Part shown: piece after piece, positions 1 to 64,000 of the stretch | Layout of the letters: every line of letters begins with the position of its first letter | Position numbering within the stretch: position 1 is the first letter of the stretch | Source of the DNA: Somniosus microcephalus | Lineage: Eukaryota | Reading direction: 5' to 3' | NCBI GenBank assembly: GCA_052327205.1 | Contig: CM126212.1 | Location: 16,244,001 to 16,308,000 of the forward strand | DNA length: 64,000 nt | Made by a program: the position numbers and the translations under genes | The notes under the pieces: generated by a model | Seen by the model: the letters and a program-made list of their open reading frames with translations, nothing else | Told to the model about the DNA's origin: nothing | Databases searched by the model: none

Positions 1-478
1 GACATCGCAAAGCACTTCACAGCCAATGAAGTACTTTTGAAGTGGAGTCACTGTTGCAAAGTGGGAAAAGCAGCAGCCACTTTGCGCACAGCAAGATCCC
101 ACAAACAGCAATGCCATAATTTTTTTTCTCCAAAAAGTGATGATGGTTGAAAGATAAATATTGGCCAGGACACCTCACTTGACTTTATTGCATTTATACA
201 GCACCTTTCACGACCACCGGACATCCCAAAGCGCTTTACAGCCAATGAAGTGCTTTTTGAAGTGTAGTCACTGTTGTAATGTAGGAAACGCAGCAACCAA
301 TTTGTGCACAGCAAGCTCCCACAAACAGCAATGAGATAATGACCAGATCATCTGCTTTTTATTGATGTTGATTGAGGGATAAATATCCGCCAGGACAATG
401 GGGAGAACTCCCCTGCTCGCTTTTGAAATACTGCTGTGGAATCTTTTACGTCCACCTGAGAGGGCAGACAGGGCCTGA
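1..478 (-). mobile_element. Two partial SacSINE1-like SINE copies
   Basis: Reverse-complement match to the SINE at 1241/5096; the motif cagccaatgaagtacttttgaagtgtagtcactgttg occurs twice in degenerate form. Confidence 0.8.
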
Positions 479-1494
479 CAAAACACAAACATTTATTATG
501 AGTTGATATAGTTGCCTACGCAAAATATTAAAATATTTAGAACACATAGTTCTGTAGTGATACCAGCAGAAGCTATTTCAAAAAACAAGGTCTGGTGCAG
601 TGACAGGCACTTCCCCAGGAGTTAAAGACTGACAAATGTGCCAGTGTAAGCCTTAACTCAAAGGCTCTCACTACAGTCAGACTTGCATGCTCGATAGGTT
701 GGATAATGCACTCTGTGAGTGGAATGGAAGTGTGCCAGAGAAGACCAATACTTAGCAGGAGGAAATATAACGTCTGATAGGACTTGTCTAAAATACACAG
801 AAACTACTCAACAAGTGATTTTATTTCACCCCATCTGCTAATTTACCTGACAGAGAGGGGAAAACGTGCCTCTTTTTCCAGGACAGTAACCTAATGGATC
901 CGCAATAAACCTTTGCTTTGGACACTTAACTCTTCAGTTGTCAAAAGGTGTTTCTATTTGTAAAACTGAATTTATATTTTGTTTTATTCCAACACCTTCC
1001 TGCAATTCTTTCCCCACTGACACGGATTAGTAAACATGCAAACTCTCAGCAGCCCAACGTGACTGGACACTACAAGGACGAATTCAACAAAGGACTCATT
1101 TCCAAACTGTACGCCAATCAGATGGCATCACAGAATGCAACGAGGGGCTTCACGTCTGTGATTTCCCACATAACAAGTCCTATATCTTGATTAGGCCATG
1201 AGGACAAAACACTGAATGGAACTGAGGTCTTTCCCTATCGGTCAGCTGTGGCTCAGTGGGCAGCACTCTCGCCTCTGAGTCAGAAGGTTGTGGGTTTAAG
1301 TCCCACTCCAGAGGCTTGAGCACAAAAATCTAGGCCAACACTCCAATGCAGTGCTGAGGGAGCGCTGCACTGTCGGAGGGGCCGTCTTTTGGATGAGATG
1401 TTAAACCGAGGCCTTGTCTGCTCTCTCAGGTGGACATAAAAGATCCCACGGCACTATTCCGAAGAAGAGCAGTGGAGTTATCCCCAGTGTCCTG

Positions 1495-1751
1495 TGTTGT
1501 GTATGTAATATGTGTGCTACTTTGAACCTATGGACAGGACTGCACTACTTGTTGGGCGTAGTGATACGCAGTACCACTCCTGGCCATAGGGGTATAAATA
1601 GTACTGTGGGTACTGATCTCCCCTCAGTTCCCGCCTGTGGGCATGAAGTAAAGACCTATGTATAGTCCCTACCTCCAACCAGTAAAGACCTGTTTGAGTT
1701 ATACGTTTAAGTCTTTGTGTTAATTGTTCAATACAATACACATACTTAACA
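1495..1751 (+). promoter_or_regulatory. 5' LTR of the chimeric element
   Basis: TG...CA ends, TATAAATA near 1593, and two AGTAAAGACCT copies (polyA-signal variant) at about 1648 and 1681. Confidence 0.85.
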
Positions 1752-2305
1752 CTGGCGACGAGTCTGATTCGGACCCTGCGGCAGTCACTCCACGGCAGCT
1801 TCGTCCACAGCCAGGACGTTGCAGAGAGGTTTCCACCCTCTCCACCCCACTGGAAGACATCCTGACCTCGGAGCCTCCATCGGCGACCGTCAGCTTCTTC
1901 TCCAGCTTGGTGGTGGGTAAGCCGTTGTCTGAGCCGGGCAGCGACGCGACAGGCAGTCGACCGCGTTGGCCGCACGAACGGGGCTGGGGGAGCTGGAGGA
2001 ATAGGGCGCGAGAGCCGCTTCGAGCGGGAGGCGTTTCAACAGAGCGATCGCATCTCCTGATAAGAGCCGAGAGCCGCTTCGCGATCCAGCGATCGCATCC
2101 GCTGATAAGGGCCGCACTCGGGCGATCGCGGCGAAGATAAGGGCCGCACTCGGGGGCTGAAGGGAGACGGCGTCGGGGGACGGGTGAAGACCGCCAAGCG
2201 CGGGAAAACCGCCATTTTGTGGGCGGAGGACGACGGCAAGAGCGGGAAGCCGCCATCTTTGATAACAAGTAAAGAAAATAAAATCTGAGAAATTGCAAAT
2301 CTACA

Positions 2306-4522
2306 ATGCCTAAACACGGGAATATTAGCACCTTTGATAGTGACCTCGAAGATTGGGCCATATATGTTGAAAGAGTAAAAAATTATTGTAAGGCCAATAA
2401 AATTCGTGACCAAGATAAAGCTCTAACATTATTAAATTTAATGGGTGCGAAGACATACGGGCAATTGAAACACCTGTTATCACCAGATGAACCGGCGGAT
2501 AAGACGTTCGATGAGATTGTTACTGTCCTGAAAGATCATCTAAACCCCACGCCGCTGATGCTAGCGGAACGATTTAAATTTTACGACAGAAGGCAGCTAC
2601 AGCATGAAAGCAATGCTGATTATTTGCTGGAATTGCGTAAATTAGCGAAATATTGCCAGTTTGGAACGGGACTGACAGAGGCACTTCGAGACAAATTTGT
2701 GTGTGGTTTATTTAAACAGGATACACAAAAGCGACTGCTAGAGGAGAATGAGCTGACGCTTGAGAAGGCGGTCACTATGGCAGCAGCACACGAAGCCGCA
2801 GCGAGAGGCACGGCAGTAATGCAGCTACGGTCACCGGAGCTCAGTACACACAAATTGGGTGTGAGTTCTGGCAAATGTTATCGTTGTGGAAAGACAACGC
2901 ATGATGAGAACCAGTGTTGGTTTAAAAACCAAGAATGTAGAACTTGTGGTAGGCTTGGACATATAGCTAGAGTATGCAGGTCAGGGAAGAAGACCAGCAA
3001 CAAGAAGTCACCGCAAGGAAAATACGCAAAGGTACACAAGGTGACCGAACAGGAGTCCGATTCAGACGCTAGCAGTAATGAACTGGCTAGCTTAAGCTGT
3101 AATGAACTGGCTAGCTTAAGAGTACTCAACGCTGGTAAGGGTGCAGACCTCCAGACAATTTGGGTCACTCTTCAGATAGAAGGAGTCCAAGTAAAACTGG
3201 AATTGGACACTGGATCGGCATTGACGGTCATAAATAAGAAAGATTACGGAAAGATATTCCAACATATTCCCCTACAGGATACGGGGATTATATTGAAAAC
3301 ATACACGGGGCAAAGAGTGTACCCCATCGGGAAAATAGAGGTTGCAGTGGTCCACAAGGGCGAAGACAGTCAAATAATGGACTTATATGTGATATCTGAA
3401 GGAGGTTCTCCACTACTAGGACGGGAGTGGATTAGGAAAATGAATATGGACTGGCATTTCCTACAAAAAATAACGAGTGAGAACTCGGTGAAGATAGTCG
3501 GCCCAGACTCTGGAACGGATGATGGTAAGCCCAACTCAGGTGCAAAAGACAAAGTTTCAGCACAGAATTCCACTGAGCAACAACAACATAGTTTAACTGT
3601 GGATTCTGAGTCTGGCAAGTCTACTGATGTGCCCATTTCTGAGGGACACCGGGCTCGAACTCAACTCCATTTCAAACTACAACAGCAATTAGAACAAATG
3701 CTTCGCCGTTGTGAGCAAGAGTTGAATGCAACGAAAGAGTTCTTTGATATAGAGTTGGAGAATCTGGAAAGACAACAGAAGCAGCTGATGGAGAAAATGG
3801 AGCAGGAGCACACAAAACGTCTGATGTCAGAGGAGTTAACGGTCAGCCAACTCCTGCATATGCTGAAGGACAGGACTCTGAAATGGGAAAAACTTGAACA
3901 CGAACTTCAATATTCAAACGAAAGGGGTTCGGAGCTCTCAAAGGTTATTGGAAGAGCTGAGGTGGCAACACAGACTGAGATGACTGCAACAGAGCAGCCC
4001 TTGGATGCCAAAAGTACGCTGACTCACGTCAACGTAGAACAACAGACCGCTGAAACAGCTGCTCCGGTAGAGGGATTGAATAGTCCGATCAATCAATCTC
4101 CAAAAGAAGTTGAAGTAGTAAAATCTCAAATGAGGTCATTAGTAAACGACTTGCTGAAAGCCCAGAAAAAGCTGGATGAAGAGGTACGCATGAAGAAGTC
4201 TCTTCAGGAAAGATGTCTGGACTTGGAACAAAAGCTGGCTAACGCCCAGCTGGGTATGGAGGAAATAGAAGACCCTCTCGCTGGCCTAGATCAGGACGAC
4301 ACCGAATATTACTATGTCCTGTCCTGCCCAACTTGTAACTTCGACTCCCACCATACAGAAATCATGGAGGAGCACCGAAAGTCTACGGAACATCGGGAGA
4401 AGGTGGCTCTACTACGGAAAAAGGAGGGAGAGAAGGAGGAACTGCGCATGCAGCTGGCAGCTGACAGTGGAGCCCAGAGAGTCTCCAAGAAGCAGAAAAG
4501 GAAAAGTCGAAACAGAAGATGA
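2306..4522 (+). CDS. Gag (two CCHC knuckles) + aspartic protease fused in frame to host-derived coiled-coil and C2H2 zinc-finger segments, 738 aa
   Basis: [14 protein letters not shown] and [14 protein letters not shown] knuckles; protease LELDTGS...LLGREW. No YLDD, RNaseH or DDE motifs. Tail resembles STK10/SLK, OPTN and DNAJC21. Confidence 0.9.
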
Positions 4523-5970
4523 CCCATCTGAACCATTATTACCTCTACCAGATCACACACGTGGTCCCTCCGAACGGAGCCAATTCAGTTCGGAAGTTCA
4601 AACTGTTAAATCCATGGAAGGACTATTGAATGAGTCACTCCAGCAACGTGAACCGACTACACCACAGAGATTGAATCTGTGAACTGTTTTCCGCAGAGAC
4701 TGAATCTGTGATCTGTTTTGACATGAAGTTATCTATGTATCTATGTTATTCTGTTATGTAAACCTGAAGTTATATATGTATATATGTTATTACGTTATGT
4801 TAAATGGGGAGATGACTGTAAAGCTAGGAAGGGAGGAACGTTGTGTATGTAATATGTGTGCTACTTTGAACCTATGGACAGGACTGCACTACTTGTTGGG
4901 CGTAGTGATACGCAGTACCACTCCTGGCCATAGGGGTATAAATAGTACTGTGGGTACTGATCTCCCCTCAGTTCCCGCCTGTGGGCATGAAGTAAAGACC
5001 TACGTGTAGTCCCTACCTCCAACCAGTAAAGACCTGTTTGAGTTATACGTTTAAGTCTTTGTGTTAATTGTTCAATACAATACACATACTTAACATCCTG
5101 GCCAATATTTATCCCTCAATCAACTTAACAAAAACAGATTACCTGTATCTGGTCATTATCACATTGCTGTTTGTGGGACCTTGCTGTGCGCAAATTGGCT
5201 GCCGCGTTTCCCACTGTTTACAACAGTGACTACACTCCAAATGTACTTCATTGGCTTCATCGGTGGTCATGAAAGGCGCTAGATAAATGCAAATCTTTCG
5301 TTCTTTCAGGCAGGGGGTAAGATTGCAAAGCAGCTCCAATTGGCATTAACAGAGATCTAGAAACAGGTTGCTTGATCACCCAGAAAATAATACATGGCAC
5401 AAAGAGGGAAGAGAAAATCTCAAACGGGAGAATGAAAATGGTTCCAGCTGATAAAAACGTTGTTATTTTTGCAACCAACCTCTTGCCACAACCCCGTTTT
5501 ATGTTTAGTAGACTCTGAAAGCTCACTTCAGCATGTCTTAACAAGCAGCTCGCTTTCAAGTAGTAAGAAATCAGCTGTCAATAATTTCCTATTTTTCCTC
5601 TTTAAAGTTGATGAATGCGGATTTCACTCTTCCGATAGGTTGAGCCCAATTCACGCACCTTTTCAAAACGCTGCATCTATCTCTGTAACATTTTGACAAT
5701 GCTATATTTGGCACAGGCGCGATGGGCCGAATGGCCTCTTTCTGTGCTGTATGATTTGAAAATAAGAGAGGATGAATACACCTCAAGACACTTTGGAGGT
5801 CGTTTTTGTCTTCACCATTTGAGCGGTAAACCAGTGAGGCCGATCGATGGAAATGAAAATCGGGGGGTTTCTACAGCGGGCCGGACGGGTTCTATAACAG
5901 CCGGACAATCCACTCCGCCAGAATACTGCCTGTGCACAATGCAGACGAAAATTTAATGCACAATATTAAT

Positions 5971-6450
5971 TTCACCAGGCTGATACCTGGGATGGCAGGA
6001 ATGACGTATCAGGAGAGATTGGGTCGATTGGGCTTGTACTCGCTGGAGTTTAGAAGAATGAGAGGGGATCTCATTGAAACTTATAAAATTCTGACAGGAC
6101 TGGACAGACTAGATGCAGGAAGGATGTTCCCAATGGTCGGGGAGTCCAGAACCAGGGGTCACAGTCTAAGGATAAGGGGTAGGCCATTTAGGACAGAAAT
6201 GAGGAGGAATTTCTTCACCCAGAGAGCGGTGAACCTGTGGAATTCTCTACCACAAAAGGCGGCGGAGGCCAATACATTAAATATATTCAAGAAGGAGTTG
6301 GATATATTTCTTAAGGCTAAAGGGATCAAGGGGTATGGGGAGAAAGCAATGACCGGGTACTGAATTTGGATGATCAGCCATGATCGCATTGAATGACAGA
6401 GCAGGCTCGAGGGGCCGAATGGCCTCCTCCTGCTCCTATCTTCTATGTTT
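5971..6450 (+). mobile_element. CR1 LINE 3' fragment
   Basis: FTRLIPGM...LGLYSLEFRRMRGDLIE...FFTQRAVNLWNSLP, followed by the gaatggcctcctcctgctcc 3' UTR. Confidence 0.9.
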
Positions 6451-7159
6451 CAGGAGTGACACCGGGTGGCCACAGCAGCACCTCACAGAGCAACACGGCA
6501 GCAACAGCTTCGGCAGATAGGAGTGCACATTTTCCAAGGTTAATGCCTACACATGCTAGCCAAGATTGACAATTAAAGATTAGCATCAAAGGGACAGCTG
6601 CCTTGAGAAAGTTTTCAGCACATCTACTAAATGGGACAGCGAGACTGAAAAAAATGCAAAGGTCATAAACGTCAGTGAGTCACTGACAATGTAAACAGAA
6701 ACTTGGCATGAACCCTTTGCCCTTACCTTCAGTCTGAATTCTATTAAAATCCAAACTGCCCATTCACTGCAGACAGTGTTTTGTGCGAAGGTCTGAGTCA
6801 AAGCTTTTCTTTCCAAAATTAAAATTCATTTGACCGCGTAATGAGGTGGGGCGGGGGGAATTTCTCCTGTTGCTGGTTTTAGTTAACTTTATGTCATAAA
6901 ATTTTTTGACAGATGGAATTTCACCCCCAAAAGTATTTTGTTGTAAAGAAGTGAAAAATGAACAGTGCAATGTGACAGAAGAAAAATGTAGGTTGGAAAA
7001 GCTCATCCATTCCTCTGTCACTCAGTTCACGTTTGAGCATCCATTATGAAAAACCTTTCCTTTCTCTGCCTCAAATCTGTATCTTTTTACTCTTTCCTGA
7101 ATCAGGAATCAATCCAATTCCTTGTTAAATGGTTTGACTGAATTAGCAGGTAAAGAAAG

Positions 7160-7580
7160 AAAGACTTGCATTTCTATAGCACCTTTCATGACCATCGGAC
7201 GGCCCAAGTCGCTTTACAGCCAATGAAGTACTTCTTGAAGCGTGGTCACTGTTGTAATGTGGGAAATGCAGCAGCCAATTTGCACACCGCAAGCTCCCAC
7301 AAACAGCAATGTGATAAGGACCAGATAATGTTTTTTTTCGATGTTGATTGAGGGATAAATATTGGCTAGGACACCGGGGAGAACTCATGCTCTTCTTCGA
7401 AATAATGCCATAGGATCTTTTACGTCCACCTGAGAGAGCAGACAGGGCGTCGGTTTAACATCTCATCTGAAAGTCAGCACCTCCGACAGTGCAGGGCTCC
7501 CTCAGCACTGCACTGGAGTGTCAAGCCTAGATTATGTGCTCAAGTCTCTGGAGTGGGATTTGAACCCACAACCTTCTGAC
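7160..7580 (-). mobile_element. SacSINE1-like SINE
   Basis: Near-full-length match to the same family. Further copies at about 12056-12915 (-), 25885-26230 (-), 29720-30085 (+), 39196-39627 (-) and 41775-42467 (-). Confidence 0.85.
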
Positions 7581-7715
7581 TATTGCAAGAAGTGATGCCC
7601 TATTCCAAGGGGTGATGCTCTATTTCCAGCTCTGCACTGGTGATGAAGCCCCTTCCCTGCCACGTAGCAGAAAATCACAGGCAAGGTACCTTGATGTGGA
7701 CTTTTTTCTTTATTC

Positions 7716-8315
7716 GTTCATGGGATCAGGGCGTCGTGGGCAACGCCAGCCTTTATTGCCCATCCCAAGTTGCCCTTGAGAAGATGGTGATGAGCCGCCT
7801 TCTTGAACCGCTGCAGTCCGTGTGGTGAAGGTATTCCCGTAGTGCTGTTTGGGAGGGAGTTCCAGGATTTTGACCCAGCGACGATGAAGGAACGGCGATA
7901 TACTTCTAAGTCAGGATGGTGTGTGACTTGGAGGGGAACTTGGAGGTGATGGTGTTCCCATGCACCTGCTGCCCTTGTCCTTCTAGGTGGAAGAGGTTGC
8001 GGGTTTGGGAGGTGCTGCCGAAGAAGCCTTGGCGAGTTGCTGCAGTGCATCTTGTAGATGGTACACACTGTAGCCACGGTACACCAGTGGTGGAGGGAGT
8101 GAATGTTTAAGGTGGTGGATAGGGTGCCAATCAAGCGGGCTGCTTAGTCCTGGATGCTGCCAAGCTTCTTGAGTGTTGTTGGAGCTGCACTCATCCAGGC
8201 AAGTGGAGAGTATTCCATCACACTCCTGACTTGTGCCTTGCAGATGGTGGAAAGGCTTTAGGGAGTCAGGTGAGACACTCGCCGCAGAATACCTAGCCTC
8301 TGACCTGCTCTTGTT
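7716..8315 (-). mobile_element. 3' fragment of a CR1-group (L2/Crack-like) LINE
   Basis: Same family as 61440-62145 (IGT.STTLNIHSL...KSWNSLP...RFKKAAHHHLL). Confidence 0.8.
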
Positions 8316-8660
8316 GCCAGAGACTTTTGCCTAACAAGTCAACCGCTCTAAGCAAAAAGATATTGGGGCAAGATTTTCACTGCATTATTTATAGCAAAAT
8401 TCAAAATGTGTTCTTTACATATGCACTCACACAACGAACAGTGGAACTCTTACCCCGTTATTCCTTAATTTTTTCGTTAGTGCTTAGCAGGTGAGGAACG
8501 TCTGTGACATTCCCCAGCACTCTTGCCTCTTCGGGCCAGGTCAGGTATATTAGAATTAGACGTAGAGCAAAGCTCCCCCTCTCCTCTACTCTAATAGCAT
8601 GCCTCAGCAAACAACCCTTGATTCGCATTTTGGTTCTCTGCACATGTTAAGATGGTGGTA

Positions 8661-8780
8661 ACCAGAGTTCAAAAGACCAAGAGAGTTGTGAGAATCTGGT
8701 ACCAGAATTCAAAAGACCAAGAGAATGGTGAGAATCTGGCACCAGAATTCAAAAGACCAAAAGAATGGTGAGAATGTGCA
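8661..8780. repeat. 40-bp tandem repeat x3
   Basis: Unit accagaattcaaaagaccaagagaatggtgagaatctgg(t/c), at the start of a decayed CR1 tail. Confidence 0.85.
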
Positions 8781-10149
8781 ACTCGCTACCACAAGTCGTT
8801 GAGACGAATTGCATAAATGCATTTAAGGGGAAGCTAGATAATGCAGAGGAGTGGGAGTAGGCTTGTGTGGAGCATAAACACTGGCACAGACCAGTTGGGC
8901 CGAATGGTCGGTTTCTGCGCGGTAAATTCTATGTAATTTTACACAGTTTAATTTAATAAATTGTGTAAGCCCCATGGAGAGACTTTATCAATGCAAATAT
9001 TTGCGAGAAGAGCTAACCATGGCACACAAATCACTGAAGAATTTGTACCACAGAGAAAATGCCAACTTAGACCTTCGCTGGTTTGTAAATAAAGGCCGTT
9101 TGCTTTGCTCGGCCTATTCCTTTGGGAACCCAGCTCCCTGTCACGGGCATCATTTATATCCGGCTCCATCTGTAATTGTACAGTTTTAGATGATGCTGTG
9201 ACAGGAGTCCCATCTCTACGGAGGCTTATTTTTTGTCTGCTAGCGAACCCCGTAGTCAAAAAACTATTACACAAAGGATTTCCTGTGAATGCCAATTTCT
9301 AAAGGCTTTCCAATGAAACTATGCAAATGGCTGCCAGATTCTCCAGGAGTGCTTATTTTTTCAGATAATCTTGGCACCCATTTTGCTGTGAGCGTCGCAC
9401 ACTGCTTATTATCTCCAGGTCTGGGAGCCGGCAGGGATTCAAGGAATGAGGAGAGGAGTGGGAAATCAAATGAAATGCGACGGGAGTAAACAGGGCAGTG
9501 AGAGAAAAAGCAAAACAAAAAAAAACACCACACACACATACAAGAAGCAAGAAAATTAAAACATGGAGAAGCAGCACCAGGAAAGAAAAGGTGCTAATTA
9601 AATCTGAGAAGCTCAGAAAAGAAAAGAAACAAAACAACGAATAAAGCAAGCATTACCACAAAATTCTAAATTTGGATGATCAGCCATGATCTCATTAAAT
9701 GGCGGAACAGGCTCGAGGGGCCGAATGGCCTACTCCTGCTCCAATCTTCTATGTTAAATGGCTTTCTTGTACACATGAGCTGGGTAACGTATAGGAACCC
9801 TTTTGTTTCTTCCATACTTTTTCTGCACTGGAGTACAAGAAACACTGTGTGGTGCCCATAACAGGTTTGATAATCACCATTGGGGGGGACTGCTGCTTAG
9901 TCCTTACCTAGGTTTCAAGGTATCTGCATTTTAACCCTAATTCAGGGCTGTACCCCTTAATGTCTTGCCGAATTGGAAATCTGTCCAGTTCCTTGTTGAC
10001 TATATCCATTTTCTACCCTAGTTTGTTGTTGTTTAACACCACATGTAGTACCTGAAGCAATTTCCCATGCTACATACAGTCAAGCCCAAGTTTGGAAGAT
10101 TTAAGAGGCAGCACAGTTATTTTCATGCTAACAACGGATGCGAGAGCTG

Positions 10150-10348
10150 ACAGAGAAGATCTATATAGAGGAGTCGTCGATTGGGAGATTTATGTAGAGA
10201 AGGGAGGTCGTTTGAGAAGATCTCTACAGACGAGGGACACGTTTGAGGAGTTCTCGACAGAAAAGAGTCGATTGAGAAGATCTTCATAGACAAGAGAGAT
10301 GATTGAGGTGATCTCTACAGACAAGAGAGTCGATTAAGAAGATCTACC
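10150..10348. repeat. Degenerate ~30-bp minisatellite, about 6 copies
   Basis: Recurrent gattgagaagatctctacagacaagagagtc-like unit. Confidence 0.7.
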
Positions 10349-11508
10349 TGAAGAATGAAAGAAAGAACTTGCATTTACATAGCGCCTTTCAAAGCCTCAG
10401 GACATCCCAAACTGCTTTACAGCCAGTGAATTACTTTTGAAGTGTAGTCACTGTCATTGCATTGAATGCCAGTTCTGGCGACATTCCATTGCTGGACAGG
10501 CCATGAATACAGTGCAACAACGATGCTGAGGACCACAAGTGAAGAAGAGCGCCTCGTGTGGCCTCTGAAGTTGCTCTGAAGCAAACCTAACTGTGCAAAA
10601 TGCAAATATTCCCCACAGATGAGGATAAATAGGGCTTCTTTCAAAATAAATAAAACAATAAAGCACACGGTTCATTTGCACGTGCACACAATTCTGCCCG
10701 TGTGGATCACTTGCCTCATTTGCACTACCTCCAGGGGAGTTAAAACAGGGTTGTGCAAGTCACAATATGCTGACATGGAATAAAAAAGTTCCAAATTGTT
10801 TTAATTAGTAACTTGGAACAGGCCACAATGGACCACTGGGGAGCAAGGAGATATGTAATTAAAAACATTTTTTGCATTTGATTTTTGAAACAAAAGCAAA
10901 AAAAAAATAAAAAATTCTTTGAGCCATTTATTACGACGTCAGGAAGCTGCTGTAATGAAATGTCCCGTGGCTCAGGGCTGCACAGCCGCAACTTAATACA
11001 AAGTCCCACAAATCTTTTGCAGACAGAACTTGAGCAGTCACAACAACCCCACACCAGCCATATGAGAAGCAAAATCCCTTCTACAAACAGTCCTGCAGAG
11101 TTACAAGCCATTTAAAGCTAGGCCTCCAGGTATTTCGTTGGGTCATCCTGAAACAGTTAAATAAAGTCTTTGCCATCAGCTGTCTTAATCCCGTTCCCAA
11201 CCCAACGATGGGATTTCTTACACTCCATCAACACAGGCACTGAAATGGTGGCTTATTACAGGAGAGTAGTGCAGTATAGTCTGGAGAATGGAGTTGCACG
11301 GAAGGTAATACTGTGCAATCTGGGAAAGGGGTGCAGCATTGTCAGGGACAGTGGGCAGTTTGGTATAGTATGACCTGGGAGGATGGCAGGATGTGACTTC
11401 AGAGAATGAAGCAACCGGGGCTGGGAGGGGTTTGCAGCACCATCTGGGAAACTGGTGTGGCACGGTTTACTGGGGAGAGTAATGGGAGTGTGGCACGGTT
11501 TACTGGAG

Positions 11509-11764
11509 AGATTTAGGAACAGCTTCTTTCCCAGGGCTGTCATCCTACTGAACTCCACAAATAAACTCTAAAGCCTGCACATCTGCCAATGCACTTTATT
11601 ATGGCTATGTTTATGTTAATGTATTACAAGCCAAATGTATGTTGAATGTTTAAATGTCTTAATCTAAATGTACACTCTCGGGAGCCGCAAGCCTACATTT
11701 CGTTGTACTGCACTTGTGCACTAACAATGACAATAAAGTTGATTATGATTATTATTATGATTAT
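11509..11764 (+). mobile_element. Rex1/Babar LINE 3' end
   Basis: RFRNSFFPRAVILLN end, AATAAA and (gattat)n tail. Near-identical to the copies at 12308, 14066 and 59386. Confidence 0.85.
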
Positions 11765-12307
11765 CCATGGCCTGGGATAATTGTGTGGGATAATGATGCA
11801 TGGCTTGGAAGGTTAGTAACATATTGGAGAGTAGTGCAGTATCGCTTGGGAGTGCGATGCTGCATACTCTGAAAAGCTAGTTCAGTATGGGCGGGTAGTG
11901 CAGCATAATCTGGGAGGGGACCATGGCATGACCTGGAAGTCAACTTTCATGTAGAAAGGCAGTACAGCATTGCATGTAAGGAAGGAGAGAAAGAAAGAAA
12001 GCGAAATAAAGCTAGTGAGAAAGAAAGCAAGCAAGAAAGGAAAGAAAATAAAATAAAGATCTTGCATTTCTACAGCGTCTTTCACCACCTCAGGACGTCC
12101 TAAAGTGCTTTACAGCCAATGAAGTACTTTTGAAATGGAGTCACTGGTATAATATAGGAAACGCCGCAGCCAATTTACGCACGGCAAGCTCCCACAAATA
12201 GCAATGTGATAATGACCAGATAATCTGTTTTAGTCATGCTGATTGAGGGATAAATATTGGTCAGGACATCGAGGAGAACTTTTTTTTTTAACTTTAAAAT
12301 TTTTTTT

Positions 12308-12774
12308 TTTATTGTCATTGTTAGTGCACAAGTGCACTACAACGAAATGTAGGCTTGCGGCTCCCGAGAGTGTACATTTGGATTAAGACATTTAAACATT
12401 CAACATACATTTGGCTTGTAATACATTAACATAAACATAACCATAATAAAGTGCATTGGCAGATGTGCAGGCTTTAGAGTTTATTTGTGGAGTTCAGTAG
12501 GATGACAGCCCTGGGAAAGAAGCTGTTCCTAAATCTGGTCGTACGGGTGCGAATGCATCTGTAGCGTCTCCCAGATGGCAGGAGGGCGAACAGACCATGG
12601 CTGGGGTGGGTAGGGTCTTTGATGATGGACCGTGACATCTGTAGACAGCGTTTCTGGTATATGTGCTCTATGGTCGGTAGCCGGGTGCCGGTAATTCGTT
12701 GGGCAGTTTTGACTACCCGCTGCAGGGCTTTCCGGTCACAGTAGCTACAGCTGCCATACCATACTGTGATACAG
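12308..12774 (-). mobile_element. Rex1/Babar LINE 3' fragment inserted in a SINE
   Basis: Near-identical to 59410-59878. Flanked by an agaact direct repeat inside a SacSINE1-like copy. Confidence 0.85.
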
Positions 12775-14065
12775 AAGAACTCCCCTGTTCTTCTTCGAAT
12801 AGTGCCATGCGAGCATTTATGTCCACCTGAGAGGGCAGACGGGGCCTCGGTTTAACATCTCATCTGAAAGGCGGAAACTCTGGCAATGCAGCACTCCCTC
12901 AGCACTGCACTGAGAGTACCAGCCGTAACATGCTGTGACCTATGTAGGTAAACATTACTTATGCTAGGTTTTGAAATAAGAAAGAAACATTAGAGCAAAG
13001 GTGATGGGAAAATGTTTACTGTATAGATTTGTTTTTGTATCAGTATGTAACTTGAATTATTTTGAATCTGGGGACCAAAGTGTCAGTGCAACAAAAAACT
13101 ACAGGCGGAATAAGAACCTTTTTAAGATCATTTGCAAGCTCACTCAGTAGTCTTACAGCCTGAACTTGTGTTTTCTTAACGTTTTCAACATACTTGCCTT
13201 GAACTTCTGGCATTCTCTTCACTTAAAACCGCCAGTCTGATATATAATAAAACAAGTGACATGCAAGAAGTCATCACTCGCTGACAGAGCCCAAGACCAT
13301 CAATCAGCACATTTCCCTTTTAGGATAGGACCTTGGTTACAGTAAACATTTAGAAAATATTTTCAGGAGCAGTTGGTGAAATAAAGTGTCAGGTGCTAAG
13401 CAGAGTTTACAGAAAGATGCCCTGTCAGATCTGGAAGTGGTGGAAAATAGATTTCCTGCCCCCTGGTGCTGCCGGCATACACTGGATTTCTGGACCTTCT
13501 CAATCTGTGAGACAATATGCGGAATGGTCAGTTTATTTGAAGAAATATGAAGTTGCCATTCATGCAATTCTTTGGGTGCTGTGTGCACTGAAAGATTCAA
13601 AATGTTTTTGGATGAAAGTCAAGCCTGTGTAAGCAGTTTAAAATACTACTAATATTATTTCTCATTCCCTCTACAGTGAGATTTTCTCATTCCCTCTACA
13701 GTGAGATGTAAGGTACGATGACCTTTGCAGCTAATATTAAACCCAGATCGGAGCAGTTACGGTGTGACGAAACATTGTATGTGATTGGGTAATTGAAATG
13801 GTTGTAAATATGAACAGTGATATGTGAGCTTATTACAAATAATTCTCTCACTTTTAAGGGCTCGAATTTCCCAGGGCCGTGGCGGCGGGAATGGAGGCGT
13901 GTGGGGGGTTAAAATTGCAGAATCGGGGGGCACAAACCCATCCCGCCCCCAACCCGCCTCCATGCCCGTTTCCCAGGAGGCAGGTACCCGACCTGTGCTG
14001 GGAGCCTCATCCCCGAGGCGGGAAGGGGATTAGTGCCAATTAACTGCCTGTTAACAGGCAGTTCT

Positions 14066-16927
14066 TCATAATCATCATCAACTTTATTGTCATTGTTAGT
14101 GCACAAGTGCAGTACAACGAAATGTAGGCTTGCGGCTCCCGAGAGTGTACATTTAGATTAAGACATTTAACATTCAACATTCATTTGGCTTGTAATACAT
14201 AAACATAAACATAAACATAATAAAGTGCATTGGCAGATGTGCAGGCTTTAGAGTTTATTTGTAGAGTTCAGTAGGATGACAGCCCTGGGAAAGCTGTTCC
14301 TAAATCTGGTCGTTCGGGTGCGAATGCATCTGTATATGGATTGGAGGGTAGCTAACGTTACCCCACTATTCAAAAAGGGGGGTAGGGAAAAAGCAGGTAA
14401 TTACAGACCTGTAAGCCTTACATCAGTTGTGGGCAAAATGCTGGAGTCCATCATTAAGGATGAAATAGCGGAGCACTTAGCAAATGGGGACAGGATAGGA
14501 CAGAGTCAACATGGATTTACAAAGGGTAAATCGTGCTTGACTAATCTATTGGAATTTTTTGAGGGAGTAACTGGTAGAATAGATGGGGGAGAGCCAGTAG
14601 ATGTGGTGTACCTGGACTTCCAAAAGGCCTTCGATAAGGTCCCACATAAAAGATTAGCATGGAAAATTGAGGCTCATGGGATAAAGGGGAAAGTTTTGGC
14701 GTGGATAGGGAACTGGCTGTCAGATAGAAAACAGAGAGTTGGAATAAACGGCTCATTTTCTGAATGGCAGGCAGTAACAAGTGGGGTACCACAGGGATCT
14801 GTCCTGGGCCCCCAGCTGTTCACAATTTACATTAATGACCTGGATCAGGGAGTCGGATGCAGCATTTCCAAATTTGCAGACGACACTAAACTAGGAGGGG
14901 GGGTGGGCTCAGAGGAAGAGACCAGGAAGCTCCAGAGCGATTTGGACAGACTGGGCGATTGGGCGGATAAATGGCAGATGCACTATAATGTGGACAAGTG
15001 CGAAGTTATCCACCTTGGGTGCAGGAACGGGAGGGCAAATTATTATTTAAATGGCAATAGATTGGGAGAGGGGGAAGTACAGAGAGACCTGGGTGTTCTT
15101 GTACACCAGTCACTGAAGGCGAGCATGCAGGTGCAACAGGCGGTCAAGAAGGCAAACGGTATGCTGGCCTTCATAGCAAAAGGGTTAGAATACAGGAACA
15201 GGGATACCTTGCTGCAGCTGTACAGGGCACTGGTGAGACCACACCTCGAGTACTGTGTACAGTTTTGGTCGCCTCATCTGAGGAAGGATGTTCTTGCCAT
15301 GGAGGGGGTGCAGCGGCGATTCACCAGGCTGATACCAGGAATGGCGGGAATGACCTATGAGGAGAGACTATGTAGTTTAGGGATGTACACACTGGAGTTT
15401 AGAAGATTGAGAGGGGACCTCATAGAAGTGTATAAAATTCTGACAGGTCTAGACAGACTGGATGCAGAAGGAATGTTTCCCTTGGCGGGTGAGAACAGAA
15501 CTAGAGGACATAATTTAAGGATAAGGGCTAAACCATTTAGGACAGAGATGAGGGGGAATTTCTTCACTCAGAGAGTGGTGAACCTGTGGAACTCATTGCC
15601 ACAGAGGGCAGTGTACGCCAGCTCATTAAATATATTTAAGAGGGAATTAGATATATTTCTACGGGCAAAAGGGGTTAAGGGTTACGGAGAGAAGGCGGGG
15701 ACGGGATACTGAATTAAAGGATCAGCCATGATCTCATCGAATGGCGGAGCAGGCACGAAGGGCCGAATGGCCTACTCCTGCTCCTATCTTCTATGTATCT
15801 ATGTATGTATCTATGTAGCGTCTCCCAGATGGCAGGGGGGCGAACAAACTGTGGCTGGGGTGGGTAGGGTCTTTGATGATGGTCCGTGACCTCCGTAAAC
15901 AGCGTTTCTGGTAGATGTTCTCTATGGTCGGTAGCCGGGTGCCGGTAATGCGTTGGGCAGTTTTGACTACCCGCTGCAGGGCTTTCCGGTCATAGGAGCT
16001 ACAGCTGCCATACCACACTGTGATACAGTTCGTCAGGATGCTCTCTATTGTGCAGCGGTAAAAGTTAGAGAGGATCAGGGGTGACAGGTTACATCCTTTC
16101 AGCCTCCTTAGGAAATATAGGCGCTGCTGGGCCTTCTTCACCAAAGAGGAGGTATTGAGGGACCAGGAGAGGTCTTCCGTGATGTGGACTCCGAGGAACT
16201 TAAAGCTGTCCACCCTTTCCACCACAGCCCCATGGATGTGGATGGGGGTGTGACTTCCGCCTTTAGACTTCCTGAAGTCCACAATGATTTCCTTGGTTTT
16301 CTTGATGTTAAGGGCCAGGTTGTTATCGGCGCACCACTTCACGAGATGCTGGACCTCCTCCCTGTAGGCTGACTCATCGTTGTTGGTGATCTGGCCTACC
16401 ACCGTGGTATCATCCGCAAACTTGATGATGGTGTTGGAACCATGAACAGCCACACAGTCGTGGGTGAAGAGGGAGTAGAGGAGGGGGCTCAGCACACAAC
16501 CTTGTGGGGCCCCCGTGTTCAGGGTCAAGGGGGGGGGGGTGGGGGGGGGAGGTGTGGTGGGAGGTGTGGTTACCTAATTTGACAGACTGGGTCTGTTAGT
16601 TAGGAAGTCCAGGGTCCAGTTGCAAAGGGAAGTGTTCAGGCCAAGAGTGTGGAGTTTGGTGGCCAGCTTGTTGGGGACGATAGTGTTGAATGCTGAGCTG
16701 TAGTCTATGAACAGCATTCTGATGTAGGTCTCCTTACCGTCTAAGTGATTCAATGCAGAATGTAGAGCAGTTGTGATTGCATCCTCTGTTGATCTGTTTG
16801 CACGATAGGCAAACTGGTGTTGGTCAAGAGAGGCGGGAACACTGGCTTTGATGTGAGCCAGGACCAGTCTCTCGAAACACTTCATTATGATGGGCGTGAG
16901 TGCGACAGGTCGATAGTCGTTCAGACC
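14066..16927 (-). mobile_element. 5'-truncated Rex1/Babar LINE interrupted by CR1
   Basis: RT ORFs at 16574-16885 (KCFERLV...[11 protein letters not shown]) and 15791-16528 (GAPQGCVLSP...KFADDT). 3' UTR at 14066-14334. Confidence 0.92.
14337..15817 (+). mobile_element. 5'-truncated young CR1 LINE with intact RT reading frame
   Basis: DWRVANVTPLFKKG...GVPQGSVLGP...KFADDTK with no stops until 15712, then a (ctatgtat)n tail. Confidence 0.95.
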
Positions 16928-17974
16928 TAATCCCTATTTTCAGCCCTGAAGTGTGGGATTCCCAACGGCTCCAAACCACGCCAAGTTAACGAGGCAGACC
17001 GCCGGGCTGAAGGGTTCGAGATGTCCAGTGTTCAGGTGAGTGATGGGTGCATGAGTGCAGAGGTAAGTGTGTTTGGTGTGTGTAAAGTGTTTAAATAAGT
17101 TTTACTTACCTTTACTTATTAATGCAGGCTTCCTTCCTTCAGGTCTCGGGAGTCCCTCATCTCACCGGCACAGAAAGCAGAATGGCCGCCAGCTGTCAAA
17201 ATCTGCAGCATTCAGCTTTCTGTTCTGGAGAGATTTCTAACTGAGTCTGTGGAGAAGGACTCAAGTTAGAAGTACAGATTGTCGGTGTTTGATAGCTTGA
17301 CAGAGCTGTCAAACGCTGATATTTCATCTGTCAAAAGCTCTTGACAGATGAAACGTCAATCCCTGACGTCACCTGTTGCCGGGTGGCCCTTAGTCGGCCT
17401 GCTAAGCCCGCTGGGCGGGGCTCAACAAGGTCAATCAAGTGAAAATCGCGTGGGTTGGCCACAAATCGATGGAGGCGGGACTACAACCCCAAAAAGTGTG
17501 AGTCCCGCCTCCATCACGTCCCCATGGACAAAATCCAGCCCGCAGTGATTTCCACCAGAGTTAATGGTCGATTGTGACGCACCAGTTTAGAACTAATTTT
17601 CAAAGGTTGAATTTTTTGCATTCATAAATCTACTTACAAAGAAGGGCAGCCGAATGGGAACATTTCATTGATGTGCAGATCAGCCGTGATCTGAGTGAAT
17701 GGTGGAGCAGGCTCGGGGGGCTGGATGGCCTGCTCCTGTTCCTAATGTCCCCGAGAGTACAACTGAGCTGCGTGGGGTCCATGGCAATGGTTTGCCTTAG
17801 GCAATGGCAGCCCTCGTTCAGATTGTCGGGACAAAGGGAAAGGCCAGAGATAGAAATACATAAAGGGGCAGGTTATGATGATGGAAAAGACATGAAAAAA
17901 TGTGGACAAAATGAAGACAGACCACTTAAATTAGGGGCTTTTAAATTAGGGTAGTGCCAACAAGTTCAACCACA

Positions 17975-18240
17975 ACAACTTATATTTATATACTGCGACT
18001 TTAACATAGAAAAGCATCCCAAGGCACTTCACAGGAGTGTTATCAGACAAAAACTGACACCGAGCCACATAAGGAGATAACTGGGAAAGGTGAGCAAAAG
18101 CTTGGTCAAAGAGATAAGATTTAAGGTGCGTCTTAAAGGAGGAGAGAGCGGTAGAGAGGCGGAGAGGTATGGCAGGGAATTCCAGAGCTTAGGGCCTAGG
18201 CAGCTGAAGGCAAGGCCGCCAATGGTGGAGAGATTAAAAT
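17975..18240 (-). mobile_element. L2 LINE 3' fragment
   Basis: Reverse match to the 3' end of the L2 at 26525-28292. Similar fragments at about 28697-28780 (-), 40845-41102 (+) and 62148-62390 (-). Confidence 0.75.
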
Positions 18241-18867
18241 CTTCCTCATTCAGACTTTAAGGCACTAGTGGTATTTTATGTTAACAAAATCATAATGGTA
18301 TGGAAGTTGCCTTCCTATATTTCTATAATGTTAAGATTATGCTGTGTCTATCAATTCACAACCCCATATATTCTCATCAATATGACACTCTTGATGGGAA
18401 TTTTAAAAATACATTGAATTTTGAACCTATTAATATATTTAATCTCAATAAAGACGTATGGTAGCTTGATTTGCTGTACGCTCACTGATTGACTCAAACA
18501 ACCTCCAGACTCCACTCCCATTTTTTACACCCTGAGGTTCACTCTCCTTGTAAGCTCATTGGAAGCAAATTTCCAGGTTATTCTTGCATAGAATGCTTTA
18601 TCTTTAACACATTCTTTTGCTCTCTCTAACACTAGCAAATATTGATGCAGGACACACCTTTCACCTTCCAATGAAACCTTTCACTGATTGTGGCCACTAA
18701 AGACTCCCCCAATACCCCAAACCCTTGGTTTGAGAAGCAAAATAACCAATTGCATAACTATGACAAGCCACAGGGGACAGCATTTCCATCAATGCTTTCG
18801 ATTGCAGGCAATGCAAGCTCACAACAGAAGCGAGCATTTGAAAAATGGAGAGTCGACACCAGATATC

Positions 18868-19629
18868 GGCCCAGAACTTCGGGTCTCCACGGGTGAGTAT
18901 GCACGGGGTACTCACCCGTAAGCCCAATGGAAGTGCCGGTTTCCTGCATGCGCGGGAAACCGGCACTTCTATTCCCTTGAAAGAAGGGGTTCAGAGTTCG
19001 AACACGTGCGCAGGAGAGGCTGCACGTGCGCATCGAACTTAGGTTTTTTTTTTTTTTTATAATACAGGTTTTCCCGGGAGGGTAAGTCTCCAGGAGTTAG
19101 ACATATAAAAAGCAGGCGTAAGGCCTGCTTTTTACAAGGTAAGTGGTGAATTAATTAAAATTAAAACATTTTTTCCACAGGTTTATTATTTTTAAATAAT
19201 TTAAAGCAAGGCAAGTTTATTTTTAGCCCCGTTAGAAAATAAAATAATCTTTTTCAAAAATTTTAATTGTTTAAAATAGTTATTTCTTGAAATTTATAGT
19301 TTATTTAAAAAATGTGATTTTTTCCTAATTCATTTGAAGATTTAGTGATGTTTTGGGGCCCGTAGTATTTATAAGTTTTGATAGCCCTTCCTGTCAAACT
19401 TATGAATGAAGCATTCCCTGCTCCGATTGGCTCGCCATGGCCCACGTGATCCCAGGGGACGCTTCGAACTAACTGCGCCCCTGGGATACGCAAGCACTGT
19501 GCGCCGGCAGTTGGAGCAGGCCCAGGATCGGAATCCCACGCGGGCCCACAGCTCAACGGCCGGCGCGCTAGGTAAGTGCAGGTCGGAGGCTTGCACCCGC
19601 GGGAAGCCCCCGACCCGAATTTCTGAGCC
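18868..19629. mobile_element. Harbinger-type MITE
   Basis: TIRs ggcccagaacttcggg / cccgaatttctgagcc with flanks atc/att and an AT-rich core. A second copy starts at 63943 in the opposite orientation. Confidence 0.8.
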
Positions 19630-20323
19630 ATTAAGCCCCTTGGCACACAGGACGTTGGATATAGTGGGCTACCACTCTATGGTCCCCATTGGACAGCAGA
19701 ATGCAGGTGGCTACAAAAGTCTTCATCCTCCATCTTCGTAAGGACAATGGAATTCCCAAAGGAATGCCCACGCTACCCCCAGGGTCCTGGCGGTTAGTTC
19801 AGGCAAACTAGCTTGAATAATTAGGGAGCAAAACTGAATGTCTAACCGGAAACTGGCAACAAATTGAAGATCCGATCCAAAGAAATGGTGACAGAACACA
19901 AAAATGCAATGAAAAAACGGCCCAAAAATGAGCTCTCCTAAATCATTGCAACAGATCTGGCAGTACAGCTTTAAGAGTACTTCCAGCTTATGTGTAATAA
20001 TAAAAACAGAAAATGCTGGAAATACTCAGCAGGTCAGGCAGCATTTGTGGAGAGAGAAACAGAGTTAACGTTTCAGGTTGATGACCTTTCGCCAGCTGGT
20101 GTGTGCCCACAGGAGAGTGCTGTGCCCCAGGTTTTAAAGGCACACAGGGCGGATATCACACCAAGATGCGACACACTGCAATTGCACTGTGGCCTCGTGG
20201 TGTCTTCCCTCAACTGTTCTTTGAATATAACCATGGACTTTATGTCACCTGTAAAACAACTTAAATGCTTTATACGTAACTTAGCGCTCATTTACCATGG
20301 TTAAAGAAAAACAAAGCACTTGC

Positions 20324-20507
20324 CTGGAATGCAGCAAACCACATAAGCCAGTCGAGGCGGTAATGGTACGGAGTAATAATGCACGGTCTCCGCTTCAAAT
20401 CGCCAGGTTTACACTTGAACTCGTATTCCTCCCACAAGGCACTGGGATCATGCGGATCCTGGCTCATCGTCCCCTGAACTATGACCTCGGTCCGTTCCTT
20501 TGTAATA
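20324..20507 (-). CDS. LMF1: LMF1 internal coding exon (exon 9 equivalent), 184 bp, GC donor
   Basis: Translation (S)ITKERTEVIVQGTMSQDPHDPSALWEEYEFKCKPGDLKRRPCIITPYHYRLDWLMWFAAFQ, the hallmark LMF C-terminal motif. Acceptor ttttttcccag and donor CAG|gcaagt. Confidence 0.95.
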
Positions 20508-21339
20508 CTGGGAAAAAAGAAAAACAGAAACACCACACTGAGGATTAAAAATGTGTTTTTTTTACTGTTGTCACAATACTGTAAAGTAACCACTTTTAAA
20601 ATAATTTTTACATAGAATGTACAGCACAGAAGCAAGCCATTCGGCCCAACTGGCCTGTGCCGGTGTTAATGATCCACACGAGCCTCCTCCTACCCCTCGT
20701 CATCTAACCTTATCTGCGTTCCTCCTATTCCTTTCTCCTTCACGTAGTTATCTACTTCCCCTTAAATGCATCTACACTATTCACCTCAGCCACTGCTTGT
20801 GGCAGTGAGTTCCACATTCCCACCACTCTTTTTTTCTTTTACATTATTTAATTGTCAGAAACAAATCATGTAGCGAGTGTCTTTAAACAAAAGCTCTCCA
20901 CAACTGCTGATAGCACAAGGATAGTGTCAGCATTGTGACCACAATCCCACTTAACCCGCTTAAGTCTGAGTCATTTCTCTTAAGTCTCAAGCCATGCAAA
21001 TCACCTTTCATATAACATCTAGCAATATTGATTTTTGCAAAGTTCTAAAATGTTTGGCTCTTCGAGCTGTCACTGTGTGATGTGGTACTTAGTCACCCGG
21101 AATAGGAAGGTGTCGGTTTCACACTCTCGTGCCAAGATAGCCAAATTTCTATAGGAGCAGTGGCGAGAGTCTTGTGGGTCTCAGCGTCTCATGGTAGAGA
21201 AGGGACAAAAATATCAGCCAAGGCTCCTACGCCTGCTCACTATCCAGTAACCCCCCATGGATGTCGGGCGAGGAGATTAATGTGGTCAACTGTGGTGTTT
21301 CTTCCCCCCACACCCCCCTCAAAGTGATTGAACACCATG

Positions 21340-22238
21340 GGTACAGTAGTATAGTGATTATGTTACTGGACTAGTAATCCAGAGGCCTGGGCTAATAATC
21401 CAGAGAATGCAAGTTCAAATCCCACAATGGCAGCTTGAGAATCTCGATCAGTTTTTTTTTTAAATCTGGTAACAGAGTAAAGTGACCATGAAGGTGTTGG
21501 ATTGTCGTAAAAACCCAACTGGCTCACTAATGTCATTTAGGAAAGGAAACCTGCCATCCTTACCCGGTCTGGCCTATATGTGATTCCAGTCCCACGCCCG
21601 TTCACTGTGTTCATTAGGAAAGGAAATCTACCGTCCTGACCCGGCCTGGCCTATATGTGACTCCGGTCCCACGCCCGTTCACTGTGTTCATTAGGAAAGG
21701 AAATCTACCGTCCTTACCCGGTCTGGCCTATATGTGACTCCGGTCCCACGCCCGTTCACTGTGTTCATTAGGAAAGGAAATCTACCGTCCTTACCCGGTC
21801 TGGCCTATATGTGACTCCGGTCCCACACCCATTCACTGTGTTCATTAGGAAAGGAAATCTACCGTCCTTACCCGGTCTGGCCTATATGTGACTCTGGTCC
21901 CACGCCCGTTCACTGTGTTCATTAGGAAAGGAAGTCTACCGTCCTTACCCGGTCTGGCCTATATGTGACTCCGGTCCCACGCTGGATTCACTGTGTTCTT
22001 TAGGGAAGGAAACCTGTCGTCCTTACCCGGCCTGGCCTATATGTGACTCCAGTCCCACGCCAACGTGGTTGAATCTGAACGGCCCTCTGAAGCGGCCTAA
22101 CAAGATACTCAGTTGTATCAAAACCGCTTAGACTGCAACGATTCAAGAAGGCCCAATACCACCTTCACAGGCCAACCAGGAATGGGCAAAAAATGCCGGC
22201 CTTGCTAGCAATGCCCACACCCCGAGAATGGATAAAAA
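21340..22238 (+). mobile_element. tRNA-derived SINE with an internally amplified core
   Basis: Head ...gttactggactagtaatccagag...gttcaaatccc. Tail gggcaaaaaatgccggccttgctagcaatgcccac resembles the LINE tail at 62085-62135. Confidence 0.8.
21524..22060. repeat. 77-bp minisatellite x7
   Basis: Unit ttcactgtgttcattaggaaaggaaatctaccgtccttacccggtctggcctatatgtgactccggtcccacgcccg. Internal copies start at 21601, 21678, 21755, 21832 and 21909, with more diverged first and last units. Confidence 0.95.
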
Positions 22239-23475
22239 AAAGTTCTCCCTGGGGTTCACACACAAGTAATACTCACATGGGTGAAGTACTGATGCTCCTA
22301 TTGGTGCCAGTGGAATTATACCCCTGGGAGCCAGTGCCTTTCAGGAGAACAAAAATAAAACGTTGGATCCTGAAAGTCTGCCCGCAGCAATGGTCTAAAT
22401 CTTCCCATCTTTGCACCGCTCAGAAACCACCTCTGAGTCCAATATGCAAAGCGTTTATTTATTTTTCTTTACTCGCTGGATAAAAACTCTAGCTGCGCCA
22501 AGCCGCTCCCAGACTTTCTGCCGGTGCCTGCCGGCCATGCTGTGCCGGATAAATGGACCCGGCCGGCTTTCCATTACAGATGGCATCCAGTGAGCACCGA
22601 GGTTGCTTTACTGAGAACAGCTTCCCGGGCCTGAAAGGGTTAAAGTTATTCCCAGCGTACAAAGTGCCCTGTAGTCGGGCTGGCTCACCTCATTAACGGA
22701 TGGAGTTTGGAGTTTGCTCTAACTCCAGGTTACCAGCAGCACTTACTAAATCAAAGTTATTGAAGAATTTTTAAAAGAAGAAAGTTCTTTATCTCATTTG
22801 AATTATGTAAAATTCAACATCCATCACGAGCTTCACTTCTTAATATATGTTAAAAAAACTGTGGCGGTGACATTTTATTCAACATACATTTCAATTGCAC
22901 ATCAACATTTCAATTGCACATCATCACTTATTAAAAGAACTGGTAAGAGGTTTTCTCCGCTGTGCAGTTCTGGGCTAGCGACTCCTGCTGTGTAATGAAT
23001 TGTTTAAATCTCCAGATTGCTTCTGGAATCTTGCTCTGCGCTGCCAATGATCGACAGTCGGGATGTAGGGGACAAGCCCAGGTGCCTTCGTGCAGACACT
23101 TACTGACCATGTGACAGCAGCTCCCTGAAACGTTATTACATTTACAGCCGCCACAGGGATTACCCTGAGGTGATTGGTTAGAACATAATTACGCAGGTTA
23201 ACACTCTGGAGGGCCTTTGTAAAATAATCAAACATTCATAGAATGGTTACAGCACAGGAGGCCATTCGGCCCGTCGTGCCTGTGCCGGCTCTTTGAAAGA
23301 GCGGTCCAATTTAGTCTCACACCCCAGCTTTTCCCCCATAAACCTGCAAATTAATCCTCTTGCCTTTTGAAAATTCCAATGGATTCTGTTTCCACCGCCC
23401 TTTCAGGTAGTGCATTCCGGGTCTTAATTCCACAGGATTTAAATTATTGATACACTAAGAAGGGAATTTGAATTA

Positions 23476-23814
23476 CAGGAAACTTTGGTTTATCCGGAGG
23501 TTGTATGTCTGGAAACCTCGATCTAACGGCAGAAATCAGCAGCCGTTTTGTTAGGTTTTTTTTCTTTTTTTTTCTTCTCCTAGCATTTTTTTTTAAAGTC
23601 AGTCAGTCTCTGGAAAGACTCTCAGAAGCTGTTGCTAAGCTACAGAGACGCTTCCAAGGTACGGGCCAACTGTTTACAAGCTGTTGCTAAGCAACAGTGT
23701 TTGTTGTCAGATACGGAGATGAAAACCTCCGTATCCTTCAACATTAGCGCTGGTCTGTCCGGAAGTTTTCATAGATCGGCATCACGCCAGTCCCGGATAT
23801 CGCGAAGTTTCCTG
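23476..23814. mobile_element. Tc1/pogo (Tigger-like) MITE
   Basis: TIR CAGGAAACT...AGTTTCCTG with TA TSD. Confidence 0.8.
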
Positions 23815-23844
23815 TAGATTGTTGCCAATTTTGTTATCACATTG

Positions 23845-24146
23845 CTGTCTGTGTGGAGTTTGCACATTCTCCCCGTGTTTGCGTGGGTTTCCTCCGGGTG
23901 CTCCGGTTTCCTCCCACAGTCCAAAGATGTGCGGGTTAGGTTGATTGGCCATGATAAAAATTGGCCCTTAGTGTTAGGGGGGATTAAATACGTGGGGTTA
24001 CGGGGATAGGGCTTGGGTGGGATGGCTGTCGGTGTAGGGACCGGGTGCTAGGGTTTGGATGATCAGCCATGATCTCGTTGAATGGCGGAGCAGGCTCAAA
24101 GGGTCGAATGGCCTACTCCTGCTCCTATCTTCTATGTTTCTATGTT
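23845..24146 (+). mobile_element. HE1-like V-SINE (5'-truncated) with CR1 tail
   Basis: V-domain tgtggagtttgcacattctccccgtgtttgcgtgggtttcctccgggtgctccggtttcctccc followed by a CR1 3' UTR. Confidence 0.9.
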
Positions 24147-24392
24147 ATTGCTAGTTTAACAGCAGCAGAATGCATGGCAATATACATGAAAAATTTTGCT
24201 ATGTCCCAATTTTTGCATCCTAATTAATATCACATTATATGGAAATCCAGTTATGTGCATCGTGTCTATTTTGCCCTACTGTAGACAACAGGATCCTGCT
24301 ATCTGCACCGCCTGCCATACAAAACTGAAAAGGTGACGAGTACAACAGCTGATGGTAAGTGTGAAGAGTAAGTCCATTTCTGTAGCCACACC

Positions 24393-24591
24393 GGGGCTGA
24401 TTTTCCCCTTCACCGCCCGGGCGGGAATCTGATGGGAGTGAATCGCCCGGCTGTCTTTCATCCCATTGGAATCGATGGGATGAAGATCGGGAAGGTTCGA
24501 CAATGAGCGGGCAATCGGCTCAAGCAGGTAACCACCCAGGCTGTGAAGGTGCAAATTGTGCCACGGCGATCCAGCCATAAAAGTAGTCCCC
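24393..24591. mobile_element. Short Harbinger-type MITE
   Basis: Ends ggggctgatttt / aaaagtagtcccc. Confidence 0.5.
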
Positions 24592-24617
24592 ATAAAATGT
24601 TATCTTTAATCCCAGTT

Positions 24618-25040
24618 CATAGAATCATAGAACGATACAGCACAGAGGAGGTCATGCGGCCCATCGTGCCTGCGCCGGCTCTTTGGTAGAGCTATACAAT
24701 TAATCCCACAATTAATCTTTCCCCATAGCCCTGTACATTTTTTTCTATTCCAGTATTTATCCAATTCTCTTTTGAAAGTTACTATTGAATCTGCTTCCAC
24801 CGCCCTTTCAGGCAGCGCATTCCAGATCATAACAACTCGCTGTGTAAAAAAATGTTTCCTCATGTCACTTCAATCAGCTTAAATCTGTGTTGTCTGGTTA
24901 CCGACCCTTCAGCCACTGGAAACAGTTTCTCCTTATTTACTCTACCAGAACCCTTCATGATTTTGAACACCTCTATCAAATCTCTTCTTAACCTTCTCCG
25001 CTCTAAGGAGAACAACCCCAGCTTCTCCAGTCCCTCTACA
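24618..25040 (-). mobile_element. CR1 LINE 3' fragment
   Basis: LEKLGLFSLERRRLRRDLIEVFKIM...FFTQRVVMIWNALP. Confidence 0.9.
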
Positions 25041-25344
25041 GAGCTGAACTTCAGGGGCGTTTTCAGAAGGGAAGCAGATGTCTCTATGGACAAGTCAAGA
25101 GGCAACTCGGGGAAAATAGTCAGGAGTATTAAAAAGACTCGACGTGCCTAAAACAGTCATCAGCAAACCAGAATAAAAATTAAGTCAACAATAAAAGAGT
25201 ACTTCAAATAGAATAAGCAACAACAGCCAGATCTGATTTAAATTCCTGCTCGTGACAAATCTGAGCATGCTTGCGACTGTGCAAAATAATGCTTGTGTAA
25301 GGGATCACAATATGATGCATAACGTAACTATTCCTGCTTCGCAC

Positions 25345-25498
25345 CTTCCAAAGGCTCCATAGGTGTTGACAATTCGCAGTGGGTTGAAGGAAGTGTTCAT
25401 CATTTGTTTTGAGCTGAGCAGGTTTACAATCACTGGTAGACTGAGGTAGGCAATAAGAACCCCAAAGGAGACATTCAGCACTCGTCGAATGAAGGCAC
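25345..25498 (-). CDS. LMF1: LMF1 internal coding exon (exon 8 equivalent), 154 bp, phase 1 to 2
   Basis: Translation (G)AFIRRVLNVSFGVLIAYLSLPVIVNLLSSKQMMNTSFNPLRIVNTYGAFG(S). Acceptor ctactttttcag and donor AG|gtgcga. Phases join both neighbouring exons in frame. Confidence 0.95.
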
Positions 25499-26524
25499 CT
25501 GAAAAAGTAGACATAGAACAGAATCATTTTAAATCTGGATCGTGGGCCTGGAATACGCACTTCAGAAGTGGGGATGGGGGGGTTATCCGGGGAGATGGGT
25601 ATTATAATAGGAACATAGGAATTGCTAGACCTCAAAAAAATGAAGATCCATCTAGTTCGCCTTCTCTCATCCTGGTAGTCACACGATATAATGATAATGG
25701 AGTTATTGATTAATCATAGCAATCAATCTCTAGCAGTTAGTCTACAACAGATCCAGACATGAGGTGAGGAGAACCCCCAGTGGTGAAGAGCTTTGGGAAC
25801 CATAGGTCCAAAGTCACCTGTTCCTCCCAAGCCATGCTACACTCACCACATGTCCTGTCAAAGTCAACTGTGCCTTTGTGGGGAAAAGAAAGAACTTGCA
25901 TTTATATAGCACCTTTCTCAACCTCTAGACGTCCCAGAGCGCTTTACAGCCAATTAAGTATTTTTTGAAGAGTAGTCACTGTTGTAATGTAGGAAACGCA
26001 GCAGCCAATTTGCCCACAGCAAGCACCCACAAACAGAAATGAGATAATGACCAGATAATCTGTTTTAGTGATGCTGGTTGAGGGATAAATATTGGCCCAG
26101 GACACTGGGGCGAACTCCCCTGCTCCTCTTCGAAATAGTGCCCTGGGAGCTGAGGGGGCAGACAGGGCTTGGGTTTAATGTCTCATCCAAAAGGCGGCAC
26201 CACTGACAGGGCAGCACTCCCTCAGTACAACGACAAAGCCCCCTCTCAGAGGGAGGGCGAGAGAAAAAAAGGACCACCAGCCATTTTACCATTCCTGCAC
26301 TCACAACAGCTGTACAGGGCATTGCTGTACCCTGGGAACATTGGAGTGATGCTCTACGCTTTCTACTTCCAGCAAAACTATAGAAGCATTGAACAAGAAA
26401 TGGCCACATAAATCTTCCCACTATGTTTACAGTGTTGCTACACAGTGACCAGGAGAAAAATTCCTCGCCAGTAAAGTACGTCCCACAAGCATCTAGCAGG
26501 AACCCCAGTATCAGTGCCATTACT

Positions 26525-28292
26525 CTAGAATTCCTCCTGAAACCTCTTCGTCTCTCTAGCTCTCTCTCGCTCTCTCTCCTCCTCTAAGGTTCCCCCCTGC
26601 CCTAGCCCTGAACTCACATCTTTCTCCAGTTTCTCTCCGATCACCCCTCATGACCTCTCCGCGCTCATCTTGTCCATGAGACCCACTTCCTGCTCCCTTG
26701 ACCCTATTGCCACCAAACTGCTGACCACCCAACACCCAACTTCCTTTTCTGGCTCCCATGTTAGCGGACATTGTTAATGGCTCTCTCCTCAGGTACTGTC
26801 CCCCTCTCCCTCAAATCTGCCGTCATCTCCACTCTCCTCAAAAAAACAACCCTTGACCCCTCCATCCTTGCAAACTACCGCCCCATCTCCAACCTCCCTT
26901 TCCTCTCAAGTCCTTCAACATGTTGTCGCCTCCCAAATCTGTGTCCATCTTTCCTGCAACTCCATGTTTGAATCCCTCCAATCAGGTTTCCGCCCTTGCC
27001 ACAGTACCGAAACGGCTCTCATCAGTCACAAATGACATCCTTTGTGACTGTGACAAAGGTAAACTATCCCTCCTCATTCTTCTTGACTTGTTTGCAGCCT
27101 TTGACCACTCCATCTTTCTCCAACACCTCTCCACTGTCGTCCAGCTGGGTGGGACTGTACTCGCCTGGTTCCATTCTTATCTATCTAATCGTAGCCAGAG
27201 AATCAGCTGCAACAGCTTCTCTTCCTGCTCCCGCATCATTACCGCTGGTGTCCCCCAAGGATCTATCCTTGGCCCCCTCCTATTTCTCAGCTACATGTTG
27301 CCCCTTGGCGACATCATCCGAAAACACAGCATCAGTTTCCACATGTACGCTGACGACACCCAGCTCTACCTCACTATCACTTCTCTCAATCCTTCCATGG
27401 TCTCAATTGTCAGACTGCTTGTCCGACATCCAGTTCTGGATGAGCAGAAATTTTCTCCAATTAAATATTGGGAAGACCGAAGCCATTGTTTTTGGTCCCC
27501 GCCACAAACTCCGTTCCCTAGCCACCGACTCCATCCCTCTCCCTAATATCTGTCTGAGGCTGAACCACACTGTTCGCAACCTTGGTGTCATATTTGACCC
27601 TGAAATGAGCTTCTGACCACATATCCGCAGCATAACTAAGACCGCCTATTTCCACCTCTGTAACATCGCCCGTCTCCGCCCCTGCCTCAGCTCATCCGCT
27701 GCTGAAACCCTCATCCATGCCTTTGTTACCTCTAGACTTGACTATTCCAACGCACTCCTGGCTGGCCTCCCACATTCCACCCTACGTAAACTAGAGGTCA
27801 TCCAAAACTCAGCTGTCCTTGTCCTAACTCGCACCAAGTCCCGTTCGCCCATCTCCCCTGTGCTCGCTGACCTACATTGGCTCCTGGTTAAGCAACGCCT
27901 CGATTTCAAAATTCTCAGCCTTGTTTTCAAATCCCTCCATGGCCTCACCCCTCCCTATCTCTGTAATCTCCTCCAGCCCCGCAACCCCCTGAAATATCTG
28001 CGCTCCTCTAATTCTGCCCTCTTGAGCATCTCTGATTATAATCACTCAAGCATTGGTGGCCGTGCCTTCTGTTACCTAGGCCCCAAGCTCTGGAATTCTC
28101 TGCCTAAACCTCTCTTTCCTCCTTGAAGACGCTCCTTAAAACCTACCTCTATGACCAAGCTTTTGGTCACCTGCTCTAATTTCTCCTTATGTGGCTCGGT
28201 GTCAAATTTTTTGTCTTAAAATACTCCTGTGCAGCGCCTTGGGACGTTTTACTACATTAAAAGCGCTATATAAATACAAGTTGTTGTTGTTG
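26525..28292 (+). mobile_element. 5'-truncated L2 LINE with frameshifted RT
   Basis: NYRPISNLPFLS, LQSGFRPCHSTETAL, GVPQGSILGP, MYADDTQLY, LADLHWL, KLWNSLP and a (gtt)n tail. Confidence 0.93.
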
Positions 28293-28774
28293 TTAAGATG
28301 CTCCTTAAAACCTACCTCTGTCCTAATATCTCCTTATGTGACTCGATGTCAAATTTTGCTTGATAATCGCTCCTGTGAACCGACTTGCGATATTTTGCTT
28401 TGTTAAAGGCACTATATAAATGCAAGTTTTTGCTGTTGTTGTTATAACTTTTCAACTTCCTGTTGAATATCCAACGAGTGAGATGGGCTTGAATAGGCCA
28501 GCATGATGCTCACTTCAAAACAAACTAGCACCTGTTTGAGTAGAGCAGAACCACACAATGGCAACAAACAGTTGACCACTCCAACCAGACCGTCCTATGT
28601 TGTGACCAGCGAGAGGACCTGTAGTCCCCACGTGGGGCTCATGGGTTACCGAACGACACACGAGAGGACAGGGGAAAACTTTAAGTGATCCAGTCATTAT
28701 CAAACAAAATTTGACACCGAGCCACATAAAGAGATATTAGGGTAGACATAGGTTTTAAGGAGCGCCTTAAAGGA

Positions 28775-29208
28775 GGAGAGATTGAGTAGAATGGGCCTAT
28801 ACTCTGTGGAGTTTAGAAGAATGAGAGGTGATCTCATTGAAACATACAAGATTCTGAGAGGCTTGACAGGGTAGGTGCCGAGAGGCTGTTTCCCCTGGCT
28901 GGATAGTCGAGAACTAGGGGCCATAGTCTCAGGATAAGGGGTCGGCCATTTAGGACTGAGATGAGGAGAAATTTCCACTGAGGGTGGTGAATCTTTGGAA
29001 TTCTCTACCCCAGAGGGCTGTGGAGCCTCAGTCGTTGAGTATATTCACGGCTGAGATCGATAGACTTTTGAACTCTAAGGGAATCGAGGGGTATAGGTAT
29101 CGGGCGGGAAAGTGAGGTCGAGGTCGAAGATCAGCCATGATCTTATTGAATGGCGGAGCAGGTTCGATGGGCCGTAAGGCCTACTCCTGCTCCTACTTTC
29201 TTCTGTTC
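28775..29208 (+). mobile_element. CR1 LINE 3' fragment
   Basis: gagtttagaagaatgagaggtgatctcattgaaac and a CR1 3' UTR. Confidence 0.85.
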
Positions 29209-30212
29209 CCAATACGAGGGATGCCCATAATTGATATGCAGCGGGCACCCAACAAAGTTTCCATTTAAAAGCTGTGACAAGAGTACTAACATGTATAAAA
29301 TTTGAAATAAGTTACTGATTATTAAATTTTAAAATGCCAAGTCTAGGGAGATTGGGTGGTTGTGATGTTTCTGACAAAAATCTTATTCTGCCGTTGTTAT
29401 CTCACGGGCTTGAGCAATGCAGTCCTTGGTATGAAGTCAGAGATATCACTGCACCAATCAGTCAAATGATACAGTTACATTTACGTGATAGACTGGGCTT
29501 TCTCTTATTTATTTTATCAGTTCCTCTTGCTCAAGGTATGTTTGTTTACCAGGGCAAAGTTTTACAAAGGTTTTAAGGTAGGCCTGGAGCTTGCTAAGAT
29601 TTATTGACTGTTTATTGCTAAGTTCCAGGTGAAAGCTGTAAATTACAGTCCTGATGCACTCGGGAAATATTACCAAGGGGCAATTTAAATCCACTGGGAA
29701 TAGGGCCTAAATAGATCTTAGCAGCGGCTCAGCAGTAGCTCTCTCGCCAGAAGGTCATGGGTTCAAGTCCCACTCCAGAGACTTGAGCACAAACACTAAG
29801 CTAACGCTCCAGGGCAGTACTGAGGGAGTGCTGCACTGTCGGAGGTGCCGTCTTTCAGTTGAGAGGTTAAACAGAGACCCCGTCTTCCCTTTCAGGGGGA
29901 CGTAAAAGATCCCACGGCACTATTCGAAGAAGAGCAGAGTTCTCCAGATGTCTTGCTCAATATTTATGTCTCAACCAACATCCCTAAAACAGATTATCTG
30001 GTCCAGTATCTCACTGCTGTTTGAAGGACCTTGCTATGTACAAATTGGCTGCCACGTTTCCTACAATTACAAGAGTGACTACACTCCTCCCACCCCTCTT
30101 CATCTCACCCCATCAACATATCATTCTATTCCTTTCTTTCTCATGTGCTTATCTAGCTTCCCCTTGAATGCATCGATGCTATTCGCCTCAGCAATAAGGC
30201 AGGAAACATAAT

Positions 30213-31889
30213 GGCCTAGAAATTGGGTATAGCCCCGCTTGAGGCGTTAGAACTGGCGTTGCGCAAAGTTTATAGCCAGACGAAACTTATCGCCGCCTGG
30301 CGAGATATTGGGTTGCATCGCCCCTAAAGGGGATTGAGGCAAATTCAGGCGTTACACGGGACTCCTAAGGCGCTAATCTTCCGGCGCAACCCAATATCGG
30401 AGCAGACGGGCGCAGCGCAGGTGCTCTCTATTACTGATGACCACGAGACTTCCAGGCGCCGGCCAGCTCTTAAAGGGGTGGGTCAGTCAGCTTCAGCATC
30501 CACACTCTGCGCCTTGCAGGCCTCAGAATCGGCGCAGGCCCTTCTCTGGCACTAAAAACTTGGACCAGATGGAGAAGGTGAGACAGAGAGCAGAGCGCTT
30601 CACCAATGAGGCTCTGGAGCAATTGGTGGCCGCAGTGGATGCCGGCGAGATGTTCTCTACCCAGACAATGGCACGAGGCCGAATCATAAGGACTACCGAC
30701 GAGCTTGGAGGGATGTATGCCAGAGGGTCAACTCCAGCAGCATGGTGACCAGGAGCCCTGTCCAACGCAGAAAGAAATTCAACGACCTCACTCGGGTCGT
30801 GAGGGTGGGTGTTGTTTCTGCAAACTTCTGCATCCCTTCATTTGCACCTGACTTTATGGCTACAGGGTGGGCTGTGCCCCATTGGCCATCTGCCAGCAAG
30901 CACCCATGGCCCTTTCTGGGCACACACATGCACATTTGACTCAAGGCGTCATGTAAGGGCTCTTGCACCATGGCGGGCATGAGATGATCACTCAGGGCAT
31001 CATGTAAGGGCTCTTCCACCATGGGGGGCATGAGATGATCACTCAGGGCATCATGTAACATAACTTCCCCTCTTTTCCCCTGCAGTCCAAGCTGGCGAGG
31101 ATTGGCAAAGACCAGCTTCGCACCGGTGGAGGGCCTCCACAAGTGGTCACTCTCACGGATCTCGAGGAGAGAGTCCACCAGATTCTTGGGAGGACGTCTG
31201 AGTGGTCCTGTAACCACTGCAGCTGCCGACCCCATTGTTGACAGCGATGGTAAGGTTCTCACCTTTTATAACTGTCTCCTTCCACTTGTTCCCCCCGCCA
31301 GCATGCTTTCTCACTGTGGACCCATGTCATAGCCTTGCCGCAATCTGGCATCCCTTGCTGCCAAGCTGTCCTTTTGCTAAAGCCACTCTTCCACCTCCCT
31401 GCTTTCAGATGCTGCATCACCAGCTCGGGAGCCGGGCCCTCAAGCTGCCAGTGCCAGTGCCTCCGAAGGCTCAATGAGAAAATTACTGTCCAACAGAAGG
31501 TCAGCAACTCTCTCCAGCAACGATCAGAATGGCCAGCCCAAATGGCTGCAGCTTTTATACTAGTGCTGTCCCCTTTAAATAGCGCCCCCCGAGTCCGAGA
31601 AGGGCCTGGGAACACTCTATCCAACTGTCACTAATAGCGCCAGGCGAAAAGGTTGCGGGCGCCACCGAATATCCGGTCCGGGGCGCCAAAAAGGCGTTGC
31701 ACACTGAAATGATGTCATGATCTGCCTGCGCCCGCGAGCGAGCAAAAAGAGTTAGCGCCAGCGCTAAAAGGATACTCAATTTGGGAGGTGGCGCTATATT
31801 CACTGCGCCCGCCCGAAAATTGGGTACCGCCCCAATTCTCGGGCTCTTTAGGCGCTAATCGCTGGCGCTACCAACCGAATTTCTAGGCC
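30213..31889 (+). mobile_element. Non-autonomous PIF/Harbinger element with decayed Myb/SANT gene
   Basis: TIR ggcctagaaatt / aatttctaggcc with 3-bp TSD AAT. Coding remnants RAERFTNEALEQLV, RRKKFNDLTRVVR and, after an intron, KLAR...TGGGPP..LTDLEERV. Confidence 0.88.
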
Positions 31890-33637
31890 AATGAATCTTT
31901 ATGGGCACATTTTGTGAGGCAATGCTGCTTTACGTTGAGCCAATACGCATTTCGTGCAACAATCATGAAGGTACTGTTACATTATCTACAGTACAGTATT
32001 TAAAAGCCTTTGCACGTGGCCATATGTCTCCCTGGCCTCACTGTCAAACAGCACACTGCCATTCACTGGCCACGTTCACATACCTGGAGGTACCAGAAGG
32101 CTGCTACCACTCTTTAGGAGTGGAGGGGAGCGGGGTGAAAACAAAAACAGCATCAGTGCCACTGCTTCTTGCTTTTCTCAAAGCTCTATCAAATCAAAGT
32201 CGCATTCTTTAACAAATTGGTATTTTCGTAACTCTAAAATTCAACAGTGATCACTCAACGTAACCTGAAGCAAACCTGGCTTTCATTTCATTTCAATCCA
32301 AAGACGTTAACATTCGGGGTCTGGTAAATTAACTTTTCCCAAAGCGTAATTGCCATAAACGAATATTTATTAAATGCACGTTCTTGATATATTGGGCATT
32401 AGAGCAAAATAATGAGCCAAGGTGACAGCACGGAGCCAAGTGTTCAGTTGCTGTACTGGCACGGAGTACTTGCTGAGTAACAACATACATTAAAAGCCTG
32501 CTGGTTAATGACACAGGTGTTAACACACTGTTTATAATTGCACATACAATGTGACATACACATGAGCAATTATATTTTCGAAAACAATCATGCAATGATA
32601 TGAAAGCAACCATGGTGACGATATAATGTGGTCATTACTCCTTAACATGCAACAGGTTTTTTTTTTAAAAAAAGGAGAAAATCAAACTGGAAGACGGCCT
32701 GCCGAACTGTCACAGAAAAGCCTGAACATTACAGAGTAATACTTCTGGTCTCATTAGTGCGACAGCAGGAATACTGCATTTTTGAATCAGCGCCCTTGGG
32801 CTGGAAGGTAGAAAATCAGCCAGGATAGTTACAGAATGTTCGCTATTCTGTAACCTCGGAGCGCAAGAGAGAGACAGCGTGAGAATAGAAAGGGCATGCA
32901 TGCATGTGTCTATGTGCTCATGTGCATAACTAGCCAGCACCTACTGACATGAGAATGGGTGAGTTACTCGAGTGTACCTCATGTCCATGGTAACCGTATC
33001 TCAGAAAGCATCAACACTTTCAAATAGGTGAAGAAATTGGCCAAAACCGAAAGAGAGAGAGATATACACTACTAGTGCCTCTCAATCATGCCTTGTTTTT
33101 GTATTCTACACATCGAGCAGATAAATGGCAGCCGGGGAACACAACTTTTGCACGGCATTCTCTCTTCAATGAATCGATGAATGAAGGGTGCTGGTCATAG
33201 ACTACTTCCTTCAGTTGTATTGGTCGAATTTGACACACACAATCCTCAATTTGCCTCCAGCCAGTTATTTCTTTTAATTGAGAAATCCAGGTAAGTGGGC
33301 AAGGGTCCGATGTAGGATACCATCAAGGCTGACTAAGGTAAGCCAAAAGATGGGGGAAAGTCATGAAGTAATGATTAGGTGTTGGCAAGTTTGGGTTTCA
33401 AAAGCTTGCAGGATTGCAGGAGGCAGAGAAAACCGAGGAAGACTAGGATTCCAAACAGCTACTGTGATAAATAGATATAGAAAATGTACATCAGAAAAGA
33501 CTGAACAGGCTGGGGCTCTTTTCTCTAGAAAAGAGAAGGCTAAGTTAAGACCGAATAGAGGTCTTTAAAATTGTGAAGGGGTTTGATAAGGTAGCTGTGG
33601 AGATATTTCCACTTGTGGTGGGGGGGGGGGGGGGGGG

Positions 33638-33872
33638 CGATGCGCCATCAATTACTCAAAAGACTGAGGTTGAGCGAGTAACAACCAGGCTTTTATTAAC
33701 TAAAGAATGAAGGTCTTGTCTCGAGTGGTCGACCCGTCCAGAATACTAAGGGACTGGGAGGTAGTCACTTATATACCTGGAATAGTGGGAGGAGTCAGCC
33801 GAGGCATGTCCAGACCTGTACCTAGTGGAATACACATACAGACACAGACAGGTATAACAGTGGTTTACCACA
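33638..33872 (-). mobile_element. Solo LTR inserted in a CR1 fragment
   Basis: Minus strand begins TGTGGTAAACCACTG and contains TATATAA and AATAAA. Flanked by GGGGG on both sides. Interrupts CR1 sequence at about 33500-33910. Confidence 0.7.
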
Positions 33873-34363
33873 GGGGGAAGAGTCCAAAACTAGGGATCAT
33901 AAATGCAGGATAGAAAGGAAAAGAAGAGTATGCTGATAGGACGAGATGAAGTAGGGTGGAAGGAGGTTCATGTGGAGCAGAAACACCGGCACGGATCAGT
34001 TGGGCCGTACATTCTGTGTAAAAAATGATTCATGTTCAAGTTTGGGTACTCACAAGGCAAGTTGATCCAAACTAGCCAATTCAATTCAATTCACGTTTGA
34101 TTTGGAATTACTCTTCGTCGAGTCGCTCTTTAATTTATTTGCTGCACACTTCTGACTGTGAAGTCAGTAAGTTCAGTGTGCGTCCATTCAGGCCAATGGC
34201 AGTGATGTCCAGCATCAGTTGACATTTTGAGATCAAGGCTCGCTGTGGGAAGGACTCAAAAACTGCTGTCTTTTGTCGTGAATGAGTTAAGGAATAAAAG
34301 CAAAGTTCATGGAAAAGGCCTGTGTCAAAAACATTGGGCAGGTCGTTAATCAATATCACATAC

Positions 34364-34547
34364 CATAATGAGTAGGTGGTTTCTGACCCAGTGCCTCCTT
34401 AGCATGAATCTTGGATACTTGATCCTTGACCCCCCCTTGTCGTGAGCTGAAGAGAAAGGCCAGATTGGAGTCGTCAAAGCAGGCAATGCTTGGAACAATA
34501 GTCAACCAGTTCAAGAAGCTGAGATTCCCACTTATGATGAGTAAGAC
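34364..34547 (-). CDS. LMF1: LMF1 internal coding exon (exon 7 equivalent), 184 bp, phase 0 to 1
   Basis: Minus-strand translation VLLIISGNLSFLNWLTIVPSIACFDDSNLAFLFSSRQGGVKDQVSKIHAKEALGQKPPTHY matches the LMF1 SGNLSFLNWLT motif. Acceptor cttctctttag and donor G|gtatgt. Not in the ORF track. Confidence 0.95.
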
Positions 34548-35257
34548 CTAAAGAGAAGGGAGGAAGATCAGATTTACAGCTGCAATATACCAAGGAAGTG
34601 ACACTGTAAAGGTCTTGTACACATAATGCAGTTTGCTTTGTTGATAGAGTGGGAGTTCAATTATCATCAAACCACTTTATGTCATGGCCCATTTTTTACT
34701 GCAGAATGTCAAAACACCAAACCATTCCCTATTTCTTTCTATATACTGTACGTCAGCCTGTTTTATAACATAACGGAACAAAATTCATGCCTTTTTTTCT
34801 TACATTGTAACATTTCAACAAACCCAACATTAAATGTAAACAATTTTCTTGGCTCGTCTTGGTAGGAATTTCTAGCCTCAGAAATATATTAAATTTATTT
34901 TTAACTGTGCATGCACATACATACATAAAACCTTCATTTATCTTCCTATTGTCTTGCCAATTTAATCTTCCAATCCTCTTAATTCATACACTATTTTCTT
35001 GCGTTGCTGTTCTAAAGTTTCATTCTTTATTATAGCGACAACTCGCATTTATATAGTGCCTTTAACGCTCCAAGCACTTTACAGAGAGAGGCGATCAAAA
35101 TAGATAAAAAGGGGCAGGCATTGAGTCACGGGGGAAGAGGTTCGGAGGGGCGACTGAAAACGGTCAAAGCAATGATGAGCCTCAAGCAGATTGGATATTT
35201 TCAGTCAATAGTCAAACTAGAAAGTAGGCAGTTAAGAGAAACATCACAGGCATATGT

Positions 35258-35854
35258 GGGGGTAGAAATCCATCTGGGCCCGTTTCCGGGTCCAGACTCG
35301 GTGCTGTGCAGGCTGCCCTAACCTGGAGGGCCCGAGGGCAGCCCAGAATTGGGCCTCGTCGACATTTCAATGCACGAGCCTTTCGCGCCTCCACAGGCAG
35401 CTCGAGCATTTGACCAGTGTGAATGTCGGGCTTCTGCCGGGCAAGTCCTGGGAGGAGGGTTGCAGCGGGTAACGGGTTGGAGGGTGATCGACGACTGTGG
35501 AGTCAGAGGGGAAGCACTCTTGTTCCTCCTGCCCCCAAGAAGACGACGTTTGTAGCAACTAGCTTTTAAAAAAAAAAGACTTTTGTTTGGCGGCTGCAGT
35601 GGCCGCTGAAGAGTCCTGAGCTGGTCGTTGTCCAATATCACGGAGGGTCTTAAAACAGGAGTTAGGCCCCTCATTTAACTTATGTAAGGGACCTAACGCC
35701 ACTTTGGGGACACCTGAAAAATGGCCCGACTCAATTCCGAGTCAGATGTTTTCCAGGGGGCTTTGGGACGCAGGACATTGGTCCCCAAATTTGGACCTCC
35801 TTGCACCTGCTTTACGCCCCTAAAATGGGCGCGACGAGGTCCAATTTCTGCATC
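35258..35854. mobile_element. Probable Harbinger-type MITE
   Basis: Degenerate ends gggggtagaaat / aatttctgcatc around a GC-rich body. Confidence 0.45.
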
Positions 35855-36167
35855 ATGAAACATTAAATGGTATAGACAAGGTAAACCCTGATTACTATCA
35901 AGGTAAACCAGGAAAGTAGGACCAGAGGAAAGAATTGGAAATCTGTGAAAAGCAAATTTAGACCAAATTTCAGGAAGAACCTCTGTATTTAGAGAAATGT
36001 GCGAGGGAGGGTAGCAGAGACAGAAACTATGGGATAGACGCTACAATGAGACAGTTGGGGTACTGAAGATCCATGCTCCAATGGATGCATGGCATTTTTC
36101 ATCCCTGACTTTATCTTAAGTTCTTATCCCATATAAATCTTCTTTGTCGGCTTTGCTATGTGGCACT

Positions 36168-37051
36168 GGGGGAGAAATTCAGTATCGCCCCATTTGGGGC
36201 GCAATTATCGGCCGGGCGCAAAGATTAGCGCATGGCGCTAATTATCGCCTCCGACTGCAAACTTGGCTTTTATCGCCCCTGAAGGTGATTGGAGCGCTAA
36301 ATCAGGCGCTTCACAACTGTCTTAAGGCACAAAGGCCGAGGAGCGAGGCGCTACCTCAGAGCACTGGCGAAGCTCATGTGATGTCAGTCAGCAATGGAAC
36401 ACAGACACAATGAAACCGGCCAGTTCTTAAAGGGGAGGGTTGATCTTGCTCTCCATCCACAGCCTGCTCATTGCAGCCTTGTATCTCAGCCTGGAGAGGC
36501 CTGTACATCAAATCTGCTGGAAAGAACAATGGAGACCCAGGGAAAGAGCTCAGAGTGCAGCCTCCACAGTCTCTTCTAAATCGATACAAGGGCAAATCAA
36601 AATGAACCTGCAAAGTGCTGCTCAGTACCCAAAACTCCTTCACACAGCGTTGAATCTCTCCAGAAGTCAGTCTCTCTCTCAGAATGCGTGATGCAAAAAT
36701 GTCACCAACAAAAAAAGGCAGGAAGCGGTCGCCTTTAAATAGCGCTCCCCCAGTCCCTTCCTGACTGCAAAACGCTCCCCTCAACCTGTCGTTGCTAGCG
36801 GCAGTCGGTAAGGCAGGGGGCGCCACTCAATATCCGGTCCGGGGCGCTACCGGGGCGTTGCACACTCGACTGACGTCACGATCTGCCGGCGCAGGAGATC
36901 ATGGCAGTTGTGTTTAGCGCCGCCTCAAAATGTCTAGTTAATTTCGCGAGCGGCGCAAACATCACCGCGCACGGGCGCTAGTTGCTTTGTGCCCCATTAG
37001 CACCCTCTTAAGGCGCTAACAGGAGGCGCAAACCAACTGAATTTTTCCCCC
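36168..37051. mobile_element. Harbinger MITE related to 30213-31889
   Basis: TIR gggggagaaattcag / ctgaatttttccccc with TSD ACT. Shares subterminal blocks such as aatatccggtccggggcgc with the 30 kb element. Confidence 0.88.
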
Positions 37052-40000
37052 ACTGTGTTTAAACAAAGGAAAAATAACAAAAAGAGACAAATTACGTTAG
37101 AGCGATAAAGTCAGGAGCAGTCAAGCAAAACAAACTCGCAGAAGACATTCAGTGAGTCGGTGGGCATCACATGTTGGTTCTCAAAGATCACCTGAGTGCA
37201 AACTAAAACTGTAAACCTAAGCAGTGAGTTGGGGGAACACTGATTGGTGATATTTATTATACATCCTGGACTGTTTGTTTTGTTTGGATGGCAAATTGGG
37301 TGGGGTGACTCTTCCCGGAATTTTTAGTGGTCATCCTTAAGTTGAAGTAGAGAATCTGGGTTTGCCTTATCTACAGCTTCCCTGGGAGGGGAGGTACTTG
37401 TTGATGCATCTCCACAGGGTAAGACTTTGCCAAATCCAACGTGTTATGGCCACAGAAGCAGCGTCCACGTTAACGCAGCCTGTCCGACTGTCGCTCAGCT
37501 CGAGAATCCTTCCACTGCATCGCACCATTTTTCAAGGGAAGAGTGTGGAGATACAAAGATAAAACTGAGTGCATGAAGCTTTAGAGAAATTCCCAAATGA
37601 AAGAAGAGTTCATTTGCTATTTTAGACCAATGTACAGTGCAATCCATTTGGAATGTGGACAAGTGCGTCAGATTAGGCAGGATGGGAATTTTCCTTCAGA
37701 TAGTCAAGTTAAGAAAAATGCTTAAGTCGGAACAGAAAAATGTAATAAATCATCGTCGCAGAGTGTGTCGTTCTCAAAAGAAAAGGCTCAGTCTCTGTGT
37801 AGTATTGCTATCAACTGAATTTGTGTAGGAGTGTTAGCAGAAGGCAGCTCCGAGCTTGTGAAGGGTAGCCTGGGAAGATAGCAACAATTTACAGATACCA
37901 GTGGGAGTGAATTGAGGCGAAGCGTAGAAAGCTACACACACTGGCGCAATTAGTTATCAACTACTTTTAGACTTTTGTTTTGATATGTAACCTGCGGCTG
38001 CAGGTCACTCGATCTCTCACGTTACGTTTCCCTCCACTGTTTGCCTGATTTCGGTGATTGGAGAAATTGCTGGGCGTACAGTTGAGTGCATCATACAGGA
38101 CTCCCTTTACTCAAGTAGCAAAGTTGAGGGGAGGACTTATACACTGCACTTCATAGTAAATACAGAAAGTCTAAGACTGTGTTGGCCCCATTTTATAAGC
38201 TAGTTTGTAGTGATATTGACACGACTAATACCAAGGATCCAGTGGCTCATGGTTCTATTAGACTAAAATTGAGCTCGTCATCATGACAAACGCTCTATCA
38301 AAGGTTTCCAAATTATGTCAACTGTCTCTTGTGCCAAATTGAATGCATTACTTTTTTTGATTCCAACTGGACTGTGGACCAAAGACTTTGGAGGCATTAT
38401 GTTATTGAGGGTGTGTCATGGCTTTACCACTTTACCAGAACACAATGGCAGGCAACTACAAATAAAATGATTTAACAGCTTAATATACAATGTGCTCAAT
38501 GAAAGATGTGTGATTTAAAAAAAAAAAAAGTAAGCTCTATGAGTAATAGATTGTGTACATTGGTAATGTTGTGCCAACCTGTTTTTTTAAAAACCTAACT
38601 ATAACTAGTGGCCAAAATTTCTAGATGTTTGGAAAGGCCTGTAATGAGCGATAAAATACTCCTCACGGCCTCCAGCACAGGGAGGCTATATAAAGATGTG
38701 TGCAATTTAGCCAATTAGAATTGACATTTACTTTGCAAAGTGCTTTATTCGGAGCCGCCTTACCTGTTTTAGAGTACTCAATCAGGGCACCCCCCGCCAC
38801 CCCGGTCTCTGTCATCCCAAAGTTTCCCATTGTTTTACTTCCCAAGGTGTACGTACTAATGTTATTGATTATGATGTCATCCGAATAAAATATATACACA
38901 AAACTGACACGAATCCCTGAATTTCTTTTTGACTATACAATTTTAAAGGTGCATACAGACTATGGAAACGTTATTAGGAAAAAGCTTTTCTCAGAAGGGT
39001 TTACATAAATATAACTTTCACATCACTTTTTTGCTGGGAAAAATAAAACTCCAGAGATTTTAAGGAAGGCCTCCTGGGGTCAGATCCTAAACAGGGTAGA
39101 ACGTCCATCTTCCCCTTTGACCCCAGCCCATGTCTCAGTGCCAGGGGACATTTAAATATTATGGATGGGGCTAGCGCCAGTTGTAGTGCCAGTTGAAAGA
39201 ACTTGCATTTATATAGCGCCTTTCACAACCTCAGGACGTCCCAAAGCGCTTTACAGCCAATGAAGTACTTCTAAAGTGTAGTCACTGTTGTAATATGGGA
39301 AAGGTGGCAGCCAAATTGCGCACAGAAAGGTCCCACAACAGCAAAGTGATAATGAACAGATAATCTGTTTCAGTGATGTTGGCTGAGGGTTAAATATTGT
39401 CCAGGACACTGCCCATCTTCCAACAGTGTCATGGGATCTCCAACTGAGAGGGCAGACCTTGGCTTAACGTTTAATCCAAAAGACGGCATCTCCGACAGTG
39501 CAGCACTCCCTCAGTACTGCACTGATGTGTCAGCCTAGATTTTGTGCTCAAGTCTCTGCAGTGGGACTTGAACCCACAACTTTCTGACTCAGAGGCAAGA
39601 GTGCTGCCCACTTAGCCAAGGCTGACACAATGGATGCCTGCCTCATGTGAAGAGAATTTACTGCAACCCATGCCCACGGCATAAGTGGGCCCACAGACCC
39701 AGCCAATAGTTTACAAAAAAAAACATTGCCCCGAAGTTCCATGTTCCAGCTTCCTGAAAGCAATCTGTGATTGATGGCTTTCGGGAAAAGTAGCCTTTTA
39801 AATCCCTCCTCAATGCTCTTAGCAAGGCAGAATGCCAGGGATACACAGGCTTTGCTAGGGCATAAATAACATGAAATACGTTGTATAATGTATTTCTCTC
39901 ATTACAATATACACGCTCATACATAAGCAGGCATATTATGCACCTGAGCCCACTGGTGGAGGAAATGTTATGGCCAACAAAAAAGCTGGTGACCAGACAT

Positions 40001-40545
40001 AGCGCTGTTTCCTGCACATTTGCAGTGTTAATGGATGGGCAATGAATCAGATTTGAGGGATTACATTAGATAATGTGCTGTATAGATGGAGGTATGCAGA
40101 TTACTCTCATAATCCAACTGGCAAATGTCAAGCATTGCACTCCGGAAGTAGTTGCTATGGTAAATCCAAGGTTAGGTCACCGGAAGTGTTTATGACAAAA
40201 ATCCAGACTAAAATTCAAACCATATGTCTTCTATGCAAATACAGTAAATTCTCTTCAAATGTGCTATACAACCAGCATATTGACCAAGTAAACACTTACA
40301 TGCAAACAAAGAAATTCTCATCTATCAAATCAACCTCTTTTAAATTTCATATCAGATTCTGTTACTGCAATTGGATTATATAAATATACAACTAGCCTTA
40401 ACTTGTTCATTAATCTTCAACTGTATGACTTCATTGACTAAACAAAAAAAAGTGAAGTCCAAACATCAGCAATGGCTTTCCTCCTCATTATGGATGTCCC
40501 AGTATTCTGACAAAAGATCGACACACAAACCATCCTTCCTCTGTA

Positions 40546-40840
40546 CAGGAAACTCTTTTTTATCCGGCACCGACGGGACCAGCGTGGTGCCGGTTGATCA
40601 AAAAGTCCGGATTACAGAGAGGTATACTTACCAAGGTACAAGAGCCCCGTACACGGCCACAGGTGCAGGAGCCCCGGTTACACGGCACTTGTGCAGGAGT
40701 CCCTGTTGCACAGCCACAGATCCAGGAACCCCGGTTACACGGCCACTAATATATAGTAAAACTTACCTGAACCTACTCCTGAATTTTGCCGGTTAAGAGA
40801 GATTTCCGGATATTTAGGCATCGGTTAAAAGAGTTTCCTG
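40546..40840. mobile_element. Tc1/pogo (Tigger-like) MITE
   Basis: TIR CAGGAAACTCTTTT...AAAAGAGTTTCCTG with TA TSD. Internal ~30-bp repeats at about 40637-40747. Confidence 0.85.
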
Positions 40841-41851
40841 TACATCGCTCTACCATTGGCGGCCATGCCTTCAGCTGCCTCGGCCCGATGCTCTAAACCT
40901 CTGGAATTCCCTCCCTAAACCTCTCCGCTGCTCCTTTAAGACACTCCTTTAAACCGACCTCTTTGACCAAGCATTTGTTTACTTGTCCCAATGTCTCCTT
41001 ATGTGGCTCGGTGCCAGATATTGTTTGATAATCGCTCCCGTGAAGCGCCTTGGGATGTTTTTATTACGTTAAAGGTGCTATGTAAATGCAAGTTGTTGTT
41101 GATGCAATACGCATGCTGTGAAAGACCCATGTATTTCCAGTAGTTTCAGTTTTTATTTCAGTTTGCTGGCTTTCATTTACACATCCTTTCACTGCCAGGA
41201 GCTCTAGTGAATCATATCGGGCACATATAGCTCATTTACAAGTGGCAAGTAACTTATTTACAAACATGTAAAGTATTTCAGAGGCAGTTGATGCTTAGCT
41301 TGGATAACATTTATCTCAATGAGAAATGTTGCATGCGCACCAAACCCATGGCTGACCTCACTTGATTTAGCCTTGCACTGGAAGCGGCCCTCCCAATACC
41401 CATGTTTAATCTAGCAGCTACTCCATGTTAAATGAAGGAGGAAGTTCGTCCTGGGCTGATCTTCAATCCTCTTCGTAAACAGGAGGGTTGACTGGTCAGC
41501 AAGCTTTGTATTTTTTGGAAAGGAGTTGGACTTTAAGTAAAATTTCAAACCAAACTTCAACCTATCCTCCAATGTATTTGTTTTAGATGTTAAGTGATAC
41601 ACAAGGACCCCAATTCAACAGTGAAATTAATTTCATACATTTTTATTGCTGTTAATTACAAAAAAAATCTATAATACAAATCTGAACATATCAGTCCAAA
41701 TATAGAGCCTGACTGCTTAAAATAGTCCAAAATAATCGAGATACTTTCAGCAAAATTGTAAAAAGAAAAAAGAAAGCCTTGATTTCTATAGCGCCTTTCA
41801 CAACCTCAGGACGATCCAAAGCGCTTTACAGCCAATGAAGCACTTTTGAAG

Positions 41852-42079
41852 TGACATAACTCGTGCCATTCATGTAGAAATGACTTATGAAATATACTGA
41901 GCGGCCTGCTGGTGGCGCTGTCCAGGGAGAGTATAAATACTCGGGCATGGGCCCAGCTTGCTCAGGGACATTTTGTAAACAGGAACTAGTGAAGGATAAC
42001 TAGACTTCCATGTTGTGAAACAGTCGATTAAAGCCTTGTTTAGTACTCTGACCAAGTGCCTAGTAGTTTTCTTACATCA
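41852..42079 (+). mobile_element. Solo LTR (228 bp) inserted in a SINE
   Basis: TG...CA ends, 5-bp TSD TGAAG (41847-41851, 42080-42084), TATAAATA and ATTAAA. Splits a SacSINE1-like copy cleanly. Confidence 0.85.
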
Positions 42080-43914
42080 TGAAGTGTAGTCACTGTTGTA
42101 ATGTAGGAAACGCGGCAGCCAATTTGCACACAGCAAGCTCCCATAAACAGTAATGAGATAATGACCAGGTAATCTGTTTTGGTGTTGTTGGTTGAGGGAT
42201 AAATATCGGCCTGGACACCGGGGATAAACTCCCTGCTCTTCTTTGAAATAGTGCTGTGGGATTTTTTACATCCACCTTTGAGGTAAGATAGTGCCTCGGT
42301 TTAATGTCTCATCTGAAAGACAGCACCTCCTGACAGTGCAGCACTCCCTCAGTACTGCACCTGTGTGTCAGCCTAGATTACGTGCTCAAGTCCCTGGAGT
42401 GTGACTTGAACTCACAACCTTCTAACTCAGAGCCGAGTGTGCCACCACTGATCCACAGCTGAACACCTCATTCATGAAGGGAAAAAAAAACATGCAACTT
42501 CACTAAAAAAGTTGAAAAACCTCCATTCGGCTGCTTGAAAAACTGGATTCAGCTCCCAAAGCTCACCATCACAATTTCCGAACTTTCTCTGTCTTGTGTA
42601 TAACAGTTGAAACAAAAATAATTTCAGACAGTTTCCAGCTATATGTTTCTAAAGTGACTCCAGTACAGAATTGCCTGGCATCCACTGGCCGCCTCCACAG
42701 AGGTGTACCCAGAAGCACCAGGGTAAATTCTGCAGGGCATTCACTCTGCCTATCTTTGGAGTTCTCTACCCCAGAGGGCTGTGGAGGCTCAGTCTTTGAG
42801 TATATTCAAGACAGGGATCGATTGATTTTTTAATATTAAGGGAATCAAAGGATATGGGGATAGTGCAGGAAAGTGGAGATGAGATAGAAGATCGGCCATG
42901 ATCTTATTGAATAGCAGAGCAGGCTCGAGGGGCCAAATGGCCGACTCCTGCTCCTATTTCTTATGTTCTTATGTTCCCTTGTATGGGGCCTTACATGCAA
43001 CAGGTGCAGGTCAGAAAATTGGGCACCTGATCACAGGAAGCCCAATTTTCCGAACAGGCAATTTCAGGGTCAAAACTGAGACATGCACAGCCTCACTGAA
43101 GTTTGTAAAAAGAAATAAAGCTGTTTCAAGGTCCTACATTGAATTGAACATATTTGGATTAAGCTTTACCCAATGTGGGCCACAGGAGTTCCAGGACATG
43201 GCCTGCTGTTCAAGTAGGCTTCTTAAAGCTAGAAATTAGGCTTTTGATGCAGGTAAATTAAAAAAAAATTGCCTTTTTATTTCCGTCTTGTGTTAGCTTA
43301 TTTTTCTGAGTTATCCTAGATCTTTGAGCTTTATTCCATGTGAATACTTTACTTCTGATTTCTGCTGGCATTCAAATCAAACTCCACAGAGAGGTAAGGA
43401 TGGTCATTCTTTTGGGGGTCCCAAGCACACTGCAAAATTGAGCGGAGGCACAGTTTTTCGTGAGAGGCCAACAAATGTAGCTGCAATGACCCCCCCCCGC
43501 TACACAAATCGTTTTGGCCATGCTCGTCACTGCCTCAGGATTTGTACCTGGACAGGGCTTCACAAGACAGGCTGCCACACAGAGTTGTGCCATCTGCTGT
43601 GCAATGACCTACAGCCAACATCTGTGTCAGGGCCTCTTTCCATAGAAGTGAAGATTACCACAGCGCAAAGCTTTCATGCAACCACATCCTTTCAAGCCAC
43701 CCCGCCTCAGGAGACATCTGCCGCATCAGGCTGTCTGCAGCACACACATGTAGCAGGGAACTGACAATCGCTGCGTTTTCAAGGGGGCAAGATCTTCATC
43801 ACATTTCCTGCACAGGGCATGCAGCTTTCACTGAGTGACAGGGTTCCCTTGAGTGTAAAAGAGTCGCTCGTGGGGAAGAGGGTTCTTCATATTAATCCCA
43901 TGGCCCCCATGGAA

Positions 43915-44548
43915 AGAATCATAGAATGGTTACAGCACGGAAGGCGGCCATTCAGCCCGTCGAGCTCATGCCAGCTCTCTGCAAGAGCACTTCAGCTAGT
44001 CTCACTCCCCCGCCCTCTCCCCGTAGCCCTGCAAATTTTTTTCTTTTAGGTACTTATCCAACTCCCTTTTGAAAGCCGTGATTGAGTCTGCCTCCACCAC
44101 CCTTTCAGACAGTGCATTCCAGATCTTAACCACTCGCTGAGAAAAAAAGTTTTTCTTCATGTCGCCTTTGGTTCTTTTGCCAATCACTTTAAATCTGTGT
44201 CCTCTGGTTCTCGACCCTTCTGCCAATGGGAACAGTTTCTTTCCATCTACTCTGTCCAGACCCCTCATGATTTTGAACACCTCTATCAAATCTCCTCTTA
44301 AACTTCTCTGCTTTAAGGAGGACAACCCCAGCTTCTCCAGTCTATCCACGTAACTGAAGTCCCTCATCCCTGCAATCATTCTTGTAAATCTTTTCTGCAC
44401 CCTCTGTAAGGCCTTCACATCCTTCCTAAAGTGCGGTGCCCAGAATTGAACACAATACTCCAGTTGAGGCCGAACCAGTGTTTTATACAGGTTCATCATA
44501 GCTTCCACACTTTTGTACTCTATACCTCTATTGATGAAGCCCAGGATT
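43915..44548 (-). mobile_element. CR1 LINE 3' fragment
   Basis: ILGFINRGIEYK...LVRPQLEYCVQFWAP...WNALSE. Confidence 0.92.
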
Positions 44549-45369
44549 CCAGAATACAAGAAACAGCTTGTATTCAATTACATCATCATCATGCACGCCA
44601 GTGACCATTAACCAGGAAGTGTGGTGCAGCATTCCACGGTGCCCACATTAACTGAGGAAGAAGAAACTTAATTAACTGGGTGGAAAGCTTTCATCTGTCC
44701 TCTGCATCTGCTGAATCCTACTGAGAAATCCCCAAACAGCAGAGGAGCACGCTGCCTCCGCAACCATGTGTGTTCCTCAGGTACCACCTCCACCTTTCAA
44801 ATAAGTGTGCTCTGTGTCTTAGGCCGCGATTTTCTCAGCGGCGTCCGGATGGTGGCGGGAGAGCTGGTTGCCGGGTTCCAGTCCCGATCCCAGCTGCAGC
44901 CGCTCTGTCAAAGGGATTTTCCCTTGATTGGCCTTGTTAAGCTCGCCCTGCAGGCTTCCCGGCCAATTAACAGGAAGCGGGTCTGATGATGTCATTTGAT
45001 GACGCGTCATCAGCCGGTTTCCTTAAAGGGACCACGTCCACATGGAGTTTGACAGTTGTTCTCTCAGTGTTTGACAGCATTGAGGTGCTGCAAACACTGA
45101 CAATCACTGCACAAAAGTGGACGTTTGCACCATATACTTATGGAGGGAGTCACAGCACGCAGGGAGGTTCTCTTCCCTTCCTAGGGCGGAAGTGACCTCC
45201 CCAGGGCGGAAGTGACCTCCCCAGGACACCAACGCAGCCTGGTTGCATATTGCACAGGAGGGCAAAAGCAGGGATGTCATCAGGGGTCCCTGGCGCCAAC
45301 CTTTCAATGATCTCAGTGGATCACGAAACGTTACTGCAAAGCCACACTCAAACTCACCATGCTGTGCCA

Positions 45370-48300
45370 TGTAATGTATGTACCTTTAAGGGGGAGAACT
45401 ACTTTTTACAGCTCCTGTATCCTGTAGTACCGGCAGTGACCACACCTGTATATAAACCCTGAGTAGTGATCTGTACAGTCAGTTGCAGTTTGAACCCTCA
45501 TTCAGTAAACACCTGTTGATCGTTCCCTGCAGTCTTTTGTCTGATTATTGAAGGACACAACATTAAAATACCCGGATCTAACATTGGCGACGACAAAGAT
45601 TCGAACCTACCTGCAACTCTGCATCACCTCCCAGGGATTCGCTCCTGGAGAGCAGTGGAGGGAGGTCGAGTCCAGAAGCACAGGCATCGCAGGGGAGGCT
45701 GTCGAGAGCCAGGCTTGGCTTTCCAGTCACGGTGGTCCAGCGAAACGGGCTGGCAACAGGTACTGCGCAGACCCTTCCCGGACAGCGGCGGCTAGAGCCA
45801 ACCGAGCGGCACAGAAAAAGGCCGAGCAGCGTCGACGGGGGAGAGAGGGCAGAGCGCACAGGGCGCAGCTGGTGTTCAAGGGCTGAGCAGCGTTAACGGG
45901 GGAGAGAGGCGAGAGAGAGCAGAGCGCAGCCGGTGTTCAGGACCGAGCGGCGTCAACGGAGGAGAGAGGCGAGAGAGAGCAGAGCGCAGCCGGTGTTCAA
46001 GGGCCGAGCAGCATCAACAGGGGAGAGAGGCGCGCAGGAAAACGCGAGGCGCTGCCACTGCCACGAGGACTGCAGAGAGCGGCATTGGCAGCAGCGCAGG
46101 AGCAGCGCACGAAACCCACAGAGCGTCGCCATTTGCCACGAGGACCGCCGAGAGCGGCGTTGGCAGCAGCGCGGGAGACGCCATTTTAAGCCGCAGCGGG
46201 GAAGAAAGGAAAGCGCGGGAGACGCCATTTTAAGCTGCAGCGGGGAAGAAAGGAAAGCACGGGAGACGCCATTTTAAGCCAGTCTAACCACACCCAAAAA
46301 TGCCGAAGAGTGGCAGTATCACAGCGTTCGACAATGAAGTCGAAGATTGGACGACATATGTCGAACGCATAGAAGTACACTGCAAGGCGAATGAAGTGCC
46401 AGATGACAAGAAAGCGCTGGTATTGTTGAATTCAATGGGTGCAAAAACGTTTGGCTTACTACGAAACCTAGTAACCCCAGAGAAGCCAGTAGAAAAGGAT
46501 TTTGAAAACATAGTGTCAATCCTACAGGACCACTTAAACCCCACACCGCTGCTGATAGCAGAAAGATTTAAGTTTCACAAAAGGAACCAGCATAAAGAGG
46601 AAAGTAATGCTGAGTATTTAACGGAACTGCGCAAGCTATCGAAACACTGCCAGTTTGGAACGGGACTAGCAGATACTTTAAGGGACAAGTTTATGTGTGG
46701 GCTTCAAAGTGAAGGAACCCAGAAACGGCTTCTATCAGAAAAGGATCTTACGCTGGACAAGGCTTTCAGCATTGCAGTATCACACGAAGCAGCTGCACGG
46801 GGCGCTGCAGAGATACAACGGAGACCGCAAGAATATGGCACAAATGAAATGTTATACGGAACAGTGAAGTGCTATCGCTGCGACAGAACAACACACGACC
46901 ATAATGATTGCTGGTTCAAGGACAAAGTGTGCAGACAGTGTGGAAAAGTAGGACACATAGCAAGAGTCTGCAGGTCGGGAAAGAAAACCAGCAGCAAGAA
47001 ATCTCCACAGGAGAAGTACAAGAAGGTACATAAGGTGACGGAGAGTAGTTCAGACGAACAGAAGAGTGATACAGACTCCGGAAGCAAGGAGCTGGGTTGT
47101 CTGAAACTACATAATGTGATCAAAACGGAGGATCACCAAACTATCTGGGTCACGCTCAAGATAGCAGGAGTCCAAGTGAAAATGGAATTGGACACAGGAT
47201 CAGCCCTAACAGTCATAAACCGAAGGGACTACAAGCAACTATTCTCACATATACCCTTGAGAGATACAAAGATTGTCTTGAAGACGTACACGGGGCAAAA
47301 AGTCTACCCCAAAGGAAAAATAAGGGTGAACGTTATATATAATGGCAAGGAAACACCAAAAATGGACCTATATGTATTGCCAGATGGAGGACCACCACTA
47401 CTAGGACGTGAATGGATCCGGAAGATACAGCTAGATTGGCATTCCATACAAGCACTGACTGTAGATGCCAAAAAGGATGACGACGTCACACCTGGACGAC
47501 TGTCAAAAATGCTAACTGACGCACAAGAAGTGTTCCAGCAGGGACTCGGAACACTAAAAGGCATAACAGCGATGATCAAAATAGAGGAAAATGCAAGCCC
47601 AAAGTTTTTTAAGGCCAGACCGGTACCTTATGCGATCCGCCCAGCCGTCGAAGCAGAGCTGGAAGGTTTGGAACGTTCAGGAGTACTGTCCAAAGTGGAC
47701 TGGAGTGAGTGGGCTACACCCATCGTTCCTGTAATGAAGAGGTCGTTGAGTAATACGCCTGGGGAACCAAAGAAGGTTCGCATCCGTGGGGACTTTAAGG
47801 TGACAGTGAACCCAGTCCTTCACACTGTACAATATCCGCTTCCGCGGATTGAAGATATTTTCGCCTTGCTATCTGGAGGGAAACGCTTCACTAAGATTGA
47901 TCTGGCCCAGGCGTACCTGTAAATGGAGGTAGAAGAAGCCTCGAAACAGTACCTCACGATCAACACTCATAAAGGTCTCTACCAATACAACCGGCTGGTG
48001 TTCGGGGTAGCATCAGCTCCAGCTATTTGGCAAAGGGCAATGGAACAAGTCCTGCAAGGGATTCCAGGGACCCAGTGTTATTTGGACGACATCCTGGTCA
48101 CGGGTGAAAATGACAGTGATCACCTCGCCAACCTGGAGCAGGTGCTCACTAGATTGAAGGAATATGGGCTTCGAGCTAATCACCACAAATGCGAGTTTTT
48201 CCAGACGCAGATCTCGTATTGTGGCCACGTTATTGATAAAGAGGGGTTACATAAGTCCCCTGAAAAGATTGAGGCAGTAGTCAAGGCTCCAGCACCGGAA

Positions 48301-50576
48301 AATGTGTCACAACTGAGGTCGTTCCTCGGGCTGGTGAACTACTACCATAAGTTCTTGCCGAATTTGTCTACCGTACTACACCCACTGAACACCCTACTGC
48401 AAACGGGGGTACCATGGAAGTGGAGTGACAAATGTAAACGAGCTTTCCAGAACAGCAAAGCGTTGATCACATCAAAAGAGGTGTTGGCTCATTTCAACCC
48501 AGCACTACCAATTCGGTTGGCGTGTGATGCATCACCCTATGGCATTGGAGCGGTGCTGTCGCACAAATTCCCGGACGGCTCGGAGAGGCCAGTAGCCTTT
48601 GCGTCTTGGTCACTAACCTCAGCCGAACGAAACTACGCCCAGATTGACAGGGAGGCCCTCAGCCTAGTGTGGGGAGTGAAAAAGTTCAATCACTATCTGC
48701 ACGGGCAGAAGTTCACCTTGCTGACTGACCACCAACCACTTGTCTCCATCTTTAATCCAAAGAAGGGCGTTCCGGTGATGACTGCGCAACGGCTACAAAG
48801 ATGGTCCCTTTTTCTAGGGGCGCACCAATATGATATCGAGTATAAGGGCACGAAACAGCATGGAAACGCTGATGGGCTATCACGCCTGCCACTGCCTACT
48901 GTGGAGGAAGCACCAGCAGCGGATCCTGTCGAAATATTTCATTCGACTATAATTGAATGCTTGCCAGTAACTAACGCTGGTATAGAGAAGGAGACCCGAA
49001 ATGACCCGACACTGTCTCGGGTATATGATTTGACGGTGAAGGGATGGCCAGCACATGGCGACTCACTGTTGCCAGCATTCTCATCCAGAAGAGAACAGCT
49101 GTCAGTATGCCAGGGGATCTTGATGTGTGGATCCCGAGTGGTAATTCCACCCAAGTTAAGGGAGAGAGTGCTCAATGAGCTTCACGAAGGTCATCTGGGA
49201 GGGGTGAAAATGAAAAGCCTTGCTAGGGCTTATGTGTGGTGGCCGGGGATCGATCAGCAAATCGAGGACCTGACAAAGAGCTGCTCAGGATGCCAGAAGG
49301 TCCAAAATGCACCACCACATGCCCCTCTACACCCATGGGAGTGGCCCTCATCTCCATGGCAACAGGTGCATATTGATTTTGCTGGTCCATTCATGGACTC
49401 AATGTTTTTAATAGCCGTGGATGCGCACTCGAAATGGCCTGAGGTGATCAAAATGTCCTCCACCACCACAGAGAAAACTATTGCAGTCCTACGGACCATT
49501 TTTGCCAGGAACGGCTTGCCAGAGCAGATTTGCTCTGATAACGGACCACAGTTTGTGTCCGAAGAGTTTCGAAGATTTATGAAAAGGAATGGGGTAAGGC
49601 ATTACACATCCGCCCCGTATCATCCAGCCACAAATGGATTGGCTGAGAGGTTCGTACAAACCTTTAAAAAAGCAGTAAAGGCCATGTGCGATGATGACAT
49701 TCCACTGCAGCATAAGGTGGATAATTTCCTGTTAGCCTTCAGAAATGCGACACATGCAGTCACCAACCAGGCCCCGGCCATGATGTTCTTTAACCGAAGG
49801 TTGAGATCTCGTCTGGATTTGCTCAGACCAAATGTACGAAGAGATGTTGAGAATAAGCAATTCCAGCACATCAATGAGAAGCCGACAAGGAGCTTCAATG
49901 TAGGGCAACCAGTCTTGGCCCGCGACTGCCTAACAGAGAAATGGCAACCAGGAACGATATGCACAAGGCAGGGGCCACTAATGTACACAGTGGATGTTGG
50001 GGAGAACATTGTGAGACGCCATGCTGACCAGATCCTAGAGTCACAGGAACGAGTCAACCCCATGTCTCGGCCATACGTACCTGGTGAGGAACCCGATGTA
50101 CAGGTCGCATCTACCTCAGAAACAATAGCATTGGAAGCTGATGAATCAACTGACGACAGGGTGTTAGAATCGCCTCCGCACCAAGAGCGAGACACTCGGG
50201 AAAGGCGTTATCCAGAAAGAATCAGGAATCCGCCCCAAAGACTGAATTTATAAATAGACTATTTTCAGTTAATGTTGCATGTTAAAAGTGTTAATTGTAA
50301 TTAGTTTGATATTTAATTGTTAAATGAGTGTTATGGTACTGTTAATCTAAAAGGGGAGGAATTGTAATGTATGTACCTTTAAGGGGGAGAACTACTTTTT
50401 ACAGCTCCTGTATCCTGTCGTACCGGCAGTGACCACACCTGTATATAAACCCTGAGTAGTGATCTGTACAGTCAGTTGCAGTTTGAACCCTCATTCAGTA
50501 AACACCTGTTGATCGTTCCCTGCAGTCTTTTGTCTGATTATTGAAGGACACAACATTAAGATACTCGGATCTAACA
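45370..50576 (+). mobile_element. Full-length Ty3/Gypsy (Mag-type) LTR retrotransposon
   Basis: 214-bp LTRs at 45370-45583 and 50363-50576 with 3 differences counted by eye. TSD TGCCA (45365-45369, 50577-50581). PBS TGGCGACGA at 45585 and PPT aaaaggggaggaa. Confidence 0.97.
46300..50253 (+). pseudogene. gag-pol polyprotein (Gag, PR, RT, RNaseH, IN) with one in-frame premature TAA at 47920-47922
   Basis: ORFs 46300-47922 and 47923-50253 are in the same frame. Motifs: DTGS protease, YLDD RT, DAS RNaseH, HHCC and D..D..E integrase, C-terminus PPQRLNL. The stop replaces the conserved Q of AYLQ (CAA>TAA). Confidence 0.95.
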
Positions 50577-52628
50577 TGCCACTCAACACATCCCCATCAC
50601 TCTGCCATCCCTACCCTACTCCTGCACATCGTTACACCTCCACCCATCCCTCTCTATCTACATTATCACTTCCCCATCTCACTGGCCACCCCTCACACTC
50701 GTCCTCATCCCACTGCAAGCATACCAACTAACAACACACAAGGGTAGGCACTTGAGAGGTTTAGCCAATGTCCAGGTGAAGTTTCTGGTAATGTGTTGTC
50801 ATACAGTGAAATCTATATTTTCAACACTGCCCCTCATTGGACAGATCTGTGCTCACTTTGAGAAGTGTCTTACTGAGTTCCAGTGAATGTTGGGACATAA
50901 CTTCCCCCCCACCCCCCTGTAGTGATGAGTGTGCATGGAATGGCTTGGACATTAAAGGGATGCTTTACGGTGCTGGTGTGGGATGGTGTCCACCTGGTGC
51001 GGGATGGTGTCCACCTGGTGCATCATGTGGCAGCCAGGGTTAACAGCGTCAAGTGAAGTAAATCTGGCCATGGCGATGCCATCGCTCGCCTCCTGGGCAG
51101 CAGCGTTGTCGGGGGCTGATGCCCTGTGTCCTGTGCAGCATCAGGTGATGTCAGAGAAGATTGGTGATGTTGTCAGTGATGTTGGTGTGCCTGGTGATAT
51201 TGGTGTTGGGGCTGATCGTGGAAGGATTCGGAGGACCACGGTCTGATTTTCCCAAGGGCACCGATGTTGTTGCAATAGATGGCAGCTGCAGGTGAGATGA
51301 CAGAAGCGATCTGTCAATGGTGAGAGAGGTTGTGCCAATGAGGTGGCACTGGACATACAGTTGGCTCTAAACACTTGTAAGCTAAAGAAATCTCTATATG
51401 TCTTACAAATGCAGTAACCAACAGTTTCTGCGCTCTGAAACTGACCATCTGCAACATGGCATCCTTTACACCACTTCTGCAGCTGTCAGCTTATCAGATA
51501 CATCAGAGCAGACTCAACTCATGCCAGGGTGAGCTGGCGTGTTCCCCGAGCAGCGGGTAACCCGTGGGGGAGAACGTAAAATTGGAAGGAAGCCTCAAAA
51601 TAGTCTTAAATTGGCTCTTAACAAGCCATTTAATGAGCTCAATTGTCTCCCCCACCACTTGGTGTTGGGTCAGTTCTCCGCTGACAGACCCGACACCTGG
51701 GAGACTCGCGTGGAGGCGGGTTGACAGCGGGTTTCCTACCCGCTGTCAATCTTTGCTATTTTGACAGCGGACCCGCCTCCAAACCTGCCCTCTGAGCGCT
51801 GGCAAAATTCTGGCCTTCGTGTAAGGTTTTGTGCACAGTGTTTGAAATGGCACTTTCCACAACGTGAGGTGCTTCCCAAATTGGATTTGTGCCATGCCTC
51901 ATGGGCCACACGAGAAACATCTGCAAAGGTGAAGAGCGTGCAACATTCATCTAGTCCCTGATAGCAGGACATTTCTTCCTCATTCGCAGGCGGGTAAAAA
52001 GGCGGTGGGTGACTGCACTGGTTGGGTTGGCGACCTGCCTCCGTTCAGTTTGCACCCGTGCTTTTACTGCAGGGTGGGCTTCAGCCCCACAGAGATACAC
52101 CCTCCTTGGGTGCAACTTTGGCAGCAAGACCTCCAACCCGCCAGCATCAAGGGGGAGTAGTGTTGCCCACAAGTTTCCGCTACGCCATCAACGATTAGTC
52201 CATTTTTCTGCTACTGCCATAACCATCCCCCTTTACGCTGAGCTGCAGCCCTTCAACAGCTGCTGCCTCACTGGATTTTGTGCTAAGTGTTCAACAGGCC
52301 AAGCTCTCTGCGCAAGCTATTCCTCTGCCTGGTCCTTCCCAAGGTACAGACGCAAGCATGGCCCCAATTCTGCCGGGATCAGAGTATGTACAAAGGTCCT
52401 ACTCACCAACATGTTGGAGCTGTGGCAGGATACTGCTCCACATTACCCATGTTATTGTTACCACTGACATTCATTTTTAATCCACTGGACCAAGCTTTCT
52501 CTGGCTTCAAGGGTTAAGTTACTTTTCCCTGACCCGGATTAAGTTACGAGGAGAGATTACACAAATTAGGGTTGTATTCCCTAGAAGTTAGAAGGTCAAG
52601 GAGTGATCTAATTGAAGTTTTCAAGGTA

Positions 52629-52960
52629 CAGGAAACTCTGGTTTAAACGGCATCTAAATATCCGGAATTCTCTATTAACCGGCAAAATTCATACTCCGAA
52701 AACACCTCAATAACTGGTAATGTTGCCAAGTCCGAGTCCAAGTCTCCCGCAGTGGCCGAGTTAGTCAGTGGGGGTAGTTCTCTAAGCTGCCACTACTCGG
52801 CTTCTTGGCACTGTCAGAAGTCCGAACACCTCAATAACAGGAGTCTGACTCTTTGTTTGTTAAAAATAGCCTCGGTAGATATCCCTCTCCGTCATCCGGA
52901 ATTTTTAATCAACCGGCACCATCCCGGTCCCGTCGGTGCCGGATACCAGAGAGTTTCCTG
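52629..52960. mobile_element. Tc1/pogo (Tigger-like) MITE inserted in CR1
   Basis: TIR CAGGAAACTCT...AGAGTTTCCTG with TA TSD. Interrupts the CR1 fragment 52530-53300. Confidence 0.85.
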
Positions 52961-54115
52961 TATTAAGGGGAACAGATAGGGTAGATAGAGAGAAACTATT
53001 CTACAGGTTGGGAATTCTAGGACTAGGTAGTGGGCATAGTCTAAAAATTAGAGCCAGACCTTTCAGGAGTGAAATTAGGAAACACTTCTACACACAAAGG
53101 GTGGTAGAAGTTTGGAACTCTCTTCCGCAAATGGCAATTGATGCTGGGTTAATTGTTAATTTTAAATCGGAGATTGATAGCTTTCTGTTAATCAAAGGCA
53201 TTAAGGAATATGGGCCAAAGGTGGGTATATGGACGTAGGTCGCAGATCAGTCATGATCTCATGGAATGGCTCAAGGCTGAATGGCCTCCTCCTGTTCCTA
53301 TGCGCCTGTGATGGCTTAGTGACTAAACAGACCTCCAAGGGTGGTACTAAGTTGGCTTCAATCTCTGATCCATGCTGAGTTCGCTGCTCTCAGCCAGAGA
53401 AGGGTTTGAGGTGCCACAAATGGTCTGAACAAGGGCTCCTTCACCTGATCACTATTCAGTAAACCCTGCTGGAGCCAAGTGTACCTCATGGTGTTACCAA
53501 TCCCATGACCCACCATGTTCTTGGCGCTCGAGTACAACTTTCTTAAAAATATTTGTCACAGAAGAAGCAAAATCTCATGAAAATAATATTTATATGATTA
53601 GAAAATTGGAAATGACAACATTCTTGTGACCTTATTACCTTATGCATTACTCATTCGGCTCCACGTGCTCCAGAAATAGTGTCCATTGCGAACCCACTGA
53701 ATATCCTCCATTTATCCCGATGATTGACCTCAATGCCAACCTCTGACGAGAACCCTCTGCTGCAGTGGCACAATGGCAGCGTCAGTCAGATAGTGGAGAA
53801 CCACTGACCCGACAGACTTGGGGAAGATATAACCCGTTCAACCGGAGGGCAACCGCTGGCCTATTTACACTACAGTGCCCCTTCTTGGCTCTGCAATATT
53901 GCCTGGGAATCTGGGTTTGTGAAAACCCACTTGATTTCTTGCAGGACGGACACCGCAATACTGGAAAAACAACTGCACGGAAGAATTTGTTTTAAAACTG
54001 TGGTTCACAACTGGTTTTTGGCCTGGTTTACTTGTTGCCTTGCTGATCCTACAGTCAGGGCTGCGAATGGCAGAGAGATAGCAAGGTAACGGGAAGCTGC
54101 TTAGACTTCCCTGTG

Positions 54116-54493
54116 CTCCGACATGGCAAGAGAGCCCCAGGTAGGCAGAGGAAACACTTCAAGGACACCCTCAAAGCCTCCTTGAAAAAGTGCAACATCC
54201 CCACCGACACCTGGGAATCCCTGGCCCAAGACCGCACAAAGTGGAGGAGAAGCATCCGGGAAGGCGCCGAACACCTCGAGTCTCTTCGCCGGGAGCAAGC
54301 GGAAGCCAAGCGCAAACAGCGGAAGGAGCGCACATCAACCCAAGCACCCCACCCACCCGCCCCTTCAACCACCGTCTGCCCCACCTGTGACAGAGACTGG
54401 AGGTCCCGCATTGGACTCATCAGTCACCTGAGAACTCATTTTTAATGTGGAAGCAAGTCATCCTCGGTTCCGAGGGACTGCCTAAGAAGAAGA
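54116..54493 (+). mobile_element. RTE (BovB-like) LINE 3' end
   Basis: GKRAPGRQRKHFKDTLKASLK...CPTCDRDWRSRIGLISHLRTH followed by an (aag)n tail. Confidence 0.9.
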
Positions 54494-54499
54494 ATTTAA

Positions 54500-54873
54500 T
54501 AGAAACATAGAAACTAGGAGCAGGAGTAGGCCATTCGGCCCTTCGAGCCTGCTCCGCCATTCAACGAGATCATGGCTGATCATCCAAACCCTAGCACCCG
54601 GTCCCTACACCGACAGCCATCCCACCCAAGCCCTATCCCCGTAACCCCACATATTTAATCCCCCCTAACACTAAGGGCCAACTTTTATCATGGCCAATCA
54701 ACCTAACCCGCACATCTTTGGACTGTGGGAGGAAACCGGAGCACCCGGAGGAAACCCACGCAAACACGGGGAGAATGTGCAAACTCCACACAGACAGTCA
54801 CCCGAGGCCGGATTTGAACCCGGGTCCCTGGCGCTGTGAGGCAACAGTGCTAACCACTATGCCACCGTGCTGC
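54500..54873 (-). mobile_element. Full-length HE1-like V-SINE
   Basis: tRNA head gcagcacggtggcatagtggttagc on the minus strand, V-domain and CR1 tail. Near-identical to 23845-24146. Confidence 0.9.
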
Positions 54874-57465
54874 TCCATTATTTCATCTTCCTTCGCGTCA
54901 GTTATACGTCATGTAATTCTATAAAATAAAGTATAAAATATAAGACTTACAGGAGCTCATAACCCTGAGATAACTTGGCCTGAGCATACTGTTGTTTGAC
55001 ACACTGCACCAGGTATAAATTGAGACCCTGCACCCAACCTTGTGGAAAGTCTCTTGATCTCGACAGCAGTTAGCGTTGAGTTCATGGTTAATTTGTGTTA
55101 TGCACTCCAGTCCACTGGGAGCAGGGACCTGCGAGCGCCAGAATTTATTGCGTACACACAACCCTTAACAGTTTACAGAGACCTTCAGCACCTCCGGTCG
55201 CGGTATGAAGTGGAGTCCAGAAGATGAAGAGACAGTATTTGGAAACACTGCACGAACGCTGCTCTGCCCTGTTCCCCCAAGAGCTGCGGAGCTACAAAAA
55301 AAAACTGCCCCTCACAGCTTGGGATTCCAAAAACAGGCAGACCTTGTTCAATCAAATGTACGTGTTTGTTTTTAGTGGAGGTTTTATGAAGTGTAAAACA
55401 AAATAACATACATTTATTGAACTCAGAGGAATAATCGGAGACACTTTTTTGCTTATACAAGTTATAAAATCCAAAATTATTTCTCGTATTTTTCTGACAA
55501 CTGCCCCTCTGATTTTCAGTGAGCAAGCAGGCAGCTGCCCTTTAGTGATGAGCAGTGCTCAATTCTGTTACAGCTCACACCAACATGTTTGCAGCCTGTG
55601 CACACCTTACATTGGAGCGCAGGGAGTTGCTAGTAAAGATGGATTCTTATTGTTATTAGTCTCATTAGCTGCTAGCCAGGCTCCACAGAAAGAACAGAGG
55701 AACTGTGCGGAGCATTTAAGAAACCAAAGGAGGAAGGATCGGGGAAAGTAGGCAGTGTGGCTGGCACCGAGGGTTGGTGTTTCACCAGACAATGCCACTG
55801 AGCGGGAAGGCCCAAGTTCAAGCTCGGAATTTCCTGAAAGGTTGGCTGCAGGATGCCGTCATTCTAGTCTCAGGAGACTGACGCAGAGAGCAGGCCAAGA
55901 CAGATGCATAATGCTGGCCAAAAGGGATTGATGAGAAAGAAAATGTGTTTTTTTTTTAATGAGTTTTATATCATACACTAATCACACCTGGCCAATCTCA
56001 TGCAACCTCTCATGCAAGAAAAATGGGAGGGGAAAAAAAGGACCTTCCAAAAACAGGAAAATAGAAATGACAAAACCATTTTATTTGGGGGAGTGGGGAA
56101 GAGAGTAACTTGGCCAGGATTCCTTCGAATATTTTGATTGCTATGCATTAACCCCTGCAGAAAATACACATCTGTTGTTGCCAGGGAAGATAGTGTCTGT
56201 CTTAGCTATGATGGCTCCATAGTTGAATAGTCCAATGGCGCTCACTGTACAGGCTCATACAGGAATAACAGTCACTAAAACAAGGTATTGGAAAGATGCT
56301 CTGCCTGTTGAACCTGATCAAAACATCTCACTGTTTTCAGGAGAAGGGAAAAGCAAAACTAGAGGGGAAAAAATTGGGGGAAGCAAAATTAAAGGCACAG
56401 AACAAGAACCGATTGGCCTACTCCTGCTCCTATTTCTTATGTTCTTATGTTCTTAAAAAGGCTGGCAGCCACATTGAGACTGCCTCTTCTGATGGGCACA
56501 ACGATGGACTCTTCAAAAACTTAATCAGTCCCTTGAGGGACGGTCACTGGCGAGAGGGTAAAAACTCCCAGCAGAAAGCTTGGTGAAGGTCTTGCACGAC
56601 ACTAATGCTTAGTGACCAAATGCAGAATTCCGGTATTTGCACCACAGCGGCACCCCCTCCACCATCAAGCAAGGTGCGGAAAATACGGAAGCAAAAGAAC
56701 ACAAAATGTTTAAAAAAGAGGGAATAGGGCAAAATGAAAATGTGAGAGAAACAAAAAGGAAAATGAAAGAAAATTTGAGAAAAGTGAAGCTGGAGCATAG
56801 AGCTAGCAAGGAGCCTGGAGCGCGCAGACTGGAGCGTGGAGCAAGACATTTTAGATGTCAATGACACGCTACAGATATTCGCAGCACAGAAAAGAGAATG
56901 GTCGAGGATTTCTACTCTTTGCTATTTGTAGTAAAATTGTAAACATGTTCTTTACACTCGTGTTTCTATGAATTTGCTAAAGGAAATCTTCCTCCAATAC
57001 TGGGAAATGCAGACTTCGGCAGAGTTTAATTGGAAACAGGGCTGGCGTTCTTTCAGACTGGCACAGTAACTTGATTTGTGCTGGAAAGCATCATCTAGTT
57101 GTTGCCGGGATTGGAACTGGCTTAGTCCAGGGCCTGGGTTGGGTTGGCAATGCCTGGGTCCAGAGCCAGGATCCGAAGCTTTCTTGGGATTAAGAATGGG
57201 AACAAAATACTTGCAGTAGACAGCAGTTAAGATATGGAGGCTGAAGTGGACAGCGGACTTCCTGGGGCTGAGGCCAAGGAGATTGCCAAGTCCACCACTG
57301 AGGCTGTGGAGAGCGCTGGGCCAGCAAGAGCAATAGGCCCAGTGCTGAGGCCAGGGAGAGCGGCACTTCTGGTGTTTAAATGTTAACACGTTTGAGAAAA
57401 GCCGATCATATGAAACTGCTAGCCTTAAGACATATGATCCATCTCCTTTATTACTGGTTACGATG

Positions 57466-57889
57466 TGGTGTTGCCAATTCTCCAGGATTGCCCTGGAGTC
57501 TCCAGGAATTAAAGGCAAGTCTCCAGGACACTGCTACAAGAAACCCAGGAGAAAAATCATAAGGACAATAAAAAATTGCGTTTAAAAAAAAAAAAAATCT
57601 GTTTACTAGCTATAAAAATATTGGACATGGGGAAAAAAGGATGTTTGACTGACAGTCAAGAATCATCCAATCAGGGAAGGAAGAGTCTGTTCGCTTTCCG
57701 ATTGGCTGTGGGACGGCGGTGCGCCATCAGGATGGACATGTCGGGTGACCAATGGCGAGTGTGGGGGCGGAGCAGTTGTAGGCAGAAGGTCATGTGATAA
57801 AACCTCCAGGAACATGTCCAACCAGGGTTGGCAACCCTATGAAGATGCGATCTCCAAAGGCTGGGTGGAGGTGAATTGCAGGGGAGGAG
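57466..57889. mobile_element. hAT-like MITE (GGTTGCCAA-type ends) with an inverted relative at 60802-61025
   Basis: gttgccaattctccagg ... gggttggcaaccctat; the right end and about 50 bp of flank recur inverted from 60802. Confidence 0.6.
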
Positions 57890-58054
57890 CGTTTTTTGGA
57901 CCATTGCCATAAAAATTAAAAGGCAGCAAGTTCCTGCCCCAGCCTGTCCTTTAATCATTTGGACCTTTATCCCTATTGGGTCTCAATGGGTCACATCTCC
58001 AACCTCATTGGTTACAGCCCTGTCATAATACCATGCACCAATGACAGTTGAGAT

Positions 58055-58522
58055 TTTACGAGAATGATTCCAGGAATGAGGGACTTCAGTTACGTGGATA
58101 GACTGGAGAAGCTGGGCTTGTTCTCCTTAGAGCAGATAAGATTGAGAGGAGATTTGATCGAGGTATTCAAAATCATGAGGGGCCTGGACAGAGTAGATAG
58201 AGAGAAACTGCTCCCATTGGCAGAAGGGTCGAGAACCAGGAGACACAGATTTAAGGTGATTGGCAAAAGAACCAAAGGCGACATGAGGGAAAACTTTTTT
58301 ACGCAGCGAATGGTTAGGATCTGGAATTCACTGCCTGAAAGGTTGTTGGAGGCAGACTCAATTGTGACTTTCAAAAGGGAGTTGGATAAGTACCTGAAGG
58401 AAAAAAATTTGCAGGGCTACGGGGAAAGGGCGGGGGAGAGGGACTCGCTGAAGTGCTCTTGGAGAGCCGGCACGGACTCGACAGACCGAATGGCCTCCTG
58501 TGCTGTAACCATTCTATGATTC
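58055..58522 (+). mobile_element. CR1 LINE 3' fragment
   Basis: MIPGMRDFSYVDRLEKLGLFSL...WNSLPE; same subfamily as 43915-44548. Confidence 0.92.
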
Positions 58523-58981
58523 TACATGGCTCCCACAGCTAATCACGGCACTCAAATATGATGGAGAGCAATTTGCCAACTCATTTTTAATATAATACCT
58601 GCAAATATTTTTTTTAAAGAAAATTCACCAAGGAAAGCTCAACAGTGATATTACCAAGCCCTAAGCAGTAACTACAAGTTTGTTCAATAGAATCTCAAGA
58701 TTAAAATTAACTCTATATCTTAAAATGATTTTGTTCACCAGGGGCTATATTGGGTATCCAAATCATAGCTTTTATCTTCAGCTGTGTTCAAACAAAATAT
58801 TAGCAGGAAGATGACTAGAAATGAGCATGTTAAAACCATCAAAAGGCTTTGTTCTTTTTTTCCCACAAATGTTCACACACAGGCTGGGTATTTTGCACAA
58901 TTATTCTGATGTGGCTATCAATAAAAGTTGAAAGTTTCTGGCATGCTGCATAGTTACTTTACAATAAAATACAAGTACAGT

Positions 58982-59120
58982 CAATGTTTCCCACTAATTT
59001 TTGGTGGGTGCGCGGCCCATTCACTGTTGCGCGCGCGAAATTTAACATTAGCAAAGCTGGTCTCGGGCGGCGCAGGACCGGCAGAGAGCTGCGGGGCTGC
59101 GCAGCTTAGAGGGAACGTTG
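58982..59120. mobile_element. Small hAT-type MITE
   Basis: TIR caatgtttcccactaa / ttagagggaacgttg with imperfect 8-bp flanks agtacagt / ggtagagt. Confidence 0.65.
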
Positions 59121-59385
59121 GGTAGAGTATAGAACTAGAAATATGATAGCTAAAACACTGGCTTGATCTTCAAACATAGGAACAGGAGTAGGACATTCAG
59201 CCCCTCGAGAGCCGGTTCCACCATTCAATTAGATCATGGTTGATTTGTACCTCAACTCTATTTGCCTGCCTTTGCTTCATAGCCCTCGATACCTTTACCT
59301 AACAAAAATCTAGTGATCTCAGTCTCGAAAGCTCCAATTGTCCCCCAGCAACCAAAGCTTTTTGGGGCAGAGTGTTCCACATTTC

Positions 59386-60240
59386 AATCATCATAATCAA
59401 TCATAATCAACTTTATTGTCATTGTTAGTGCACAAGTGCAGTACAACGAAATGTAGGCTTGCAGCTCCCGAGAGTGTACATTTAGATTAAGACATTTAAA
59501 CATTCAACATACATTTGGCTTGTAATACATTAACATAAACATAACCATAATAAAGTGCATTGGCAGATGTGCAGGCTTTAGAGTTTATTTGTGGAGTTCA
59601 GTAGGATGACAGCCCTGGGAAAGAAGCTGTTCCTAAATCTGGTCGTACGGGTGCGAATGCATCTGTAGTGTCTCCCAGATGGCAGGAGGGCGAACAGACT
59701 GTGGCTGGGGTGGGTAAGGTCTTTGATGATGGACCGTGACCTCCGTAAACAGCGTTTCTGGTAGATGTGCTCTATGGTCGGTAGCCGGGTGCCGGTAATG
59801 CGTTGGGCAGTTTTGACTACCCGCTGCAGGGCTTTCCGGTCATAGTAGCTACAGCTGCCATACCATACTGTGATACAGTTCGTCAGGATGCTCTCTATTG
59901 TGCAGCGGTAAAAGTTAGAGAGGATCAGGGGTGACAGGTTACATCCCTTCAGCCTCCTTAGGAAATATAGGCGCTGCTGGGCCTTCTTCACCAGAGAGGA
60001 GGTATTGAGGGACCAGGCGAGGTCTTCCGTGATGTGGACTCCGAGGAACTTAAAGCTGTCCACCCTTTCCACCACAGCCCCATTGATGTGGATGGGGGTG
60101 TGACTTCCGCCTTTAGACTTCCTGAAGTCCACAATGATTTCTTTGGTTTTCTTGATGTTAAGGGCCAGGTTGTTATCGGCGCACCACTTCACGAGATGCT
60201 GGACCTCCTCCCTGTAGGCTGACTCATCGTTGTTGGTGAT
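59386..60240 (-). mobile_element. 5'-truncated Rex1/Babar LINE
   Basis: ORF 59578-60192 (WCADNNLALN...KKAQQRLYFLRRL...RFRNSFFPRAV), near-identical to 15818-16390. Confidence 0.93.
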
Positions 60241-60483
60241 CCTTTTGTGTGGAAAAAGTACATCCTGACTTCCTGCTTAAATTAATAGCAAAATACTGCG
60301 GAAGGCACTGGCTCATTACTGAAATATGGTTCCACGGGCGTGTTGTGCCTCCTACTACCTCACTCAGTCCGGCATTCTTCACCCGCTAGCTTAGACAGCA
60401 ATTGTCAGCAAGCTATGGTTCTGGCGCTCATCCCAACATCCAGACTCAATTGATAGCAAAATACTGCGGATGCTGGAAATCCG

Positions 60484-60769
60484 AAATAACAACTGAAAAC
60501 GCTGGAAAAACTCAGCAGGCCAGGCAGCATCCGTGGAGAGGGAAACAGAGTTAACGTTTCAGGTCTGGGATCCTTCATCAGAACTGGAAGAAGCTGAAGA
60601 TGTAACAGATATTAAGCAGATGTAACAGATATTCCACTTAATATCTGTTACATCTCCAGCTTCTTCCAGTTCTGATGAAGGGTCCCAGACCTGAAACGTT
60701 AACTCTTGTTTCTCTCTCCACGGATGCTGCCTGGCCTGCTGAGTGTTTCCAGCGTTTTCAGTTGTTATT
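60484..60769. repeat. Long hairpin with ~135-bp arms, Penelope-terminus-derived palindrome
   Basis: aataacaactgaaaacgctgg...gatgtaacagatattaag is mirrored by cttaatatctgttacatc...ccagcgttttcagttgttatt. A half copy lies at about 20000-20090. The family assignment is from recall. Confidence 0.8.
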
Positions 60770-61439
60770 CCTGCTTAAATTACTTGGCTCTAACTTTAAG
60801 ATGCAATTCACCTCCTCCCAGCCTTTGGAGATCGCATCTTAATAGGGTTGCCAACTCTGGTTGGACATATTCCTGGAGGTTTTATCACATGACCTCCTGC
60901 CTCCAACTGCCCCGCCCCTCACACTCCCGCCATTGGTCGCCCAACATGTCCATCCTGACGGTGCGTCACCTTCCTACACCAATCAGAAAGCGAACAGACT
61001 CTGATTGGATGACTCGTTCTTGATTCCCCATCGGAGGAAATGGTTTCTCTGTATATCGAACCTCTAATATTTAAAACACCTCGATCAGATCATTCCTCAA
61101 ATCTTCTATACTCAAGGGACTGCAAGCCACGTTTATGCAACCTGTCCCAGTAGTTGAACCCTCTAAGCCCTGGATGGCAAGTATCCTGCATGCCAGTAAT
61201 CTGGTAGGTGATTCGAACAGAATTCCTCTTTCAGCTTTCCCCAAGACATCCTTTGTCAAACTATTGCTGAAATACTTAACACTTCAACATTGTTGCAAAG
61301 CATTGACAGCATTTGGTTTGCAACAGTGCTAGTTTAAGCAAGAGAATTTTGAGGTGAGGCATTTTGACGGGGTAAATAAGGAGAAACTGTATCCACTGGC
61401 AGGTGGGTTGGTAACCAGAGGACACAGATTTAAGATAAT

Positions 61440-62145
61440 TGATGTTCAACAGCATTACCATCGCCGAATCCCCCATCAACATCCTGGGGGGTCACCATTG
61501 ACCAGAAACTTAACTGGGCCAGAAACTTAAATACTGTGGCTACAAGAGCAGGTCAGAGGCTGGGTATTCTGCAGCGAGTGTCTCACCTCCTGACTCCCCA
61601 AAGCCTTTCCACCATCTACAAGGCACAAGTCAGGAGTGTGATGGAATACTCTCCACTTGCCTGGATGAGTGCAGCTCCAACAACACTCAAGAAACTCGAC
61701 ACCATCCAAAACAAAGCAGCCCGCTTGATTGGCACCCCATCCACCACCTTAAACATTCACTCCCTCCACCACCGGCCCACCGTGGCTGCAGTGTGTACCA
61801 TCTACAAGATGCACTGCAGCAACTCGCCAAGGCTTCTTCGGCAGCACCTCTCAAACCCTCTACCACCTAGAAGGACAAGGGCAGCAGGCGCATGGGAACA
61901 CCACCACCTCCAAGATCCCCTCCAAGTTACACACCATCCTGACTTGGAAATATACCGCCGGTCCTTCATCGTCGCTGGATCAAAATCCTGGAACTCCCTC
62001 CCTAACAGCACTGTGGGAGTACCTTCACCCCACGGACTGCAGCGGTTCAAGAAGGCGGCTCACCACCACCTTCTCAAGAGCAATTAGGGATGGGCAATAA
62101 ATGCTGGCCTTGCCAGCGACACCCACATCCCAAGAATGAATAATA
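61440..62145 (+). mobile_element. 3' fragment of a CR1-group (L2/Crack-like) LINE
   Basis: ORF 61536-62087 IYKAQVRSVMEYSPLAW...KSWNSLP. Confidence 0.85.
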
Positions 62146-63942
62146 AAGGCAACAACTTACATTTATATAGTTCCTTTAAGCGTCCCAAGGCGCTTCACAG
62201 GAGCGTTATCAATCAAAATTTAACACTGAGCCACATAAGGAAATATTAGGACAGGTGACCAGAAGCTTGGTCAAAGAGGTAGGTTTTAAGGACCACCTTA
62301 AAGGAGAGAGGTGGAGAGATTTAAGGAGGGAATTCCAGAGCATAGGGCCCAGGCAGCTGAAAGCACGGCCACCAATGGTGGAGCGATTAAAAGCGACAAA
62401 CGAACCAGAAGCGAGACGAGGAGAATTTTTTTTTTAACGCAGCGAGTTGTTGTGATCAGGAATGCACTGCCTGAAAGGGCGGTGGAAGCAGATTCAATAG
62501 TAACTTTCAAAAGAGAATTGGATAAATACTTGAAAAGGAAAAAATTTGCAGGGCTGTGAGGGAAGAGCTGGAGAGTGGGACTACTTGGATCGCTCTTTCA
62601 GAGACGGCACAGGCACGATGGGTTGAATGGCCTCCTTCTGTGCTGTCTGATTCTATAAGAAATTGAAGTAGACTACTCCGCCTCTCCCCCCCCCGCCCCC
62701 AAGACATTCAGTCGATTTACACAAGGTTTACTTTTCCCTTTTATTAGAAGGTAAATCAATGATGTACAGTAAACCACAGTATTAAAGTACAAAGGGACAA
62801 TGATTTTAATCTCCCTCCCCAGCAAGATATCTTCATAGACTAGATGACAGTGAAGGATCTTTTGCATAACAAAGGCACAAAGGATGGGAGATTGCTCAAA
62901 GTGGTAATGTACTGTCAAACTGTAAAGGAGCAGGGCTTTTGGTTATCAAGGGGTAAATTACACACCTGCAGCAAGGAACTGATCTCAGTGTCTCCATTAC
63001 AGTAAGATTTGTTTTAAGTGTATACCTGATCAGAGTATAATTAGGCTAAATGTGTAAAGTTTCAGAAAACCATTCTCTGGACACGCCCATTGGATAAGTG
63101 ACAGCAACCGCTGCTGATTCACTTTCTTAACAATTTGCTTGCTCAAATTGAGTCACTTTGATTTACGGTGGCATTTTATTTGTTGTTGGTCTATTTTGGA
63201 CTCATCATATGAACAATGACTTGCATTTGTATGGCAGTCCTCACCTGCGTGAAGAAAGGGGATAGCGGTGATGGGGAATGAATGAATCATTTTACCCACT
63301 TCACGCTGTACGAAGCACTCTCTGGGCCAGCTGCAGCATGTGTTATATGGAGATACCCATTCACATGACCAAGATGAGTCAATCACTTGGGTTGGGTCGT
63401 TCCGTCTTGGGTCTGACCTCTCACCATTGCTGTCCTGTACAGACCTTCCCCACGTCAGGAAGGAACGGTGCACAGTTAATGAGGACAGGTTAGGCAGCAA
63501 CGGTATAGAACAATATTATGGAACTGTTTCAAGCAGAAGCAATGTCATAATATAAACAGTATATAAAGCTCCTGCTACGCTGTGCCAACATGATGTCCTT
63601 ATCCCATCTCTGATTAGCACACCAATATGCCATTGTAAGTTTTCCATTTCCCTCGTCAGCCACTCTTGTGTACTCTTTTGAAATACCAACAGTGTAAAAC
63701 AGTGTTGACTTATGTGCAGTTCTGCCCTGTGGGTGAGTGTACATCAGGAACTTCCCAGGACTGCCACTCATTTCATGCAGGTGCGGTCTTCAGATCAGCC
63801 AGTAGGGTACATTTACTTATGAAGCAAGCTTGACAATTAAGAACTGATAAAACGATTCAAATGTATATACTCTGGAAAAACTCCGAATGGCCTTCTTCTG
63901 TGCTGTAAACTTTTGTATCGTTTAGTATATTTGAAACATATT

Positions 63943-64000
63943 GGCCCAGAAATTCGGGTTGGAGGCTTCCCGCGGGTGCAAGCCTCCGACCTGCACTTAC
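63943..64000. mobile_element. Start of a Harbinger-type MITE (family of 18868-19629)
   Basis: Close reverse-complement match to 19571-19629. Confidence 0.8.

Follow-up and report, generated by a model that had tools for sequence, protein, structure and literature searches.

STK10, OPTN and DNAJC21 sequences in place of reverse transcriptase and integrase in a putatively non-autonomous LTR retrotransposon of Somniosus microcephalus

Introduction

Transducing retroviruses carry gag-onc fusions and depend on helpers, and plant TR-GAG elements are non-autonomous, having retained LTRs, primer-binding site (PBS), polypurine tract (PPT) and Gag while reverse transcriptase (RT) and integrase are deleted. 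The elements described here resemble TR-GAG in what they keep and what is gone, with the gap filled by in-frame host cargo. They resemble gag-onc retroviruses in having host cDNA in frame with gag at the cost of pol and in their presumed dependence on a helper, but they have no env, amplify in the germline and show no sign of retained host activity.

Maize Bs1 is likewise an LTR element, whose interior is described as assembled from pieces of three host genes, with switch points common to its copies, but it is reported at one to five copies and with one piece out of the parent frame (PMC5131818, PMC7264820). The elements presented here number thousands of copies in a vertebrate, with every piece in the frame of its parent gene, four or more cargo genes and intermediates that still exist. 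The low and stable copy number of a domesticated chimeric gene of the Bs1 type does not apply here, as at least 3,903 copies are present.

The LTR retrocopies described by Tan et al. (2016) comprise intronless, sense-strand host pieces with short shared sequence at the switch points and multi-gene chimeras, including a mouse case of four genes and an Alu; they are few in copies, and the word 'circular' is absent from the main text of that report (PMC5131818). The same marks were found here for STK10, OPTN and a fourth cargo gene, which are intronless, on the sense strand and inside the element, with short shared sequence at the switch points and no A-tail in the element studied in detail, but here the RT-integrase region is replaced in frame behind a Gag-protease under selection, in mass-amplifying families. 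Mouse circRFWD2 pseudogenes carry a non-colinear back-splice junction and circle exons only, have no poly(A) and lie alongside an LTR; Dong et al. (2016) describe 33 high-confidence circRNA pseudogene copies and call the mechanism mysterious (PMC4897178). Non-colinear junctions at exact splice sites, with circle exons only, also occur here (in family C and at loci L167, L178 and L179), with both element junctions intact, one full turn plus 11 nt copied and the frame open.

Structure of the window element

The window is a 64,000-nt stretch of the S. microcephalus assembly GCA_052327205.1 (contig CM126212.1, positions 16,244,001 to 16,308,000), and all features lie on its forward strand. An earlier sequence-only reading had claimed intact cis elements, which were all located: two LTRs of 257 bp (5' LTR, TG...CA, 1495..1751; 3' LTR, starting with CG in this copy, 4839..5095), a 5-bp target-site duplication (TSD; TCCTG, 1490..1494 and 5096..5100) and a PPT (4826..4838). 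The LTRs differ at three positions (1495/4839, 1659/5003 and 1662/5006). Of the proposed tRNA-Ser PBS (1753..1762), the 10-nt complementarity to a tRNA-like 3' end stood, but ARAGORN and Rfam gave no tRNA name; the primer is presumably tRNA-Ser.

A single 738-aa ORF (2306..4522), free of stops as had been stated, fuses Gag-protease in frame with host-derived cargo, and the other five reading frames of the cargo tail contain 9-26 stops each. Gag, with two CCHC knuckles, and the aspartic protease (DTG, aa 301-303) occupy 2306..3469 and do track the ORF of the element at 46300, with 237 of 392 residues (60%) identical and the match ending at aa 392. Pfam matches to Gag and protease were below the cut-off in the window ORF, the protease of the 46300 relative being above it. 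The pol order protease-RT-RNase H-integrase, seen in this relative, is absent from the window element, which shares its integrase tip; a Pfam domain search found neither RT nor integrase in the window element, and the RT N-terminal stub with the natural junction region is deleted in family A, to which this copy belongs. By its predicted coding content, the window element is a non-autonomous Ty3/Gypsy-type LTR retrotransposon in which RT and integrase have been replaced by spliced STK10 and OPTN and by a DNAJC21 piece.

The 46300 element was rejected as direct parent or helper on its 60% protein identity and unrelated LTRs, and one narrow pattern used to look for a helper gave two matches, neither running on into RT.

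Host origin of the cargo

The cargo begins with two pieces of the large STK10 exon (exon b; 3475..3645; 86-88% identical to the host exon), followed by spliced STK10 exons d and e with the start of the PKK coiled coil (3641..3822; 91-93%), four spliced exons from the coiled-coil region of OPTN (3815..4266; 81-92%) and a DNAJC21 piece, recognised by profile search, with an acidic stretch, a C2H2 finger and a basic tail (4271..4517). All three genes, named in the earlier reading, gave significant matches in protein-family, protein and profile searches. Pfam PKK matched aa 458-508 of the ORF (E 1e-7), and a protein search with aa 392-738 gave 46 hits, among them shark OPTN at 72% (E 1e-50) and STK10 at 75-80% across the PKK piece (best E 1.5e-17). 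A profile built from three tail sequences gave 48 hits, all with a DnaJ-type annotation or name (best E 5e-7), every informative name being DNAJC21; the profile succeeded where a single-sequence search with this piece had identified none of 43 candidates. PDB sequence searches gave no match with the window cargo tail and three weak, uninformative matches with the family B tail, and a representative-protein search of the cargo gave 15 hits, none named apart from the OPTN already found. PF21884 pointed to a gene that is presumably DNAJC2. The cargo was also considered, and rejected, as a normal Gypsy domain.

The proposed lack of introns holds for STK10 and OPTN, which match host exons of the same genome across introns, and for a fourth cargo, a myosin-tail gene, which is intronless against split host matches on C27. 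For DNAJC21, the first four host exons (1-4) were placed at C1:2.65-2.675 Mb; a search of the next 30 kb did not find the exon with the finger, later searches being swamped by element copies, and 160 kb around RAD1 contained no DNAJC21. The OPTN piece of family D spans six nearly whole exons, joined and 96-99% identical to the host, apart from one at 86% through a 21-nt deletion. Its SFVEI motif, presumably the LIR, is kept in families B, D and E and deleted in A, the most numerous family. Coiled-coil proteins make up three of the four cargo genes, and the kinase, J-domain and ubiquitin-binding parts of the host genes are absent. Overlaps of short shared sequence at the cargo junctions include GAGG, AAAGCTGA and TGGCAGAGG.

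Two claims about the 3' end failed. Not every junction is in frame, the DNAJC21 3' junction being out of frame and ending the ORF, and the integrase tip is not the only survivor behind it: 4514..4634 is additional STK10 (the end of exon a and the start of exon b, the far side of the circle discussed below), which shares an uninterrupted reading frame with the C-terminal tip of integrase (...PQRLNL stop; 4635..4682).

Copy number and mobility

The STK10/OPTN junction has 3,903 exact matches in the genome (control 0), placing the copy number of family A at at least 3,903, and six sequencing runs from two studies contain 74-83% of sampled words; an assembly chimera is excluded by both results. 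Clean and mutually different TSDs flank 11 of 14 other family A copies, the remaining three having had mis-called ends, and LTR pairs are 98-100% identical in families C, D, F, E and A/B. RNA reads contain family A's own junction. With thousands of copies, distinct TSDs and transcription, the suggestion of a mobile element is borne out, many insertions being young despite the missing RT and integrase.

Selection on Gag-protease and cargo

Gag-protease is under purifying selection, with dN/dS of 0.25-0.32 in six of seven family pairs (p 1e-7 or lower) and 0.50 in the closest pair. In the cargo, dN/dS between families is 0.6-0.9, and families A and E differ by 31 synonymous and 73 nonsynonymous changes (31S:73N), compared with 25S:67N among mutations private to copies of B and C (Fisher p 0.75). 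Among 104 and 157 lineage changes, counted in copies chosen for open frames, there is no stop, compared with 6 of 98 private changes (p 0.012 and 0.003). The STK10 and OPTN stretches of the ORF have, on balance, gained or lost length in multiples of three, and the cargo has diverged by 10-16% from the host or a sister family without fixing a stop. Because cargo residues drift neutrally but no stop has been fixed, the frame appears to be selected, and not a host function. Selection on the fusion protein, as previously suggested, is thus upheld for the open frame, but not for cargo residues, which behave like the neutral control.

We lean, by a little, towards the cargo being frame-keeping filler in a non-autonomous clade that would make its own Gag and protease and use RT and integrase in trans. 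The cargo would be retained as translatable sequence, the cause proposed for this pattern being that ribosomes running to near the 3' LTR may spare the RNA from premature-stop decay and so permit packaging, stops and frameshifts being purged while residues drift. For Rous sarcoma virus, premature-stop RNAs are described as decayed and packaged less (PMC5035971).

Between B and E the cargo shows slight constraint (dN/dS 0.62 with p 0.011 at kappa 3, and 0.45 at kappa 1), and in A and B the stop has shifted about 160 nt upstream, yet both amplified most; both observations speak against filler.

A possible, though distinctly less probable, alternative is that the cargo is a working accessory module, with the slot behind the protease acting as an evolvable gene: coiled coils would aid polyprotein dimerisation or host-partner binding, the basic C-terminus would be an NLS or RNA binder, and the finger would be under positive selection, as a counter-defence surface or to lose harmful host RNA binding. 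The DNAJC21-derived finger (C-x2-C-x12-H-x5-H; 4325..4393) differs from that of family E by 22N:2S, with 21.9 amino-acid-changing differences where the remaining cargo would predict 4.0 (Poisson p 3e-10), and two close A sublineages differ in it by 6N:0S (0.5 expected). Its four zinc ligands are unchanged, one through a silent change, and seven stepwise variants were distinguished by eye in the E copies retrieved and in the first 100 of 5,383 matches. This excess with ligands kept also weighs against filler, and a working module would further fit the three coiled-coil cargos, the Arg/Lys-rich C-terminal tails reached via different frames in C, D/E and A/B, and the LIR retained in three families though lost in the most numerous. 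Against it, the bulk of the cargo has the same S:N as the neutral control, and domains are cut through and freely deleted. The core Phe and several Lys of the finger are gone, which is also compatible with decay. N could be inflated by multi-base events in clusters, and another window of 23 codons reaches 11-17.5 N in places of poor alignment. Coiled-coil genes, moreover, share short purine-rich words that would favour their capture without function.

A little more doubtful again is a fuller version, in which the clade would run an accessory-gene slot behind the protease, seeded by the turn of a circle and restocked from host circles or mRNAs, with the DNAJC21 finger adapting in conflict with host or helper; if true, a vertebrate retrotransposon would be building a new counter-defence protein from host parts.

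Origin of the STK10 cargo

The cargo with which the series began, seen in family C, comprises 1,256 nt of STK10, with five exons and an exact back-splice junction at which the donor of exon e (GAG|gt) meets the acceptor of exon a (ag|CAC). A circle of exons a-e would measure 135+675+131+124+180 = 1,245 nt, or 415 codons with no stop, and the captured length equals one turn plus 11 nt; this length was found in four of five family C copies, the fifth not being measurable by script. The back-splice junction has 829 genome matches (control 0), also occurring in L167, L178 and L179. In another listing, of 100 matches, 75 span unbroken an STK10 stretch that is split by introns in the host. All STK10 cargo lies within exons a-e, queries outside them matching the host gene and one separate retrocopy but not the families. 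In the window copy the back-splice junction has been overwritten, and the permuted order b-d-e...a-b remains. These junctions point to a back-spliced circle, not a linear mRNA, as the source of the STK10 cargo.

In the proposed mechanism, RT would leave the integrase tip, land on a co-packaged circular STK10 RNA and copy it once round, the template running out 11 nt past the landing point, possibly through RNase H cutting behind RT. A jump to the start of the RT gene region would then replace RT, RNase H and integrase by the stop-free 415-codon circle, in frame at both ends as in family C.

A non-circular origin of the junction, through a trans-spliced linear RNA with repeated exons, a host tandem duplication or two switches on linear mRNA at a shared AG, is improbable. 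The AG is indeed common to donor and acceptor, and a single STK10 site, resembling both the RT start and the integrase tail, is used by both outer junctions. A linear template, however, leaves unexplained why start and end fall within 11 nt of one site in a 1,245-nt unit and why nothing outside exons a-e was taken. Tandem duplication is rejected, since the 38 kb retrieved from the host locus contain a single instance of each exon. The introns on either side are long, at 15.5 and 8.0 kb, which also argues for a circle, but no inverted repeat was found between them. No back-splice joint for an STK10 circle appeared among the host RNA joints displayed, a blank that counts for little because host depth at exon c was 2 or lower and 1,236 other joints were not displayed. 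Joints were displayed only for contig run X3, and host exon depth was very low in X7 and X8. A literature search found no circSTK10 paper. The RNA blank, the missing inverted repeat and the lack of a helper among the matches above all count against the circle-and-helper explanation preferred here.

Cassette shuffling and the reading frame

Intermediates of the series C, D, F, E and A/B are still present in the genome, with OPTN, DNAJC21 and the myosin-tail gene inserted after STK10 and shuffled between lineages; DNAJC21 was inserted into exon a of STK10 in a sister lineage, and recombination between elements then brought it together with OPTN. The proposal of serial mRNA capture is therefore retained as regards spliced host RNA with short shared sequence at junctions, but STK10 probably came from a circle and the pieces were not added stepwise in one lineage. 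Between A and C/D/E, dS is 0.55-0.66 in Gag and 0.11-0.16 in the cargo, indicating that the cassette moved onto another Gag-protease/LTR chassis. Through further switches at short shared sequences, parts of STK10 were lost and OPTN, DNAJC21 and the myosin-tail gene gained, and co-packaged elements recombined these modules, the family A cassette being shifted to its new chassis.

Chance short matches between genes share the reading frame in 43-64% of cases, so frame-keeping is partly mechanical. That the open frames arose from junction homology and copy youth, with no selection on cargo, is disfavoured and very improbable, since, although this bias, the near-identical LTR pairs and the interpretation of in-frame young retrocopies as selection-free in Tan et al. 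(PMC5131818) would agree with it, the lineages are not young given their cargo divergence with no fixed stop, and the frame is kept at about 13 junctions and deletions (a probability of roughly 4e-4 for a bias of 0.55). In family E, moreover, the frame is shifted by +1 at the end of DNAJC21 and restored by an accompanying deletion of 13 nt.

Implications

The STK10 junctions provide sequence-level evidence that the reverse transcriptase of an LTR element can switch onto a circular RNA, go round it once and move off again, which addresses the question of circRNA-derived pseudogene formation left open by Dong et al. (PMC4897178), and the 11-nt overlap offers a measurable footprint, searchable in other genomes. 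The series C, D, F, E and A/B is a rare dated one, and each of its branches can be examined for exon shuffling, selection on the frame and possible adaptation. Across STK10 exons, reads from the elements are about a hundred times as many as those from the host gene, and with back-splice junctions present in the genome by the hundred, circRNA detection and expression estimates in Somniosus microcephalus would be misled.

The cargo element and its mosaic tail

Re-examination of the window confirmed the LTRs, target-site duplication (TSD), primer-binding site, purine tract and 738-aa ORF (2306–4522) that the sequence-only reading described for the non-autonomous Gypsy-type element at 1495–5095, here called family A; the element and its cargo are real. 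The ORF follows the Gag-protease (Gag-PR) of the full-length relative at 46300 over 392 residues (60% identity) and then departs from it; that relative has reverse transcriptase (RT), RNase H and integrase arranged as in Gypsy elements. The identification of the tail as STK10, OPTN and DNAJC21 was borne out by a Pfam PKK match, by matches to shark OPTN and STK10 and, for DNAJC21, by a profile search yielding 48 hits, which were then aligned. Among named proteins, those closest to the cargo come from sharks, which makes the host a cartilaginous fish, and a search of the genome (6.45 Gb, 2,112 contigs) located the host genes on contigs C8 (STK10), C17 (OPTN) and C1 (DNAJC21).

Comparison with host exons (STK10 exons labelled a–e) identified two pieces of STK10 exon b (3475–3645), STK10 exons d and e (3641–3822) and four OPTN exons (3815–4266), followed by the DNAJC21 piece and a stop (about 4271–4517). 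The same comparison placed STK10 exons a and b again behind the stop (4514–4634), next to the integrase tip, a remnant overlooked when that tip was reported as the only survivor beyond the ORF. The claim that every junction lies in frame fails at the last cargo junction, which is out of frame.

Founding capture of STK10

The STK10 sequence of family C is 97.5–100% identical to host exons and has the order b(3′ part)-c-d-e-a-b(5′ part), in which the e-to-a joint unites the exact exon e donor with the exact exon a acceptor. The five exons total 1,245 nt, or 415 codons with no stop, and the captured stretch (1,256 nt in four of the five family C copies measured) amounts to a single turn and a further 11 nt that recur at the two ends. 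This cargo is in frame at both ends, with a short RT stub ahead and the integrase tip after, and a search that was in effect exact found 829 matches to the e-to-a junction in the genome. The founding STK10 capture was very probably that of a circle: RT would have landed on a co-packaged STK10 circle and run off it where RNase H had made the first cut. Two results count against a circle, namely the absence of the e-to-a joint from the RNA joints displayed (host exon c depth at most 2, with 1,236 further joints undisplayed) and the failure to find an inverted repeat linking the introns that flank it.

The cargo families work in the same way as LTR-mediated retroposition as presented in PMC5131818, and most closely resemble maize Bs1 (as described in PMC5131818 and PMC7264820). 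Family C possesses the back-splice junction by which circRNA-derived retrocopies are recognised in PMC4897178, which also covers 33 LTR-associated circRNA-derived mouse copies whose mechanism its authors left open. No description of a cargo family or full-turn circle capture was found in listings of the open-access literature.

Host STK10 (reverse complement of loci L094–L097) has a GC-AG intron between exons c and d; the intron that precedes exon a contains an insertion akin to the 46300-type element. An intronless STK10 3′ coding end adjoining a LINE (L080, C3:354.66 Mb; 94% to shark protein) is a separate retrocopy.

Later shuffling among families

In family D, a deletion at a GAGG overlap removed about 137 codons of STK10, and six OPTN exons, spliced together, were added in frame; this OPTN piece may represent an almost complete turn around a second circle. 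The same STK10 deletion occurs in family F, which retains the back-splice junction and carries a myosin-tail gene (Pfam E 9e-16), presumably CGNL1, within exon e and DNAJC21 within exon a, all in frame; the 24 rows of a search for the myosin-tail gene include 14 unbroken copies and 4 host exons on contig C27. In family E, the OPTN form and the DNAJC21 form meet at a ATGGAGGAAAT common to both, and the finger of this family has 471 matches at up to two mismatches.

The cassettes of families A and B descend from one resembling that of E, and 40 of 40 scored family B copies are identical across 291 bp. Between A and families C, D and E, dS is 0.55–0.66 for Gag-PR and 0.11–0.16 for cargo; as the Gag-PR and LTR of family A are far more distant from these families than its cargo is, the cassette moved onto another chassis. 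One narrow pattern found no helper element.

When the family D OPTN capture is placed on host OPTN (L063:4049 to L064:5333), its start falls 8 nt inside one exon and its end no more than about 13 nt from that of the sixth. The OPTN motif SFVEI, which we take to be the LC3-binding LIR, is kept in families B, D and E (L012, L068, L164) and was removed from family A, the most numerous, by a 318-nt deletion (window 3815). A host OPTN exon (L063:9780–9793) has one extra A relative to the three element copies compared, shifting the host frame, which is either an assembly error or a frameshift allele.

Selection on Gag-PR and cargo

Seven pairs among the families were compared for Gag-PR: at kappa 3, dN/dS is 0.25–0.32 in six and 0.50 in the closest. 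For the cargo, dN/dS between families is 0.62–0.89 (kappa 3) or 0.45–0.64 (kappa 1). Private mutations from B (20 copies) and C (12 copies) served as an empirical control (25 silent, 67 replacement, 6 stop); A cargo was left out because the A copies had been picked on protein identity. Gag-PR clearly departs from this control (p 0.0005 and 0.002); silent:replacement counts for cargo are 31:73 for A versus E (p 0.75) and 56:101 for B versus E (p 0.21). Stops are absent from 104 and 157 lineage changes, versus 6 of 98 in the control (p 0.012 and 0.003). Short shared words put genes in the same frame in 43–64% of cases, a bias too small to account for roughly 13 in-frame events, indicating that frame is selected. 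The proposed selection on the fusion protein therefore holds for the open frame, from which stops are purged, and not for most cargo residues, whose replacement ratios resemble the control. The frame may be kept open because RNAs with early stops would decay and package poorly, as described for Rous sarcoma virus in PMC5035971.

The exception to residue drift is the DNAJC21-derived zinc finger, on which the alternative of a functional accessory module rests. It differs from E by 22 replacement and 2 silent changes, and between two close A sublineages by 6 and 0, retaining all four ligands and losing the core Phe and several Lys; stepwise variants were read by eye in the first 100 of 5,383 matches. 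For the cargo as a whole, selection acts on the frame and not on most residues.

Expression, copy number and age

Element transcripts, suggested earlier as a check, are supported by reads from two RNA runs, sampled to 24% and 31%, which bear the same species label as a dataset containing the sequence and may come from an individual other than the genome's. Mapped to host STK10 exons, they gave bin depths of about 100–560 on pieces retained in the deleted families; depth on exon c was at most 2. Reads crossing the 69-nt deletion joint of family A number 127 and 30, with alleles assigned, and in one run (X7) sense reads prevail about 20 to 1 at exons d and e.

The family A STK10/OPTN junction has 3,903 exact matches in the genome (control 0). 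All 115 scored tail-protein matches are stop-free and 101 lie in frames of at least 727 aa, a set biased to intact copies because these are the top scorers. Copies with both LTRs and distinct TSDs, which the sequence-only reading proposed to count, are present: of 14 further family A copies retrieved in full, 13 have LTR pairs that are 98.4–100% identical and 11 have clean, differing 5-bp TSDs. LTR pairs of families B, C, D and E/F are 98–100% identical wherever they were correctly paired, and element sequence is present in six public runs from two studies. Family A also forms head-to-tail arrays with shared LTRs and a period of about 3.37 kb (L139, C3:263.21–263.22 Mb; C12:192.88 Mb). Cargo elements lie inside or adjoining other pol-bearing LTR elements at L011, L075 and L076, and nested insertion seems common.

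Other features

The window also contains a full-length Gypsy-type element (45370–50576; 214-bp LTRs with 3 differences, TSD TGCCA) whose gag-pol is broken by an in-frame stop (47920–47922), a 77-bp tandem array (21460–22059) and a presumably CR1-like LINE-type RT ORF of 478 aa (14276–15712). Elsewhere in the genome, a RAD1 5′ fragment (Pfam PF02144 positions 3–51; host RAD1 on C40) is a separate amplified gene fragment, with more than 100 dispersed copies (e.g. L156–L159), each adjoining a long purine-rich low-complexity tract. Related LTR elements at L169–L174 have a primer-site copy that spans about 25 nt from the 3′ end of a tRNA-like sequence, a motif with 548 matches.

Follow-up and report, generated by a model that had tools for sequence, protein, structure and literature searches.

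Retroposition of host RNA through LTR elements (PMC5131818) and pseudogenes derived from circular RNA (circRNA), among them a mouse family of 33 flanked by ERVs (PMC4897178), are both already known. The mouse copies, derived from circRFWD2, comprise 33 of high confidence that were termed pseudogenes, and the mechanism of their formation was called mysterious (PMC4897178); as at the locus described here, their context is one of LTRs, with MMERVK10C-int named in a supplement legend of that paper. The LTR-mediated cases number few copies each, and the word 'circular' is absent from the main text of the report as far as it is drawn on here (PMC5131818). Host circRNAs can be encapsidated by retroviral Gag particles, according to the parts of a preprint cited here (bioRxiv 10.64898/2026.01.21.700838); these deal with packaging, a precondition of the model proposed below, in exogenous retroviruses, and report no genomic capture. 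A search of the open PMC and bioRxiv literature returned no paper naming circSTK10, no report of the family described here, and none of a coding capture, in frame and of one turn, whose parent and intermediates are preserved. Our analysis concerns the window, a 64,000-nt stretch of the Somniosus microcephalus genome (GCA_052327205.1, contig CM126212.1), in which the segment at 3641-3823 is most likely the remnant of a circular RNA, made of exons A-E of STK10, that was captured by a Ty3/gypsy-type LTR retrotransposon.

The segment sits within a young, non-autonomous Ty3/gypsy-type LTR element that spans 1495-5095 (Table 1). Hallmarks of this group found in the window copy are LTRs with TG...CA ends and a target-site duplication (TSD), together with a CCHC-bearing gag and an aspartyl protease (PR); the reverse transcriptase (RT)-RNase H-integrase order is present in relatives and missing here, a Pfam scan of the element's ORF having found all three domains absent. 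By its sequence, the element is a non-autonomous derivative of a Ty3/gypsy LTR retrotransposon, which may belong to the Mag clade, judging from its 5-bp TSD and two CCHC knuckles. The two LTRs show 2 mismatches over 1496-1751 and differ in the first base too, the 3' LTR of the window starting with C. The gag is 77-79% identical in nucleotides to that of RT-bearing relatives, and Asp_protease_2 scores over its cut-off in sister copies. When the whole 738-aa ORF was used for a PDB sequence search, weak zinc-knuckle matches only were returned. The junction between the two exon B pieces falls on a microhomology, and in the A-B piece further down upstream exons are placed downstream; this permuted piece lies mostly beyond the stop codon and in another frame.

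Table 1. Features of the cargo-bearing element in the window.
Feature	Position	Strand	Basis
Target-site duplication, 5 bp, left	1490..1494	+	Identical 5-mer at 5096-5100
5' LTR (TG...CA)	1495..1751	+	256-nt direct repeat, 99%
Probable primer-binding site (PBS)	1753..1762	+	TGG-starting motif directly after LTR; similar in second element; label inferred
Single 738-aa ORF: gag - protease - host cargo	2306..4522	+	Open reading frame and Pfam scan
gag with two CCHC knuckles (aa about 190-225)	2306..3100	+	zf-CCHC E=0.003, below cut-off
Aspartyl protease (LDTG)	3164..3448	+	gag-asp_proteas E=0.003, below cut-off in window
STK10 exon B (linker), two pieces with in-frame internal deletion	3475..3645	+	88% and 86% nt to host
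Part of STK10 exon D joined by splicing to part of exon E; PKK1 start	3641..3823	+	PF12474; 167/183 nt
Optineurin exons 5-8 (parts), spliced, in frame	3815..4266	+	Protein and host-exon nucleotide match
Insert X, DNAJC21-like C2H2 zinc finger, within STK10 exon A	4268..4513	+	Via less-derived copy
End of STK10 exon A joined by splicing to start of exon B	4514..4634	+	86-92% nt; A/B splice at 4541/4542
Remnant of parent's pol C-terminus	4635..4682	+	Junction as in family A; matches parent's pol end
Purine-rich tract before 3' LTR, probable polypurine tract (PPT)	4823..4838	+	Sequence; label inferred
3' LTR	4839..5095	+	Direct repeat of 5' LTR, 99%
Target-site duplication, 5 bp, right	5096..5100	+	Identical to 1490-1494

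Elsewhere in the window, a second, full-length gypsy-type element (45370-50577) has the order gag-PR-RT-RH-IN, LTRs of about 207 nt, and a 5-bp TSD. Its frame is interrupted by a single stop codon at 47920-47922, and in the protease region it shares 71% identity with the cargo element. The stretches at 14252-15712, 15791-16573, 59578-60276 and 21460-22059 comprise ordinary LINE-like RT fragments, recognized by eye from ORF lists, and a 77-nt tandem repeat.

The protein letters from which the first-pass annotation had proposed a captured STK10 coiled coil, fused to Gag, are the exact plus-strand translation of 3641-3823, residues 446-506 of the ORF. The segment scores 38.4 bits against Pfam PKK (PF12474, cut-off 25), and its protein homologs are of STK10 type in 8 of 8 cases, with 75-80% identity (seven named shark STK10, one unnamed, none named SLK). 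The host STK10 gene was located on the minus strand of G000:C8. Its exon D matches the segment at 81/87 nt and its exon E at 86/96 nt, 167/183 nt in all, and the two are joined exactly at 3727/3728 with removal of a 1,029-nt GT-AG host intron; the fragment thus crosses a host exon junction, as the annotation had suggested checking. Exon B, a gene-specific linker, is 85-88% identical to the host in the window copy and 99% in a sister copy. The segment is not a generic coiled coil without nucleotide likeness to STK10, because exons D and E of the host gene match it at the nucleotide level; it is real, host-derived, spliced STK10 DNA, and the proposed capture of a PKK segment is borne out by the host-exon match together with PF12474. 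Its bounds had been drawn too narrowly, as 3475-3645 is likewise derived from STK10, and so is 4514-4634, which stands out of genomic order. The circular permutation of the cargo, its back-spliced source unit, and the place of STK10 as one of three host cargoes had not been part of that annotation.

A genome search with full-length STK10 returned dispersed, intron-less stretches in which residues 376-704 are directly followed by residues 290-389; this arrangement was present in 46 of 47 scored candidates, and the 47th contained residues 290-325 only. One such copy (L048) reads B(part)-C-D-E-A-B(part), with 97.5-100% identity to the host. Four of its joins (B/C, C/D, D/E and A/B) are normal splices, all exact, and the fifth connects the donor of exon E exactly to the acceptor of exon A. 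A 30-mer across this E/A back-splice junction had 1,139 genome matches, which we call family A, and its control had 0. Exons A-E amount to 1,245 nt or 415 codons, with phase 0 at both ends, and in L048 a single reading frame runs from gag through the protease and the circle into the pol end. Among back-splice-bearing copies sampled by position, 0 of 6 were fully open; ten copies examined earlier were those that matched best as protein, a choice that favours open frames. No poly(A) was seen at the end of the capture, where the junction passes straight into the pol remnant. Family A copies show the signature by which circRNA-derived copies are defined in PMC4897178, with a non-colinear junction at exact splice sites. 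This junction is lost from the window's own copy, which, taken by itself, fits the 'low-confidence' class of Dong 2016 (PMC4897178), and the circular origin of that copy therefore rests on its permuted order and on shared breakpoints.

A pattern that joins the protease end to the RT start identified 8 exact genome matches (control 0), and the one RT-bearing relative that was scanned has RT, RNase H and integrase in gypsy order. For two of the eight RT-bearing relatives, identity to the least-derived cargo copies is 99% across gag-PR and 100% at the 3' end. At the PR/RT boundary, TATTGGATGAGG is common to 7 of the 8 relatives and STK10 exon B, and it is the sole 12-mer that the five STK10 exons have in common with gag-pol of the parent tested. 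The pol end of the two closest relatives has 6-8 nt in common with the same host STK10 site, and both parent breakpoints and the host site read LDE in one frame. The capture enters and leaves at one host site, and it therefore comprises one turn of the circle, which in the least-derived copies replaces the parent's RT-RNase H-integrase in frame. The features of an LTR-mediated retrocopy (Tan 2016) are all found: introns are removed, an internal ORF is replaced, and there is microsimilarity at both switch points.

A sequence of events that would account for these observations can be drawn from general knowledge of reverse transcription and from the model in PMC5131818. Host circSTK10 would have been co-packaged with parent element RNA in a particle. 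RT may then have switched from the parent RNA to the circle at the 6-8-nt microhomology, close to the pol end, and copied the circle once round; on return to the landing site it would have run out of template, the circle having been opened by RNase H, and would have jumped to the 12-nt match at the PR/RT boundary. The product would retain LTRs, PBS, PPT and gag-PR, and could be copied in trans by RT-bearing relatives. Through later switches at microhomologies the circle would have lost some of its parts, and spliced optineurin and a DNAJC21 piece would have come in; the cargo was probably moved to a more distant gag-PR/LTR backbone, giving rise to the window's family. Alternatively, the circle may have been inserted at the PR/RT boundary, with the 12-nt match used for both entry and exit, and the RT-IN region deleted later through the 6-8-nt match. 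This two-step route would yield the same product and would explain one exact turn without RNase H run-off, but a probe running from the circle end into RT, as expected of a circle-plus-RT intermediate, gave 0 genome matches at 3 mismatches, though many later intermediates persist. Such an absence is not proof; it mildly favours a single capture event. We consider the two-step route possible though unlikely, and it is a variant of the preferred explanation, as a circular template is still required.

The form present in the window, recognized by a 30-mer across its STK10/optineurin junction, has 4,306 genome matches (control 0). In a sample of 20 copies of this family, taken by position, two LTRs were found in 18; distinct matching 5-bp TSDs were found in 17 of these 18, and LTR identity was 98.4-100% in 17 of 18. 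An ORF uninterrupted between gag and tail was present in 15 of the 20. The window family is young, and its spread was by insertion of the integrase type. At one locus (L059-L060, G000:C3 near 263.2 Mb) at least 4 copies of the window family stand in tandem with 3,368-nt spacing and LTRs in common, and at 4 of 18 loci (L051, L054, L056, L057) cargo elements are nested inside related full-length elements.

The mapped copies form a nested series whose intermediates have breakpoints in common. The full circle comes first, followed by a deletion from B430 to D that keeps the back-splice; the back-splice region is then replaced by optineurin exons 3-8, the optineurin end is shortened, DNAJC21 is inserted into exon A, and the window form adds further deletions and a terminal frameshift. 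This is a logical order and is not dated, because all examined copies are young, with LTR identity of about 98-100% in most. The window's gag-PR (2306-3466) is 67-84% identical to that of the nearest cargo intermediate (L116), whereas the cargo is mostly 88-96% identical, which suggests from sequence comparison that the cargo may have moved onto another gag-PR/LTR backbone; a donor of the window's gag-PR backbone was not found.

The second cargo, at 3815-4266, has 72% amino acid identity to residues 226-384 of a named shark optineurin and matches four host exons on C17 at 81-92% of nucleotides in spliced form. It joins STK10 exon E at an 8-nt microhomology. In copies L101-L108 and L118 the optineurin capture starts 8 nt into exon 3, and its other end falls in the final 13 nt of exon 8; with both ends so close to exon edges, the template of this capture might conceivably have been a second circle. 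The older forms (L101-L118) carry an exon-3 motif that is deleted from the 4,306-copy form of the window. Presumably this motif resembles the LC3-binding site of optineurin. Insert X is 63-72% identical to named DNAJC21 proteins in a less-derived copy, with which the window's insert shares 57% over 46 aa. By itself, the window's insert X had no match in a word-indexed search, and the atlas gave generic C2H2 clusters with low recognition. A search for host DNAJC21 through PF21884 returned a match that looks like another zuotin-type gene, which we take to be DNAJC2, and the 40 kb downstream contained no match to X.

Three other copies (L163, L164 and L166) keep the back-splice junction and continue in frame after base 70 of exon A with titin/MyBP-C-like I-set Ig repeats, a fourth host cargo of about 650 nt or more, for which no source gene was found. 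A common in-frame insert of about 450 nt lies between PR and STK10 exon B in L166 (2600-3075) and also in L113, L162 and L164; among these four copies it gave no identification, with a best atlas score of 0.82. Inserts within exons D, E and A of three copies were considered as captures and rejected, being common repeats that also occur in the window.

When the window family was compared with the parent, pN/pS was 0.36 for gag and 0.28 for protease, and both are constrained. For the cargo, 19 of the 20 sampled copies were used (L142 left out) and columns within 6 nt of gaps were removed. The cargo lineage shows 31 nonsynonymous to 19 synonymous changes, compared with 76:32 for single-copy mutations (Fisher p=0.36; 19 copies, a small sample), and 5:3 within the PKK segment itself. 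An earlier value for cargo constraint of p=0.007 was rejected, as it was inflated by misaligned columns and by unpolarised (host-branch) changes. Weak selection at the protein level may act on the cargo, as its pN/pS is below 1 (0.53-0.68) and nearly all junctions are in frame.

The captured tail might in principle be selected, as a Gag fusion or a protease-released tail that binds LOK/SLK, ERM or optineurin partners and serves in localisation or as a decoy. Besides the pN/pS value and the frame kept at nearly every junction of the series, this view can draw on the 15 open copies in 20, on the presence of exons D-E in every mapped branch, on abundant element transcripts, and on the LOK C-terminal domain, the source of the PKK piece (PMC3518218, PMC5400502), which acts as a dominant negative in the passages of PMC3518218 cited here. 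The activities described there, however, belong to residues 310-968 and 586-968, the smaller fragment measuring 383 aa, against 61 aa retained in the window's element and cut at microhomologies, and passages of PMC5400502 term PKK domains 'of unknown function'. Coding-to-coding microhomology alone favours in-frame joins, as does avoidance of premature stops; the last cargo is frameshifted in the window's family, and unrelated cargo, such as the Ig repeats, occupies the same slot in other branches. Selection of the cargo for binding or as a decoy is unlikely in our view, and an explanation other than this or a passenger role has little probability. The dimerisation, ERM targeting and decoy role that had been proposed for the segment find no support in a truncated remnant of 61 aa whose constraint is not significant (p=0.36). 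Instead, the cargo is probably a passenger in a frame that is kept open, and the PKK piece would most likely be carried along in this way rather than as a selected binding module.

RNA reads were taken from two runs of one study (24% and 31% of each), whose species label is possibly not that of the window organism, and were aligned to the host STK10 locus. The B/D deletion joint was present in both runs, with 122+26 and 103+14 reads, and a deletion seen only in the window's family gave 113:14 and 24:6 reads by strand. Provided that library preparation followed the common stranded scheme, this strand bias of the joints is toward the element sense. Trace DNA from thousands of copies would be a possible source of such reads but would carry no strand bias. 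Host-type C/D splices were supported by 1 and 4 reads. In a comparison made with L119 in runs X7 and X8, element STK10 joints outnumbered the C/D splice of the host or family A (195:1 and 134:4 reads); filtering may have removed conserved reads of the host from these two runs. The host E/A circle was not found among the RNA joints listed, in which E/A was shown for one contig run only and host splices were scarce.

This last result is one of the points in favour of a template that was no covalent circle, a linear RNA in which the exons were repeated (A-E-A-E) through trans-splicing or exon repetition. From such an RNA an equally exact E/A junction would be expected, as would one homologous site at the two ends; a comparison of the intron preceding exon A with each of the two introns that follow exon E revealed no repeats, inverted or direct, and non-colinear junctions can arise otherwise, as PMC4897178 warns. 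Against it, exons A-E were each found once in the 120 kb of host STK10 gene fetched, which contain no genomic duplication of them, and sequence from outside A-E (exon F, exon G or the exon preceding A) occurred in 0 of 24 mapped copies (18 + 6), the exon libraries having included flanking exons. The capture length is also exactly one unit, and a linear repeat is, in our judgement, improbable. Even less credible, and largely refuted, is a backward jump of RT on ordinary linear STK10 mRNA with exon edges hit by chance: microhomology jumps are frequent in this lineage, but the E/A joint is exact at donor and acceptor on only a 2-nt match, compared with 4-13-nt matches, mostly inside exons, at the other junctions displayed, and two random breakpoints would both hit exon edges (+-2 nt slack) with a chance of about 4e-4.

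The circular template thus preferred bears on a route from circRNA to DNA that was left open by PMC4897178, and here the parent, both switch points, the junction and intermediates survive in one genome. A base-level model of LTR template switching with one turn emerges, which lends itself to tests with laboratory RTs as well as on the mouse loci. The family constitutes a fossil record of one circRNA in a cartilaginous fish, in which host exons were shuffled and amplified more than 5,400-fold. On the practical side, annotation and RNA-seq will pick up false signals of circSTK10, STK10 and OPTN from its copies. A far-reaching proposal would hold, all at once, that an LTR lineage founded on a whole in-frame circRNA became a serial exon-shuffling vehicle (for STK10, optineurin, DNAJC21, titin/MyBP-C-like Ig repeats and one further ORF that gave no identification), that the one-turn, same-site signature is general to circRNA capture by RNase H-bearing RTs, and that translated Gag-PR-cargo fusions, made from thousands of copies whose RNA exceeds host-type STK10 splices in number, are selected for particle assembly or for blunting host ERM/autophagy; taken together, we regard this as quite unlikely.

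With the mouse circRFWD2 pseudogenes (PMC4897178) the shark family shares the non-colinear back-splice junction, the restriction to circle-resident exons, the lack of poly(A) and the many dispersed copies. It differs from them in its numbers, with 1,139 junction and 4,306 derived copies, and in its coding, in-frame gag-PR fusion; the parent and both breakpoints are resolved, one exact turn is seen, the element is of gypsy type and from a cartilaginous fish, and captures are serial. As in the described cases of LTR-mediated retroposition, in the parts of PMC5131818 cited here, an internal ORF is replaced by spliced host RNA with microsimilarity at both switches, and multi-gene chimeras, in sense and in frame, are amplified as non-autonomous elements. 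Unlike those cases, to the same extent of that source, the first cargo of the shark family is a permuted circle, copies number in the thousands and intermediates are preserved. Maize Bs1 is likewise an LTR element with fragments of three host genes; it is, however, from a plant, and the passages on it cited here (PMC5408686, PMC5131818) do not mention a circular-RNA origin.

Follow-up and report, generated by a model that had tools for sequence, protein, structure and literature searches.

Pieces of optineurin, STK10 and DNAJC21 in the Gag-protease reading frame of a young Ty3/Gypsy lineage of a shark

The window, i.e., the whole 64,000-nucleotide stretch of shark DNA analysed here, contains at positions 1495-5095 a young, non-autonomous Ty3/Gypsy LTR element in which pieces of three unrelated host genes continue the reading frame of Gag and protease (PR). 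The lineage to which this element belongs is best read as a vertebrate exon-shuffling lineage resembling maize Bs1, of unusual scale, and the host-derived sequence that it carries, its ‘cargo’, as mostly an in-frame passenger. An earlier note on this DNA had recognized a captured mid coiled-coil segment of optineurin (OPTN) within the frame, which both the host genome and the protein databases bear out. It had suggested as well that this segment could serve as a decoy against host OPTN, an idea which finds little support.

The element and its chimeric reading frame

An open reading frame of 738 amino acids (2306-4522) lies between two 257-bp LTRs, the 5' LTR (TG...CA) at 1495-1751 and the 3' LTR at 4839-5095, which are 99% identical to each other. 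It is in this frame, and on the plus strand as are all of the features of the element described here, that the peptides quoted in the earlier note are found. A 5-bp target-site duplication, TCCTG, is present at 1490-1494 and again at 5096-5100, the element having inserted within a SINE-like repeat, and duplications of this length are exact in all 27 of the sister copies that could be scored. Also read directly from the sequence are a primer-binding site, TGGCGACGAG, at 1753-1762, which presumably fits the 3' end of tRNA-Ser, and a polypurine tract at 4824-4838. Gag (2306-3010), with two CCHC zinc knuckles, is seen by way of weak Pfam matches, and an aspartic protease (3152-3460, with DTG at 3206) by Pfam as well as by its dN/dS versus sister elements. 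These features, together with relatives whose domains are ordered PR-RT-RH-IN, are those of Ty3/Gypsy elements. A Pfam search of the frame found no RT, RNase H or integrase, that is, none of what would make the element an autonomous Ty3/Gypsy, and where those domains would be there are instead the pieces of STK10, OPTN and DNAJC21.

The STK10-derived piece (3475-3822) consists of parts of exons B, D and E and codes for the PKK coiled coil, matching Pfam PKK above cut-off and host STK10 exons at 86-93% nucleotide identity. The OPTN-derived piece (3815-4266) consists of four spliced exons of the mid coiled coil, with the LIR-bearing exons trimmed off. Its join to the DNAJC21 module is a crossover microhomology between OPTN and STK10 exon A (4256-4273, coding for MEEIED), followed by a DNAJC21-derived zinc-finger piece (4274-4513) that is strongly diverged in the window copy. 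The stretch 4514-4690 retains traces of STK10 exons A and B as well as of the Pol end, now out of frame past the stop codon at 4520-4522. Elsewhere in the window, 45370-50577 is occupied by a Gypsy relative that does bear Pol (domains PR-RT-RH-IN) and whose two LTRs are 99% identical; its Gag-PR is 63-74% identical to that of the element, it has one stop (47920-47922), and its family has many copies at 96-98%. The window also holds a tandem array of 77-bp period (21460-22059), LINE reverse-transcriptase fragments (14252-16573, 59578-60276 and others) and many SINE-like repeats.

The OPTN locus of the same genome (G000:C17) was located via its NEMO domain. To this host gene 3815-4266 matches in four exons at 81-92% nucleotide identity, i.e., 92.0% over 112 nt, 80.6% over 196 columns (with one 21-nt gap), 86.6% over 119 and 89.3% over 56. 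The earlier placement of the segment at 3824-4237 was correct as to position, with the true limits being slightly wider. The OPTN exons adjoin in the element with their introns gone, at three exon joins in the window copy and five in sisters, and introns thus have been lost relative to host OPTN, a comparison that the earlier note had proposed along with searches against OPTN and IKBKG. The two genes are separated by the search as well: where OPTN matched, nothing was found in the NEMO/IKBKG locus (L033-L042, 100 kb), and NEMO was rejected as donor. The best database matches are shark optineurins (E 3.6e-38 and E 9.8e-51), to which the host OPTN exons also are nearest. The piece is identical to residues 226-384 (of 667) of Pristiophorus OPTN in 114 of 159 columns, with 28% of columns differing between it and shark OPTN.

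What was captured is far from a functional optineurin. The TBK1-binding N-terminus, the LIR, the UBAN and the zinc finger all are missing from the piece, as the earlier note had already remarked for the first three; among Pfam matches to the frame there is no OPTN or NEMO domain, whether N-terminal, UBAN or zinc-finger, and a LIR-type motif is seen in sister elements only. A single-sequence structure model predicts a helical tail. The sequence of that tail, searched against the PDB, gave two chance matches only, and Foldseek with the single-sequence model of 4160-4519 gave no match. Compared with element copies, two adjacent exons of the host OPTN assembly (L024:4770-4794 and L024:5344-5410) each have one extra base, which shifts the frame; these two bases may be an assembly error or a damaged allele.

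The tripeptide TQT is the anchor of the LC8-binding motif. Such an anchor, to which the earlier note had drawn attention, is indeed found at 3968-3976, making this a candidate LC8 motif. It is shared by most shark OPTNs, by 40 of 40 window-type copies and by 8 of 10 sister elements, with TPT in its place in the other two sisters and in the host OPTN assembly. TQT, which most shark OPTNs possess, was inherited from OPTN rather than acquired by the element.

It is by way of a less diverged sister, L105, which matches DNAJC21 proteins (best E 6.9e-10) and Pfam zf-C2H2_jaz, that 4274-4513 can be assigned, by its sequence, to DNAJC21. A protein search with the zinc-finger piece of the window itself yielded 46 candidates, none of which scored, and host DNAJC21 exons were sought in the genome and not located. 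The sisters carry other genes in addition. From 150 scored PKK loci 20 were fetched, picked for variety, and 19 of these are sister elements with other cargo, among it Ig domains (titin-like by PDB, and which we take to be obscurin-like) and two unnamed inserts. OPTN, that is, is one among several unrelated cargoes of the lineage, along with STK10, DNAJC21, the Ig domains and the two unnamed inserts. An in-frame insert of 153 codons is seen within the STK10 piece at L061:4550-5008 (minus strand), for which Pfam gives nothing and which to our eye presumably resembles BAZ1A. An in-frame insert with a C2HC/C2H2-like finger is seen past the protease at L053:2770-3231, and also in L045 and L047. 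A locus with no similarity to the element (L043, G000:C3:354658487-354658909) holds the 3' part of an STK10/SLK-like gene without its introns and is a separate retrocopy.

Copy number and capture history

Patterns were counted across the whole 6.4-Gb assembly with up to 2 mismatches allowed, under which reversed controls gave zero. The window-type STK10/OPTN junction has 4,307 matches, the junction of a longer OPTN capture 3,768, and an STK10 back-splice junction, in a region that elsewhere is taken over by the OPTN insert, 1,140. As these three junctions are mutually exclusive, the family comprises more than 9,000 elements. For the window-type protease end the count is 4,187, and the tail is found at 100% amino-acid identity in all 117 places scored. 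A set of 40 window-type copies was taken from contig C1, from among its first 100 exact matches to the junction; the frame is unbroken from the Gag start through OPTN in 34 of the set, and the OPTN piece is free of stops in all 40. LTR pairs differ at 54 of 9,227 nt, with 13 of 36 pairs lacking any mismatch, and those of sisters at 33 of 3,710 nt; it is because LTR pairs are nearly identical that the element lineage can be called young. Among 46 matches of 405-1,292 aa, none is annotated as a fusion of Gag-PR with STK10/OPTN in another species. Head-to-tail runs of elements, at a spacing of ~3,367 bp, occur at G000:C3:263215394-263226535 and C12:192880109-192887880. Five loci (L104, L105, L110, L114 and L163) combine a window-type interior with a different LTR (about 80%, 3' end only), i.e., LTRs have been swapped between subfamilies.

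The founding capture is readable in two sisters, L054 and L060, in which STK10 exons are present at 98-99% in the order B(3' part)-C-D-E-A-B(5' part). E is joined to A exactly at the splice donor and acceptor that these exons use in the host; this join is found in 18 of 19 sister loci, and in the window copy it has been overwritten by OPTN. Exons A-E together measure 1,245 nt, which is divisible by three, and the capture is one unit in length, ending where it began. It both starts and ends at an 11-12-nt motif, which occurs as well in the protease-RT linker of the parent, a Pol-bearing family with 5,383 pattern matches that is 98% identical to L054 in Gag-PR. The sisters thus display what marks circRNA-derived copies, namely an exact non-colinear junction with no exon from outside. 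A one-unit capture closing on its own start would be expected if reverse transcription had gone round a circle, and the STK10 template very probably was a circular RNA.

A tandem duplication of exons, or instead a trans-spliced mRNA, would lead to an identical STK10 junction, and in this sense the circle is something that we infer; transcripts of the elements, too, would yield junction reads identical to those of a circle. Against such origins, each STK10 exon is found just once in 80 kb of the host locus, and L054 and L060 contain no exon from outside A-E, with the one-unit capture closing upon its own start. Such linear origins of the STK10 order we regard as quite improbable.

Apart from the circularity of the template, the capture history as read from these sequences is almost certainly as follows. 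A Pol-bearing parent gained one full STK10 lap with its exact back-splice, and RT-IN was lost. Six spliced OPTN exons next replaced the back-splice part of that lap; microhomologies of 9 nt and about 13 nt are seen at these first OPTN junctions, and of about 8 and 10 nt at those of the window. Separately, DNAJC21 entered an OPTN-free copy, and L134 does carry DNAJC21 and the back-splice without OPTN. The OPTN and DNAJC21 modules were then joined at their common motif, coding for MEEIED, at which DNAJC21 and long OPTN are connected in 5 of 6 loci. Trimming of the 5' end of OPTN followed, a deletion at a microhomology of 8 nt having removed the exons that bear the LIR from the window lineage. 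Long-OPTN sisters carry DDSFVEI, a LIR-type motif which we take to be the LIR of OPTN. Lastly, the product, on a distinct Gag-PR/LTR, burst to more than 4,000 copies. Pattern searches for an element combining the STK10 lap with full Pol, and for a donor of the 3' Pol end, each gave 0 matches.

The window-type Gag-PR forms a separate clade (support 100/100), with a silent-site divergence, dS, of 0.4-0.7 versus 0.08-0.36 for the cargo. As the dS of Gag-PR exceeds that of the cargo, a move of the cargo to another Gag-PR vehicle is suggested, though the window-type Gag-PR may instead be a fast lineage.

Selection and retention of the cargo

The reading frame is under selection, having been kept in all 6 shared indel events within the ORF versus 2 of 13 in non-coding parts (Fisher p 0.001, with a -10/-8 indel pair present in the same 8 copies scored as a single event). 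Versus sisters, dN/dS is 0.07-0.28 for Gag and 0.30-0.38 for protease, and purifying selection on Gag plus PR is seen by permutation (p 0.003, and p 0.0006 on the long branch), with the shared variants of protease alone not significant (p 0.24). The STK10 piece displays no amino-acid constraint (7 of 28 variants synonymous versus 6.6 expected), nor does the DNAJC21 piece (1 of 11 synonymous). For OPTN, 11 of 19 shared variants are synonymous versus 6.0 expected (p 0.012, uncorrected, with five segments tested and several of the variants in two copies only), as are 13 of 38 on the long branch versus 9.2 expected (p 0.11) and 6 of 22 between sisters and host versus 6.8 expected. Its pairwise dN/dS of 0.50-0.72 is unclean as a measure, as a 22-codon out-of-frame remnant also gives ~0.4. 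Constraint on OPTN appears, then, to be weak and borderline, showing in one of three tests.

On balance we think it probable that this is an element which makes Gag and PR, borrows Pol, acquires cargo via template switching and keeps that cargo chiefly as open frame. That is, it would produce its own Gag and protease while taking RT and integrase from Pol-bearing relatives, and relatives with long open frames are present in the genome. Host RNA would be gathered through microhomology-guided template switching in the course of reverse transcription. The cargo would be retained mainly since the frame must run open to close to the 3' LTR, with an early stop perhaps resulting in a long 3' UTR prone to decay or in poorer translation-linked packaging. 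The OPTN coil would be a tolerated tail on Gag-PR, weakly constrained at most, rather than a decoy. Counting against this reading, as does the failure to find the lap-plus-Pol element or the donor of the 3' Pol end, all nine of the odd window-type protease-end loci that were fetched bear cargo and none bears Pol, i.e., Pol-bearing copies with the Gag-PR of the window number 0 of 9. Counting against a passenger role, no cargo other than OPTN shows signs of constraint on its amino acids, and loss of all of OPTN in frame is seen in only 7 copies.

It is possible, though on the unlikely side, that the lineage is instead a vertebrate germline protein-evolution machine, in which the trimmed OPTN coil was selected as a working part and drove the burst to more than 4,000 copies. 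The coil with its TQT may then be a dimerisation handle, an LC8/dynein handle or an OPTN decoy. That the STK10-OPTN coiled coil is structural, dimerising Gag-PR or aiding its co-assembly with helper Gag-Pol, we consider unlikely; such a module, perhaps with an LC8 clamp at TQT, may replace the lost RT/IN and explain the success of the trimmed lineage. Consistent with this are the weak synonymous excess in OPTN, the survival of the coils through trimming, the rarity of the OPTN-deletion variant, the helices of the single-sequence model, and TQTE in 40 of 40 window-type copies, which being near-identical lend it little weight. The STK10 coil is nevertheless unconstrained, sisters carrying Ig or other cargo have spread too, and the TQT is inherited, with TPT standing in for it in 2 of 10 sisters as well as in the host assembly.

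Reads were taken from parts (24% and 31%) of two raw RNA runs of organism B, which may differ from the species of the window. Run X23 places 11,772 reads, pooling many copies, on 1300-5300, SINE flanks included. Over 4114-4247 these reads number 894 versus 25 on the two strands, with their peak on the OPTN piece, a bias expected to be in the direction of sense RNA in most stranded libraries. Run X24 is mixed, at 240 versus 166.

A sense-biased peak on OPTN, in that one run, is in keeping with the decoy idea of the earlier note, by which dominant-negative pairing with host OPTN would blunt autophagic or TBK1-dependent clearance of particles. The demonstrated OPTN origin, the weak constraint on the piece and its in-frame deletion in just 7 copies also agree with such a role. 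A decoy is very improbable all the same, for the TBK1-binding, LIR and UBAN parts are missing, and LIR-plus and LIR-minus lineages have spread about equally (3,768 versus 4,307). OPTN-free sisters exist moreover, at least 1,140 with the back-splice, and the piece, already unlike shark OPTN in 28% of columns, is one cargo among many unrelated ones.

The idea of a conflict between host and element over silencing stems from plant work. Applied here, host exons would make silencing of the element costly, or small RNAs of the element would knock down OPTN or STK10. The family does include about 8,000 OPTN-bearing copies, many of them 95-100% identical to host exons, and reads in run X24 are from both strands. 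The newest lineage has however drifted by ~10% from host exons, and selection on the frame is left unexplained, such that we find this hardly probable at all.

Relation to known systems

A Gag-PR-making, Pol-borrowing element with mostly passenger cargo, our preferred reading, invites comparison with several known systems. Transducing retroviruses carry gag-onc fusions and are helper-dependent, with host mRNA in frame with gag and replacing pol. The shark element differs in being a germline retrotransposon, with no env seen and with cargo lacking a shown function. TR-GAG elements, as they are presented in the available part of PMC9784723, likewise consist of two LTRs flanking one Gag ORF and are mobile without a Pol of their own. 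The shark element is found in an animal, and to Gag, which is the sole coding content of a TR-GAG, it adds protease and a host-derived tail, i.e., 350 aa of cargo.

In the LTR-mediated retrocopies of animals, internal ORFs have given way to spliced mRNA of the host (Tan et al. 2016, PMC5131818, in its accessible portion). Host exons are found between LTRs in the shark as well, with microsimilarity at the switch points (the 3' STK10-Pol junction being unscored), several parent genes per locus and repeated, further retroposition. Those retrocopies are, within the same portion of PMC5131818, at single or few loci, whereas the shark element exists in thousands of copies, its cargo is in frame with a conserved Gag-protease, and its modules recombine between sublineages. 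No account of this element family was found in the literature searched, which took in neither most subscription papers nor the supplements of PMC4897178 and PMC5131818, whose tables may contain closer cases. In practical terms, the presence of about 8,000 partial copies of OPTN, and more of STK10, within one genome will complicate the annotation of these genes, the mapping of reads to them and work on their small RNAs.

With mouse circRFWD2 pseudogenes, of which 33-42 are given in the available text of Dong et al. (2016, PMC4897178), the family shares a non-colinear back-splice junction, multiple copies and flanking LTR sequence. The shark family differs from what that text describes in its 1,140 junction copies, in the LTR vehicle, parent and entry motif all being visible, and in a capture that is one exact lap in frame with Gag-PR. 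The route of circRNAs into genomes is called unknown there and is left open (PMC4897178, same text); with vehicle, parent, entry motif and one-circle capture all readable, the shark family indicates template switching within an LTR particle.

In design the element is like maize Bs1, Bs1 also being an LTR element with pieces of three unrelated host genes in one chimeric ORF (PMC13317346 and PMC5131818, as far as their accessible text goes). Bs1 by that same text is a plant element of one to five copies, whereas the shark lineage, a vertebrate Gypsy, goes back to a back-spliced founder and has junctions matched more than 9,000 times. The family thereby offers thousands of dated exon-shuffling intermediates, i.e., of capture, trimming and module recombination, in a vertebrate, and permits a quantitative test of captured domains as passengers versus parts.

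Follow-up and report, generated by a model that had tools for sequence, protein, structure and literature searches.

The window analysed here is a 64,000-nt stretch of the Somniosus microcephalus genome (assembly GCA_052327205.1, contig CM126212.1, positions 16,244,001-16,308,000, forward strand). By its structure, the element studied in it is a non-autonomous Ty3/Gypsy LTR retrotransposon of about 3.6 kb in which host-derived pieces follow Gag and protease. Its features and those of a relative, in window coordinates, are:

1490..1494, plus strand: 5' target-site duplication TCCTG, identical to the five bases at 5096-5100
1495..1751, plus strand: 5' LTR, TG...CA, 257 bp, with 3 mismatches to the 3' LTR
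1753..1762, plus strand: primer-binding site TGGCGACGAG, immediately 3' of the LTR; placed likewise in other copies, with single-base variants
2306..4522, plus strand: single open frame of 738 aa (frame and translation), with Gag, protease and captured cargo
2306..2977, plus strand: Gag, a capsid-like region and two CCHC knuckles (zf-CCHC E 0.003, below cut-off)
3164..3448, plus strand: aspartic protease, DTG motif at residues 301-303 (PF13975 E 0.003, below cut-off)
3475..3822, plus strand: STK10-derived pieces, parts of exons 9, 11 and 12 (linker and PKK coiled coil; PF12474 above cut-off)
3815..4266, plus strand: OPTN-derived piece, about aa 226-384, four host exons joined (protein and DNA matches)
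4256..4273, plus strand: junction between OPTN and a remnant of STK10 exon 8, encoding MEEIED (DNA match to donors)
4274..4506, plus strand: DNAJC21-derived module from at least three host exons, with exon junctions at 4362/4363 and 4479/4480; 3' end approximate
4325..4393, plus strand: C-x2-C-x12-H-x5-H finger, ligands kept, loop remodelled, net charge -3
4461..4467, plus strand: 7-nt insertion relative to sister L061 (DNA alignment with sisters)
4472..4519, plus strand: basic C-terminal tail, 9 K/R of 16 residues; motif also in Carcharodon DNAJC21
4514..4634, plus strand: end of STK10 exon 8 and start of exon 9, out of frame, 85-92% to host exons
4635..4682, plus strand: remnant of an integrase C-terminus ending in PQRLNL, an ending shared with the Pol at 47923-50253
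4823..4838, plus strand: polypurine tract adjoining the 3' LTR
4839..5095, plus strand: 3' LTR, first base C and not T (starts CG in the window copy)
5096..5100, plus strand: 3' target-site duplication TCCTG, pairing with 1490..1494
45370..50577, plus strand: related Ty3/Gypsy element, Gag-PR-RT-RNase H-integrase in a single Gag-Pol frame with one in-frame stop at about 47920

The two LTRs are 98.8% identical, and the primer-binding site presumably matches the 3' end of tRNA-Ser. Pfam profiles and frame comparison found no reverse transcriptase (RT), RNase H or integrase in the 738-aa frame, hence the element is regarded as a non-autonomous derivative. Its Gag can be aligned with that of the RT-bearing element at 46300, and a protease homologous to its own passes the Pfam cut-off in that relative, which is near-complete, has LTRs 98.6% identical and carries RT, RNase H and integrase in Ty3/Gypsy order. 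No blastn match was found between the LTRs of the two elements, and the one at 45370..50577 is taken here as a relative, not necessarily the helper. Two knuckles and a single frame resemble the Mag clade of Ty3/Gypsy, to which the element may belong. The window also holds a 77-bp tandem array (21460-22061, about seven copies, 93% matches).

The end of the frame (4256-4522, residues 651-738) carries the zinc ligands C674, C677, H690 and H696, whose codons start at 4325, 4334, 4373 and 4391. The first-pass annotation had read this segment as an acidic run, a JAZ/U1-type finger and a basic tail captured from DNAJC21 and fused to Gag. The description is accurate: spacing and all four ligands are kept while the loop has diverged, and the module closes the one frame that opens with Gag at 2306. 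The HMM check it proposed failed for this finger, which gave no PF12171 or PF12874 match up to E 1 in the Pfam profiles, though a sister finger scores above both cut-offs (40.6 and 32.7 bits, respectively); the sole Pfam match was PF23330 (E 0.066). None of 163 candidates reached E<=1 in a search of 5.8 billion proteins, 1.84 billion representative proteins yielded four weak matches, none of them DNAJC21, and an Atlas search returned generic zf-met/JAZ clusters at 0.93.

Direct comparison with the proposed donor bore the annotation out. The window finger and Carcharodon DNAJC21 share 22 of 51 residues (pairwise E 8e-10), including KS, HRE and V-LL besides the ligands, and the DNA is 81% identical to the host DNAJC21 exon over 101 nt (E 3e-23 against the 3-kb locus). 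The module is colinear with that of sister elements and aligns at the DNA level without gaps across the finger. A host-like sister finger used as query retrieved 517 proteins; the best 120 matches listed are DNAJC21 by name or unnamed finger-bearing proteins, most with the DNAJC21 domain set, and the best among those listed is Carcharodon DNAJC21 (81%). A pattern demanding a splice acceptor inside the finger had one genome hit, the 126-nt host DNAJC21 exon at G000:C1:4792793-4792918, bounded by AG and GT. This exon is 98.4% identical over its full length to sisters L109 and L112. Since the sisters join it exactly at both splice sites, the module was copied from spliced DNAJC21 RNA; on these alignments, finger and basic tail descend from at least three exons of the host gene. 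The attribution holds for only part of the acidic run, the first residues of which (MEEIED, 4256-4273) come from the OPTN/STK10 junction, and for most of the tail, the last few codons before the stop being supplied by the out-of-frame STK10 piece.

A genome search with PF12171 (150 scored of 21,276 candidates) gave 30 loci, and 29 belong to sister elements whose finger is host-like; 21,276, like the 16,692 of another search, counts first-look candidates and not copies. A route through PF21884 was abandoned, as it led, by our reading of the exon, to DNAJC2 and not to DNAJC21. Within the host gene, two upstream exons lie at G000:C1:2.65-2.67 Mb and the finger exon at C1:4.79 Mb, with 500-N gaps nearby; exons 5-7 and 9 were not located in the assembly. 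The exon order is inconsistent with the minus strand, which suggests a scaffolding problem, and because of it and the missing exons the comparison was confined to one of the three captured exons. A 278-aa protein of Scyliorhinus torazame (P0129) consists of the DNAJC21 finger half alone and is apparently a partial gene model rather than an element.

The available part of PMC6710477 describes DNAJC21 as a protein with two fingers and a role in 60S maturation, and reports a c.983+1 splice variant. Compared with its donor, the first DNAJC21 C2H2 finger (PF12171/PF12874), the window finger has a replaced loop and reversed charge and is not accompanied by a J domain. It lacks the near-invariant Phe of the family (now Ser), an Asn and two Lys, and shows neither the core aromatic residue nor the basic surface that distinguish the first DNAJC21 finger.

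The rest of the cargo comes from other host genes, and its closest protein matches are shark proteins. Introns are missing at exact splice sites in the OPTN, STK10 and DNAJC21 pieces, and switch points share about 4-14 nt (raw counts at junctions with both partners in hand). The OPTN piece (residues 504-654) is 72% identical to Pristiophorus optineurin and 81-92% to the exons of host OPTN at C17:85.9 Mb. Longer sisters join six host exons where the window copy joins four; OPTN 131-225 is deleted in the window type, which is the most abundant subfamily. A longer OPTN insert without DNAJC21 was seen in L132-L139 and L157-L159. In L158 its boundaries, 8 nt past an acceptor on one side and close to a later exon's end on the other, would possibly suit a second circle. 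The host OPTN gene shows an apparent short frameshift pair at one exon junction near C17 85885350, perhaps an assembly error. In five sisters (L108-L111, L113) the slot of OPTN is taken by a 219-aa myosin-tail-type coiled coil (PF01576, 57 bits), a fourth donor that we take to resemble CGNL1.

The STK10 piece (residues 388-509) is 77% identical to a shark STK10 protein and 86-93% to the exons of host STK10 at C8:167.2 Mb, with an exact exon 11/12 junction; exon numbers presumably follow the human gene. A query with STK10 aa 480-616 had 98 matches among 150 scored candidates; five resemble host exons or paralogues, and most others cross two introns uninterrupted. Four fully read copies (L153-L156) consist of Gag-protease, STK10 from mid exon 9 through exons 10, 11 and 12, then exon 8, then exon 9 up to the starting point with a 14-nt overlap, and finally an integrase tail. 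In L153 identity of the STK10 pieces to the host is 98.4-100%, and the junction from exon 12 to exon 8 lies at a real donor and acceptor; a non-colinear junction of a real donor to an upstream acceptor is likewise present in L112 and L110. No tandem duplication of host STK10 was found within the 90 kb fetched. Exactly one turn with a back-splice junction is the expected outcome of copying a circular RNA, so a circRNA was most likely captured here, the founder-type STK10 cargo being one complete turn of an exon circle. The window copy has lost the back-splice junction itself and retains the permuted exon order, its piece at 4514..4634 being, by that order, the permuted end of the circle. The junction is also present in element transcripts and hence is not diagnostic of host circle RNA.

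According to genome-wide pattern searches, the family numbers thousands of copies, and the finger is one among several modules that it has captured. The 42-nt loop of the window finger was matched exactly at 3,196 genomic places (control 0); with a pattern built from the flanks alone, 3,086 finger modules were counted (control 0). Among the first 100 of the latter a hand count gave 62 of the window type, 20 intermediate and 18 host-like; in 99 the three ligands that the listing shows are intact. All 30 loci fetched from the module list keep the four ligand codons; one of them has a stop inside the finger. The subfamilies carry STK10 only (the founder type), STK10 and OPTN (L157-L159), STK10 and DNAJC21 (L112, L118), STK10, DNAJC21 and the myosin-tail-type coiled coil (L108-L111, L113), OPTN and DNAJC21, or the compact window-type cargo. 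As the finger is absent from the founder-type and OPTN-only subfamilies, it is dispensable there.

LTR pairs are 98.8-100% identical in 16 of 20 window-type copies fetched, a sample biased towards young elements because the copies were picked for identity; the corresponding values are 97.6-100% in 15 of 20 sisters and 98.2-99.6% in all seven early types. By these figures and the pattern counts, the family is young and very abundant. Gag dS between the window type and its sisters is 0.83-1.05, against a cargo dS of 0.11-0.21, and founder and near-sister Gag differ by a dS of 0.08. The high Gag dS, the low cargo dS and LTRs that align only in part between window type and sisters imply that the cargo moved onto another Gag frame. 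Three arrangements are recorded separately: four window-type copies in tandem with 3,368-bp spacing (G000:C3:263215394-263225827), two loci on C2 that lie 68 Mb from each other but share flanks and target duplication (L094 and L095, a segmental duplication or assembly duplicate), and a single copy (L122) whose cargo runs on in frame into a LINE reverse-transcriptase frame, for a total of 1,413 aa.

The element family is transcribed. In two RNA runs with one species label (X7 and X8), 12,753 of 16.7 million and 11,440 of 14.4 million records align at >=93% and cover all 30 bins of the element, the reads including sister subfamilies. First mates of X7 lie mostly on the minus strand (342 vs 22 over the finger bin), which in the usual stranded libraries indicates sense RNA; X8 has no strand bias. 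At window position 3456, over 120 reads in each of the runs X7, X8 and X6 leave the element after the protease and go on as Pol-like sequence, which suggests a transcribed relative whose protease ends similarly, a candidate helper.

Selection on the frame was evaluated by pairwise Nei-Gojobori counts between real copies with private changes masked; the pairs share ancestry and are not independent. Gag (dN/dS 0.09-0.19), protease (0.16-0.31) and the OPTN piece (0.33-0.45 against five sister copies, p 0.002-0.024) evolve, by these counts, under purifying selection. Against host exons the OPTN value is 0.45 (p 0.01), probably too high because of the apparent local frameshift pair in the host assembly. 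The STK10 pieces show no significant constraint (dN/dS 0.5-2, p>0.25).

The finger behaves differently within itself. Compared with a host-like copy, 15 of 19 non-ligand residues differ and none of the four ligands does (one-sided Fisher p 0.008), so the annotation's view that ligand retention hints at selection is borne out as non-random; the H696 codon carries a synonymous change. Residues invariant among L088-L107 are uninformative here, these copies having been picked for identity. In the 12-codon loop, a region chosen after inspection and assessed by pairwise counts alone, 16-19 non-synonymous differences stand against 0.2-1.1 synonymous ones, and loop pN is higher than cargo-wide pS (p about 1e-6), while the finger shows no excess of synonymous change over other regions. 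For the DNAJC21 module as a whole the result is borderline (dN/dS 2.1-4.8, p 0.007-0.15 across seven pairs), and the last step, from L169 to the window, has a non-synonymous to synonymous ratio of 16.25:2.75, near the site ratio of 57.7:11.3. Overall, the loop is probably under positive selection. An origin of the loop by compensated indels was dropped, since intermediate fingers, found in subfamilies between the host-like and the window type, share codons in register.

Along the path to the window type the net charge of the finger falls from +4/+5 through +3 and 0/-1 to -3, and in another sister lineage it reaches +6/+8. The basic tail was brought into frame as the C-terminus by the 7-nt insertion at 4461..4467, and intermediate subfamilies end in the same DNAJC21 tail. 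All 12 element frames inspected have 6-10 K/R among their last 16 residues, drawn from three sources (the integrase tail, a frameshifted integrase tail and the DNAJC21 tail), which indirectly supports a role of the tail in localisation and would fit nucleic-acid binding as well. According to models only, the window finger would form a finger fold: AlphaFold2 with a 17-sequence alignment, leaning on host sequences, gave a hairpin-helix finger at pLDDT 91-95, and folding without alignment gave the helix alone and no hairpin. A fold search with the finger model had no match at E<=0.001, and its nearest hits include U1 snRNP chains and JAZ ZF3.

The best overall explanation, to which we give an even chance of being right, is that the family captured host RNAs by template switching and that the cargo serves the element in place of Pol. 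The RT-RNase H-integrase region would have been replaced by pieces of host RNA through switching at short shared sequences, with the founder copying one full turn of the STK10 circular RNA. Descendants would have added spliced DNAJC21, OPTN or myosin-tail-type coiled-coil pieces and then trimmed them, and transfer of the cargo to a different LTR-Gag-protease frame would have produced the window subfamily. The element would be copied in trans by an autonomous relative, its Gag-PR-cargo polyprotein presumably being made and co-assembled into particles. In our working model the cargo most likely stands in for Pol and serves the element rather than the host: the long coiled-coil stalk, with interchangeable donors, may aid oligomerisation of the fusion, the basic C-terminal tail may take over from the integrase tail in nuclear targeting or nucleic-acid binding, and the finger may be a zinc-held protein-contact surface whose loop was redesigned in conflict with a host factor or helper element. 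The observations on which this builds are the architecture, donors, splice and back-splice junctions, microhomologies, copy number, youth, transcription and dN/dS pattern. A bolder version, possible yet short of probable, is that the lineage built a new functional module from serial copies of host RNAs, circular ones included and perhaps preferred, that the resulting advantage led to thousands of copies, and that the finger is the front line of a conflict. If true, an accessory gene has been caught while forming, with all stages present in one genome.

Several other readings were weighed against template-switch capture of a useful cargo. The cargo might matter merely as an open frame of suitable RNA length, for stability or packaging in cis, with the finger decaying. 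The near-neutral STK10 pieces, the repeated deletion and swapping of cargo, the loss of the core Phe, the missing hairpin in single-sequence folding and the lack of a Pfam finger match agree with this, but we think it unlikely given the OPTN dN/dS of 0.33-0.45, the unchanged ligands beside 15 changed residues among 19 neighbours (p 0.008), the synonymous change in the H696 codon, a loop pN exceeding cargo pS, and the carriage of the cargo onto a new Gag frame. We likewise regard as improbable that the captured pieces are decoys which blunt a host defence against the particle by binding the corresponding host proteins or their partners (optineurin and autophagy, STK10/SLK coiled coils, DNAJC21 partners). 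Optineurin acts in selective autophagy, OPTN is the most constrained cargo piece, longer sisters retain DDSFVEIRM, which we take to be its LC3-binding motif, and quick change of the finger surface fits a conflict. However, the most abundant subfamily lost this motif with the deletion of OPTN 131-225, the N-terminal region and ubiquitin-binding end of OPTN are absent from the copies read, and an unrelated coiled coil occupies the same slot in another subfamily.

The function proposed in the first-pass annotation, RNA binding added to the Gag fusion by the finger, fared worse. JAZ/U1-type spacing, the alignment-based model (pLDDT 91-95), the presence of U1 snRNP chains and JAZ ZF3 among the nearest solved folds (with no match at E<=0.001) and the more basic finger of one sister lineage (+6 to +8) speak for it. 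The drop in net charge from +4/+5 to -3 and the loss of conserved Lys, together with Phe and Asn, argue against RNA binding, and two CCHC knuckles are already present in Gag. It is therefore unlikely that the window-type finger binds RNA, and as an account of the whole fusion this model seems to us very doubtful. Still harder to credit is a Gag fusion domesticated by the host as a restriction factor or new host gene. Its open frame, transcription and purifying selection would suit such a gene, but the family has thousands of copies scattered over the genome, whose LTRs are nearly identical and whose target duplications are separate, not the single or few fixed, immobile loci typical of domesticated gag genes, so that constraint acted between rounds of transposition and not at one locus.

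Gene capture by LTR elements is already known. The accessible text of Tan et al. 2016 (PMC5131818) describes LTR-mediated retrocopies in animals in which, as here, pieces of spliced mRNA replace the internal ORF, switch points show microsimilarity, several parent genes contribute and further rounds of retroposition follow. That text deals with few loci per species and protein constraint in two or three, and the word 'circular' does not occur in it, whereas here one subfamily has more than 3,000 copies, cargo in frame with an intact Gag-protease, and purifying and probably positive selection. Maize Bs1, as summarised in the same text, is an LTR element with pieces of three host genes, partly in frame; it has one to five copies with identical switch points throughout, unlike the ladder of subfamilies, serial capture, deletion and Gag swap seen here. 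CircRNA-derived pseudogenes such as those of mouse circRFWD2 (Dong et al. 2016, PMC4897178, as far as its available part goes) also combine a back-splice junction in genomic copies with LTR flanks; 33 high-confidence copies are given and the mechanism is left open. In contrast, the present family has a full circle turn in a complete LTR element, in frame and with both switch points visible. Shark single-exon OPTN copies flanked by LINEs or LTRs (bioRxiv 10.1101/2024.09.09.611499) resemble it in that intronless OPTN lies beside LTRs; the available main text reads them as host retrogenes, does not mention STK10, DNAJC21 or CGNL1, and describes no Gag fusion.

Acutely transforming retroviruses with gag-onc fusions offer a further parallel: host exons replace pol in frame with gag, and the viruses are helper-dependent. 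The present family differs in having no env, in its Ty3/Gypsy ancestry and germ-line amplification, and in a non-catalytic coiled-coil cargo instead of an activated oncogene. Our search of the accessible literature found no report of this family or of in-frame circRNA cargo in a Gag fusion; it is thus the scale, the in-frame circRNA cargo and the selection pattern for which no report was found.

The family offers a mechanism for the retroposition of circular RNA, left open in the accessible part of PMC4897178, namely a full turn of the circle between two template switches in an LTR element. It also provides a near-complete series of stages, from the uptake of host domains by a mobile element to their trimming and retuning, and the benefit of captured genes to the element becomes testable on thousands of copies. 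Intronless 'duplicates' of OPTN, STK10 or DNAJC21 in such genomes may be transposon cargo and not host retrogenes, and mistaking one for the other would affect gene-family counts.
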